From contig NW_026250403.1 of assembly GCF_024521635.1 (NCBI RefSeq), positions 806,001 to 870,000 of the forward strand: a DNA stretch of 64,000 nt, written 5' to 3'. The notes under the pieces are model-generated. The model did no database searches, was not told the DNA's origin, and worked only from the letters and a program-made list of their open reading frames with translations. The first letter of the stretch is position 1, and every line of letters starts with the position of its first letter. This DNA comes from Tricharina praecox (taxonomy: Eukaryota). The translations under genes and the position numbers were made by a program. This document shows, in pieces, positions 1 through 64,000 of this stretch.

Positions 1-32
1 TTGATGCCAATGTTCTCAGGACGGGCAGACAT
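1..32 (-). CDS. ERG13: HMG-CoA synthase, N-terminal fragment (gene continues left of the window)
   Basis: The reverse complement reads CCAACC-ATG TCT GCC CGT CCT GAG AAC ATT GGC ATC AA = MSARPENIGIK. This matches the characteristic N-terminus of filamentous-ascomycete HMG-CoA synthases (MSARPQNIGIKAIE...). The Kozak context is good and the upstream leader is CT-rich. Only 11 codons are visible. Confidence 0.75.
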   Translation of the reverse strand, partial: MSARPENIGI

Positions 33-1536
33 GGTTGGAGAGGTTAGGGTGCGTGTAGGGAGAAGATTGATAGTTTTGAGGATCGCGTCGTGAGGAAGCT
101 AAAGGACTCGTGAATTGGACAATGGAAGGCGTGGGAAACAACGACGATACGAGCTGGTGAGAAGAGAAGGAGAAGGAGGAGAGTTCGGGTGACGGCGAGA
201 TTTAGCAGGAAGCAGCCAAAGGCGGACGGGAGAGGGGCAGCACGAGCACTTTATGGAGGCGAGTTGGGGGGGTTGATTGATGAGGTTGGGGGAGGGCCGA
301 TAGTTCGCAGTGGCTTGGGTTTAGTGGGAAATTGGCTTTCGATTTCGGGAAGGCGTCGTGTTCAACACCACGTCCGAAAACCGCTTGCACAACCCAGAAC
401 CGATGACCTGCTCCCAACCAACAAACAGCTGTCAACGCGGATGTGCTGGGTGCTGTCCGGACGATCCTTGAGAGGTTGGTTGGTTGAGGAGGATCGGGGA
501 GGGGGTGGATGCTATTCGCAACTCTGGCCTACTCTACTGAGGGCTTGTGAGCTTCGAGTTGAGTTCGCTTCTTTTCCTGAGCGTTTTTGTTGCGAACCAC
601 CATCCCGAAGACTCCGCACGTGCGCACGAGGGGGGCGGCGAGATATGGCACCGAGAGGAGGAGCCAGGGGGCGCCAAAGGCGGCCTGCTGTTGTTGAGGT
701 GATGCTTGTTTAGCATTGTTTACCGTCTCGCCATCTCCGTTGCCATTGCGCCCCTTGCCTTCGTTGCGCCATACCGCTAAGATAAATAATCGTAAGCTCT
801 TTGATGCAGCAATGAGCATCTTATCGTCTTGGCAACGTCAGGGTCGCTTCGCATCAAGTGGGATGTACTCTTCCTCTTCTTACTGGATGGGGTGTTCCGC
901 TTCGGACTGCTGAACGGGAAATGTCCAGCGGCGGGTGGAGACTTGTGGGGGAAAAGAAAAAAAAGAGAAAGAGCTGTCCGAACGACAACAACAACAAGTG
1001 ACAACTCCATTAGCTCGAGACAGACTGCCGGGCACCACGGCCATCAACCAGACCTGACCAGCACCATAGTCCATGGACACTTCTCTCTGCTGCTCTCCGC
1101 TGCACGCATAAGTATCATGTACCCAAGTAGCCACGACTCCATCCCTCGGATCGGCCAATGGCGAACTTGCATCTTCCGCCGTTCTATACATACTCTAGAT
1201 GCATCACCGATTCCATGCAACCGATTCCTCCGGTGTAAAGAGTGTCCTCTGGCTACATATCCTTCACCACCGGGGGGAAAAAGTCACTCTACGTACGAAC
1301 ACAGGTACATAGAGTATGTATCATCACGGTCACTTTGCACATCTATAGAGCACTCTATGTAGTAGAGCGATTGTTTCTGCAAGGATAGGGACCTGACACC
1401 TATGCAGGTTCACGCCCATCGTTCTTTTTCGCTCTGCGTCCCCCTATGTATCGGCTAGGTACTCTAAGGGAACCGGAGTCGAGTGCAAACAGCTGCCCAT
1501 GCCCACCGCCGCCGCTTGCACACACCCTACGGGAAT

Positions 1537-3019
1537 CTATCTCAACCTCTGCAAGACCTTGAGCAGGTCTCCCAGAACACCCATAGCGGTGACATCTGCG
1601 CCGGCACTGTGAAGGGAATCATATCGATCAGCAAAGGGCTTTTGCAACCAAAGCAAGGGAAGGAACGCAGGTGGAGTTTTACCCCGCTCCTTGAACGATG
1701 AGCGGATTGTTGCCGTATCTCTCGGTGTAGAAACTGATGATGTTGTCGCTGCCCTTCAGCCCAGCGATCGAACTACCCTTGTTGAAGCTAAGATGTCGTG
1801 AAGAAATTTTATCAGATTTTTTCTCGCACTTATCAGATCCGCACCGACCCGACCAGGGATGAACCTTGGCACGTGGGGGGGGGGGGGGGGGGTGTAGATA
1901 GATGCATGTGGCGGGGTGAGTGAGAAACCACTTACGTCTCCAACCCCACTTTCACCTCCTTCGTTTCAACGTTCAAGCTACCGACGTATCGTACGACAGC
2001 CCCCTTTGCCTCGGCTTCCTCCTTGATCTTGGTCATGTCGCCATCGAACTCTCCAAGGCCACCAAGGAACTCGTCCGCGCTCTTGGCCGACTCCAGAGGT
2101 CCCGGAATGAGCGACTGAATGGGGAACGAAGTTGGTGACTCGACCTCCAATCCGCAGAGACGCGCAAGAATCGTGAGCTTCCTGGCCACATCGAGACCAT
2201 TGAGGTCATCGCGGGGGTCTGGCTCCTGTATAGTAGTAGTGAACCGTCAGCGTCCCCCGCACCCAGCAAATCACTCGCACGGGTGACAAACAGTGTAGCC
2301 AAGCTGCTGTGCTTCCTTGACACAGGCGGCGAAGCCCTTTCCACCGTTGTTACCGTCTAGAGGTGCAAAGCTGTTGAACAGGAAGCTCATGGTTCCCGAG
2401 AAGATGCCCTCGATCGTTTTGATGCGGTCACCGGTCTCCACAAGCTCCTTGAGGGTGCTCAGTACTGGCAGACCAGCACCAACGGTGGCCTCGTGGAAAA
2501 CATAACCACCCTTGGGGTTGCCTCCGTTTGCGGCGGCCGCGTAGATATCCTTCCACAGGCTGATGTTGCCCGAGAAGCCCTTCTTGTTGGGAGTCACGAT
2601 GTGGATTCCGTTGGAGAGGAAAAGCGGGTAGGACGTAGCCAGGGACTCATCGGAAGTGTTGTCGACGAGGATCACAGGGCCGGGGGCCGCCTTAAGGAAC
2701 TCCAGTGTCTGGGTGGGGTACGAGAGCGGGGACGTGCTGGACGAGGCAAGCTCCTCGGACCACTTGCTAAGGTCCAACGGCGCGTAGTTCTGCGAGACCA
2801 ATGCCTTGCTCGAACGCGAGATAAGGATGGTGGCGAGCGATGCAGATGGGTTCCGGGCGATGTAGCCTGCAAGCTGCGAGATGAAGGCTTTCCCGACACC
2901 ACCAGCACCTATGCAAACAATCCAATCATCAGCACCCACCCACCCCGCCATCAACTGCAAGATCGATCCACTAAGCGGGGAAAGCACAGACCGATGATAG
3001 CGACGTGTACGTTAGACAT
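1537..3019 (-). CDS. HOM6: Homoserine dehydrogenase, 5 exons (~3019-2992, 2908-2292, 2225-1936, 1787-1684, ~1607-1537)
   Basis: The spliced product has the Rossmann motif AIIGAGGVG, plus VDNTS, VTPNKK, EATVGAGLP, GIFSGT, GYTEPDPRDDLNGLDVARK and GAGAGADVTAMGV. Introns are GT-AG with matching phases. Confidence 0.96.
1875..1893. repeat. Poly-G run (19 nt) within HOM6 intron 3
   Basis: Homopolymer seen directly in the sequence. Confidence 0.9.
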
Positions 3020-3559
3020 TTTGCGAGAAGACTGTGTATTTTTGCGATGGTAGTTAGCCAATTGAGTTTCGAGATCGATGCGATGGAGCTGCGAGGGCGG
3101 GGTAAAAATTCTGAGATTTTTTTGACATTGCCCTCAGCCCTACGAGGGGTACCGATTTTTAGCCCCGTTTCTTCTATGACCTACCCCACACTCTCGCTCC
3201 GCGTGCGCCATGTGGGAGGGACACTGGGACACAAGTATAATCTGATCCGATCACGCGAGCGAGCGAGCTTCACACCCTCATCGTCCAATAAAATTTATAT
3301 GGCTCTCCCACGATTGATTGCGAGTGATGATGTTCCGCCCACAGTTGAACCTCCCCCCACCACCCACAGCCTCCGCCCGCGTCTGTAGCGCCAAAGAGCG
3401 ATTGCCGAAATTCCCGAATGGCAAAACTGTCCAGCCCCTGTAGTTATGTAGATGCAACATCAGCCGTATCCATCTCGGTAGTTGCCATAGTATATAGCGT
3501 CATACGCGTGTCCCACTGTCCCTAGCCTCCTCCCCGCGCCCGCGCCCGCGTTCCCTTCC

Positions 3560-3623
3560 CACCGTCACCGTCACCGTCACCGTCACCGTCACCGTCACCG
3601 TCACCGTCACCGTCACCGTCACC
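3560..3623. repeat. (CACCGT)~10 hexanucleotide microsatellite in the leader of the small membrane-protein gene
   Basis: Tandem repeat seen directly. Confidence 0.95.
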
Positions 3624-3664
3624 TCACCTCACACGATCGCTCGCTCGCTCGCAGACTCGCGAAA

Positions 3665-4069
3665 ATGTCGCTGCTATCGCTATCCCTAGACCCAGCCGAT
3701 ATCTGCGCACGCCTGCTGCACGCTTTCCAGGTCTTTGAGTCTTGGACCGTCCGCATCGCCGTATGCCCTCCTCCACATCCTCTTCCTCCTGCCTATCTCA
3801 AACCAGGATGACAGACTGATTAACGTGGGAGTACGCAGTTCGCGATCGGAATGTTCCTCATCTTTCCCGGATTGCTCTACGTGCTCTACGACTGCCTCCT
3901 CTACGTCGTGAGGTCGCTCGTGTACACGGGTGCCACTGCTAAGGCGGCTCGGGGGCCGGACGGGAGGGGGAGGGGGAGGGGGAGTGTTGCGAGCTTGAGC
4001 GACGGAGAGGATGGGGAGGACGACGAGGAGGATGAGAAGAAGGAAAAGCAGGTGACGGCGGCGGCGTGA
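3665..4069 (+). CDS. Small single-pass membrane protein of unknown function, ~108 aa, 2 exons (3665-3760, 3839-4069)
   Basis: Starts in an AAAATG context. The intron GTATGC...CTGAT...CAG joins in phase 0 to give MSLLSLSLDPADICARLLHAFQVFESWTVRIA|FAIGMFLIFPGLLYVLYDCLLYVVRS..., a hydrophobic segment followed by an RG/acidic tail. Confidence 0.7.
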
Positions 4070-5187
4070 TCGATACCCCTTTGCATCATTGGTTCGGGCT
4101 TTTGGGAGGGCATGGGAGAGGGGGGGGAGGGGCTGAGTGGTGGGGCGTTTTTTATGACTTTACTTGATGTTACGATGCGATGATACCATAGTTATGTGGC
4201 AGGCGCCTGTGCGCCCGCGTGTGTGCGTGTGTGTGTACTTATGCCGGGAGATGTAGAGTACATGCGATGAGCTTTTTTGTTTGTATCTGTCGTAGATCCG
4301 CTCATGATCATGTTAGGCTGGAGTAAGGTCTTGCTTGCAAGACCGGAGATAATCCTACTGTGATGTCGCTTGGTGCTGGAAAGCACAGCGAAGGGATGGC
4401 GGCCTTCCCGGCAATTCTCGAGCCGGATCGACATACAAATTCTTCGGAGTCCGGCTGACTGCGCGTCCGAGAGAGAGAGAGAATAGACCGCATCCAGATC
4501 ACTTCCCGTCTGTCCTCTAACCCAGGCCCGTAACTAATCCGTGCTGTCGGGACTCCCACTCACATGCCCACTGCCCGACCAGAAGCAGCGTCCACCCGCC
4601 GCCATCGGCGGCTAAATAAGGTTCCACTTGCATCTTGGCAGCAGCGTCTGTGGCGGCAATTTCAGCCCTAGGCACACCGGCCCTGTGATTGCACGTCGAC
4701 TGTCGACTGTCGACATCCGTTTGCGTGCGTGCATCTACCAGTGGGGGCGTACGCCGTACGGATCAGATGGGATCCTCGGGAATGCGAATGGGAAGGTGGG
4801 TTGAGAGGTCTGGGCTCTCGGTACCTAATGTACCACCACCCACCACGACCACGACTACGATTACCACGTGCTTGCCACCGTCATACGACTCCTGTGCGAA
4901 TTTCGCGTGTTTGTAGATACCGTACCTACCGCCTTCGTTTGAAGGGTAGGTAAGATGAACTATGCGGGGTTCGATGCCCGACCTGCCTGCCTGCGCATGT
5001 GGAGTGGAATCGAAACTTGCAATTACCGGCATGCAGTTGCCGCGAAAGGGAATGCCGGCTTGAAGGATTACATATGGCCAGTGCTTGTATGTAACTGAGC
5101 ATGTATGAAGTAGCAAACGGGAAAGGCGACGAGTAAAAAATAAAATAAAAAAAGGTCGGAAAATGCACAAAAAAAGAAGAATGCCCT

Positions 5188-6261
5188 TCACTCATCCCCA
5201 CAGGCAAGTACTAGCTCCCTGAGCTCCCTATCTCTGACCCAATCGACGCCGCTGGCGACGACGACGGCCTGCGCAACGTTCCTGGTGACCTCCCACATTA
5301 TCTTCGCATCCTTGAGCTCCTTCTCTGCAGCGATGTGATCCTCTCCTCGGAATTTCGCATTCTCCGCGTCGCGCTGCGCAGACAGCAGCAGCAGTCGGTC
5401 TGCCATCTCCTTGTTCCGCAGCTGCGCGTCCACTATCGCCCGCCCACTGCTGACCAAAGAGTCCTGCGTGCGTATCAGCATCTGCGAAATGTTCGCGTGC
5501 GTCTCCGCCAGGGCATCGCGGCGCGCAAGGAGTGGCAAGAGCGCTCTGTGATGCATGTCAGTACCGATCACCATTCATCCACCCATCCTGTGGGGCTTCC
5601 AAACAGAAATGCATACCTCTGCCGAGCCGTAGTAGCAGCATCGGGGTGTATCGCCTTCAACAGCGGGCCGGTAACAAGTGTGGCCTCGACCGCCGCCTCC
5701 TTGAGCCGTCTGTTCGCCTGAGCCTCCGCCAGCTCCCTCTCCAGGAGCTCAATCTGCTGCTGCTCGATATCGTCTACCGTCCACCCGTCCATCAGCACTT
5801 CATCCATTCATCCATCCATCACCCACTCCACCCCGCCCCGCCCCCCCACCATTCCAACCGACCCCCACCAAAGGTGACAATTCCCCCAAAACCAGCAAGG
5901 GTCGCCCACAGAAAGGATGAATCCATAGATAGACCGATAAACCGATAGACCGATAGATATACATACCCGTGCCAGTGCCAGTGCCAGTGCCAGTGGCTCC
6001 TGCCGCCCCCGCCCTCGCCGCTGCCAGCTCCGCCTCCAGCGTCCGACGCTGCAACGTGACGTTCAGCAGCTTATCATGCAACGCGAGGAGCTGCTGTTCG
6101 CGGTCACTCAACAGCAGCGACAACGACGTCGACGTCGACGCTAGACTGCCGGTGTTCCCCCCAGCGCCCGCTCCCCCCGCACCCCCAAGCACCGAAAAGC
6201 CGACTGGGTGCGATTGCGTCGAGAAGAGCAGTGCTAGGCTCGTCGCGCGCAGCTGGTCCAT
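5188..6261 (-). CDS. Kinetochore protein of the CENP-H/Fta3 (Mcm16) family, 3 exons (6261-5967, 5773-5617, 5545-5188)
   Basis: Coiled-coil protein ending in WEVTRNVAQAVVVASGVDWVRDRELRELVL, the typical fungal CENP-H C-terminal motif. Two GTATG..AG introns have consistent phases. Confidence 0.8.
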
Positions 6262-8118
6262 CTTGACTTGACTGCGTGCTTGTCTGCGTGCTTGTCTGCT
6301 GGTTGTTTGTGTGAAAGACACGTCGGTTGGATTGCGGCGGGTAGTTATTTAGGTATGTAGGGTCGGACAGGGGAGGAGTAGGTAGGGACCACCGGTAGTG
6401 TAGTGCAGTGTAGTTACATAGAGTACATGGTAGACATTCAGATCGTCAAAGAAACAAACCATGCACAGGTAACAAGTACTCTACTCTACTTACCTAGTAC
6501 GGTACATACCGTAGTGTACAGCCTGTACAGTCGTATCCGGACGACGAACGACCAACTACCGTAACGGAGAATTAGAGCCCCTCACTCACGACTCACGAGG
6601 GCACTTCTTTTAACTTTACGGTATTGAAGAAATGAAAGTTTTGCCGTTCTCAGCAGCCTGCCAAAGCTTTGGTTAGGCGCACATACTATGAAATATTGCT
6701 GGATTGGGCTGTCGCACCGCGCTAACAGGGATCCTCACATGTTCAATGTCCAATGTTCCATAAACTCCGTCTCAAGCTCATGGACACTGGACACTGGTCT
6801 TCCTCCCGCCCTCCCCCCACCTACAGACTCCCACGTCTACAAGCGCCATACACCTTCGGGCTTGTACAATTACCCAGGGTGAGCCTTGAGGTCGAGGGGG
6901 TCTCCGGAGATTCCGACGCCGGCTCGACGGAATCCTCCCCTCCCATTCACTCCACAAAGTAACAACTACCTATCCCAGTTCGAAGTAACTATGATACAAC
7001 CCCTGCGGAGTGGGGCATATGGAGTGGGGCATAAAACCGTCGGGACCCGGAAAGAGGGTATGTATGGTATGGTATGTATGATTTCGTCGGACGAAACTAG
7101 GCAGCCAGGCTCCAGCAGCTGTGTGTAAGCCGTGCTCCCAGCTGTAAGCTGTACATAAGTAAGCTGTAAGCTGTAAAGTAGAGTAGGCAGATCGAATCGA
7201 AGGCAGATCGAAGGCACGAAAAAAAGGTGAGGCCAGGTCAGGTCGTTGGTCAAGTCAAGGGCCGGCAAAGGCAGGCAAAGGCAAGGGCAGGCAAGGGCAA
7301 GGGCAATGAACGACAGTGAATGAATGAATGAACGATGCAAATGCAAATGCAACTGCAACTGCAATGCAGGTGCGGCTGCTAAACAAACCCTCGACGCAAC
7401 GCTTGCTTGGCGTGTTCCCCCCAACCTTGCGGACATAGCCGTGGGAACCACACTCACCATCTAAACACCCACTGACTGAACGGGAGCTCACATTTAAATA
7501 GTTGATGGAAGCGTAAGGAAGCCGCCTGCTGCCGTCCTTTTAAATACAAGCAGCGTGTTGTGGCCGCTCTGCTCTGATGTAGATAAGTCCTCAGCAGCAT
7601 ACCCTGTTCTAATCCCATTACTTTTCATTCGCTTTATCAATCAAGGCTCCCGCAATTGTAAACATCCTCCCCAACCCTCCACACAACTACAAATGCCGCC
7701 GTACAAACAAAGGGACCGTCATGGCCGTCATAGGAGACATTTAAACAGAATCCAGCCCTCACGAAAACAATCTCCACAAATGCAATAACCCACCTGGCGA
7801 GTATTAAGGTATGTGTAACTAAGCGCGCTCTGTAGCAGAACCCCCCCGAGTCTTCGTCGCTCGAAATGCACTAAACTCCTGTCTCCCCAGAACCCAGATG
7901 CTAAAAAGACTATGAAAGAAAAGAATAGGAACGAAAAATGATCCGCAATTGCCTAGTAATAGAATCCAGTCGAGAATCCATGTGAAGCCGGAAAGCAAAA
8001 GAAAGAAAGTAAGAACCATACGCTAACGCCAACCAGAAACCCCCTCAAGAACGTCGCATTGTATTGCGACCTGTGAACCATGGAGTCCCACACCGAAGGA
8101 TTTCAAAGGTCCTCCGAA

Positions 8119-11100
8119 TCACGCCTCACTGGTACTGTAGCCAGACTCGGTGCTCTTCGTTGGCTTCCTGTTTGCCTTACGCCAGCTACCTTTCTGGCTT
8201 CCGGAACTCCTATGCTGCGCCTGCGGGGCCTCCTCTTTTATAGCGGAAGAGACGGTATTTGAGGGGCTCGAGTTTTCGGTTAAACCCTGATCCTCCTTGC
8301 CAGAATTTCTCGTACCGCCCTTGGTAGCTGGATTGGTCCTTGCCTTGTGCTTGGTTAAGCGTCCGACGTTCTCCGGATGGGCAACAGTTGACAGCGGGCC
8401 TCCTTCATTCCCAGGGTCCAGACAAGTAGCATTTTGCTTGTAACTGTTAGAGCGAAGACGACGTTTTCCTTTACCAACGATATCATTCGTGGCACCAGCT
8501 TTTCCCTCTCCCTCTCCGTCGATCGGGCTGGATGGTTCGTCCTCCGTCGCGGAGGAAGAAGAGGTGAGACCTGGGACGAGTAGTTCGGCCCCACTGGCTT
8601 CTGCACTTGAGCCCTGCTTAACACCCAGGTTGTCATCATGCCCCCCCGACCTCATTTTGTGGCTTCTCCGGCGAGTGCGTCGGCGCCGTTTTTTCGTGTC
8701 CTGAGGATTATCAATGTCCGGATCGACATTCTCCATATCTTCGTGGCCGGTCTCCGGATACTCATGCCGATCGGTTATCGTTTCAGTGCTCGGAATCTCC
8801 GGTGAAGGGTAGTCTAAGTTGAATGCCGGCTCAACTGGTGTAAGTCTCGTATCTGTCTCCACCTGGATGGCTTGCGGTATCTCAGAGGATGGTTCCTCTT
8901 TTGTCACGATCGGAACCTCCAAAGCATCGCCTGAGTGCGTTTCATTGGAAGGGACTGTGCTAGGAGCCTCCACAGCTAGGACTTGACTCTCAGAAGTGGC
9001 CTGGGGAGGTGTCCAATCGTGCGCAATGATGGAAAGCCTCTTCGGAACAAACTCTTTTGCGTCCGGCTTCAACACTGATGATGACGATCCTGTCTTTGCG
9101 GAAGAATCCACATTCTCCGGCGTCACAACTGGTGCCTGCACTGGTGAGGCATTCTTCAGGATTCCATGGTTTGGCGCCGATATACGGGGGTTCTGCAAGG
9201 GGTGGAACTGGTATTCGGGATACCACACGGTTCTTCCAGGGAGGCTGAATGTAACCGCCGGGCGTGAAGACGCCGCTCGCTTAGATGATTCCGGGATTTC
9301 AATCTGTCTGGAAGATGAATCTTCACCATTTTTTGGAGCGTTGTCGGAATGGAGCGGGTCGAAAAGATCCTCGAGCAAGCGGGGTTCCTTCGATTCCGAT
9401 TTCGGCACAGATTCGTCGCGGTTACTCTGCGTTGACCAGAGCTGAAAGTACTTTCCTTCAAACTGCATCAGCTCCTCATGAGTTCCTTTCTCGATGATCT
9501 TGCCCTCCTTGATGACAACTATGAGATCCGCGCCCATTATCGTCGAAAGGCGATGCCTATATTCCTGTAAGCTGCTGATCATAGATATTTGGAGCCAGCA
9601 CTCACGCCACAATAAACATCGTCCGATCTGTGCCGAGTTTCCTCAGGGCCCCCTGGATCTGGCGTTCGGTTTCCATATCAATCATACTCGTCGCCTCATC
9701 CAGCAAGATGATCTTGGGGTTCTTCAGAATAGCTCTAGCTATCGAAACCTGTTTGAGTGGCGTCAGCCTTAGAGTTACGCTAGGAAAGATCAGCTGTGGA
9801 GTGCAGACTGTCTTATATAAGGCGCTGTGTGGTGCGCAAGAGGGACTTACTCTCTGCAATTCGCCGCCGGAAAGCTTTACGCCACGCTCGCCAACCTTGG
9901 AGTTGTAAGCATCCGGAAAAGTGAGGATCTTCTCGTGAATCGAGGCTGCGCGACACGCCTCGTACACATCTAGTTCGGACTTGTCAGTCATCGTTCCGTT
10001 TTATTCCTAAGCACCATCTCACCTTCGTCTGTGGCATCAAAGTTGGCATATTTGATGTTGTTCATAATCGTGTCATTGAACAATTGTGGGTCCTAATCGT
10101 GTCAGTACTTATGTCTAGCAAACTGACGGCTAACTAACCTGAGGCACAACCCCAATGTGCTCGCGCAGACTTGATAGTTTGATATCCCGGATATCGTGGC
10201 CGTCGATTTTGATAGCGCCAGAGGCGACGTCGTAGAAGCGGAAGAGGAGCTTCAAGCATGTTGTCTTTCCCCCACCGGTTTCCCCCACAAATGCCACCGA
10301 TTTACCCGCTGGTACATGGAGACTGACATCCGTAATCGCGGGTTTTCTAGAGTCATACGAGAAGCAAACGTTCTCAAAGTCGATCGTCCCTTCCAGTTTA
10401 TCCAGCACCAACGCACGCGGGTCATCCCGAACCGCTGACTCTGTCTGGAAGAGCTCCAACAGGCGCTCCGCATCGAGCATTTGAGTCTGAACCCTCCGAT
10501 AGAAGTTTGCGAAGAAGGATAGCGGGGCGGATAACTGAGCCCAGTACGACAGCAGAGTCACAAAGCTGCCGACTGGCTGCACTCCTGTGGTGACTTGATA
10601 GACAGCATAGAAGCAGGCAGCAAGGAGCCCCACCATGAAGATGAGACTCTGGCCCACATTGAGAACCGAGATCCCAATGAGCCATTTGCGCTCAGCTTTC
10701 TGGTAAAGGTTGATAGCTGTCATAATTGATCTCGTCAGCACCCATGATACGACGCTAGGGACACCGGAATGAAGTACCTCCACGAAAACGGTTCTGCTCG
10801 TAACTGATTCGGTTGAAGTACTGGAGCACGTTAGATCCTCTACAACTAACTATAGCTGGAGCAGCGGGACTTACGCTGACGGTGGCCCACGACGACACTG
10901 TTTCGATCAAGATGCTGACTTCATTTTTTCCTGCCTGCACTAATGTGAGTTTAGAATCTTCATAACTCTCGAGAGATCGTGACTGACATTATTAAGTTCC
11001 CTTCTCGTGCTGTTCCTCGCAATACTCAATTTGAATGTAGCGTAAAGGTACACCACCATGACGGAACCGACAATCAATGCCATATAGGTGCCGAAAACGA

Positions 11101-12683
11101 TGAAGAAGTACGCGAAGGCAACAAGGAGATCCGCAAGCATCGGAAAAACCTGAAAGAGGATTGTTTCGACGAATCCATTAACCGCACGGCCTTGCGCTAT
11201 CGAACTCCAAACATCACCGGTCTGCTTGTTGCTGTGAAAGTCATACGAAAGAGACATGACGTGGTTGTAAGCAGCGCCAGTCAGGGAACGATACGAGTAT
11301 TGTTCGATCGGCATCCAGAGGAAGTTTTGCAGGGCCTCAACGCCGGAAGCCGAATCCAGCCATCGCAATGCGACATAAAATGTCAACTGCACCCATGGGA
11401 TACGACCTGCAGTACCAGTTAGCACAAGTGTACATTCCAGCAAGTCCGATCACGGCCCCCCAGTCCATATCCGATTCACCAGCCCACTCTATCCATATGC
11501 AATGGGCCCCACGGGTCCGCGTGGTGTGTCCACCCGGACTGTGGTGCGTGATCCAGGCCGGAAAAGTGGCCTAAAGGTCTGAGAAATTGTGAGGCTTACC
11601 ACCGGCATCCATCAAGGAGTTGGTGACCACACCGAGTTGATGTGGGACCAGAACGTTCAGACCTCTTCCAGCAAGCAAGCATAACCCCACGAGGAACATG
11701 GTGAATTGCAGCCACCGGTCGCCTTGCGGCCAGACATAGGGCCAAAAAATCTGCGATAATCACTGCTGTCAGAAGAATCCTGCGTGTCCACCGGGCCCTC
11801 CCTGATACTGACCGAAAACGACTTTGCGTACGCCCACCAACTTCCACTCTCCTCTATCTTCTTCAGCATCCTCTCCTTAGCTTTTCTCATTGCTTCGGCC
11901 TCGCCATCGTCAGCCACGCCATCGGAATCCGACACCGATCCGTAAATAGAAGGCGAAGCCTGGCCGTCTTCCGAACAAAGCAAGCGAGCCGATTCCTCGC
12001 CAATGGGGTCGTCCGGATCCTGGCCCCAGACAGCCCACAGGCCTAGCGGCAAAACAAGGAACATCAGGAGCCGTGATCCTTCGACACAGAGTCTGGCAAT
12101 CTCGAAATTATTGGGGGCCTTGTTTGTCGCGAGAGAGAGACCAAACAAGGAGACTTCGGCCACCATGGAAAGGAGCCATGAGCCATAGTATGGATACCAG
12201 GTGGGGTTCCGCGTGTCGAGCAAAACAAGCTCCATGGATCCCCACAGCATTATGGACATCAAAAGGTAAACCTGGGACAGGGTCAGCCCAACGCCGCAAA
12301 GCTCAGTCGTGCTACCTCGGGTACACACCACATTATCTGACGAACTCCACCATCCACTCTCGGCCAAGGAGCGCAGGCACATCAACGCCGCTTCGCCAAC
12401 CTGCAAAAATCCAAAACTTGTCAGTCGAGAGCGCCAAACAAATATATATGTTCCCAATATCTTGGGACGAATGGAAAGCACTCACATAGCTCACAATGAC
12501 TGCCAATTGCAGCATGATGAACAATCGTTTCCGATGATCTCTCTGGGGTGCGGTCCGACTTGCGAGGGTGCACATAGTGATAACCTGGGATCCGACGAAC
12601 CAGACAAGAAATGCAGAAGGATACACATAGTGTATGAGGCGGATGACGTCGAAGACGGCATTCGTAGGAGAAAGTGCAGCCAT
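8119..12683 (-). CDS. Half-size ABC transporter, Hmt1/ABCB6 (heavy metal tolerance) type, multi-exon (~11 exons), with a long C-terminal extension
   Basis: Extra N-terminal TM region, then an ABC TMD (FWPYVWP, FHSNKQTG, LLSYWAQLSAPL). The NBD has Walker A GETGGGKTT, Q-loop VVPQD, signature LSGGELQR, Walker B IILLDEATS and H-loop AHRLST. All traced introns are GT-AG. Confidence 0.92.
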
Positions 12684-12822
12684 AGCGAAGATACCGGGGG
12701 TGGGTTGGTAAAAGGAGGGGAACCAACTACCGCAGTAACTTCGACAGTGACGGTGTCTGAGAGGGATGAAAGGGAAGAGCTGAGCTGAGGGACTCAGAGC
12801 GAAATATGTTGTTGTGTATCGA

Positions 12823-13044
12823 CTTTTCGAAGATGCGGATTAGTAAAGAGATGGTACAAGGGTAGTAGTAGGAAGTGAAGTATGCAGCATGAAGCAGAGG
12901 CTATTTTAGGGGGGAGGGGGTGAGTGTTGCAGCAGTGCAGTTGTGGCTGATATTGAATTGACAACAGCCGATAGATCGTAAAACGAGAGACCGAAGCGAA
13001 GATGAAGCGGATGAGGGAGAGGGAAGGGATGGTTACTTACTTAC
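12823..13044 (-). other. Probable 5'-UTR intron of the ABC transporter gene
   Basis: On the minus strand: perfect donor GTAAGT at 13044, branch ACTAAT at ~12845-12840, and AAAG acceptor at ~12823, all upstream of the ATG at 12683. Confidence 0.5.
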
Positions 13045-13906
13045 GTAGGGACGTGCTCGGACGGGCTTTAACAGCAACGGAGGCAGCCGAGAACAATGCT
13101 AGGATGGAGAGGGAAGGGAGAGTGAGAGAGTGAGAGAGTGTGTGGGGGGAGGGGGAGAGGAGGGGGAGGGAGAGAGGGAGATCGTCAGGGCAAGTTGGAA
13201 GCTGGCGGAGTAGCTCGAGTTGCGAAGAGCAGAGCAGATCAGTACAGGAACGAACGAATGGGGAAGGGGAGGGTCAAAGGAAGGAAAGCCTGAAGTGGCA
13301 GCAGCAACAACAGCTTCAACACAGTGCAGCGAGCTGCCGGAATATCAAAGAGTCCAGGTGAGTTGATCGACGCAATGGAACAGAAATGCTGAATACGCTC
13401 GGGACGGATATGCTAACTACGTACGATGGCAGGCAGGTATGGCGAGGCAGGAGGCTGGATGCAACGAATGCAACGAATGCAACCCTGAGGAGCAGCACTG
13501 TCGAGTCTCGACGGCCAAACAATTATAGAATAAAAATAAAACAACACCCGGCGGCAGGGAAGAATTCGATGCGGCAGCGGCAGTCTGGCAGCATGCACTC
13601 AACACCAGTACCAGTACGGTCCACCGGCCACCAAATGGGACGAAACGGCGGAGAGAGGGGCAAAATAAAAGGAAGCGTCCCGGAGGCAAACAGAAAACAG
13701 AAAACAAACGAAGAAACGAAGAAACGTGCGGCTCAGCACTGGGCTCGATTGGCGGCGGCTGGCTTGCTGGCTGGCTTGCTGGCTGTTCGGGCTCGCTTTT
13801 GCGGGTGCGGAAAACGGTTCACTCGCTTGCTCCAGACATCTACTATACTGCGGCCGATGTGCACCACCCACCGATCGATCTCCGGCAACAGAGACACAAA
13901 GGGCAG

Positions 13907-13979
13907 AACAGGCAACAGGCAACAGGCAACAGGCAACAGGCAACAGGCAACAAGCAGCAGGCAGCAGGCAGCAGGCAAC
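13907..13979. repeat. (GGCAACA)n heptamer microsatellite degenerating into (GGCAGCA)n
   Basis: Tandem repeat seen directly. It explains several spurious ORFs here. Confidence 0.9.
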
Positions 13980-16900
13980 GATACCGCCGTGATGGATGGT
14001 GATGCCGAATATTGGCGATGGTTGCTGGCGAGGAGGAGGAGGAAGAGGAGGGAAGAGGGAGAGGATGATTACGCTGAGGGCTGGCGAGCTTGGAATGCAA
14101 ATTCGACGGCCCGGCGCAGGGTGGATCGTCCTCTTCCCTTTTGACTGCGCACAGAAATTGGTCCGTTGGGTCGCTTTACTCATCTCGCTCCATGATCCAT
14201 GGCAACAACGAATGCGCCAACACCATTGGCAATCAACAGATTAATCAATCACTACAACGATGGCACCAATATAGCTAACGTCCACACCCAACACCGTAAT
14301 CAACTCGACACGCACCTGTCCATCCTAACCAACCATACGCCACCACCACCACCACCACCACCAACACCACTACAACAGCCCAGAACTCAGAGCATGGAGC
14401 CCGGAGCCCAACGATGAATGACCTCACCTCCACCGCCAGAATCATCACCGGCATCATCCACAACACCGTCTCTTGTCGGACACCAAGACTCACTATGGAA
14501 CGAATCGCATGTGGGCTGGTGTGTGGGAAAGGAACGGAGAGCAATGGCAAATTACCTACACACCTCTTACGTCCGTACCAGCCAGCCAGTCCTTGGGTCA
14601 GCTAGTCAGTCAGTCCTCCAGCTAGCCAGCCAGCCAGCGCCGGACAGACACGAATGAGCGAGCTGGCCGACTGACAGATAAACGGAAGGCGAGCTCCTGG
14701 CGATGCCCATCGCCAACAACAGCAAGAAAACCAGGCAGGTTGGAGCCCGTATCGTCAGAGTTGGTGCCCATCTTTCTCCATCGTAGGTACCTCACCGCCT
14801 ACACGCTTTCAAGCAATCCAACTAGAACTGATATCCTCCCTAGGCCCCCAACCTAATCCCCCAACACTCGTTTCATCGACCAATACGAAGGCTGGCCGGC
14901 CAAGGTGGTGTCCAGAATATCGAAATATCTCATGGGTACATGCCGTCGTACATAGCACTACCGCCGCCGTGGATTCTCACTCTCCGGGTGATCTGATCCT
15001 CACTGTCGGCAATCTGCTGTAAGCACACCAGCACTCCGTCGACCGTCGACCCTCGGCCCTCGACTCTGCTCCTTCCCTCCCTCCATCCCTCCCTCCCTCT
15101 CTCCTTCCGCCACACAACACCCCACCCCTCCCCACCCCCCACTCGTCCCATCCACTCCTCGCCCTTTCCTTTTCCAACATGCCGCGAAAAGAAAAAAAGA
15201 AAAAGGGTGTGCCAAGCTGACATCTTTCAAGTGCACATCCACACGTACACACTTGCTTAGGTACGTATATCCATCCACATGTGTCCATTTTCTCCGGCAT
15301 TCATTTTTGCCTTTCCGCCGTACACGTCAGTCAGGTCGAGTCGGTGTCTTCAGAAAGGACAGGACAGGACTCGCCCATCCCCCCTCCCCCTTCCCCAAAG
15401 GGACCGGCTGCATCAAGGCTCCGCACCCACGCCCTCAGGCCAGCTCTGCCAATATTCGCCGTCCGCAATCAATCTTCGCGGACCCTATTCGGGCTCGCAC
15501 CTCACACCTTTAAGGCTCTTTTGGAAGTCGCTTGTTGCGCATTTCCCGGCGTACCACTTGCCATTGGTTACCAAACACCCAGAACCCTGGTGATTTGTCG
15601 GTGTGGACCTTCTGGTCAGCGGCGCACGGACACCTACTCACACTACCTTGTCCCAGGAAGAGGACCAACTCCCCCCCCTCCCCCCTCCCCCCCTCCCTCC
15701 TCATTCCACACCAATTCGGGTCCATCCTGGAAAGTATCTACATTTTCCCCAGACCCATACACGCACCTGCCAGCAGGATTCCGAGATGCAACTGTCAAAC
15801 GGAATGTCACCGCCCGTCCGTCCCGTCGCTGACGACTGCACTCCACAGCAAAGCTGGTGCCGGTACATCGAAAAAGTTCTCGGATTACGGACGGCCACTT
15901 TGTTTAACTGCCATGTACACGGTAGTACACGCAAACCGACCGGCGACCGCTCATCAGCATCATCAATCAGCAGATAATAAAAGGCCCGGGAACCGGATAC
16001 TTCACCTTGCATAATGCAATGGGCCAATACTCTCCCATATCAGGGCAGGCATCATCACCACTGGCTGGCAGGCGCTCCATTCAAGCCCGGCAGTGGGACG
16101 GAATCCAGTCTATGTCCGTATGCACCTTGGGGTTCCGGGTGGTTTCACTGCAGTATTTATCCCGGGAGGAGCATCATTAGCTTGCACGTATTTGTGTAGT
16201 GTGTGGTGGCCAATTCAAGGGAGTCTGGTCCTGCGGGGTATGTGGGTAGGTTGGGGTTTTTTTTCGCAGTTATCTTGAAGCGTATCCCTTCCTTCTCGAC
16301 TCGGCTTGCTGGACTGTGTTCCGATAGGCAACTTCTAATCGTGGCCTTCGGAAGGTAGGGGGCGGTATACCACGTCGATCATAACAACAGCGGCTGCGCG
16401 CTGCCGGTTGGGCGTGTAAACCAAAGGGACAACTTGGCCCTGGCCTGCACTCGACCGAGTGAGTATTTGTGATTTCCCGCCTGCATAAACGCGTCCATCC
16501 CACAGTTCTGAAAGGAGACATAGGTAAGTGCTTGGAATGGACCCGGATTCCCGGTCACTTGACAACGGGTTGCTTCCTCAAATGCACACGCACTTTGCAT
16601 TCCAAGCCGGCAATAGCGCCTATTGCGCGGACTTGGCTGGACGGCGGGTTCCGACGCCGGGACTTTGTCTCTCTGGCCCTACTCAAGTACCTACCTGCCG
16701 GGGGCACACAGGCGGATCTACTGATTTCTCGCAAGAGATTTTCTCCGGAAGCGGTGGTGCTTCGTTTTTGATATGTGGGGGTGAAAATTAATGACAGCAT
16801 TCCTCATGCTCAGTCAGACATTGAACCGCGTCTAGAGCTGACGGCGTTTGAGGAATGCTCGGAAGAGATTTCCATGCTTTCATGCTTGCTTCTTCCATCC

Positions 16901-17626
16901 TTGCTTGGCATACCTTCCGCTCTCTACTGCGACTGCGCGGTTTGCAGCTATCGGTAGCTCACACATCAGGAAGTAACTTCCCCATTGATCGATGTTCTCT
17001 CGCCCAAAAAAGAAAAACAAAAAGTGCAACATCGACTCTATTCTCGGTGGCTTTTTCGACAATTCCATCGACGATCTGTACTCGGCTTTCCGGTCTGGCC
17101 CCCATGATTCCGCACAACGATCGGCACTTGTTGGACCCAGGTCTCGGCAATCGTTTGATGTGCAGGTAGCTATGCGTCGGGAGTGGAGCTTCATAGTTTC
17201 TCGTTCATTCGTAATGTATATGTATGTACGTTACTTTACGCGGATCCGGGACGATAGATTGGAAATGGACCGCCTGCGCGGATTAATACCCAGCTTATGG
17301 TAATACGGGGTTAGGCGGGAGAGTATGTGGGTCTTGACGAAGAAGTGAAGTCGTGTTAAGGTTGGGCTTTTGGGAGCGGGCGTCGGGCGGCTCCAGCGAT
17401 ACGGATGTAGTGAAATGCCAAGAGTCGGTGCTGTGTTGCTGTTCCCGTAGATATTCAGGATAATATCGGATTGGGAGTCTATGACTCTACAGCCGGCTCC
17501 ATCACGCGGCTCCATCACGATGCGTTGCCGTGAAATGCCAATGCCGGTACGTACAACCTCTGTATCTAAGTGTGTACATATACCGAAATGAAAACTTCCC
17601 CACGCCCTCCCCACCCTCCAACAAGG

Positions 17627-18673
17627 CTACTCCTTCTTCTTGAAAAAACTTGTCAACTTCGCCATGCCCCTGGTATTAACCTTTCCTAGCTCCCTGACGC
17701 CTCGACTAACATTCTTCTTCTTCTTCGCCTCGTCTTCCTCGGTCTTCCGTTTCTTCTCTGCCTTCGCATCGGAGGCTTCATCGTCATTCCCACGCTTCAG
17801 CGAGAAGTCTCCCGACCGGGCGGCGGCAGAGTCGAGGCGTAGCTGCTTGAGATGTGCTAGGTGTTCGTCCAGTATCGCGAAATCGTGGACAGAGGCGAGG
17901 TGCTCGGTGAGTGCTGTGGCTAGAGATGTGGGGAGGTATGTGCTGCCGAGGAATTGTGCAGATACGCGGAGGCGGAGGAGGTGTGTCATGGCGGCGTCTG
18001 GCTCCTCCTTCGGTGTATCCTCCATATCCCCCTCCTTCTTCTCATCGCTCTCCTTCTCCGCAGCTGTGGTCTCCTCCTCCTCGCCGCTCCGGGCCTCGAG
18101 CACCACCACAGACGCGGCAGTAACCGGCTTGACCAACGGCCTCCTCACAAACTCCTCCTCGAGACTCCTCGGCAGCGCCTGCGCCATAGCCTGACACTTC
18201 CTTGCCAGCACTCTCCGCGTTTTCTCCAAGCACAGGCGATACGCCTTTTCCCCGCCCGCATCGATAGCCGCACACACGGCGCGGACCCTGCGCTCAACGA
18301 CGTTTCTCTGCGCGGCCAGCACGGCCGCCCACACCGCAGGCAGCTCATCGAGCAGGTCGTCGAGCGGGAGGAAATGCTTCTCGTCCGCCTTCGCGAGCAG
18401 GTGCGGGAGCAGCAGGAAGAGTGGGTCTAAGGGAGTGGAAATGTACAGGCTCCCGTCTGAGAGCGTGTACCCCGGCGACGGGTGTGTGAGGAGCCAGGAC
18501 CGTGGCTGCGATGATGGAGGCGTGATCTTGGTCAGCTCGTGGAGGCCCGCGGAAGGGTGCAGGAGGTAGCGGGTCGGTGTGCTGGTACGCGGGTGGGGGA
18601 GCGTCAGGATTTTGGTTGGGGACGTGGAGGATGGCGTGGGCAGGATCGCTATTAGGGTCGGTGGGGGAGGCAT
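17627..18673 (-). CDS. RNH202: Ribonuclease H2 subunit B (Ydr279/Rnh202 family), intronless, 348 aa
   Basis: Contains ILTLPHPRT, RSWL, DGSLYISTPLDPLFLLLP, and the C-terminal SRGVRELGKVNTRGMAKLTSFFKK with the PIP-box-like ending typical of RNase H2B. Confidence 0.9.
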   Translation of the reverse strand: MPPPPTLIAILPTPSSTSPTKILTLPHPRTSTPTRYLLHPSAGLHELTKITPPSSQPRSWLLTHPSPGYTLSDGSLYISTPLDPLFLLLPHLLAKADEKHFLPLDDLLDELPAVWAAVLAAQRNVVERRVRAVCAAIDAGGEKAYRLCLEKTRRVLARKCQAMAQALPRSLEEEFVRRPLVKPVTAASVVVLEARSGEEEETTAAEKESDEKKEGDMEDTPKEEPDAAMTHLLRLRVSAQFLGSTYLPTSLATALTEHLASVHDFAILDEHLAHLKQLRLDSAAARSGDFSLKRGNDDEASDAKAEKKRKTEEDEAKKKKNVSRGVRELGKVNTRGMAKLTSFFKKKE

Positions 18674-18736
18674 TGGCGGTACTGCTGGTGGTGGTGCTGG
18701 TGGTGCTGGTGGTGCTGGCTGGGAAGGATAGTGATG

Positions 18737-18858
18737 GCGCGTGAACTGAGTGAGGAGACGTGTTTACGTCGGACGCGTTTGGGTCTAGGTACTCTAGAGT
18801 TGGTGTGGTTTTGGGTTTGTCGCGTAGATGGATGGGAAGGTTTCACGCGGGACCGCGC
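18737..18858. promoter_or_regulatory. Cluster of MCB-like (CGCG-core) elements in the RNH202/MCM10 divergent promoter
   Basis: Perfect ACGCGT at 18773-18778, plus GCGCGT (18737), TCGCGT (18820), ACGCGG (18845) and CCGCGC (18853) within ~120 bp. Confidence 0.5.
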
Positions 18859-19250
18859 TGTGAAGAGTTTGTGTGTACGAACCCATGGAGAACAAACCGA
18901 GTGGTTACTGGACGTGGTCTCACTGCGCCCTGCCAACTTTTCCCCATCTCGAATCTCTGTAATTCTTCAGTAAATAGGCTTCCAATGGATTCATGATAGG
19001 AAGCCGTTGGTTATCTAAGCTTGTCGCCGTTCCTACACCCCTGCATTGTAGCATCCACTTCACTGTCTATCTGTCTGTCGTGTCATCGGTCATCCACCAT
19101 CCTTCGTCCAACGTCGGTGCAAACAGAGCCAATCACCCAATCTTGTGATCGTGAGCCGAATACATAGAATAGCAACTATCTCGACTACAACAATAGCAAC
19201 AACAGCAGCAGCAGCATCAACAGCCGAACAGCGGAAAGATTAGCAAGCAC

Positions 19251-21537
19251 ATGCCACTCGACGATGTCCAGCGCCGCCGCCTCCTCCAACAACAAAGGTA
19301 AGTGCCTAACCTCCGCGCGCCACTCCCCACGAGTGATTCCCAGCTCACTCGCCGCGACCCGTTTGCACAAACAGATATAGTGTGGCCACCACAAACCACA
19401 CAAGATGTGCTGAACCTCACGCCTCGTAAGAACCGGCACAACTACACGATGTCGAACCCCCCGCTCTCGCCATCACCACTCCGACGCTCCTCGCAGCCCG
19501 CGCAATTGGACGGCGGACCCTCCAGCGGCGACGAAGAATCTACCGACGAGGACGAGGAGGTGCTGAAATTGAAGCTGCTAAGGATCGAGGCGAAGTTGAA
19601 ACTCAAGCGGCTCGAGAAACAGAAAAAGAAGCGGGCGCTCGCGGCGGCGGTCGGAGGAGGTGGAGGGGGGAGAGGGAGGGCAGAGGAGAAGAAGGAAACC
19701 AAGTCGGCTGCTCCGGTCGTCGAAGTCCCCCTGTCGCCATCCGCGAGACGGTCGCTGGCAACGCATCCTCCTTCGCCGAAATCGCCGTCGAGGGTCCTAC
19801 TCGGTATCGATAGGGGCCTTACCGGGAAAGATGTTTCGTTGCGTCGTGCGCCGCAGTATAGGAAGCAACCGGCACCCATTGCTAGAGCACCTTCCCCGAC
19901 ACGCCCCGCGAAAACATTCAGCCAGCGACTTGCGGAGGAGCGCTCGCGCGAGAATGAAAAGTTTGAGAAGCAGAAGAAGATTGCTCAGACGAGGAGTAAA
20001 GGGTTTGGGTTCGAGGCCGATGCGGAAGCGGGAGTGGGAGCGGCGGGAGGAGTGTCCACACAGGCGGCGCAGAGAGCTACACATTCGTTCACGTCTATCC
20101 TCTCCGGCTATGATCAGAACCAGCCGAATAATCGCCTCTCAAAATCATTCACGTTCACGGCCGGCGGTGGCTCCTCGCAGAATATAGGCCGCCCGGCCTC
20201 GCCTACCCGACCGTCGTCTGCCCCCCATGCTGCACCCGCACCGGAAGAATCTACCGATGAAGCAGGCTTCGATTCGTTTTCGGGCTTGCACCTGCTCCGG
20301 CGTGTCACCCCGCATCCTACGGTCTCTCGGTACTTGGCGCAGAAGACCATCTTCCAGCTGCCCGAGCTCCTCAAGACCATCGTCTCGCCAGACTACGAAC
20401 CACCAGAGGTAGAAGGCGATTGGGTCGTTGTGGCGACCATCTGCTCCAAGTCGGATCCACGAAGTGTTGGCCAAAATACTGGCGCCAAAGACACCGGCAA
20501 GAAGTACATGGTGATGCAGCTGACGGACTTGAAGTGGGAGATTGAGCTCTTCCTCTTCGGCGCGGGCTTCGAACGTTTCTGGAAGCTCCCAGTCGGCACA
20601 GTCGTTGCCCTGCTAAATCCTGGCGTCATGAAGCCACGCAACAAGGACTCCGGCCGGTTTTCGCTCACCATATCCGACGACGCAGCCGACTGCCTCCTGG
20701 AAATCGGCTTCGCGCGGGACCTTGGCTTTTGCCGCTCCACTAAGCGCGACGGGAAGCAATGCGGCACATGGATCGACAAGCGCCACACCCACTTCTGCGC
20801 CTTCCACGTTGAGCAAACCGTCAAGAAGGCGCGCGTCTCCCGCGCCGAAGTCAACAGCATGACCAGCCTCTTCTCGCCGCCGAAAAAAGGCACCCTCAAG
20901 CCCCGGAAGTTCCTCAGCGCGCGCGGTGCAGGCGGCCGCGCAAAGGAACGCGACGACGGCCTCCTCCAAGAAGGTCCCATCGCCGACGTACCGCAGCGTC
21001 TCGGCGGCGCAGGCGGCAACATCTTTGTCGCTCCCGGCCGCTCCACCGCCGCCCTCCTCGACGACGAAGACTACCTTGCCAGCAACTTCTCGCGCGGCAC
21101 CAAGGAGGACCGCCTTCACAAGCGTCTCGAGGACGGCAAGCGCGAGCGCGAGCTTACAAAACGCATAATCGAGTCCCAGGGTCGCGAGGGCGGCTTGGGC
21201 GCTCAGTACCTTCGCACCCGCATCGGAGACACAGCGAGCGATAAGGAACGGGCGGCTACCCGTGCCCGCGAGGCGGCGGATCGGAAACAAGTACCCATCC
21301 CACCCCCCGTCTCTCCCAGCACAACACTAACACCCAGAATAGGTATCGGAGTCCCTCTCATCGCTCCGCAACAACAGCGCCCGCGACATTCGACTATCGC
21401 CGATTAAGCGGAAGCGCGCAGGAACTATGGGCTCCGCCCCGGTGGTGAAGAAGACAAGGTTTGCGCCTGCGCCTACGCCGGTGCCGGTGCGGGCGAATGC
21501 CATTGATGATGATGATCTGGATATTGTCCATGAGTAA
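19251..21537 (+). CDS. MCM10: DNA replication factor Mcm10/Cdc23, 3 exons (~19251-19297, 19373-21289, 21341-21537)
   Basis: N-terminal coiled coil (EEVLKLKLLRIEAKLKLKRL), OB fold (GDWVVVATICSKS...LTDLKWEIELFLFG...VALLNP) and the CCCH zinc finger CRSTKRDGKQCGTWIDKRHTHFCAFH. Introns are GTAAGT..CAG and GTACCC..CTAAC..TAG. The protein ends DDDDLDIVHE*. Confidence 0.93.
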
Positions 21538-24500
21538 AATGATTGTGATGCGATACCCGGGGAGTTTTTTTTGGCGCTTTTATTTTCGAGAGAGGGAGAG
21601 GAATGGGGAGGGGGGGTGGGTGTATAAGTTTGAGTTTTGCCGGTTGTCTATAGATACTTCTTGGAATAGTGCTCGAGCCCAGGAGAAGGGGACGAGTATA
21701 TGGTCATGCCATGTCACTCGGGTTGGCCGTCCTTTTGGATAGTTACTTGTTCGCAGTAGGTGCATGGATACGTCACTCGTTCCGTTCCCTTGAATAAAAG
21801 GATCCTTTCTATGATTGAAATCCTCTTCCGTGGTTGTGTTACTGAGCATACGTTTTTGAACTTGTGCAAAATGCACTCCAGTGTGTACCGCCTAGACATC
21901 TTGGATAAATTAAGTACCCGAACCTGTGTTTAGGACCTCGAGACGGTTTCGTGTAGATGAAGCCCCCCCACCCACCCACTACCACTACCACCACCACACA
22001 CATGCGACCACTTTCTAATATCTGCAAAACAGCCGGCCCAAAACCTAGCCACAGCCTGTGATGTGTCTGTATTGCTCCAACTCGGGGTGATCAGCATGGT
22101 TTTAGATTAGCGATTACCTGGAGAAGTGAATGAGGAGGAGAGGTGTAAGACAGTATCTACATAAGAAGGAGTTTCTACTTTCTGACCGGTCGCTCGCTCG
22201 CTTGAATGCTTGATTACGGTAGTTATCCTTCACAGTGGTTTGAAGTTTCACGTTCATCGCGAGCACTTTGGATATAATGTTTCCACGTGTCGTGCAGTGC
22301 ACAGTTCACGCCACAGCGCGCGGTAATAGGAGAGTACACTGTACGACTGGCTGTGCACAGTGCGAGTCCTGGATATAGAATTTCTGGCAAATGCACTCGT
22401 ACCACGGTAGTGACGGGAGTTGCCCAGCACCTTGTACTTCACTCCCCACACCCCTCCCGAGTCCCCAGACGCCGTTCGAGTTTCAGTTTCAGTTCGCTCG
22501 ACGATTCCTACAGATACGGAGTTACGCAAGCTACACAGGTACATACGTGAATGCGCCGGGTGCATTGACATGTCTCTCGCGAGGTCCACTGGACGTGCGC
22601 CTGGCACTTGCAGATCCCGGACGTGCCCTACATCATATGTGTACCGCCTACTAAACTTGTAGGACAGGGCAGGGGAGGAATACCTACATAGGATGAAACG
22701 GCGGTTCTGCACTTGCATTTGCACTTGTGCCCGTTACTCTATATCTAGTACTGTCACGTAGCTGAGGAAGGTATGTATGTGGCTAGGTAACTAGGTAAGA
22801 CGGCGGGGGGCTATGTTTTCGAGATGTGGAGACAATCGCAACTGGAGTCTGGGGGAATGGAGGGGGGAGGGAGGCTTCGCGGATCCAAAACTCCCAAGAC
22901 CCCAAGGCCCAAGACCCCAAGAGACCGCAGCATAGGCGGGTGGATAACTGACGGCGAAGGCGCTTGTATGTGAGCTGCAGCCCCACGAAATTATCGATCA
23001 CCGGTTCAGGGCGAAATTAGCCGTTTCCTGTCTCCAAGATCCATCCAGGTGCGCCGTCGTCATGAAAGCAACAAATCCCCCCACCTCTCCCCTGTGCGAC
23101 TCCATCCGTCCGTTCTTGCAAAATAAAACGTCAACGGATGTATCGCCTGTCACTTTATCATGTATATACTTAAATCCCGCCGGTAACTTGCGCTGCAGGC
23201 CGGGAGCATCTATTCATCGACTGTCTCTCATATCCGTCTCGGTATGTAGATAGTCGTGTGCAAGTGCAAGTGCTCGGTGTCGCAGGTAATCGGCATTGAT
23301 GTCGAGAGCATGAGGGCTGGACAGTACCGTATGGCCGTGGTCTAATTGCCTCTGGTCAAATTCGAGAAAAACATCCCACTGCACATTGCCGACGTCTGGC
23401 TCTCGGTGATCACGGCGGCACTTAGTGCTATATATAATCGTGCCCTGACAGATGGGGGGAATGTGTCCGATCAGAGAATGTAAGAACTATAAACAGACGA
23501 TGGAGATTGGAATTGACATTCCTCATTCAAGCGACCGAAAGCGAACCGCATTCCCAACTTCCAAGTCGTAGCCGGAACCATCTTGCGGGTTTCTTGATGG
23601 TTAATTGCTAAGGAAGATGGCTCCTGGGTAAGACGTCTTGGAGGCCTTCCAGCCCATGAGAAGGGAGAAAGCGGCGCCATCACGTCGTACATACTTGGTA
23701 CTATAGGTACGAGTGACTAATTCACTTGAAACTCCTAGCAGCAGTAGTATTGCCTTTGCACTCCCCCCGCCATTCCAGTCGCAATCTGACTCGGCTTCTT
23801 CACAATATCCATCCTTCTGCTGCGTCCACCGCCGGGAATCGGGTGGGCAGATGGCCTATATGGGTTCCGCATTCACTCCTGCTCTTCCGCTGAGTCCTTC
23901 GTCCGTCATCGGGAACTTACTTCCCTAGCTTACCGCTGGACAAGTAACAAGTTCACCGCACCATGTCTGCGTTTCCTCCCACTCGGGCCATCACTTTTTG
24001 AAACAACATGCGCCGAGATAATAGCATATTGACGCGAGCGGGTCCGCGGCTCCTCAGTAAGTCTCCAAGGAAACTACACGATCCTCAAGAGATAAATAGA
24101 GTCTGACTCAGGTAGAGTGCAATGGTTTCTTGCGCCCCTCCCCGCCTCCTCTTCTTCTCGGGAGGACTGTCGAAGACTTTCTTGGGCGCAATCGACGGCT
24201 TATTGAAGTTGATGGATGGTCGGTCCTTATCAGCATCAGGTGCACAACACCTCAGCTGAAAGCTGAAGGAGGGATGATAGATCCCTCAATATTGGCAGAT
24301 TTCCGGAGCCTTGCTAAGTAGAGTAGTCGAGATGCTCCCAGAGGTTCCATTGGTTTCGGTCACGCTGGCCTATTGATTTTTGGGCTGGAGGGATCGTTCG
24401 CTGTCATTCCCGTTGAATTCTGTCGAGCCTGTTGTCGAGACCATACGAGCGATGTCGGAGATCTATTGTGGAAGTTAGTAAAGCATAATCAATGTATGTG

Positions 24501-25122
24501 GAGTCCTTACCAGTATCTAGTGTGTGAAAAGAAGACGGAGAATGCGATCCATTTAATTTGGCGGTGAAGAGACCAGAGTACTCGACTGTCTACCGTAGAA
24601 TTCTGATAACGAGTCGCACTTTTGAAAAGCGACTCTTGGAGAAACGGCATGTCTGCGAGGGCTGAGATGGCGAGGTGATGTTGTTGGGAGATGAGGCTGC
24701 TGTTATCGTGAACTATTCCACGAACAATTAAGTTAGTGTACACGGCCATTCCTGGCACGTCATCCGAATCCACCACCATCCCCAGATTCAAAACTCCGAC
24801 GCGCGCCACGCCAGACTACGTGACGATCCAATCAGACGGAACGGTTTCGGCAGGAAATGGAGGAAGCCGCAGAGCTCGGATATCGCGGTCCCGCGGTTAC
24901 TAGAGGTACTTAAACAACACTTTACCCCCGGTGCAAATTTAGGGAAAGGGAACAAAAGGGAGCCGGAGCATCCTTGACGCCCATCTCTCTCACCCCTTCT
25001 CTCACTCCCGCTCGTTGCTTTTCGACCCTCGCCATATCATCCTATCCCTTGATTTTGCCGGCCCTGATTCGTTCTTTCCTGTTGTCACCACTGCTACTAT
25101 CTCGGCCGTCGTTATTTCCAAG

Positions 25123-26876
25123 ATGGTGAGTACCGTACTCTATTTATTGTCGGTTGTAAACGCTGCACATCCAAGGGCTTGCTTGCAGCTTTTAATTGAA
25201 GGAGAAAAAGAGAAGACATCCCCCGTATATGATATCGAGCCTCTCCCCTCCTTCCCAGCACAAGTCCTAGCCTCAACTCCCAGCGCACAAATCCACACGT
25301 TTAAATACAACCCGCACCCTGCCCAGAAACCAGCTGACATGGCGAAGTCCAGCTTCACGAACATGTTCAACCGCTTGCCGATCTACTCGCGGCCGCCCAA
25401 GGAGCCATGCATCGGCGAGCCGGTATTAACGCACACGTCGAACGAGCAGCTCTCGGGAAAAGTACCGGCGTCGGTCTTTAGACCACCACCTTCACACGAA
25501 TTCGACAACCATCTGGGAATCCTTCCTACCGGACGCATGCCGAGTGTGATGGAGCGGGGACTACCGAGCATTCCAACGTGAGCGACTCTGCATACACCCC
25601 CACCCCGCCGCACCCCTGGCGGCCTCCAGATAGAGGACTGACTGACCGGTGGATGCGCTGCAGGACTTCAAGCTTTGCGGACGAGTTTCGGCCTGCGACT
25701 GGCCCGGCGCCATGGGATGATCCGGATCGCTCGCGCGCGCAACACCCGGATCCGTTGGTATCGCCGCTGCTCAGCGAAGACGCCTGGTCCGCCTCCGGCG
25801 ATGCTCCGCGGAAGAAGAATAAGGTTACCCGAAAACCGGCGCCGATATCGCCAGTGATGGGGCTGGGTATATGGGACGGTTCGGGGACGGTTACCACTAC
25901 GATCACCGCCGGCGGTGGCGGTCACACAGACGACCGTGCGGCCAGCAGCAGCAGCAGAGGAGGAGGAGGAGGAGGAGGAGGAGGCCTCGGTTCGGCCAAT
26001 GCAGGTGCGAGTTCGTCATATAGCAAGGGGGGCATCACGCTGGGGAACCTTGTCAAGGACCGCGTTACTGGTCGGCGCAAGATGTCGCTGCTGAGTCAAG
26101 CGCCGCCATCGGTGACGGTGCAGTCGGATGATGGTGACGGTGATGAAGATGAAACGCTGGTGATTAGACCCAGCCCCGCAGGATTAAATTCCATCGACGA
26201 CTGGCTGGACAGCAGGGAAGGGTTGCATAAAAGGTCCAACACCGTCTCGACTGTTTCCACTCAATACACCCACAACGATTCTTCTTCCCTGAAACTCCAT
26301 CTTCGACAATCGACCTTTCGGCCGTTGCAACCCCCGGCTGAATTCATACCGGAAGAAGAAAAATCCACGATGCCTGTCCCTCCGATCCCCGCCCGCTTCT
26401 ACACCAAACCTGTCGTCGCGGGGCCACCGGTACGAACATCCTCACTCGCGCGGCCAAGCACCTCCCAGAAACCGCCGCACCAGCAGCGCGCATTGCCACC
26501 GGCACCCAGCAGCCGCCCGATCTCGCCACCGATCACCCCCGAACGTAAGCCGCGCGAAGAAGAGCCGCCGCGCGACCACATCGGGCAGCTCGAGTACGAG
26601 CAGGAGCAGCACGAAACCCGCAAGCGTGAGCTGCGCCAGGAAATCTGGGGGATCGAGCAACGGATGAAGGCGGCGACTATGGAGCGAGCGCAGCGCGAGA
26701 AACTCAAGGTGCGCCTCGAGGGTCTGAACCAGGAGTATGCGGACGCTGAAAAACTCCACCATGATCTCGGCCTCAAGCTGTATAGAGCCTACAGACGGAG
26801 AGATAAGCGCGAGGGCGTCGAGGGGCCGACGCATCTTTGGGTTAGCAGAGTTACTGCTCCACATGGAGGTGCCTGA
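25123..26876 (+). CDS. Hypothetical Pro/Ser-rich protein with a C-terminal coiled coil. Start is either an ATG-only coding exon at 25123 (intron 25126-25188) or the ATG at 25339; second intron ~25578-25663
   Basis: Two long ORFs are joined by a GTGAGC..CTGAC..CAG intron. The C-terminal helical block DHIGQLEYEQ...HHDLGLKLYRAYRRRD...PTHLWVSRVT looks conserved. Confidence 0.8.
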
Positions 26877-27440
26877 TAGGCCACCTCAATCCATTCTATC
26901 TGCAAGCAGGCGTGTGCAGTCTATCCATTCCACCATTTCAACATTTCTTTCGTTCTTTCGTTCTTTCTTTCCGCGAATACCCATCAGCACGGAGTCTTCT
27001 TTCTTTCATTTCCTTCTTTCTTCTTGGGAGCCGGTTATATACTTGTACTTTGGATACTTGTGAGCTGTAAACTACAAACTTTGGTGTTTTTTCTTCGTAT
27101 CATACGGTGTTTAGGGCGAGGAGGTGGGATGGAGATGGGGGAAGGTGTTCATTTTCAATTTCTTGGATTTCAGCGTAGAATAATTTATGGATGACGTGCC
27201 ATTGCAGACTGTACTCAGATATCACGCTGCTACTGTACTTGAGCAATCGAATCCATGCCGATGCCGAAACCATTATGATCATTACATGTAACTATCGCCA
27301 GCTCATCTACCACTTCCACTAACTACCATCAAAAACACAAGCCAACAGAAACAACCTCCAAAAGAGCACACACAGTTCTCGTCTATATTTCTTCTTCGCG
27401 CGGACGTCCAACCAACCAACCAACCATTCCCGAAAGCGTC

Positions 27441-28153
27441 TCACCATCCAACAACCCTCTGTCCACCCCCATAGCTCGCGCCACCACTCCCCCCCTCGGC
27501 CATCCATCCTCCCCCAGATGGCTTGAGCGCATCCGCGCCGAGGTACTCAAACAGCCGCCACAGCTTGCGCCGCTTGATGTCCCGCCCCCGCCCCGTGAAC
27601 GAGCTCAGGAGGCCATAGCTTATCAGGATCCGGTCGAGCGTGCTCGCTATCATCACGACGTATTAGCCACCACCACACTCCAGTATACCCTGATAGCCTG
27701 CGGAGGAAGGGGGATATACAATCCATAGCCTCGAACTGATCCCGTGTCAGCGCGATGCTGAAGTCTCTAGGATAACTCCCGTCGTCCTTCATCTTGGGGT
27801 GCACCTGGCTGTACACGGCGCCCGGCGGGATCTTGCGGTTCAGACGGGTGACGAGCGCATGGTTACTGCGGCTTCTTAGCTTCCGGGAAGGGAACGGAAC
27901 GAGAGAATGTGGTGGGGGGAGGGGGAGATGCGTACTTTCGGACGATTTCGTCTAGCGTGGGGGATTGCGTGGATGTTGGGAGGTAGTACTCGCGCTCACG
28001 CTCTCGCTCGCGGTAGGAATGGTGGTGGGAGGTGGAGATGCTGCGGGAGATGGTCGGTCGGTGCACGGCTAGGCTGAGGGAGCGCTCGGTGGAGGGGATG
28101 CAGCAGGATACGTCGTAGTCGTAGTCAAGGTCTTCTCGGTGGTAGGTGGTCAT
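27441..28153 (-). CDS. Hypothetical protein, 3 exons, with a compact C-terminal helical domain (LDRILISYGL...KRRKLWRLFEYLGA)
   Basis: ATG at 28153 (MTTYHRED). Intron 1 (GTACGC..GCTAAG..CAG) gives VRN|NHALVTRLN. Intron 2 (GTATAT..CTAAT..TAG) gives MD|SSTLDRIL. Both phases are consistent. Confidence 0.72.
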
Positions 28154-28537
28154 TGTGAGTGGTTGCTGTGAAGGTAGATGCGTAAAGACTACGGATGTTT
28201 GAGGATCTGGATGGAGATGATTTGTGGGTGACTGAGGATGATGTCTGTTGAAGATGAGAGGATGAGGAGAAGAAGATGCCTGGTTGAGTAGAGGTATGCA
28301 GCTCTTATACCCATCGCCATCTTCCTCAATGAACTCATACATCTCCAGACATAACAAGATAATCTCCTGAGGCGCAGCAGAAACAACAGAAAACAGAAGA
28401 AACAACTCACACCTGAGCTGGGCCTGTAGAAACGAAAGAGGTGCATATAGACCAGGCACTATAGCTAACAATGTAGGCTCCCGTAGGTGCTAAGCCGATG
28501 CCCTGCTGTAGTGCATGGAGACTGCCTCGGACATTGA

Positions 28538-28588
28538 GGTATGATAGATCACCTTGGGGGATGGGGTATGATAGATCACCTTGGGGGA
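28538..28588. repeat. Tandem duplication of GGTATGATAGATCACCTTGGGGGA (24 bp x2, 27-bp period) upstream of the hypothetical gene
   Basis: Seen directly in the sequence. Confidence 0.9.
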
Positions 28589-30772
28589 AGGAACGACGAT
28601 ATTCCATCCAGCGAGAGTGTATGGTGTAGGGTGTAAGCATCAATCGATACCTCTACTCTGCTCCATTTACTCCCATGGATACAAAAGAGCCGATACCAGA
28701 GAGCCGATACCACGATAGCGATATCGAGTTCCAAGAGCACTCCCTCCCTCTATCCAGCCGTTTCGCTTCCTCCCTTCCTTCCTTCCTTCCGTTTCCGTTC
28801 TGGCGAGAGCTCCAAACCCAAGCTCCAAACCCAAGCTCCGATATCCCTCATACAATACAATCTTGCCGCGGCCGCGTTCCAATCGTGACCGTGGCAGCAA
28901 CCAGTATCTGCCAGCACCCACGGTTTCCTGCGTGGAGGAGAAGGAGGAGGGGGAGCACAAGCAGCATCCATCCATCCATCCATCCAGTGCGGCGTGGCCA
29001 GCAAAGAGCTCGCCCCTATAGAGGATGGATGACTGTGAGACTGTGACACCCGACCGTTTGTACCTACATTGTATCGCTCGGTGTATTTCCCCGGACGTCC
29101 TCCCCCTCCCCCCAACGGGTGGCACATGTCTGTGGAAGTGCACCGAAGCTTCTACCCTCCCCTTCCGTAGCTATTTCTATCGAGAAGCAGCAACAACTGC
29201 CGCCATCCGAGCGGCCAACTTCTCCCAGCCACTAGCAGCCAGCAAAACCCGCACGCTCGCTCGTACGCTCGCGGACGCGCACACCGCTGCGTATGTATCT
29301 GGAGCTCCCATCCGCGTTCCGGTCGGTCGCTCCCCTCACGCCTCGTCTGCCCACCGCAGCGGCTCTCCAATAGTAAGTGACGGGCGCACGTTCAGCTGGG
29401 GCGACTCAGCCCTGTGGACCTGGTGGGCTGGTGGCGTGTTGTCGTTTGTTCCCCTCCCCCCCGCCCCGCCAAACCAGCCCTGCTCGACCCTCCAGAGAAC
29501 CGCAAGCACGAATGGCTGCTGGTATGGTACATACGGAACTGGAAGCTGGCGGTGCTCAAGTTAAGGTTTGTCGTTCGTCTTTCTGCGGAGAGGACGTCAT
29601 CGCTACTATAATTACCATTTGTTAGCAGATTTCACTGTCACTGTTACTGGCGACGAGGTGGAGATACATACAGAGTCTTGATAGGATCTATGTACCTTAC
29701 ATGTCATGTTCGACGGATATCTGCGTGAAGCGTGGCCTGAGAGAGGGTGGTGTCTCTAAGGGGGTGAGGTGCGTTTGTAGGTGGTAGGTGGGTGGTGGTA
29801 GGTGGTGGGTGGTGGGCTAGGCGGCGTAAGTGTAGACATCAGTTCTCACTCAGCAACTCACTCGCTCGCGGTGGGCACTGGGATATGCCTTGCACGTGCT
29901 ATTGACGCTTGGAGCCTTGGGAGACGGTGGCGCCCCGACAGATAGACCGTAGGTGGTTAGAGTCCATACCATGTGGGACACGGGGAAAACGGGATCCGGG
30001 AGCACCGTAAATCGCTACCATGGTCGTCCATAGAGTCCCTACCGGCCGGATGCAACGATGAACAGTTTCCAGATTGCTTGGCTTCCGCATACAGAATGTG
30101 TAGGTATGCCAACAGCTATCAACATGGACTGGTGTTCCATTCACCCTGAAACTGCTAGTTGCCCCACCCTAGTCCCAGTGTCGATTACCGGCCTAAGGTC
30201 TTTAAGCATATGTACGACCAAATCGCACCTGGCCGAATAGCCTTCCCAAAAAGCCATGACGACGTGCATCGCCTTCTCGTGTCCGTGGTCACCGTTGCAC
30301 CTACCACCGCTTGCCACGCGCCAACGCCTGCCCAGCAGCCTTCCGCTGATGGATGCCTCGGGTGCACCCATTGAGTCTCACGAGCCACCTAATTGCCGCC
30401 TTATGTGCAACTACACGAGGCATCAAGCCTCCGGATATTTCAATCCGGGCCATACCGTATATATCTCGCGCGGGACAATGACATCATGAGAAATCATCTT
30501 GTTGAGAAATTTGATCAGAAAGACAATTCATTTGTGCGCCATCCATTCGTACCAGTAATTTTCCAGTCCACCTTCAGTCCATCCCCTGCACATGCCCAAT
30601 CCAATCGACAAAGTAGAAGAAGTAAAGACACTATTCCGTAATTCATGAAAAAACAAGAGAAAGAAAAAGCACACAGATAGATGGGCAGCAACAACTAGGT
30701 AGAACAAGTAAGGTAACATGCACCGGCATCACAACAAAAGAAAAACGCGAGGAAACGATTCATTTAGCCCAT

Positions 30773-32867
30773 TTACAACTCCTCCTTCGCGCGGTTAGAA
30801 GCCTGGGTGGCCTTCTCTTTGACGGCATCGGCGGCTACCTGCGCACTCTCGTACGCACGGTCCCCGGCCTTCTGTGCCTGATGGGCACCGAAACCCAATA
30901 GTGAGCCAAGCTTATCTTGCGCGTAACCGATGGTAGCCTGAAACTGTCCCCAGACTCCCTGGTCCTGACTTCCGTACCGGAAGTAGTGAGCATTCCGTCT
31001 AGCCATGGCGATCATCTCGTTGCGGGTGGTTCCCTGGTAGGTGTTGATGTTGTAGGTGTCCAAATAGGCCTTGAGATCGCTGTCGGACCAAGTGTCGAAG
31101 GTAACCTCCTTAGCCGTGTCGGTAGCCTGAGCAAGAGCAGATGTGAGGGATGCGAATGCCTGCTTAGAACCTTCGGTGACGGCTTCAGTACCAGCGGAAG
31201 CAGCGCTCGCAGCGGAGTCGGTGACGACGGAAGAAGCACTAGCAGCAGAGTCGGTAGCTCTGGATGCTGCACTTGCAACGGAGTCGGCAGCAACGGAAGC
31301 GGCACTGCCAGCGGCATCGGTGATCTTGGAGCCGGCAGAATAACCTGACTTAGACGCAGTCTTGGAAGCTTCAGCGGCGGCAGAGACAGCCGACCGAGAC
31401 GCGCTGCTATAGTATTCAGTAGCAGAAGCGTAGAGCTGGTCGCGGGAAGCAGCGGCGTTGTTGGACACCTTCTGGCCGCGAGCCTCCAGCCAAGCGCGCA
31501 GATTCTCCTTGGTCCAGGTATCGAAAGTCCAGGCACCGTATCCGGTTGCGGCCTTGTGCTTGTGCAGCCTAACCTTGGCCAAAAGCTCGTCACGCTTGGA
31601 AGCCTGGGGAACGGGAACTCCACGAGAGTCGAGGTAGGCCTTCAGTCTGGTATCACTCCACTGCTCGATAACCTTGTCGAAGGCAACTTGGCCGTAGTAA
31701 TTCGCAGTGTCGGTAGCCTTGGAAGCCTTGTCGCCCACGACGGAAGTAGCAGCAGACGCAGCGCTGGAGATAGAGGAAGCAGCAGACTCGCCGGAGTAAT
31801 AAGCCTTGTTGCGACGGGCCAAAGCGATGAGCTCATTGCGAGTGGAACCTTGGGGAACCTTGACGTTGTGCGTGTCGAGGAACTCCTTCAGCTTGCTATC
31901 GGACCAGGAGTTGAAAACGGCGTCGGAGACACTCTTCTTTGTAGATTCCTTGTCTTTGGCAGCCTTAACGGAAGCCAAGCGAGAATTGCGACGGACAGCA
32001 GCGATGAGCTTGTCTCGGGAAGAAGGCTGGGGTGCTGGATATCCGTGTTCGTCCAACCAACGCCTGTGCACCACCGCCTGTTAAATTCATGCGTCCTAAG
32101 CATCGACGCGTTTGGGATCCACTTACTTGAGATCACTCTCGCTCCAAGACTCGTAGAGCCAGTTTCCGGGGTAGGCAGAAGTCTCGCCGAGTTTGTCGGC
32201 AACACTCTGATAGTTGTTGCGAGCGGTTGCCAAGAGGGTGTCGCGATTCCGTGGGGTAGGGTTGGGAATTCCGTGGCGGTCCAGGAAGCTCTTGAGCTGA
32301 CTCTCGGTCCATCTGTGTAACAACACGGTCAATCAGTATGACGTCACCCCAACATAACCACAAACACAATTCCAACCAAAGGCAAGGGAAGCTCACGAAT
32401 CGAAGATCCAATCCTTGATGCTACCGAAAGCGCTCTCGGCCGTCTTCTCAGTCTCGTGCCATCCTGCTTTGACCTGCTGCACGAGCCAATTCTTGTCCTC
32501 CTTCTGCTTCTTGTCCACTTCCTTTCCTGCGTCGCTCAGGTAGCTCTGGAGCTGGGGAGCGTCCCAGTTCTTGTAAGAATCGACGATCCGGGTTTGCCAG
32601 TTGTCCTGGACAATCTTCTCGAGATCCTTACGCTCGGCGGGCTTAGGGTAAGGGATGTCGTGGTCGCTCAGCCAACGCTCAAGTTCTGTCTCGTGCCATT
32701 TGTTGTATGCTGTGCAACGTCAGTATCAATCAATCACGTCAAGACACCGTATTGCTCTTTCTCTTTCGACGGTGAATGAAGGGGAGCTTACTGGTCTTGC
32801 CGAAGCCCCACGACGCCGCGGCCTGGCCAGCAACCGCCGCTATGAGCAGCAGATTGGACAACTTCAT
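30773..32867 (-). CDS. ISH1: Stress-responsive nuclear-envelope/ER protein Ish1/Msc1, 4 exons
   Basis: Signal peptide MKLSNLLLIAAVAGQAAASW, followed by multiple Ish1 repeats (WHETELERWLSDHDIPYP, WTESQLKSFLDRHGIP, WSDSKLKEFLDTHNVKVP, WSDTRLKAYLDSRGVPVP). It ends in the ER-retention-like KEEL. Confidence 0.92.
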
Positions 32868-33605
32868 GGTGATTGTTTTGTGTTATGTAGGAGTGAATTG
32901 CAATGTATCACAATTACTCGGAGGTGGTGATTGTGTCGTGTGGGTTGGGGAGAGGGAGGGAGGAAGAAGGAGGAAGGGACGAGAGATGGAGAGGGGGATT
33001 ATGATGTAGAAGTAGGAGACGGTTTGTTCTTGGGCTGAAGGAAATTTATGTAGCTTTGGATTAACAGGTATGACGGAGCTTGCATTCAACGGGGCGTGAC
33101 GTTCCTTGGAGCCTAGGAGTGGCAGCCGGGTGGTTGGTGGATTGTTGCGTGTCTGGTCCTTTTCCGTCGATCACTTATGATGTAATGAAGCGTCATGTTC
33201 CATGAAGTCGCTTTCAGTCACCACGGCTTGACACGTGACGAGCGCCGGACGGTACAGACGTCCGTCCGTCAACGGGCGGGAAGTGGAAATTTCGAGATTG
33301 GGCATCCCAGCTTCTCCATGATTGCTCGGACACGGTGGGGAAATTTTGTGGGGCAACGTATTTACGTTGCAGCTATAATATACAGAACAAGCGGCCGCAA
33401 ATAGACAACAGATCAAAAACTCGCAATCAGAACCTATACATCACATGTACATACAGCATACAGCTCAAAAACCCCCTCAAGAAACCGAGCCCTTCGTTCC
33501 CTCGCAGTCAAAGCCACCTTCACGGACCCCTCTCACGGCCTCCGCCCGTACCTGCCAATTGTTAGCAGCTATCGCAATCGCAATCGACACCGAGCAATCG
33601 GCCAG

Positions 33606-34067
33606 TCAGCCGCGCTTACCTTTCCAGAACCCCTTATCGACCTTATCGTTCTTCCCGTCCTTCTCGTGGTCGTACCTCTGATCCATCTCTCGATTGTGCT
33701 TCTTTGTCCCCTCAGACTCTTTCGCCTTAGTCTGGGAATCGTCGAGAATCTTCGGCTGCGGGTGGTGGTGCTTGTCGCCCTTCCCATCGCCACCCGCCGA
33801 CGCCGCAGCGTGCGTCTCGCCGTCGGGCTTCCCTCCCGTCTCGTCGTACCCGCCAGTGCCCGTGCCGCGCCCTTCCTTGACAGGCTCGCGCCCTGGGTGC
33901 TCGGCCTCAGAGGTCGCGCGCGATTGTCCCTCGAGGTCCACGCCGAAGCCGGTTTGCTCGGGGTCGCCGTAGCCCGACACCGCAGTGTGGTTTCTTGTTT
34001 GCGCTGTCGCTGCTGTAACGGCCAGGCTGCGTCGGAGGAGAAGGAGGCGGGTGGTTGAGGAGAGCAT
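33606..34067 (-). CDS. Small hydrophilic (hydrophilin/LEA-like) protein with a probable mitochondrial presequence, 153 aa
   Basis: Arg/Ser/Leu-rich N-terminus with no acidic residues (MLSSTTRLLLLRRSLAVTAATAQTR), then a Gly/charged body ending HNREMDQRYD...DKVDKGFWKG. Coding-like GC3 bias. Confidence 0.75.
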   Translation of the reverse strand: MLSSTTRLLLLRRSLAVTAATAQTRNHTAVSGYGDPEQTGFGVDLEGQSRATSEAEHPGREPVKEGRGTGTGGYDETGGKPDGETHAAASAGGDGKGDKHHHPQPKILDDSQTKAKESEGTKKHNREMDQRYDHEKDGKNDKVDKGFWKGKRG

Positions 34068-37000
34068 GTTTTTTTCTTGATCTTGATCTTGTCTTTCAAT
34101 TCTTTGTGAGTGCGATTGTGTTTTTTTTCTTTCCGATTGAAGTGTGACAGGAATCGAATGTGAAAAAAAAGAGAGGGGAGAAAAGGGGTTAAACAAAGAA
34201 CCCGTCCCTCCCCACTGATCATTTCGCAGCGTAATGGCTACGTTTTTGGGCCCCTACCTTGGATTATTCATGAGGTTTCCACTCGGAAGTGGGTTGGTGA
34301 TGTCACCACTGTCGAGCGAATCGGGACGCTAACTGATAGCTAATTCTAGGCGAGCAAGAGTCCGGCTAGCGTGTCTATCCATGCAAGCCACTACGGAGAT
34401 CGGCTGTGCATAATCGAAGGCCGAGATCGGCACATGAGATGTCACTCTGCCGTGTGGTCAGGAGGCGGTGATCAAGATGGGAGGTCGCTCTGAGCTGGGT
34501 CTTTGTACCGAGTTAACTACCTAGACTGTAGTTACGACTAGTTGTACCGTGTCATAATCTTGATAGGTCAAATACCAGTACACTACGACGAAACAAAAAA
34601 AGGATCATTCCAAGCTTGGATTCAATCAGCTTGCATCTCGAATGGGTCCTCCCAGATTCCAGTTCCATATACCTAGCCTAGTACGAGTAACGCCTAAACC
34701 ACCCACTAGTACCTAGTTCAAGTATCTGATTGATATCGTCCACTACGTAGATCACTCGGTCGGCAGCTTGGAAGTTGGAGCCTTGGAGCCTCATTTCACA
34801 TCCGGGCAGAGCACCTTCGCTCACGGCAAATGGAGAGCAGAATGGAGCCGATAGGACTTCATCCTTAAAACGGGCAAATCGATGGACGGCATCAATTGCG
34901 ACTCACGAAAACTCGCTCTAGATTCTATTGAACTTGCATACTTCACCTGTTGCCGATGAAGTCCAAGGCTACTCTTGAGTCTGGTGATTCAAGATGCCGC
35001 GCTGTTCTGTAACCACCAGGCCATCCCATTCGCAGTCTTTCCTGAGCCAGCTCGTAATCCACAGCACAAAGCCCCCAGCAGCAGAGCATGTCAATTCCTC
35101 CAGGCTCCAGGCTCCAAGCTCCGTATCTACTCGTACCGAGACCAGAAATACAAAAGCCCTCCAAGTGATCCACTGATCCTCCCAGACCGTGAAAGCTCAG
35201 GCTTGCATTCCCCTCCAGCTCCCCTTCCCAAGCACGAAAAACAGCACCAGCCACAGCCACAGCCCCGGCCCCAGCTCGAAGCCGAAGCTGAAATCGAAGC
35301 CGATGGATTCCCGCTCAGCGACCACAGCCGCCCAGTCGCAACCGCACCCGCCAAATACCTAGTGGCCGCCGAGTAACTACGGTAGCCGACAGACGCGCGG
35401 AACACCCACCCGCACACCCACCCGCCCTGGAGCCCACGCATCGCATGTAGAGTAGAGTACATACGGTATCGACGTCGAAGCATGTCCTCTCACGCGCATG
35501 CGCATGTGGATGCGGATATAACGGGCAGTAACGGGCAGTAACGGCCGAGCCCATCCCCTCACCAAAGCTCGATATCGTCATAGAAGCCTGCAGTCATTAG
35601 TTGCCCACCTTACAGTTACACGCAGTCTCCTTCGTATAGGCAGTCTCCTTCGTATAGCACACGCTCACTCATCGCCGTCAGCCCCGCCCCGCCAGAGCCA
35701 CTCACCCCGCCAGAGCCCCGCCTTCGATATTGGCCTTGGCCTTTGCCTCTTCGGCCGTCCCTTCATACGTACTAGTAGCTGCAGCCTCCCGTGCGGCCGT
35801 GCCCCGCTATCCAAAGTGCCTGTGCCTTTGCCCGTGTGAGTGCATGTGGAAAGAAAAGAAAGTAAGAAAAAACAATATCAGCACGAGCAAACAAACAAAA
35901 CAAAAACAACAACAAAACAAAAGCCTCAGGGATCGATGATCGATGACCTCAGTGCCCGGGTAGAGACCGATGTATGTACCTAGGCAAGTCGGTAAGTACT
36001 AGTAGGCATGTACGCAGGCACCGAACGGCCAACGATAGAGTCAAAGATTGGAACTGCCAGTTCACTACTTCAGATGTACCCGATATCGATGTAGCCCGCG
36101 AGATATCGATGCAGTACAGCAGATATCCATACCTATGGTACCGGTAGTCCAGTAGCCCAGTACCCACCTACCAAACCAACAGCGCATCTGTCAGTGTTTC
36201 GTATCTAGCCAGCCTGGGTAGGAGAGGTCGATGAAAACAACGATACAGTACCTGTCGAGATTCGATACAGTACATCTACAGTACATGTACCTCTGCAGTA
36301 TGATACATACAAATCATACATCGCCGCCAGCAAACACCATGTACTCAATCGAATCTCAATCATCTCAATCGAATCTCGTCTGTCCGGCGCTGCGGCGGCG
36401 GGCGGGCGACCCGATAAACAAGTGCGCAGGGTTTAACTAGGCCCGATAAACAAAATCCGTGCTAACGGCGCCACCGCCCCTCCCACCGCCCCTCCCACCC
36501 CGCTTCGCAATATATGTAGCAATATACCGGTACTTGGTAGTCAACGCCACAGAATTCGCGACGAGGATAATACATAATCAACGCCACCCACAACCCTCCC
36601 GAACATCATCAACATCCGAACCCGCCGGCCGAAAACCGCCGGATCGTGCAGTGCAGTGCATCAACGTACCTAGAGTACATCACACCCAAACAACTAGAAG
36701 AAAAAAAACCACCTTCCCGAATCCACCACAGTTGCAGACATACAGACTTGCAGACTTGCAGACTTGCAGTACATAATCCTCGCAGCTCGTATCAAAACTC
36801 AAATAAACAACGAGAAAAAATCTTCCGCATGTTTCTGCCCCGCCCCAAGGCGGTTGAAGGTCGAAGGTCTGGCCAGCCAGGCAGAAGAATGCCCCGGTTC
36901 TTGCCTTCTTTTGTGTGCTTTTCTTTTTGTTCATGGTTTTCCAGGATGTGGTTTTCGATGCCCCCTCCCCCAAGTCATATGTGTATAGGCATGTATTGAT

Positions 37001-37424
37001 ATGTGATCCAGCAGCAAGTAACTTTTGATATTGGTAAATAAGTACTTCGTAGAAGATGCATATGAAGAGAAGAGGTAGATGTCCAGCCAACCAGCCAGCC
37101 ACTGCAGCCAGCTCAAGGCATGACTCAAGTAAAAAGTAAAAGTAACACTGAATCGTCATGCAGTAGAGGTCAGTAGAATCGAATAGAGAGAAGTCATAGC
37201 TTCGTAATCGTAAGTCCCATAAAGCCAGCAGAAAATTCGAAAGATGAAGAAGAAGAAGAAAGCAGAAAAAGCAGAAAACACCGTAAAAGCACCCCAAGAC
37301 ACCCAAAAGGAAACCCACTACTCCTCATCGCACCCAAGAAAAAGAATCGCCCACAAAGGGAATATATATGAAACCTCAGCCACGGAGAAGGTTCTGACGA
37401 TAAAGAAAGACAAGAGAGAGGAGA

Positions 37425-39651
37425 CTAAAAGTAGCTGTCGCGGTTGACCGTATGAGCGCCGGGAGTGTTGCAGTGTGTGCCTGGGGTGTTGCAGGCGGAG
37501 TATCCGCCTCGCACAGCAGCACGGTTTGCGCTCTCGACGCTGGCGAGAGCTTTGATCGCCTGAGTGAAGTCGTGTGCATCTATCCAGGCCATTGGAGATG
37601 GTACTTATGAAGGAGGAGGAGAGGAGGGACATACCAGCAGCCTGCAGGAACCTGAGCTCAAAGTCTGACCAGCGGTCGGTATCAAAGCAAGAAGAGAACG
37701 AGAACTGTCTGATGTTGCGCATCCTAACCGACTTGGGACGAACGTATTGCAACCAGCCGGGTTGGCAGATCTGCTGGGTGACTATGGACAGTTAGATACG
37801 GGTGATTCTAGGAGGATGAAGGGGAGGGAGCGAGGGGACTCACTGAAGGCTGTCCACACTGTTACATCGTGCTCGCCATCCGCTTTCGCAGCGGCGAGAC
37901 GAATACAACCCGACTCGTTGTCCTTGAGCAGTCGCAGGGCATGGGTGTAACCGTTATCGTCGATTTTACTTTTGTCCTGTCAGTCCAGTTTTTTTTCCCT
38001 GATGGGGATGATCAGGCAACATACGCGCTAAACATCAAACTCTCTCCGTCGAGCCAATACTCCGTCTCCTTCGGGACCGGTGCTGACGGAGCATTGTACC
38101 TCAGCGAGAGGAATGCATGGTAGAACAGAGTCAGAGTCTCAAAGTCGGCGAAGTACAACACCGCCCAGACGAGATTGCGTCGCATCAGCTTTACGCCCGG
38201 ACCGTCGCGGGAGATGTCGAGCTTCGATGCGTTGATGGCGGTCTGAAAGCTGTAGCCATTGCGTCGGCCCGAGCTCCAGCTGGCGCCGTTACCGCCCTTT
38301 GTGCACACGACTTTGGCTTCTTCGCTGGCGTCGTTGCGGAACATCCTCAGCATTAGGCCGTTGTCGAATTCTCTGGTAGGGTGTTAGATGAAACATAATT
38401 GCTTTTCCGGGACGGTAGAAAAACATACACTCTGAAGATTTCATGCTCTTCGGGGGCCATGCTAAGGTTCTCCATCTGTGCAGCGTAACATTCCGATTGG
38501 CTGTTTAACGTCAGCATGGATTCCCATCAGATAACAACAACGACGACGACAACACGAGGCACATACTTTGGAGGCTCCGACAACGAGGTGGACCCTGGGC
38601 TCATTCCAAACACCTGGGACCACCAGTGATCACTGTTCGCCTTCGACGGGACCTGCGGATTAGCGACCCTCGTCTTCGGCCTCGAAATCGGCGGCGTCTG
38701 TGGCGGCGTCATGTGCCCTCTCGAGCCCAGGGTCGGTGCGGGAGTGATCGAGTAGCGTCTCGGCGCCATGGGAGGGGTGATTGGGGCGCCCAGAGGCGTG
38801 ATAGGCGAGATCGGGGAGACGGGCGTCATGGGACGTTCGTGGATGGTGGTCGGCATGTACCGGTAGGTATCGGCCGGGGGCTGGAACGGAGGCGATGGCA
38901 GGGGGGTGCTGTAGGGGCGGCGGGGAGGACTGTCGTATGGCTGGGATACCGAAGGCATGGGCGCCATGGTTGGTGGTTGGTACCGCGACTGGTACGCCTG
39001 CTCCTCGACTGTGCGGCGGTGGTGCTCCTCGGCCTCCCTCATTCTGGCTGCAACCTTCTGTTGCTGGATGGCCAGAAGACGGATCTGCTGCTGGAGACGG
39101 AGGACCTCTGCTCGCTGCTCGCTCTTCTTGCTGCGAGTGGGAGTAAACATGCTGCGCCGCAGTTAGCACCCACCATCCCGAAGCCCATATACATATATCA
39201 GGAATACATACTTCCTCAGCAGCCCCGCCAAGTTGAACAGGAAGGTCCTGTGAACATCCAGTCTCGCCTGCAACGACGAGCCCTCGATATTCCTGAACGA
39301 CGACAAGATCTCGTTCCACGACTTCCTGGCGCCCCTCGGCGAGGATCCACGGCGAGTCATGCTGCATCGGAGCACGATGCCATCTAGATCCTTCAGCGAC
39401 GACGAGCAGCTTCCCATTCCCAGGGCGATGTCGTCCAGCAGCTCCGGAGATAGTCGGCTGAACCTTGAATCCGAGAATTGCACATCCAGTTCCCGTAGGA
39501 GCGTCTTGATCTCGAAGAGGGTGCTGATAATGCCACGGACTTCCCGTGCGGCCTCGGGAAGCTCATCCACGAAGCGGTAAAGAGAGTCGGCCAGATGGCT
39601 AGCGATTGAGGCTAGGGTGATGGCCCCGAATGATACTGTGTGGTCCCCCAT
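37425..39651 (-). CDS. Uncharacterised protein, 7 exons: N-terminal helical domain resembling fungal HeLo-like/SesA domains, coiled coil, Pro-rich linker, and a C-terminal globular (PH-like?) region
   Basis: Six GT-AG introns with CTRAC-type branch points can be traced in phase, from MGDHTVSFGAITLASIASHLADSLYRF to ...VNRDSYF* (TAG at 37427-37425). Confidence 0.8.
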
Positions 39652-41725
39652 AGCGGAAGATGTATGAAATGCACCTGGTGTTCAAGTGGAGTGTGTGTGT
39701 TTACGGAATACTGAGGGGATCGTGATCGTAATCGTAGCAGTCGTAAGGGCGTATAACGGAAGATATTTTTTTCAGTTCATCAAGTTATCGAGAGCAATTG
39801 GAGAGTCGTAAGCGTTATATAGAAACAGACTAGAGAAACAAAAGTGCTATAAACTGTTTTATATCATGAAAGGCGGGTGCGTGTGCGTGTGCGGCGGGTG
39901 AGATACTATGAAGTCGGGAAGAGTGGACGACCGAAGGTGAGAGGGTAAAAGAAGAAGAGGGATGTAAATGAGCCACGGGCAGCAGCGAGTAATAATAAAC
40001 CGGCCGACGGAGCGCAGAGGGATCTAGGCAGGCAAGCAGGCAGGCAGGCAGGCAGGCAGGCAAGCAGGCGGACCCACGGAGGCTCTTCCAATGGAGAGAG
40101 GAGACGGAGACAGAAGAGGTGGGGATGTGACGTGGTCAAGCTCGAAAGGTATCAGCACACCGCATTAGCGGGCATATTGGCAACCCTTCAGTGATCACGA
40201 AATGAAAAGGAATCCGATAAACATCGTGCTGCGCATTACCAACGTGCGGGCTCTTCTGATATTTGCTGTAGGGTAGTGGTGGTGGGTGGTGGTGGTGGGT
40301 GGTGGTGGTGGTGGTGGTGGTGGCACTACTCACTCTCGGCTCAGCTCGTCTTTCTCCTCCCTCCTCCTCCTCCTCTTCCTCCTCATCACGACCCCTCCTC
40401 GTGGGACAGCTACTCTACACAGCAGCACCATAGCATAAGGAGATATCGATAGAGTACCTACGCCATAGGCCGTTGCAATTGTCCTCCTACTCCACTCCGG
40501 CAGACCCACGCTATGGCCCCGCTTCCATCCGCTCCTCCTCCTCCTCCTCCCCCGCACTTGCGCTTACCGTTATAGCAGCAGCAGCAATAGCAGCACTCGA
40601 GCAGGCGACTACTATCCTTACTTACTCACCACTCCGGCCTTGCGAATGCAATTGCAGCGACCAATGAACGAATTGGCCTTCCGGAGAGCGGGGAGGGGAG
40701 TGGCGATACAATTACAATACCGTAGAGCAGAGAACCGTGCGGTGCAGTTCAGTGCACACCACCCACGGTGCGGCGGGGGGTCTGGCTCTCTCTACGAACA
40801 CAATATTTTTCGCAGAGTCGGTCGGATGTGTTGTGATTCTGCAGTGCAGGGCGCTGCATGACAACCACCACCACCACGAACACCCCCCGAACACCCACCA
40901 CGAACACACAACAAAAGCTCACATCACACTCACGCCCACACACACACACACATCGAACCGGAACAGAAAAGAAAAGAAAAGAAAACAAGGGAACACCTCC
41001 ATCCATAGCATAGCGTTCGTCGCCAATCGTGAGCCGGGTACACGAGTAGTGTTAGTTAAGCAGATGCCCACGAAACTCCGTTCGGTACTGACCGCTTGTT
41101 GATAAGTAACCTGCGAGAAAGAAAGTGGCTCATCCATGCTCTAATGGCGTGGCGTGCAGGGGGACGTACATACAGACATACTCACATACAAACTTGCAAG
41201 CACCACCACGAGAAGTATGTAGCATATGTACCGCAAGCGCAGTGCTGTCGCTGCTTCATAGGGTCGACCCCTCTACTCTACTCCACTCCCACCACCACGA
41301 CCATCACCACCACCGCCGCAGACGTCGATACAGCTATCCCCGCCCGATGATGCAACTCAACTTGTCTTCCCCATCCATCCACCCCCATCCATCCACCCCC
41401 ATCCATCCATCCACTCCCATCCCCCTCCCCACCACCACCACCACCACCACCACCACCACCACCACCAGCGCAGCAAGCGATTAAGAACCGGACTGTAACG
41501 TTTGTGCTATCCGCTGGCCTCCCTCCTCCCTCCTCCTGGCCTCCTCCTGGTCTCCTGGCGGGACTTTTGCGGTCGAACGAGCGAGTGAGAGTTGCAGATC
41601 GATGTCGCACGGATAGCGGCATCTATCCGACGAACAACTAAGCGAACGTCATGTATGTAGGTATGAGAGTACTGTATTGTACAGCGTGCACTTTGGATCT
41701 GAGGGAAAAAACGCGATCCGGATCC

Positions 41726-41832
41726 TGATGGTGCTGATGCTGGTGATGCTGATACTGATGCTGGTGGTGGTGGTGATGCTTGTGATGCTGGTGATGCTGG
41801 TGATGGTGGTGGTGATGCTGCTGCTGGTGATG
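41726..41832. repeat. Compound (TGG/TGA/TGC)n trinucleotide repeat
   Basis: Seen directly. It reads as poly-His/Gln on the minus strand but has no supporting gene structure. Confidence 0.85.
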
Positions 41833-44800
41833 ACGGGCGTAAGTACATGAAGAAAAGTACATCGGTTGGGAAAGCTTTCGGCGCGCGATGGCGATGAAAG
41901 CCCCCCGTCCCCGTCCCACCCAGTACCCCATTGGCCGCCTGGTGGCCATACCTAGTATGCCTATAGACCGGACGAGAAAAAAGTATGTGGGGAGAACCCG
42001 AACCGGTTATCCCAACTTCCAAGCTCCAACGCCTCGACTAGAGCCCCCAGATTGAGATCCTCCGGTGATTGGCCCCTGCCATTCTGCGAAAGCCAGGATT
42101 GAACAAGCACGCCGATATTACTTGCATGCGCGATCTGCTTCTGGAACATTGCGGGGGTTAGAGTTGGGCTGGACACGGGATCATGGGACTTGGGACTTGG
42201 ATGGACCAGGCTGCGGATCTGGAGGGCCAAAAATGCGAGTGATACTGTGTGGTAGAACACATACAGACTGTAGACTCCAGAGTCAGCATCATGTAGGTAG
42301 AGTACAGAAGTGCACTCGAAAGCGGCGGAATGGCAATTGTCTCAGGTGGGATTGCCGTTTCGGTTTCAATTACGATTCCCGAGTCACGCCAAGTGCCCGT
42401 TGGTGTCTGGCTGGGCGATCCGACTGTGAACACTGAGGTTCGGACGGAGGCTGCAGCTCCAGAGTCGAGCAGCTGCAAGAACTAATCTAGGTAGTCGACC
42501 GTCTTGGGCCGGCGTCGGAGGAATGCAGAAGCTGCAGAACAGGTTTCTTGCTCTCTCTCCGGACTTACTCCACCGCTCACCTCGTCTGTTCTAGGTAGTG
42601 GACACTCGAAGATATCGCAGATGGTGTACTATAGTTTTGTAGTCCATTACTTCCCTTACCTTACCTACAAATTCAATTGCCAAATCACAGTAACGTGACG
42701 TTCGCCGGAACAAACACGGCGTTCACCCCGATGCCAAACCCGACTTTGGAAGTATTGGTACCGGTACTCGTGCAATCGCCTGTCCACAATCCACGAAACT
42801 ACGGTAGAAGCGTATTAAACCACTTGTGCAATCAATGTTGCTTCGATTCCCCTTGTATGTACTCCATCTAGGTAAATGGATAGTATAGACACCTCCATTC
42901 GCCCCATTCCTCTGTTCCTGAGGTTCGAACTTCGTCCTCGTCCTCGCACTCGGAGACTCGGAGTCGTTGCCGAGAATACCTAGCGTCGGCATGAGCGTGG
43001 GCATGAGTGTGGGCATGATCGTCGAAGCATATACGGTATCAAACGACGGGTACTCTGACGTTGAATGGAAGCGATGTTACCGTCGATAGTTTGAAAAGCG
43101 AGGAAGTTATGTTCGTATGTACTGTACTAGTACTGTACATACGAGGTGTGCGATCTCTCCCAGTCTCTGGGACGGAATATTAAACTTCCGGAAGAAACGA
43201 CTGCCACTTCCATTGTTGATTATGTTGACTTATTTACGCATTAGCAAAAACCCAACCAGCCATAGTTACGGTAAGTAGACCATTGGGTCGGATTATGTAC
43301 CTTTCGTCCTGTGGACCGTGGTGGCCAGCCTACTGTAAGCCTGCCGCGCATAACTTACACCAATATAGCAGGCACGGCCATCGATGTACAGTACATAACC
43401 AACCACCAGCCTTCACCGGCAGCGTGGGGGGTGTCGAGAGATGTACCGTGCTCGGCATCGGAATGCGTAGAATCACAAAGCTTTTGCCATCATCATCATC
43501 ATCATCGTGGAACTCGGATCGGATCTTTCGGTGGAACCGTGGAAGGAGAGGTCTTCCGTCTCCAGAGCTGAACTTGGAATGCATGTCCGTGGGACTTCAG
43601 AAGTCACAAGTGGGTGGATACACATGTGGCGGGTGTGGTGGATGTGAAAGACGAATGCTATCATGTGCTGATACTGGTATGGTGGGGGGCGCATGGGGTG
43701 TGCTGTGAAGTCTGGACGTCGTGAGGATGGAACTTCAGCCTTGAGGGTCACGATATATCTACAAAGCACCCTTGTTCAACCGTCAACGACCGACACTTTG
43801 TACCGTATGTAGTACCACTATCTACTATACTCGAATAGTAGAGATTTGTGGCATGTCGGGTCACTTCTGAAGAGCAATCCTTCGTATGTATGTCCACATC
43901 CGTTCGCCCCTTCAAGAAAAGGAAGAAAAACAAAGAAAAAACAACAACGGGAAAACCTTCGCGAAATGCGGCTCGCCGCTCGCCAGCCACCACTTCCGAA
44001 CCAAATCCCCTGATCCGTACTGCATTGTACAAACCGTACAAAAACCGGGACTCCATCGTCGTGCCTTCGGCGGTGTCGGAACTTAGAAGGGACCGAATAG
44101 TGAAAGGAGGTTCGATACTGTCGGGACAGTACATACCAGTATTGTTCGCAGGTATACGGTATACATACAGTGCCCAAGTACCACAGGTACCTATCCCTAT
44201 GGCATAGCGTAGATTCTTTCCCGGGACTCATCCAGCCGGAGGTATGTAGATACACAACATAGGTAGCATAGATAGAGTACCGTAGAGCAGAGTACCTATT
44301 CAGAGCTTAGTTAGAGCACCTACCTACTCTAACCCCGCGGAAGAACAACAGACATCTTCCAGAATCCGTCAAACTTCCCCCGGAATCCCATCCGCCCGAC
44401 AACCCAATCAAACGAAAGTGAAAAGGGTAAACCCAAAAAGAAAGAAGAAGAAGAAAAAAAAAACACTCCAGAGTCCACGGTTACAGTGTACGGAGGAGCT
44501 ATTTAAAGAAGCGAACGAGCCGTCGACCGTCGTTACATAGACTCGTTTACTCGTTTACTCGTATCGACCCAGCATGTCGAGTTCATACGGAGCAGCTCGG
44601 GTTTGGAAAGAAAACGTGTACATATGACCCCTTCCACTTTCGTCTCAGGTTGATTGCCCAGATCGAGTCCAACCGTTACAGCCTGGTCTACAGGGGTGCG
44701 CCCTAGCTACTCTAGATACCGTGGCGCTGACTGGTGTGGGGAGGGGGGTGGAGAGCGTGCGGTGGGTGTGTGCAACAGCAACGGGAACGCGTCTGACTGG

Positions 44801-45220
44801 GCCAACAAACAAATCACGGTGCTAGGAGACGCGATGGACTACAAACACGTCGCGGGTACGCAACCTCCCCCCCCCTTCGTGGGGATAAGGCATGGATGTA
44901 GGCGAGGAACGCTTCGATTCTTAGCAATGGCCCCCCATTTTGACCCAACCAGACAAACATCCACCCCCAATCCAAGCAACCTGAAACCAGTACACAGTGA
45001 CAGTAGAAAAAGAACCGCGATATCCATGGCGAAAAAAGGTAGCAGAAACATAGGAGAAGGAAATTAGAATACAGGACGTGATCATCGGTACAAGTTATGT
45101 TCTACCACGTCATTCGGATGCTAAAGGATAGGTCGTACATCTCCAGACAGGTAAAGCCAACCACCAAACACGAGTGACCGACCGACCGACAATCATGAAA
45201 GCAGAAAAAACTTGCAATCC

Positions 45221-45878
45221 TTACTCCTCTTCCTCGTCCTCGTCGCCAGCAGCCTGCGAATGGGGATTGGTGTTATTCTCCATTCTCACAACACCAGACT
45301 CGGCGACTCTGCACTTACCACGTAAGCGGCCTTCTCGTCCTCGTAGCGCTTCTTGTCGGCGGCAGCCTTGGCCTCGTAGGGACCACGCTGCTTCTCAGAG
45401 AGAGCCTTCCAGCGCTCACCGAGGACTTTGCCAACCTGTCCTATTCGTGGCGACGGTGATTAGCGGTTGTACAAAGACGGATGCATAGGCACGTGCGCGA
45501 CTGTGTCCGGCGCGCAGGGGAGGGAGGCGAAGTAACTTACCGAACGCGATACCGGGGTTCTCGTTCCTGACGTTGTCGCGCTGCTCGTTCGCGAAGAACA
45601 TGTAGGCGGAGAGACCACGCTTGGGGGCGTTGGGGTCTATCGAAAGGCGATCAATCAGCAAGCGTGTCCAACAAACGTGTCGCAATTGACGGAGCGCGGT
45701 GGCCAATCAATCAATCGGACAAGCGACGCGGTATGACGCATTGCGCTATGATGAAAGATGTTGTCACGGCGGACGAACACCGGGGATGATTGGCAGGCGA
45801 CAGGAAAGGGATGAAGCACATACCCTTCTTCTTCTTGGTTCCCTTGGCGGGCTTGCGGGCTCTCTCAGACTTGGGCAT
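45221..45878 (-). CDS. NHP6: Non-histone chromosomal HMG-box protein 6, 101 aa, 4 exons (45878-45824, 45636-45541, 45440-45319, 45253-45221)
   Basis: Spliced product includes [76 protein letters not shown]. Confidence 0.97.
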
Positions 45879-46729
45879 CTTGAAGGTAGATGCTTGTTTG
45901 TTGTTTGTTTGTTATTGGGGGGACGCGTGTGGTGGTCGAGTTGATTGGTTCTGCGAGATGGGTGGTGAGCAAGAGGGAAGACGGAGGTTGTTGTGGAGGA
46001 TGAAGTGGACAAGAGAGAGAGAGAGGAGTGGTGGTGGTGGAGTGTAGTGGGTAGTGTGTGGTGGGTAGTGGGTAGCAGAACGGGTAGTGTGAGAAAGTGG
46101 TGACGCGGGAAAATGAAAATGATCGGGAATGTACGAATGAGGAAATAAGGGCTCGCGGACGAAACGAAGTTTGCGGGGATTTTTTTTAGGAGGGGGAGGC
46201 AAACAATTCGAAGAAAGAGAAGAAAACGGAGAGAGATTGCACGCCAGAGCGAAGGGGAATTGTACTGTGGAAGTTTGGATGGCGTAGATGAAGAGCCAGA
46301 TGGCGGGGGAGGGTGAGATGGTGATGACGATGCGGATGGGATAGAGAGTTTGTATGGATACACGGGAATTGGGTGTTTGGGGGGGTGGGGCGACAAGCAA
46401 CGGCAGCGGCAGCAACGAGCGCAATGGGGGTAGTAGTGCGGCTCGAGCGTAGAGTGCGTTGCGTACGGATAGAGAAGTCGAGGCGTCGGCCAAAGCGAGC
46501 ACGACGGGAATGTGAAGGGGGACGAATGGGAACGGCAAAAATGAATCTCAACGCAACGGAGAGGAAAGACAAACCTGAGGATGCGACGGCGAGTATCAGA
46601 GAACGAGAGCTGGCGGGAGAAGAGAGAGTTCTGTACTTTTTGGAAACTGGGTTCGGGCGCAAGCAAAGTCAGTGGGCGGGCGTTTTATCTTATCGCGACA
46701 AAGAAACTCACAGCAAGCAGAAGGGGGAG

Positions 46730-47581
46730 TGTTTTGGTGGTGGTAGGTAGGAGTGCGGTGGGCAGTGGGCAGTTGGAGGATGTGGGTGAGGGCAGTAGCA
46801 GCGGTAGTAGTAGTAGTAGGGAGAGAGACTTACGGCGGAGGGAGTTGTGTGGGAGGGAGGAGTTTATGCCGTGTGGTGGGTTTGGGTTTGGATGGTGGTA
46901 GCGGTGGTGGTGGTGGTAGCGGTGGTGGTGGTGGTAGTGGTGGGTGGTGGTGGTGGGCAGCAGCAGCAGCGCAGCGTATGTAGCGGTGGGTGGGCGGTGG
47001 GTGGGCGGTGGGCGGTGGGCGCAGGCAACGGTAGGCAGGTAACAGGTAGGTAAGAGTAGGTACTCTAGTAAGGGCGAGCGACGAGGCAGGCAGGCAGTAG
47101 TGAGCTGCGCTGCTTGGGTCTGGTCCGGCTGGCTGGCTGGCTGGCTGGCTGGCTTACTTGGTTGCTTGCTTGGTTGCTGGCTTGCTTTGGCTGGCCGGCT
47201 GGGTGTGATGGGCCATGGCCACACACTCGCGACTCTACCTCCCTCCCTCCCCTTCCCCCCCTTAGCCTGCTTGTGCTTTGCTCGCCCATCCACCCACGCA
47301 TCCCCCATCCCTCCCTCTGCCTGCCCCTTCCCCTACCTCCTACTTTCCTTTCCCCCCTCTCCCGGCCAAAAACGAAGCAGTAGTAGTAGCAGCAGTAGCA
47401 GCAGCACCAGAAGCACCAGAAGCACCAGAAGCACCAGAAGCACCAGAAGCACCGCAGCAGCACCAGCAGCAGTTCGCTCGCTCGGTCGTCGCTCGGGTCG
47501 GTCGGTGCAAAGGACTCTTCGTGCTGCTATGCCTGCCTGAAAAAGGGTGACGGGCTCCAATCAGCCGCCAGTGCCTGCCTA

Positions 47582-47620
<39 letters not shown>

Positions 47621-48810
47621 ATGTACCGGCCAGCCCATGGCCCACCACAGCAAACCGAGGGCACATAGAGAGAGAGCGAGACACACACAGGGGACATTTG
47701 CCCCCGTATTATTTGTGTACGTAAGCAGCGGCTGCGACTGGGCTGCACTGCACTTGGGGCATGTGTGCATACAGGAATGCCGCCGCAGCGAAGAAAGGAG
47801 GGAGGGAGGATGGCAGATGGCTGGAAGGATGGATGCGTGGATGCTGGATGGATGGACCGGAAGTCCCTCAGAGGCAAACATGAATTGCAAACACTGCCCT
47901 TCCTCCCCCTCCTGCTCCTGCTCCTCTCGCCTTCCCTTCCCTTCCCTCCTGTGCCCCTACCTGCCATGCCAGCAGCTGAATACCGTACCTAACCTACATA
48001 CCTCCTACCGAAACACATACGTGAATCCCTCCCTGCCTCCCTCACGCGCCTGTCCTACTTCAACCATCCATCCATCCACCCATCTTTCGCACACACGCAC
48101 ACACCACGCACCGTAAAGTACTCAGCTCCGCATACTTCCTATCACGGCTAAGCACAAGCACGACCTGTCCTGTCCTCCTGTCCTCCTCGAACGAGTACTC
48201 CATGTACTGTACCAGTACTCTGCCTACCTAGTCCGCAACAACTGCAAGTACGCGGTTAAGTAAGCCGAGTCAGGCCACATCCAGCTAGAGTGCCGAGGCC
48301 CCACAATGCCCAGTGCAATTTGGCCGTGCAGTGTGTTTCCAGTTCCCTCCCCCCCTCGCACCGCAGCAAAGCGAAGCAGCAGCAGCGAGAGCGAGCAGCA
48401 GCAGCAGGAGCAGCAAGCAAGCAGCAGGAGCAAGCAACAAGCAAGCAAGCAGAGCGAGCAGGTTTTTTATTAGCCTGCCTGCCTGTCTGGCTGAGAGAGA
48501 GGGAAGACGTGCATTTGGCATTCCCACCACCACCACCACCACCACCACCACCTACCGCCGCCGCTCGCCGCCCCATCGAGAGAGAAAGATAGAGAAGACG
48601 GTGGGCGCTCCATCGAGGGAGAGAGAGGCATCCCCGGAACACCCACTGCCGCGAGCGCTCTGCAGCCACAACCATACATACAACCTTACAACCCCAACCA
48701 AACCCAACCCACACAACCTTACACCCATACATACAACCCTGGGTACAACCTTACAACCCTTAGCATAGCATACCGTAGCATACAACCATACAACCATACA
48801 TACAGCCGTA
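46730..48810. repeat. Microsatellite-dense intergenic block: (GGT)n, (GGCT)n, (GCACCAGAA)5 at 47404-47448, (GCCT)n at 47573-47619, (CCA)n and degenerate CATACAAC repeats
   Basis: Seen directly, between the divergent NHP6 and 49505 genes. Confidence 0.85.
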
Positions 48811-49504
48811 GGTAGCAAGGGACTCCAAATACCGGTTCTCGCCGTATATTTGGGCACTAGGAAGAAGTTCCGGCCGCACGCTCTGCGTGTCTGCGTGCCT
48901 GTCTGCGTGCCCACCTGCTGTTCTGATGCGCGTTTGTGTTTGCACCGGTCGGTATCGACAGTGACAGAACTATATAAAACGGTCACGGTCACGGAACAAC
49001 ATGAGAACAAGCGGAAGAAGGAAAGAAAACAGAAGAAGAAGAAGGATTAGACGACCAAGAAAAAGGATTGTCGCCCACGAAACGAGACAGGACCAGACAA
49101 AGGAACAAGTCATAGAGGGCATGTATGATATATCCATACCTCACCTCGCGTACCTACTTGCTTTGGCTTCGTATCATACAAATTGAAGTACCTACCGTAC
49201 ACTACATAAGAAGTAGCAATTTGCAAATTGTGTGCCCGCGCATAACAGAAAGCATATCTAAGGAAAGAAGTAAAAAAAAAATCCAAAAAAAAGAAGGTGG
49301 CTGGTACACAACACACGACCTGCAGTTCCTCGAGAGAAAAAAGTCAAGTCCGAGGGAACGGAAGGGGGAAAAAAAGATCGAAGAAAGAACGGCAAAGAAG
49401 AACTCTCACAAGGCAGCGGTAACTGCCGTTTGATCGCTTTTGGCTGCAAAGGAAGAAAGGGAGGATTATTGGGGAATACATACATGTTCCAGCGATGAGC
49501 AGCT

Positions 49505-52500
49505 ATGACCCGCCACCATAACATTGCCTTCCGTCTTCCTCCTGATGGCGATGTCCATTTTAGCACTGGCACTGGCCGTACTGCTGCTGCTGCTGTCGCT
49601 GCTGCAGGCGAAGCCAGTACTGCGGCTTCTGGAGGAGCCCCGTTTCCTGGCCGTGGCCGGAGAGAACCAGACGATGCAGATTGCGGGCGGGGATCCGTCC
49701 CGGTTCCTGACCATCGTTCTTTTCCTGACCGACGCCGTCCACGTCACTCTGCTGTCCCTTTCCACAGAGTCCTCCAGCACGGCTATCGCGACGAAACAGA
49801 AACAACACAGCAGCAGAAGAAGAAGCATCCTCTATTGTCCCACAAACTCGTGGCGCTCGTCCCCCATGACACCCTGCCACTGAGTCCCAGTAGAAATATC
49901 CCACCACGTCTCTTCGGCGCCGCCGGGAGAAGTGGCATCAACAACAACCGCCAGGAAATCCTCCCGCCATCGAATCCCGAGATTGATCCACCAACTTTAT
50001 CCTCCCTCACGTCTGTGAGCGAGTCCGACGATTCGGAACGACTCCGGAAACTCCTCCGCACCCGCCATCCGCTATTTCGCAGCCGACCCGCCGTTCTCGC
50101 AGGCGTTGAAGTAGAAAACCTCGCTTCTTCGAAAGGGGACGCCTTTCGCGATCAGCAGAGGCTCGCCGCAACGGCCCATCGGAGCCGATCCGTCGTCGCC
50201 CCATCCTCCTACTCCTCCTCCGTCACCGCCTCCGAAATGATACGAAAACGAGTAGCGACTGGGGAGGAGTTGTTTGTCACGCCCGCGGATCCCACCTCAC
50301 CGGCGTTCGAAACGGAAAGGCCGAACAGCGCCGGCGGCATGGCGGGCATAAACGGGTTCCGCGACTTCGCACCGCGCCCACGGAACGAGTATGTCCCGCC
50401 GAAGGCTCCTGACGATAGCGCTCGGAGGGAGAGGGAGCGGGAAAGGGAGCGTCTGCGAGAGGAGGCGGAACTGGCCGAAAAGTTACGAAAAAAGGAACTT
50501 AAGGGTCGAACCAGCAAAGCGAATCGGGAATTCTTCGGGCGAAAAGCATCGACACCGGGCAAGGACAAGCACGGCGATGGCGAATGGGCTTCCCCGAGTC
50601 CCGATGGCAGGGCGTCGGAAGAGGCCCGGAGACCAGGAGGTGTCAAATCAACCCTGCCTCGCCGGACATCCAGCTTGAGTTTGAAATCCAACAGGGAGGG
50701 CGAGCCTCTTTTCCATGGCGTGCAAAAGCGAACTGACGGACGCTCGACTCGCTCCCCCGCCAGTACTCGAGACGCTCGTGATGCAATCCGGGAACCGCGG
50801 CCGACGTCAGCGGCGTCGGCAGCGTCGGCAACGTCGGCAACCAGCGCGTCGAGTGTCGAGCGCGAGCGACGAAGGACTCTCACATCACCCGGCATCCCCA
50901 AACACTCGAGGATCCCAGCTTCTGCAAGCCCGTCGGTATCGCGACCGGGCTCGCAACAAGACCGTCGCACGGCTTCCACGATCTCGTCCGCCACCGAACG
51001 GCGACCACTGCGCAACCCTCCCTCTTCGGGCTCGTCCGTCAGCCGCTCATCCGAGTCCTCATCGCAACGCGGCGGTTCCCAACACGGTCGCAGCGAAAGC
51101 CATCCCAACCCCTCGCTACACGTCGAAAAGAGAGCGATCCCGAAGCCGTCGCCCGTGGGCGGGAGAGGATCACATGCCTCCCACATGAGGAGATCCGAAA
51201 GCGTTCCGTCGACATCGTTTTCGATGCCGATGCCAGGGTCGAATGGTTTCAGCCGCACACCGAGCCTCAAGACGGACAAGTCGAGCGAGGGTTCGGAGAA
51301 AGCAGGTGACGTCGATGTCACGCCCTCGGAGCTAGGCGACGACGACGATGACGATGACGACCGTCCCGATATGGACTCACCCTCGGTGCGCAAGATGCGT
51401 GGCAACTCGATCGATTCCTTCCTTGGACTCGATTCCAAACAGACCACAGCAGCAAACACGGCCGCTATACTCGATACGCTTTCACCAATCGACACCAACG
51501 CAATGCCCGTGTCCAATTCGGACGACAGCAAACTCGAGGAGCCGATTTTGAGCCCCACTTTGAGTGACTACGGACTCGCAAGCTCCGGTTCCTCCGAGTC
51601 TCCGCTCTACGATCGCTCGACCGGAAAACCGAAGACATTCCCGAAACCCAAGAGTGCGCTTGAAGACGACGACGACGACCTGACCCCTCTCGAGGAATTG
51701 CAACGGAAGGACCGCGAATACCAAGAACTCCTCAATCCATCAAAGAACGACGATGAAGAAGATACCTACCAGCTGCTTGGCGGCAGCAGGCAGTACGAGC
51801 CCATCACGAACCGGCCCGTCCGACCCAAGGCGGAAGCGGCAGCTGGCGACAGGAAGAGAGATCGGGAAAAGAACGCGCACGAGCAGCTCATGAACCGATT
51901 GAAGACTCTCCACATGGAGCTCAGGAGCGCACGCAGGGGCATCGACTACATCGAGCGGCGGTTGAACGGTGTCGGATCGAGCGACGAGGGCGAGTGGGTG
52001 GACGATGAGGACGAACCGTCAGAGGGCATTGTAACTCGCATCAAGGCTGAAGAGCTCAGACAACGCCAACGATTGAGAGCCGAGCAAGCTGAAGCTGCTG
52101 CTGCTGCTGCTGCCGCCGCTGTCGAACCGGAAGTGCTGCGTCCCTATGAGCCGTCGACGGTCGTGAAGGTGGGAACAGTGGGGTGCCAGCTCGCCCTGCT
52201 GTGGTTTTTGCTGGAGATCTATTTCTTGTAAGTTGACAGCTAGTCAGGTCACTCCCCACCCACCCCGCAGAACGAAGCGAGCTAACGTGATGATCAACAA
52301 CAGCTACAAAGCCTTCCCGCCGTCGATATCGTCTACGCCCGTATACTCCGCCTCCATCCCGACCTTTGGCTCGCAGGTCGTCCACACCGTGACCGACAGC
52401 TTCGTCTCTCTGTTCCGGGGAGTTTTTGTCGGCTCCTTCGGCGCCATCTTCACGATCCTGAGCTTCTTCGCGGCCGTCATCGCCAAATTCACTGGCCTCT

Positions 52501-52601
52501 TCGGCGCAGTACCCTCGATGTGGCCTGCCCGATCATCTTCCACTGCCGAATACAGTATCGGACCGAGTGCTGTCCCTACGGGAGCAGAATTTGCTATCTG
52601 A
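49505..52601 (+). CDS. Large disordered Ser/Arg-rich protein with a C-terminal coiled coil and TM segment(s); 2 exons (intron ~52228-52302); start codon uncertain
   Basis: 908-codon ORF. Coiled coil HEQLMNRLKTLHMELRSARRGIDYIERRL and hydrophobic CQLALLWFLLEIYF. The intron GTAAGT..GCTAAC..CAG continues in phase into a second hydrophobic stretch, VFVGSFGAIFTILSFFAAVIAKF. Confidence 0.82.
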
Positions 52602-53271
52602 CAATGCAGAGAGAATGAGAGTGTGAGAGAGTGCGCGAGCGAGAAGTTGACTGACTGGCGGTATTATTTTGGGAGAATTGGTCGGTGTTGGAGTTTACGG
52701 CGAGGGTTTTCTTTTCCTGTTTTGCTGTTTTTTTTTTTTTTTTTTTGTTTTATGAGACCGCACGAAACATGGGGTACTTTTTTGCAATTGTGCTCGATTA
52801 ATCCTCCATGCCTATCTATGCTGCGTGTTGTTCTGTGTCTTTGATTCTTTGCCCCTACCTATTTCTTTTCCTCTTCTTGATACCACTACTACTATACCTA
52901 CTCTATGCTACGCCTTGTATGATTTCCATTCTTCTTCTTCTTCTTCTTACTCTTCTTCTACTTCTGCTTCACACTTCTTGTCTTATCACCATAGCATTAT
53001 CACTCTACTGCTGAGTGGAATTAGTATTCATTCATCTGTATTCATCTGTATCTTCAAAGTTCAATTCAATTCAAGGAAGTTATCCATCCTCACCTGAGTT
53101 ACCTCTGCCGCTAGGCAGTATAGTACCGTAACTGCATCACGTGCCAACCCATCTGTATCCATCCCACGCACCCACCCAGCACCCATCCAACCCACCTCAC
53201 CCTCCCACCCACCCAGCACCCACCACCTTCCCACCCACCCACGACCCTCGCACCCACACACCACTCACTCA

Positions 53272-54315
53272 ATGTCAAACCCCTCAACCCTCTACGGCGC
53301 CCCGCGCCCCAAAAACAAGCCTATACCACTCTCCTCGTCGTCGATCCACGCACTATCCACCGAGCTCGCCGCCGCGCGCTCCGCCCTCTCGCGCACCGAA
53401 AATCCCGCGCCCGCGCGTGCGCGCGCGCGCACGAACGGATCTTCCGCCACTTCGAAGACGGCCGCGTTGTTCGCTGGGCATAACAGGGGCGTGGAGGGGA
53501 GGGCGAAGCGCGACGCGGCGGGGGCGGGGTGTGAAGTGGTCAGGACGGGGGCGGGGGAGGGGGAGGGGCCGAGCGAAGGAGAGCTACAGCGCAGTCGGAA
53601 AAGTTTACTGCTCAAGGCGCGGCGGTACCGAGCTTTGCAGCGCGGGGGGGAGAGCGCTGACGCGCTCGTGGATTTCGACCGGAAGTGGGGTGAGGAGGGG
53701 AGTGCGGACTCCTCGTCCGACGACGATGGGGATGGCGGGGACGACGACGGGGTTATGGTGGAGTACGAGGATGAGTTCGGCCGGACGCGCACGGGGACGC
53801 GGGGCGAGGCGGAGCGGGAGAAGAGGCGGATGGAGGTTGCGCGGGTGGTGCAGGAGAGTGTGAATGATGGAGCTGGGGCTGGAGCGCGTCCCCTGCCGCC
53901 ACAGGGCGTCATCTACGGGAATAATATACAGACACGGGCGTTCCATACTCCGCTGTTTAGCTCTGTGCCGACGAGTGAGGAGATGCTTGCTGCGCGCGCG
54001 GAGAGGGAGGAGGTGCAGGGCGACGTGGAGACGCATTATGATGCCAGTAAGGAGGTGCGCACGAAGGGGGTGGGGTTCTTTCAGTTCAGTAAGGACGTGG
54101 AGGTGAGACGGGAGGAGATGGAGGAGCTCGAGAAGGAACGGCAGAGGACGCAGGCGGAGAGGATGGAGAAGGAGGGGAGGAGGAAGAGGAAGCGCGAGGA
54201 GCTCGAGAAGAGACGGGAGCAGATCAAGGCGAAGCGCAGGGTCAAGGTCGGCGGGTCCTGGCTGGATGATCAGTTTGGCGATTTGCTGGGCGGCGACGGC
54301 GAGGGTGCGGCTTGA
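53272..54315 (+). CDS. CCDC174/DUF4078-family protein, intronless, 347 aa
   Basis: Family-typical motifs ELQRSRKSLLLKARRY, VEYEDEFGRTR and HYDASKEVRTKGVGFFQFSKD...REEMEELEKERQRT. Confidence 0.87.
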   Translation: MSNPSTLYGAPRPKNKPIPLSSSSIHALSTELAAARSALSRTENPAPARARARTNGSSATSKTAALFAGHNRGVEGRAKRDAAGAGCEVVRTGAGEGEGPSEGELQRSRKSLLLKARRYRALQRGGESADALVDFDRKWGEEGSADSSSDDDGDGGDDDGVMVEYEDEFGRTRTGTRGEAEREKRRMEVARVVQESVNDGAGAGARPLPPQGVIYGNNIQTRAFHTPLFSSVPTSEEMLAARAEREEVQGDVETHYDASKEVRTKGVGFFQFSKDVEVRREEMEELEKERQRTQAERMEKEGRRKRKREELEKRREQIKAKRRVKVGGSWLDDQFGDLLGGDGEGAA

Positions 54316-55148
54316 GACTGGCGGTTGTACGTCTACATACTTGTTTACGGAGTTGGGGCATCTGGGGAAGGCGTTTTGTATTTGTATTTGGTCCCGCTGG
54401 TATAATGTCATGATCCCGAGCTACACAGCTCCATCACACAGCTCCATCATTCCGCATTGCAACTTCCTCCTTCGTTGATGTTGTATCAATTACCACATAT
54501 ATTACTGCCAGTACAGATTCAGCATTGAGTTTATGGTAGCAAAACATTGGGCTGGGAAACAAACCCATGGTCTTCGCCATCTTCTTAGAGCTGGAGTTGA
54601 AGAGGGAAGGAGAGCATTGTGCATTCATTTCGTCCGGGTGCATGAGAACTTGCAGGTTAGGAACCGGGTGGTCATAGATGCTCACTCGCGCCGAGTCAAG
54701 GTCGCTATTTGTGCACGGGATTTTTGGGGTTTCTGTGTAGTGGGATGAGAATGATAATCTACTATATATAGGATGGGTGCAGTTTGGTTCACATTCCCTC
54801 TCCATCCTGCTATACAAAGTAGGTAAGTAAGGTGAGGGTGTTTCTGTTAAGAGAAAGTTGATCATGATTTACGGAAGTCGCTCGGCGCTCGTTCATGCGG
54901 TGATTCCCACCCAAACACAAGCAAAACCCCATCTGATCTCCTCGAACTCATCCTAGGTACTCATATAGGCGCGATCGTATTCATGGCTTTGTATATATAA
55001 GATCGCACTCAATATTTCAAATAGTGGAAACACTACCGTAGTTAACGGCCCGCGTTCCCCATCCATGTCACGACCCCGAGACCCGAGTTGTAGACCCGAG
55101 CTATAACCCGAGCTACAGCTCCGCCATGGCTACAGCTCCCGAGCTCCA

Positions 55149-55444
55149 CTACTTCGCCCCGCACCCACCCCCACAACCTCCGTCACCGCCGCACCCGCCG
55201 CCGCATCCGCCACTGCTACTACAGTACACAAGAGTCAGCGTCTAGTTGACAGCCTCAACACGGAGGGAGAGAGGGAAACAAACCCGTCCGTAGCCCCCGT
55301 CGCACCAGCCCACCCGCCGTCATGAGTGTGACCGCCCCAAGCCGTCGCCGCCGACGTCGCCATATGGCAACCAGTATGGCTATGCTTCGCCACGGCGGCC
55401 TTCGTCTGCGTCTTTTTCTTGGAGCTGAAGATGGAGGTGAACAT
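55149..55444 (-). CDS. 76-aa His/Gly/Cys-rich microprotein, 2 exons (55444-55284, 55218-55149)
   Basis: CACAATG start context after an AC-rich leader. The intron GTTTGT..GCTGAC..TAG is phase 2. Product: MFTSIFSSKKKTQTKAAVAKHSHTGCHMATSAATAWGGHTHDGGWAGATGATDGSSGGCGGGCGGDGGCGGGCGAK*. Confidence 0.68.
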
Positions 55445-56132
55445 TGTGCTTTCCGATTTCGTTTCTTGTGGGTGGGTTTTCGTGTTGCGGGTCGTGTTGA
55501 GGTCGTGTTGAGGTCGTGGGCGCGTGTTTATGTAGAAGAGGAGGAGCTGGACGAAGAGGAGGGTGTCAACAGGGATCCGAGCTCGAGGAGGGGGGTGCAT
55601 TGGGCTTGATAAGTACCCGCCGCTGCACCCTGCCCTGCCCTGGCCGGCGCGTGACCTGATGCGTAACGTACCGTAGAATACGTGCTCGTGCTGGTTATAC
55701 ATAGAATGCGAGTGAGCGCGTTTTGATGGGATAAGTATAGCCAACCATGGGATTTGCGGGTTGGTTCATGGGTTGGTTCATGGGTGGTCGCTCAAGATAG
55801 TACCTATGGTAGAAGTTACTGTTCGTAGGCCGAATTTTGAGGTTTCTAGAAGGATGAGAATGATACAGGATTGCATGGGTGCCATTTATATCCGCTCTCC
55901 ATCTAGTAAACACGGTGATGATGCTTCTTCTTGAAGAAAGTCAACCATGAAGGTTACTCGTTCACGCGCACGTTCTCGGTAGATAATTCTTAAGCGTCCA
56001 TACCAAGCAAAACTGTATTTCCTCGAATCCACACTATAGGCAGTCTTTTTCAAAGCTTGTACAGTAATAATATGCATTTTTTCAAACGGTAGAAACACGA
56101 ACGGCCAACCTTCCCCTGTTCGTCTCGCATCC

Positions 56133-58772
56133 TCAATCGTAATCATCAGCGAACATATCTTCCGCCTTCGGTCTCTTCCGCTTAGGTCCCGCACCCGCCG
56201 CAGTCCCGCCAATCTTGAATCCCGCCATACCCCCGAACCTGGGAGTAGGAGCAGGAGGCTTCTCTTCTTCCTTACTTTCTTCCTTCTTCGGTTCATCCTT
56301 CTTCGGTTCCTCCTTTGGTTCACCCTTCTTTGGCTCCTCGACGACAATTTCCTCCGGTGGGTCATATGGATCCGAGTCCTCAACCATAGCCTCATCATCA
56401 ACATCGTCGTCATCCTCCACCATCGGTTCGCCGTCCACGTCGTCGTCGTCATCGACCATAGGCTCACCGTCCACATCGTCATCATCATCCGCGACCGGCA
56501 GCGGCTGCGCCTTAGGATCGAAAACACTCGGTGTAGCCTCGACTGTTTTCCAACGGCTCTTGGTAGCCGCGGTGGACTGTGGTGCTGCTGTGGCCGTAGC
56601 CGTGGGTGTGTGGGAGCGTGATTTTTGTTCCTTTGAGGAACCGGAATCCTTCTTTTCTGGTCCACTCAGAAAAGCCTCCAGGAACGCGTCGTATGTAGCC
56701 TGTGGAAATATGCACCATTTCTTTACTCCTATCAGTACTCGGTGTAAAATATGATTCATTGCGAGAACCTACCTCCCAACCTTCCAGCACGCCCTCGACC
56801 ACCATTCGTCGGAATTTCTCGGCTTTCATGCGGCCCCAACCACTTTCACGGTAGATCTCGCCGAGGTGAGAAAACACCTTTCGTTCTCGGAGTGCAGTAT
56901 CGAAAAGTTGGCGATATCGCCACGCGGCGCGGACGCCGAGTGATGAGTTGGAGAGCACGTCGGAGATGATCCACAGCCCTACGATCTTGGCAGATGATGT
57001 GTCGGGCTGGTCGTCCTTCTCCTTTTCGGCACCAGAGTCCTCAGAGCTGGAGTCGCGTTTTGCCGCCTTAGTGAATGCAAGCGGTTTGAGCACATTGGAG
57101 ACGAGGATGTCGACTACTTCTTCACCCATGCCGCCTTCTGCATGTTCCATGGCGAACGCCATCACTCGTCCAACATCCCCCCGGCGGACCTTGCTTGTAG
57201 TTGTGGGCACGCGGCTGATGAGATGGACAAGTTTTGCACGCTCGAGCACGCCAAGATAGCCCCTCGATTTCTTTCCTTCACCGCCAGCAAGACCAACGGG
57301 CCGATCATCGTGATTACCATCGTCGCTGTCGTCCTCATCCAGCTCATCACTCATGAAATCGTAATCTTCCACCACGTCGTCGAGACTGCCGGCCCATTCG
57401 TATTTTAATGGCTTCTTCGGCGGCACCCATACAGCGCTGGACGAGTCGAAGATGTCGACGGTAGGAGTGTACGGCTTGTCGATAGAGAAGCCCGTGACGA
57501 TCTCCCATAGCTTCCAACGATAGTAGACACCCGCCGGGCTCCGTGCGTCCCATAGCCACGCAAATTTAGGGTCATTGCGGACTTCATCTTTCGACATCAA
57601 GAGTGCCTCGAATTCGGTCCCGTGAGTGAGAAGTGCCTCGATCGTGCCGTGAATAAGCCTCAAAACCTTGAGGTCCTGCGGAGGATGCACATGAACCTGT
57701 AGATGACCGGACTGCGATTGCTGCTGCTGCTGTGCTCGACCTGGGGGCCCAAACGAGGGTGGAGGCGCAAAACGACCACGATGGGAACCGCCCCGAACGC
57801 TCGGGGCGGCCCGAGGTGCCTTGGCACCGAATGGATGCGATTGTGCTGAGACGATGGGGATTCCTGTGGCCGCGCTTCCGGTAACGGCGGATGACAGGTG
57901 CCGCACGATACCGAGCCAGAAACCGTAGCCAATGTACTGCCCATTCAACGATGAGACGGCGGCCTCAATGTTGGAGACCGGTGTGTCCTGCGAGAGGGTG
58001 ACGAGTGCAGAGGCGGCCTTGCGTACCGACGGTGAGGGTTGCGACGGACCCGGCGGCGGCGGTGCGGGGACGACGCGAATCGAATCAATCTTCAGCGAGG
58101 TAGTCGCGAGTAGATCGGTAATTGCGGCCTTGGTGATGTTTGGAGGGAGCGACGAGAGGAGGAGGGTCGGCTTCGGGTGCGGGGCTACTTCTGTATCTAC
58201 AAACACAATTAAACTTCCCGACACCGATCGATGGGCGCACATCGCATACCTGAATCTTCGTCTGCGACGTATCGTTCCCTCCGCTTTGAAGGTCCCGAGT
58301 TCTCAAACGCCAGTAGGCCCGAACTTCCGTCCTTCAGTCTTCTCTTCTCATGGTCCGTCAGTGTCGCTGACGACGACGATGATGCTGCCGCCGCCGAACC
58401 AAAGATCCCGCCCTCCTCTTCGTCGCGCTCAAATGCATCACCAAGATTCCGTTTCCTCAGTGGGGGCGGCGGCACACCACCCAGACCCCCGCGCCCACCC
58501 GAAAAATGTCGTCTCCCCGGCGCGCCGCTACCTCCTACTCCTCTGAATCCCGCGCCGCCGCGTCCGTGTCCCCCACGGAATGAAGAAAGCGCAGGTCCAT
58601 CGGGCGGGCCCTCGTCAAACGAGGCGACAAAATCTTTGTATACCGCGGCGGTCTCGGCTTCCTCGCGTTTACGCTTCTCTTCGGCTTCCACACGCGCTTT
58701 CTCGAATGCGGATTTCTTGGATGGCGCGCTGAGTTTATCGCGGACGTTTGGAAACTGGTGTGGATTCGACAT
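56133..58772 (-). CDS. U2 snRNP-associated SURP-motif protein (SR140/U2SURP-like), 3 exons
   Basis: N-terminal KKSAFEK...AETAAVYKDFVASF, then an RRM-like segment (TLLLSSLPP), SURP (HGTEFEALLM...FAWLWDARSPAGVYYRWKLW) and CID (LWIISDVLSNSSLGVRAAWRYRQ). The tail carries DDVDGEPM repeats. Introns at ~58249-58197 and ~56772-56713. Confidence 0.9.
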
Positions 58773-61700
58773 GGTGCCGTGTCGCGGTCGCGGTTGAAGG
58801 AAAGTGGATGTGGAAGTGGAGGTTTGAAGCCTGTGCAGCTGCTAGGTGCTGAGGTTGGTTCCGTGTCGCGTGTGGCTGTGGTGGCTGTGCGACGCCGCTC
58901 ATGAGCTAATACTCGCCTTTTCGACCAGCAAGCATTTCCAAAGTGGCCTTCTAGACCACTGCCCCCGTCAAGGCCAGTATCTACAGATTGCTTCATTCGA
59001 GTATACACACCATCCATAACCAGCAGAATGCGGCTATCCAGGCCGAATAGAGCAGACATTCGTACCATTAGAAGCCATGACACCCAAAAACCTCCCCGCA
59101 GCTCTCCCCGATTTTCCACTCAGTCCGTGTGGGTCCGGTACTACGAACGGACGTCAAAGTAACCAGCATTCCTGCAAGTCACACGATTGCACTCTTCCTA
59201 CAAATGTGCACTTACGTACTATAGCCGCCGCCGTCAAAGACAGGTACCGTAGTTGTCACAGCCACCTCCCTTCTCTCCAGAATCCACTGAGTCCACCGAT
59301 GCCGAGCTAACTATCCGTTTCTCCAGCGAACGGGCATCGACGCATTATTGCAACTTGTGCCCCCTTGCACTGCCCCACACCTTCAGTTTCAGCATCGAAA
59401 CGTCCACACAACGCGAAGAGGGATTCGCGAATCGCCGGCCTGGATGCTTCTATGATCGGAATGGCAGCACCGGCGCCCTCAAAGATCCACTTACCCTGCA
59501 AGAAGAAAAGAGGGAAAAAATGTGGCCGTTCCCATTGCTGGTTGGGTGAGGGACACCAGCTTGCACTCGCCTCTTCAGCTCATGTGAACGATTAGGTAGA
59601 TATCTCAAACACTCAACAGGGGGTTCCGCATCCCCCCTCTCCCTCCCCCTCCGATAACCGCTCAGGGCGGTGCTTATGTACACACCCGCAGCTCGATCAC
59701 CACTTCCGCATCCACACGAAACCAGCTCGATCACCACACACAGCACGCTCTTCCCCCGAGTATATATTCGCTTCGGGGACGACTACCTCGAGCCGAGCAC
59801 GGTCCCGAATTCGCCGCCGGGAAATAGGGACTGCACCCGAAGGTCCGGCCTCCCCGACGCCCGGGATCATTGCTTGTTTTGGCTATTGACACTTTGGAGT
59901 CGGGAGGGAGGGAGGGAGGGATCGGCGTGCTCGGATCGAACCAGCAGGAAAAAAGGGAAAAATTGCCCATCCAGCGCCGCCGTCGCCGCGAAGGGAAGCT
60001 TTACACGCAGCCTTGGCCGTGGAAGCACCTAGGTGGCCATTCGCCCACTGGATAAGTATCGTCATTTTGATCACCGGTACTCAAGGTGAGACGTTGACGG
60101 GGCGGGCTTCTGTGTGGTTACCGATGCATACTTGTACATATTGGATCTCGGCTGAATTGCTCGTGATCCCCCCTTCTCTCCTCACGGAACTGCAAGTGTA
60201 TGTACAGTTGTATGCAGACTGTAGTTTGTGCGCTCTCGCGCTGTGGTACCTACATGCCAGAATGACATCTGTCGAAGCGGGAGCGGGAGCGGCAGAGTTG
60301 AAAGGTCGATGGCTATGTATCCAGACGGACAGCGCCCCGCTGTGGGTACTTACTACCTATATGCTTCTATTAATAGATGACCGGCCATGGATGAGAGGTA
60401 CGCGTACATACCCAGGTCCTACTCGGGACATCCGCATGGTATGTCACTCGGACGGTCGACGCTCGGAGCTCGGAACTCAACCGAGAGCTGAGGATTGTGG
60501 CAATGTATGTACATATGCGCTAGGTATTCCGGCAACATGGTCGTCATGCGGGATTACCCTCATAGTTACTGAATCGTGGAGGACAAACCGTGATGTACTT
60601 ACATACCGGTAGTTAACTACGACTTCCACGGCGTGTACATTAGGCTCCTATGCGAGAAGCACCTGTTATTTTCTCTCTCTCGCAGAGACGACGGAAATCA
60701 AACATCCCTGGCCTGACGACAAATGATCGACATATAGAGTACGGTTATTTACTCTACTAGTAGATAGTTCTTTAGTCGTCGGCCCATATTCTGACACTCT
60801 TGTGGGCTCGGGGTAAATATGCGGGGTTCTCTTCCAGGGGGTGTGGGTATTGTCATCACGGGCATCTACTATATTGTAATCTCTCCCTGTCACGCCTCCC
60901 ATCTAGGTACTTCGGCAACGCCGAAAGCCCTACGAGTTTCCGGCTGCTTAGGATTCAGGTCAAGCACATCGTTTGTGTTTCCGGCAGCAAGTAGCCCGAC
61001 TCCATAAAGTTTCCATATATCTAGCTCAAGGGAAGGGAGGGACGATGTTTGCAACGGGTCGGACGGGCCAGAGATCCCGCACAGCGGTATGGCTAACTAC
61101 TATACACATGATCAGCATCCGGACATGACGCAACGCCGTCGTTTCCCGGCCGATTGATCCACAGAAATCTTTGCGCAGCTTGCAGTGCGGTTGCTAGGGG
61201 GTGAGGATACCGGTACCGGCTGGTGGTGATGGTACTCGGTGCCGGGGGATCGCGGATGGGTTGTGGACCGTGGTTGCCGTAATCGGTGGGATGGGAGCAC
61301 CATGGCAAAACATTTACCCAGCGTGGCCATGGTTAGGTGCCCAGGTATTTCCCACGGCGGAGTCCATGCTCACAGCTGGGCCGCCGATTTTATGTATCTA
61401 CCGGTATGTATGTGCTTTGCCATCGTCTCCGGTACAACAGCACAGAACCATGGAAACATCAGTATGTACGGGATCTTGCAGACAATCCCATACATAGCAA
61501 GGCGGTACATACCTACCAAAAGAACGTTGAATCCCGCTGGACGGATATTAGTATGTAGACTATCGTATCACGGCATCGAAACCACACGGACATAGGTATT
61601 CTGACAGTCTCGATGCAATGTACTTTACCAGTATGTAACTACTATTATTGTGTTTCAATATGGCAACACCAGTGCAATTATCACCGCCCCGTTGAACTAT

Positions 61701-62917
61701 TCTACTGACCTACTAGTAACTGTCGGAGCAGCAGTGTGCAAACGCGTTAGGCGCGACCGGCCACCAGCTTACCTAGACTACTAATTAGTAGTCGATGTGA
61801 GGCCAAGAACACAAAGTCGGGTAGGCGGGCAGGTGGACACGATCATAACCTGACCCCCTTTTCCGATTTCCGGTAACCTGGACCTATGCACGATTGGGAC
61901 GTCAATGTTCCTACTAACTACCAATACTAGCAGAGCCGAATTACTCCACATGGCCGCAACATATGTATTCCACAGGATAGGATGGCCAGGCTCTGTTTGT
62001 GGATCCAGTACATACATAAGAAGTATCTACCTCCTTAGCTTGTGATAATTAGTTCCGCTGACCGAACACTACTATATACATAGGCCAGAAAGAGTGAGCA
62101 TCTTCCCGGCCGCCTGGACGTCTTTGGGACAAGACCCGAGATGTGCTTACTGCTTGAGAGTCGAGCTTCCCCGACTACCGTACCTTCCTACCTACTTACG
62201 GAACAAATTCGATATGTACATAGGATTTCCCCGGGGCTTCTCGCCGCTCGGTGGGGATCTCGCAGCTGGAGTTTCGCGCTGGACTCTTCCCCCTCCCCCG
62301 ACCAGCGCCTTCCTCTCTGTTCGGATTGGATAGATTGATGTGCATTCATCAAGGCATCAGGAGTTGCACACGCAGGGGTTTGGTTCGGTTTTCGTTTCAC
62401 GTTTCCGCTCCTGCTGGATTCTTGTCCACTCGTCTCGTCCGTCCATAAGGGAAGAAAAGAAGGAAGGAAGAAAGGGAAAACGAAAGAAAGAAAGAAAGAA
62501 GGCATTAACTATCCCCCCAGGCAGTTGGTTACAGGCTTAGGTACTTTGGTCGCCCTGGGGCCTGGACGTGGAAGCCGCCCGAACACCTCCGCCTTTCGAA
62601 ACACTCCGGCGCGGTAAACAATTACGGGTTTTGCGCCGCTTTTTTTTTTCTCTTCCATTTTTATTCGGTACCTGATTTGTCCGGTATTTGTTTTCGTTTT
62701 TGTTTTTTTTGCTCGCCCTGCGCTTTCCTATCCTTTCCTCTTTCCTGTCTGCCGTAAAACTAACCATAGAGTGACCGTACCTAACCTACCTAGAGCACTT
62801 CCGTACCTACCGTATGTACCCTGGTGCACTGCCTCCTCGCCGAGACATAGACATGCTCTGATTCGCCACGCAACTTGGTCCGAGTTTCAGTGTTGGCGGC
62901 GGCGACGGCGGTGGTAC

Positions 62918-62975
62918 CATGGTGGTGGTGGTGGTGGTGGTGGTGGTGGTGGTGGTGGTCACTGGTGGTGGTGGT
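62918..62975. repeat. (GGT)n microsatellite in the gene-free right end of the window
   Basis: Seen directly in the sequence. Confidence 0.9.
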
Positions 62976-64000
62976 AAGTTTAGCCCTGGAACACAGCGGA
63001 ATGCTCTGCAACCGGCAGAAAATAATAGGAACGCAGCGGGTGTGGAAATCTGTGGGAGTGAGGTGGCTGACTACGGCCAGACCAAAAAAATAGCGGTGAT
63101 TTTGCGGTGGAAGAGTGATGGCGAGTGAGTGGCTCGTCAACTCCAAGAAAAATGGGTATGTACAGTATGGAGTTATGTACATCGATTCCCTGGTGAAGCC
63201 GATGTTCAATATTTCTCACCAGCGGCATTCTTGCCCCAGGGCCGTGCAACCTCTCTCGTGGCCGCAAGTAGGTAGAATGGGTAGAAGCCCACATTTCTCA
63301 CGGTGACCTTTTTACCCCCCTTCGTTCCCCTTCGTTCCTCCACCCCCGGATCCGGACTGTTTGACGGGTTATCTTCCCATGGTCGCAGGCCGCCCCCCCA
63401 GGTAGAGTGGCTAGGTATGGGGCGGTATGTATGTACTAGTACTGACGACCGGCGGAGGCGGGGACGGCGACGGCGACGGTGATGGTGATGACCGATGGAT
63501 GGCGGGCACTCCCTTGCGAGAGACCTCACATATCTCACATACCTGATACAGAGTGCGGTACTTTACGTCACTGCGTCGAGCTCAGACCATCTTCGGAGGA
63601 ACTCGAATGGCTGGCTAGGTATGAGAGTGAAGTCCATAACTATGGCCAGACTGTAAGCTCATGGAGTAGGTACAACATCAAACCCTACAACTAACCGTGA
63701 CATGAGGTATCTGCATCTCGAGAGTGAGGATACAAGTGAGGTTTATATATATGGATAGTTTGAGCTTTGCGCCAGCTCGGGTGGAGATCCCCCCGCACAG
63801 GTGGAGTAAGTAGCTGGCTTCTGGAGTAATCGTACATAAATACTCTATTTACATAGTATCTATGCTGTACATACCGATCATGGGTCTCCACTTCCTCGGT
63901 AACTATGGGCCACGGCCGCCTTGTGGGGAGAGAGAGAGACAGCCTCCATCTGGAGTAGATAGGTATGTCGGTATCTAACAATTGACTTGACAAGTGGATT

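Follow-up and report, generated by a model that had tools for sequence, protein, structure and literature searches.

A conserved PAM2-type motif in the disordered tail of an Hmt1-type ABC half-transporter of Tricharina praecox, a candidate docking site for Pab1

The known hosts of PAM2 motifs are soluble translation and decay regulators (Paip2, Paip1, ataxin-2 and eRF3) and the peripheral endosomal adaptor Upa1, and in these proteins, as in Upa2, the motif is a 12-residue element in a disordered setting, in which Leu is followed by Ala at +4, Phe at +7 and Pro at +9. The consensus is quoted as xxLNxxAxEFxP in the available text of a study on Ustilago maydis (PMC4466420), and the accessible part of a structural report on the Pab1-Upa1 contact gives the crucial Leu together with Phe at +7, Ala at +4 and Pro at +9 as contacts, with hydrogen bonds from N135/A136 and P141 (PMC11572963). 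As far as the available text of the U. maydis study describes it, Upa1 is a peripheral protein held by its FYVE domain and acts chiefly via PAM2-like motifs that bind Rrm4, and its validated PAM2 is dispensable for Upa1 function (PMC4466420), so that a genuine PAM2 need not give a strong phenotype. On the transporter side, the closest described proteins are S. pombe Hmt1, C. elegans HMT-1 and human ABCB6, each with one TMD, one NBD and, ahead of them, a hydrophobic extension at the N-terminus. To our knowledge, S. pombe Hmt1 has no long tail. The hydrophobic N-terminal extension is given as a feature of HMT-1-type half-transporters in the accessible part of PMC2944878, the fungal ABC-B IV group is linked to heavy-metal resistance and a vacuolar membrane location in that of PMC4692070, and a long tail is not mentioned for this transporter group in the available portions of PMC4692070, PMC2944878, PMC6077975 and PMC11143254.

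The stretch of T. praecox DNA analyzed here (64 kb, hereafter the window) carries a gene of this transporter type on its minus strand. Exon positions came from a tblastn comparison with full-length orthologues and a search for GT..AG boundaries and were then refined by splice joints in RNA contigs, which gave the following working model.

8119..12683, minus strand: Hmt1/HMT-1-type ABC half-transporter gene, working model with 12 exons and 1249 aa
12683-12486, 12400-12329, 12271-11813, 11750-11600, 11406-10988 and 10934-10875, minus strand: exons 1-6 (tblastn, GT..AG, RNA joints)
10820-10778, 10716-10139, 10092-10023, 9969-9851, 9748-9606 and 9556-8119, minus strand: exons 7-12 (tblastn, GT..AG, RNA joints)
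8119..9556, minus strand: last exon, with the C-terminal end of the NBD (to YFQLW, 9436-9450), the entire tail and the stop codon
8119-8121, minus strand: stop codon

A matching joint is present in the RNA contigs for 8 of the 11 introns; intron 12272-12328 is supported by a single low-depth joint, and the contigs contain no joint for introns 12401-12485 and 10935-10987. The motif discussed below lies inside one long open frame (8119-9642, minus strand) that begins with the end of the NBD (HRLSTIMGADLIVV...YFQLW) and continues into the tail. RNA contig X1 record 1 spans 7921-9969, and X2 record 6 joins 7800-9555 to 9605-9748; neither has a joint within the last exon. Both contigs, which come from two studies, carry sense-strand splice joints and show the tail to be continuous with the spliced NBD exons, and the motif is transcribed in frame with the NBD. 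Annotated proteins from Pyronema, Tuber, Morchella and Polytolypa, among others, show NBD and tail in the same in-frame arrangement. Separately, a seawater metatranscriptome (X3) holds one 181-nt contig that covers 9139-9319 only, and it was left out of the gene-model evidence.

The preliminary description of this locus assigned the host protein to the Hmt1-type ABC half-transporters, and this is borne out by the Pfam hits, the half-molecule layout and the N-terminal extension. Pfam finds one ABC_membrane domain (10943-11449) and one ABC_tran domain (10133-10849) on the exons, and the model contains a single Walker A (residue 612), a single LSGG (716) and a single Walker B (736), which makes it a half-molecule with one TMD and one NBD. 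Four hydrophobic 19-mers within residues 23-166 constitute the N-terminal hydrophobic extension, and the N-terminus of the model aligns with residues 50-292 of the Pyronema orthologue. Among the names that databases give to orthologues are 'Similar to Heavy metal tolerance protein Q02592' and 'vacuolar membrane transporter Hmt1'. If the annotation of S. pombe Hmt1 carries over, the protein may reside in vacuolar/endolysosomal membranes and may transport metal or phytochelatin. Unlike Hmt1, HMT-1 and ABCB6 as described, the long-tailed fungal orthologues considered here possess a disordered C-terminal tail of 150-530 residues together with a PAM2 block.

In the T. praecox protein, the tail and the islands that surround the motif are located as follows.

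8122..9435, minus strand: disordered, putatively cytosolic tail downstream of the NBD, about 435 aa past YFQLWSTQ
9358..9378, minus strand: LLEDLFD island just past the NBD, its 'DL' conserved across classes
9238..9261, minus strand: PAVTFSLP island, found in Pezizomycete-type tails only
9151..9192, minus strand: NPRISAPNHGILKN island with a [GS]IL[KR] element, found in Pezizomycete-type tails only
8665..8694, minus strand: arginine cluster KKRRRRTRRR, a basic cluster in 21 of 35 tails
8452..8466, minus strand: KRRLR (KRRFR-type) basic island, in 16 of 35 tails

The NBD of this transporter type faces the cytosol, so the tail should be cytosolic as well, judging from ABC exporter topology. The low-complexity Ser/Pro setting that had been described is confirmed: S (59) and P (41) lead the residue counts of the tail, there is no hydrophobic segment (hydropathy over 19 residues peaks at 0.46), and the tail is predicted to be disordered. 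In an AlphaFold2 model built from a 12-sequence alignment, pLDDT is below 50 in 390 of 487 residues and there is no secondary structure beyond residue 72, the last element being a three-residue helix at 70-72. The sole block of the tail with a pLDDT above 52 is residues 171-180, which is the motif, at 62. Among the islands, LLEDLFD is occupied in 34 rows of a 35-tail alignment, of which 33 have D and 25 have L, and the pattern [ILVF][ILV][NED][DQ]L is found in 14 of the 35 tails. V, F, S, L and P of PAVTFSLP are invariant in seven of seven close tails, as are N, P, R, P, H, G, I, L, K and N of the NPRISAPNHGILKN island; [NTAS]V[STA]F[SA] is present in 15 of the 35 tails. The KKRRRRTRRR columns have R in 21-29 of 33-35 rows. 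Docking patterns for PP1 (Glc7) are [GS]IL[KR] for SILK and [RK]x(0,1)[VI]x[FW] for RVxF. The HGILKN stretch of the NPRISAPNHGILKN island fits the SILK pattern, which is found in 17 of the 35 tails. The VxF island (RPAVTF, HPNVSF, QPTVTF) has no basic residue at position -1 or -2, unlike RVxF, and it precedes the SILK-like element, whereas PP1 motifs usually come the other way round.

The motif itself was located by translation and characterized by Pfam, alignments, a shuffle test and a PDB search.

9043..9078, minus strand: PAM2-type motif SVLKPDAKEFVP
9043-9072, minus strand: conserved core LKPDAKEFVP, residues 933-942 of the 1249-aa model

Minus-strand translation of 9043-9078 returns SVLKPDAKEFVP exactly as had been claimed, approximately 120 residues into the tail downstream of the NBD. 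Five of the six positions of xxLNxxAxEFxP agree (L3, A7, E9, F10 and P12), with K in place of N at position 4, and the offsets (L at 0, A at +4, F at +7, P at +9) are those of the Upa1-Pab1 contacts, with D at +3. The Pfam PAM2 scan that had been proposed has a mixed outcome: PAM2 (PF07145) is the sole Pfam-A family returned for the last exon (E 0.02), and its 15 bits do not reach the gathering score of 20. The same family matches 13 of 35 homologues at E<=1, with a best E of 0.0086. When a 22-aa query around the motif was compared with 177,635 distinct PDB sequences, the single match was 1jgn_B, identical at 9 of 12 positions; its E of 0.96 is not significant alone, and a 34-aa query gave no match to the PDB sequences. 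The ligand in 1jgn is the Paip2 PAM2 peptide, listed together with human PABP in the available text of PMC6770515. The PAM2-like character that had been proposed is supported. A search of the ESM Atlas with the tail gave no usable match. Compared with the PAM2 motifs of known PABP partners, the motif in the window differs in having K/R for N at position 4 and in its sub-threshold Pfam score. Within the 35-tail alignment, most carriers have K or R at position 4, and N is found in Neurospora only, where the block reads LNPAAPTFTP. When the 439-aa tail was shuffled 200,000 times, the pattern L...A.EF.P arose in 27 of the shuffles, and it has no second occurrence in a six-frame translation of the window.

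Orthologues were retrieved with a full-length orthologue as the query, with seed words taken from the N-terminal 500 residues and scoring over the whole protein including the tail. The block is present in 20 of 29 orthologues, namely all 20 with a tail of at least 150 aa, as counted with a broad regular expression that was fitted after the variants had been seen; strict L...A.EF.P matches 11 of the 29. In the transporter cores of these orthologues, the block has no match. Nine orthologues lack the motif, which is therefore not essential to the transporter: two are annotated as partial (P0168 and P0175), P0193 is a divergent 1202-aa record that stops 7 residues past the last NBD motif, and the remaining six make up two short-tailed clades (Xylariales/Microdochium and a four-member long-branch clade). 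The seven tails of close relatives all share L, K, D, A, E, F and P, although they are otherwise only ∼36% identical. Across the 35-tail alignment, the residues are kept as L 29, K 30, P 32, D 28, A 32, E 33, F 34, V 22 and P 35 of 35, with W or F at the Leu position in the other six tails, and the block is the sole contiguous run beyond the NBD with at least 80% conservation. We take the carriers, on the basis of organism names in the search records, to belong to the Pezizomycetes, Eurotiomycetes, Lecanoromycetes, Leotiomycetes, Geoglossomycetes and Sordariomycetes. The preliminary description had set as a test whether the island is conserved while its flanks diverge, and that is clearly the case in the seven close tails, the 35-tail alignment and the 20 of 29 orthologues; conservation among Pezizomycotina orthologues is also broader than it had supposed. 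Across Pezizomycotina classes, the block alone is universal in these tails. That it is kept across six classes while its surroundings have diverged argues for selection on an overlooked interaction.

In our reading, the motif is probably a genuine, ancient SLiM of the PAM2 class in the disordered tail of a fungal group-IV ABC-B half-transporter, where it would dock the MLLE domain of Pab1. The Rrm4 MLLE had also been named as a possible partner; we rejected it because Rrm4 is reported as absent from Ascomycota, the Rrm4/Upa2 machinery having most likely been lost there according to the available text of two sources (10.1101/467787; PMC7550108). With Rrm4 set aside, Pab1 is the expected MLLE partner and a Pab1 dock the most likely role for the motif. 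The tail, on the NBD side of the membrane, would present the motif in the cytosol, where it may bind the Pab1 MLLE domain as the PAM2 peptides of Paip2 and Upa1 do, and a vacuolar/endolysosomal pump would in this way be physically coupled to Pab1-bound mRNPs. Such a protein would resemble Upa1, as the accessible part of PMC4466420 portrays it, in being associated with endolysosomal membranes and in offering a Pab1-docking PAM2 (here putative) to the cytosol. It is unlike Upa1 in being an integral ABC pump with a single PAM2 of canonical type, and no FxY PAM2-like motif was noted.

Binding of Pab1 might also serve regulation and not the tethering of mRNPs to a membrane, a reading that we regard as possible, if rather doubtful. 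Under metal stress, the tail could compete for Pab1 with Pan3, eRF3 or Pbp1 in the vicinity of the vacuole, or the nascent tail could recruit Pab1 and so tune the translation of the transporter's own mRNA, or its stability. PAM2 proteins generally regulate translation and deadenylation, as stated in the available portions of PMC4466420 and PMC11572963, and the conserved Arg-rich clusters of the tail could contact RNA, both of which speak for regulation; however, regulation and tethering need the same binding step, and the present evidence does not separate them. A conserved functional SLiM whose partner is something other than the Pab1 MLLE, with the likeness to PAM2 being convergent, strikes us as unlikely. 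Such a motif might engage an adaptor for sorting or trafficking, a scaffold for a kinase or phosphatase, or, within the protein itself, a contact that regulates the NBD. The score below the Pfam threshold, the K/R at a position where N is typical, and the two further invariant islands that accompany the motif in Pezizomycetes all point in that direction, but the four positions that make contact with the MLLE domain (L, A, F and P) are all right in both residue and spacing, the only look-alike in the PDB is a bona fide PAM2 ligand, and the Neurospora block swings to the canonical LN...A..F.P. A chance look-alike, or a gene-model artifact in which the tail is foreign to the transporter, is very improbable: Ser/Pro-rich disorder does throw up short motifs by chance and the Pfam and PDB scores are each insignificant, but this reading is effectively refuted by the shuffles, the retention of the block in 20 of 20 long-tailed orthologues with diverging flanks, the continuous frame from the NBD with RNA contigs tying the tail to spliced NBD exons, and the same layout in the annotated proteins of other genera.

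A PAM2-class motif that docks Pab1 would be new for this kind of host, a polytopic transporter, whereas the established partners are soluble factors or, in Upa1, a peripheral adaptor. Among the literature matches listed, we found no report of a PAM2 motif on an ABC transporter or on any polytopic transporter, in keeping with the earlier statement that none was known on ABC transporters; the 14 U. maydis PAM2 candidates mentioned in the available text of PMC4466420 might include a transporter. The membrane location and the downstream effect of Pab1 docking are putative, and we consider it quite unlikely, though worth stating, that the transporter acts as an integral-membrane adaptor that hitches Pab1-bound mRNPs to endolysosomal/vacuolar membranes in Pezizomycotina. 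Since the Rrm4/Upa2 machinery, which serves this purpose in basidiomycetes, is reported as missing from ascomycetes, the transporter could fill that gap, or it could couple metal or vacuole status to local translation. The Neurospora orthologue carries a variant of the motif, which makes genetics and live imaging feasible. The motif offers a candidate mechanism for the attachment of poly(A) mRNPs to endomembranes in ascomycetes without Rrm4 and Upa2; it hints that a membrane pump may be linked to messenger RNA in a way not reported so far, and it suggests that the Hmt1-type pumps of filamentous fungi may have a second, non-transport role.

Translation of the minus strand confirms the PAM2-like motif that the preliminary description placed in the transporter tail: positions 9043-9078 read SVLKPDAKEFVP. 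The motif lies in a frame that opens with the end of the NBD, HRLSTIMGADLIVV...GKYFQLW, and then continues for ∼435 residues before the stop.

Features of the transporter gene and its tail
10943-11449, minus-strand gene, ABC_membrane domain (Pfam)
10133-10849, minus-strand gene, ABC_tran domain (Pfam)
8119-9642, minus, open frame of 507 codons with its stop at 8119-8121
9238-9261, minus, PAVTFSLP island, invariant in Pezizomycete-type tails only
9151-9192, minus, NPRxxxPxHGILKN island, invariant in Pezizomycete-type tails only
8665-8694, minus, KKRRRRTRRR cluster downstream of the motif, found in 21 of 35 tails
8452-8466, minus, KRRFR-type cluster downstream of the motif, found in 16 of 35 tails

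The gene model, built from exons located by tblastn searches with full-length orthologues together with a scan for GT..AG borders, comprises 12 exons and 1249 residues (ATG at 12683 to the stop at 8119, minus strand). It contains a single Walker A (residue 612), LSGG (716), and Walker B (736), as well as four hydrophobic segments within the first 170 residues and none in the tail, matching the HMT-1/Hmt1/ABCB6 architecture as given in the excerpted text of PMC2944878. The source names given to orthologues include "Similar to Heavy metal tolerance protein; acc. no. Q02592" for that of Pyronema omphalodes, as well as "vacuolar membrane transporter Hmt1". Taken with the Pfam domains, these features uphold the assignment of the host as an Hmt1-type ABC transporter. 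By its core, the closest named relative is Sphaerosporella brunnea (67% identity over 806 columns), which assigns the window to a Pyronemataceae-like fungus within the Pezizales. The gene is surrounded by ordinary nuclear genes of fungi, encoding homoserine dehydrogenase, RNase H2 subunit B, Mcm10, Ish1, and a Surp-module protein, and a 910-codon open frame at 49499-52228 on the plus strand matches no Pfam family at E<=1e-5.

Contigs of two runs from two studies, X1 and X2, align to the gene. Their CT..AC joints on the plus strand match GT..AG introns of the minus-strand gene, and the contigs are therefore RNA-derived. One X2 contig (record 6) runs over 7800-9555 and is joined to 9605-9748, while one from X1 (record 1) runs over 7921-9969 and then splices at 9969|10023 and 10091|10138; sense transcripts therefore carry the tail in one piece with spliced NBD exons, uninterrupted by any joint. 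Matching RNA joints were found for 8 of the 11 model introns. Introns 12401-12485 and 10935-10987 have none in the X1 and X2 contigs, which makes the N-terminal half of the model less certain; this has no bearing on the tail motif. The main X1 contig keeps sense introns 9557-9605 and 9749-9850, both spliced out in X2 contigs, suggesting that the X1 library contains transcripts with retained introns or incompletely processed RNA. At its end at 7921, on the 3′ side of the gene, an X1 contig also carries 204 further letters without a match to the window, which may reflect an intron in the 3′ UTR or a junction with sequence lying beyond the window. Two plus-strand GT..AG joints lie inside the gene, one at 10259-10351 (skipping 91 nt, X2 only) and one at 10944-10997 (skipping 52 nt, in both X1 and X2, with shorter sides of 70 and 167 letters). 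Because neither fits the sense reading frame, they suggest that a spliced antisense transcript spans the TMD/NBD exons.

The tail is predicted to be largely disordered. Given the last-exon product and an alignment of 12 sequences, AlphaFold2 returned a mean pLDDT of 47, with 390 of 487 residues below 50, and restricted predicted structure to the NBD remnant (12-55) save for a three-residue helix at 70-72. Within the tail, pLDDT exceeds 52 in just one ten-residue block, the motif (residues 171-180, pLDDT 62).

Tail-seeded searches returned two long relatives and four of last-exon length. The seven-row alignment of close tails shows ∼36% identity, with invariant islands VxFSLP, NPRxxxPxHGILKN, and LKxDAxEFxP. 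In distant tails, drawn from a profile search against 1.84 billion representatives, the motif is the only recognizable shared element, in forms including SSLKPDAREFVP, SQLKPEAKEFVP, KKWKPDAPEFVP, and KTWRPDAPEFVP. A less tail-dependent sample was obtained with the full-length Pyronema orthologue as the query, with seed words from the N-terminal 500 residues and scoring on the whole protein, tail included; it comprised 29 matches at E < 1e-120. The block is present in 20 of these, 11 with the strict pattern L...A.EF.P and nine with variants (among them WKPDAPEFIP, LKADTPEFVP, WKPDAPDFVP, and LNPAAPTFTP); because the broad pattern was written after the variants had been seen, the more conservative figure is the strict one. 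Carriers are exactly the orthologues with a tail of at least 150 aa, and none of the 29 transporter cores matches the pattern. The carriers identified by record name are Pyronema, Trichophaea, Rhizina, Morchella, three Tuber species, Geopyxis, Polytolypa, Myotisia, Letrouitia, Pycnora, Lasallia, Pseudogymnoascus, Glutinoglossum, and Neurospora, which we take to represent six classes (Pezizomycetes, Eurotiomycetes, Lecanoromycetes, Leotiomycetes, Geoglossomycetes, and Sordariomycetes). Two of the nine non-carriers are annotated as partial (Sphaerosporella, Pleopsidium), two are short-tailed Xylariales/Microdochium records, four (Caeruleum, Piccolia, Friedmanniomyces, Teratosphaeriaceae) group in a long-branch clade whose short tail is of another type, and P0193, a divergent record of 1202 aa, stops 7 residues past the last NBD motif. 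On a maximum-likelihood core tree that omits P0178 (a near-duplicate), the divergent P0193, and P0009 (same cluster as Pyronema P0156), the block label requires five changes, of which the starred branches force at least four.

In a 35-tail alignment, which takes in rows recruited by tail similarity, L is present in 29 rows, K in 30, P in 32, D in 28, A in 32, E in 33, F in 34, V in 22, and the final P in all 35; past the NBD, conservation of 80% is attained in no other contiguous run. The expectation of a conserved island between diverging flanks is thus borne out. Among 200,000 shuffles that kept the composition of the tail, L...A.EF.P arose in 27, and a six-frame translation of the whole window contains no second instance. 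We regard the motif as almost certainly a real, selected SLiM.

Its identity as PAM2 is less secure. PAM2 (PF07145) is the sole Pfam-A family on the last exon (residues 159-172, E 0.02), and its 15 bits, short of the gathering score of 20, count against it. Position 4 also counts against PAM2, being basic in most carriers, where the ELM pattern expects N or S; the family does toggle to N there, as Neurospora has LNPAAPTFTP. Against the consensus xxLNxxAxEFxP quoted in the available text of PMC4466420, L3, A7, E9, F10, and P12 agree and position 4 is K. In the crystallized complex of U. maydis MLLE(Pab1) and PAM2(Upa1), as described in PMC11572963, the crucial L132 and F139 occupy two hydrophobic pockets and N135/A136 and P141 form hydrogen bonds; at these contact offsets the window motif has L, D, A, F, and P. 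When 177,635 PDB sequences were searched with 22 residues around the motif, the sole match was 1jgn_B (9 of 12 identical, E 0.96), named "polyadenylate-binding protein-interacting protein 2", and the 1jgn peptide appears as a ligand of human PABP in a table of PMC6770515. A stand-in PABP from a metatranscriptome contig, with ascomycete PABPs as its nearest Atlas clusters, carries an MLLE at 370-435 (Pfam E 8.6e-30), for which a 34-row alignment was built. Judged from sequence, the motif is probably a Pab1/MLLE dock.

In the reading with the most support, motif anatomy and conservation suggest that a disordered cytosolic tail would offer PAM2 to the Pab1 MLLE. By annotation transfer, the transporter would reside in a vacuolar or endolysosomal membrane; PMC4692070 puts fungal ABC-B group IV proteins, described as conferring heavy-metal resistance, at the vacuolar membrane, and PMC6077975 assigns C. 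elegans HMT-1 to the endosomal-recycling system. Such an arrangement could bring poly(A) mRNPs to the membrane, or Pab1 to the pump. The original interpretation is supported in part: it holds for the PAM2-like motif, its host, and the conserved island. Rrm4 is an unlikely partner because the Rrm4/Upa2 machinery is reported, in the portions available of 10.1101/467787 and PMC7550108, as most likely lost in Ascomycota. The available portions of this literature name no ascomycete membrane adaptor. Two points counsel caution: the Upa1 PAM2 itself binds Pab1, yet is described in PMC4466420 as dispensable for Upa1 function, and at least two clades have lost the transporter motif. That the transporter is an mRNP membrane adaptor in ascomycetes is the boldest reading allowed, and we consider it improbable.

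The motif class and the transporter family are both already known. We found no description of PAM2 on an ABC transporter or other polytopic membrane protein in the literature searched, which excluded most subscription journals, and as far as we have seen, the combination and its retention over six Pezizomycotina classes are new.

The two conserved arginine clusters are candidate NLS-like elements or arginine-rich elements that bind RNA. The PAVTFSLP and NPRxxxPxHGILKN islands are both located upstream of PAM2. PP1/Glc7 docking patterns include "SILK", [GS]IL[KR], and "RVxF"; HGILKN fits the former, and VTF is a loose fit to the latter, with the basic residue missing. We are cautious about PP1/Glc7 docking because of this missing residue and because VxF precedes SILK. 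If the islands are real docking motifs, the tail would serve as a platform for several SLiMs.
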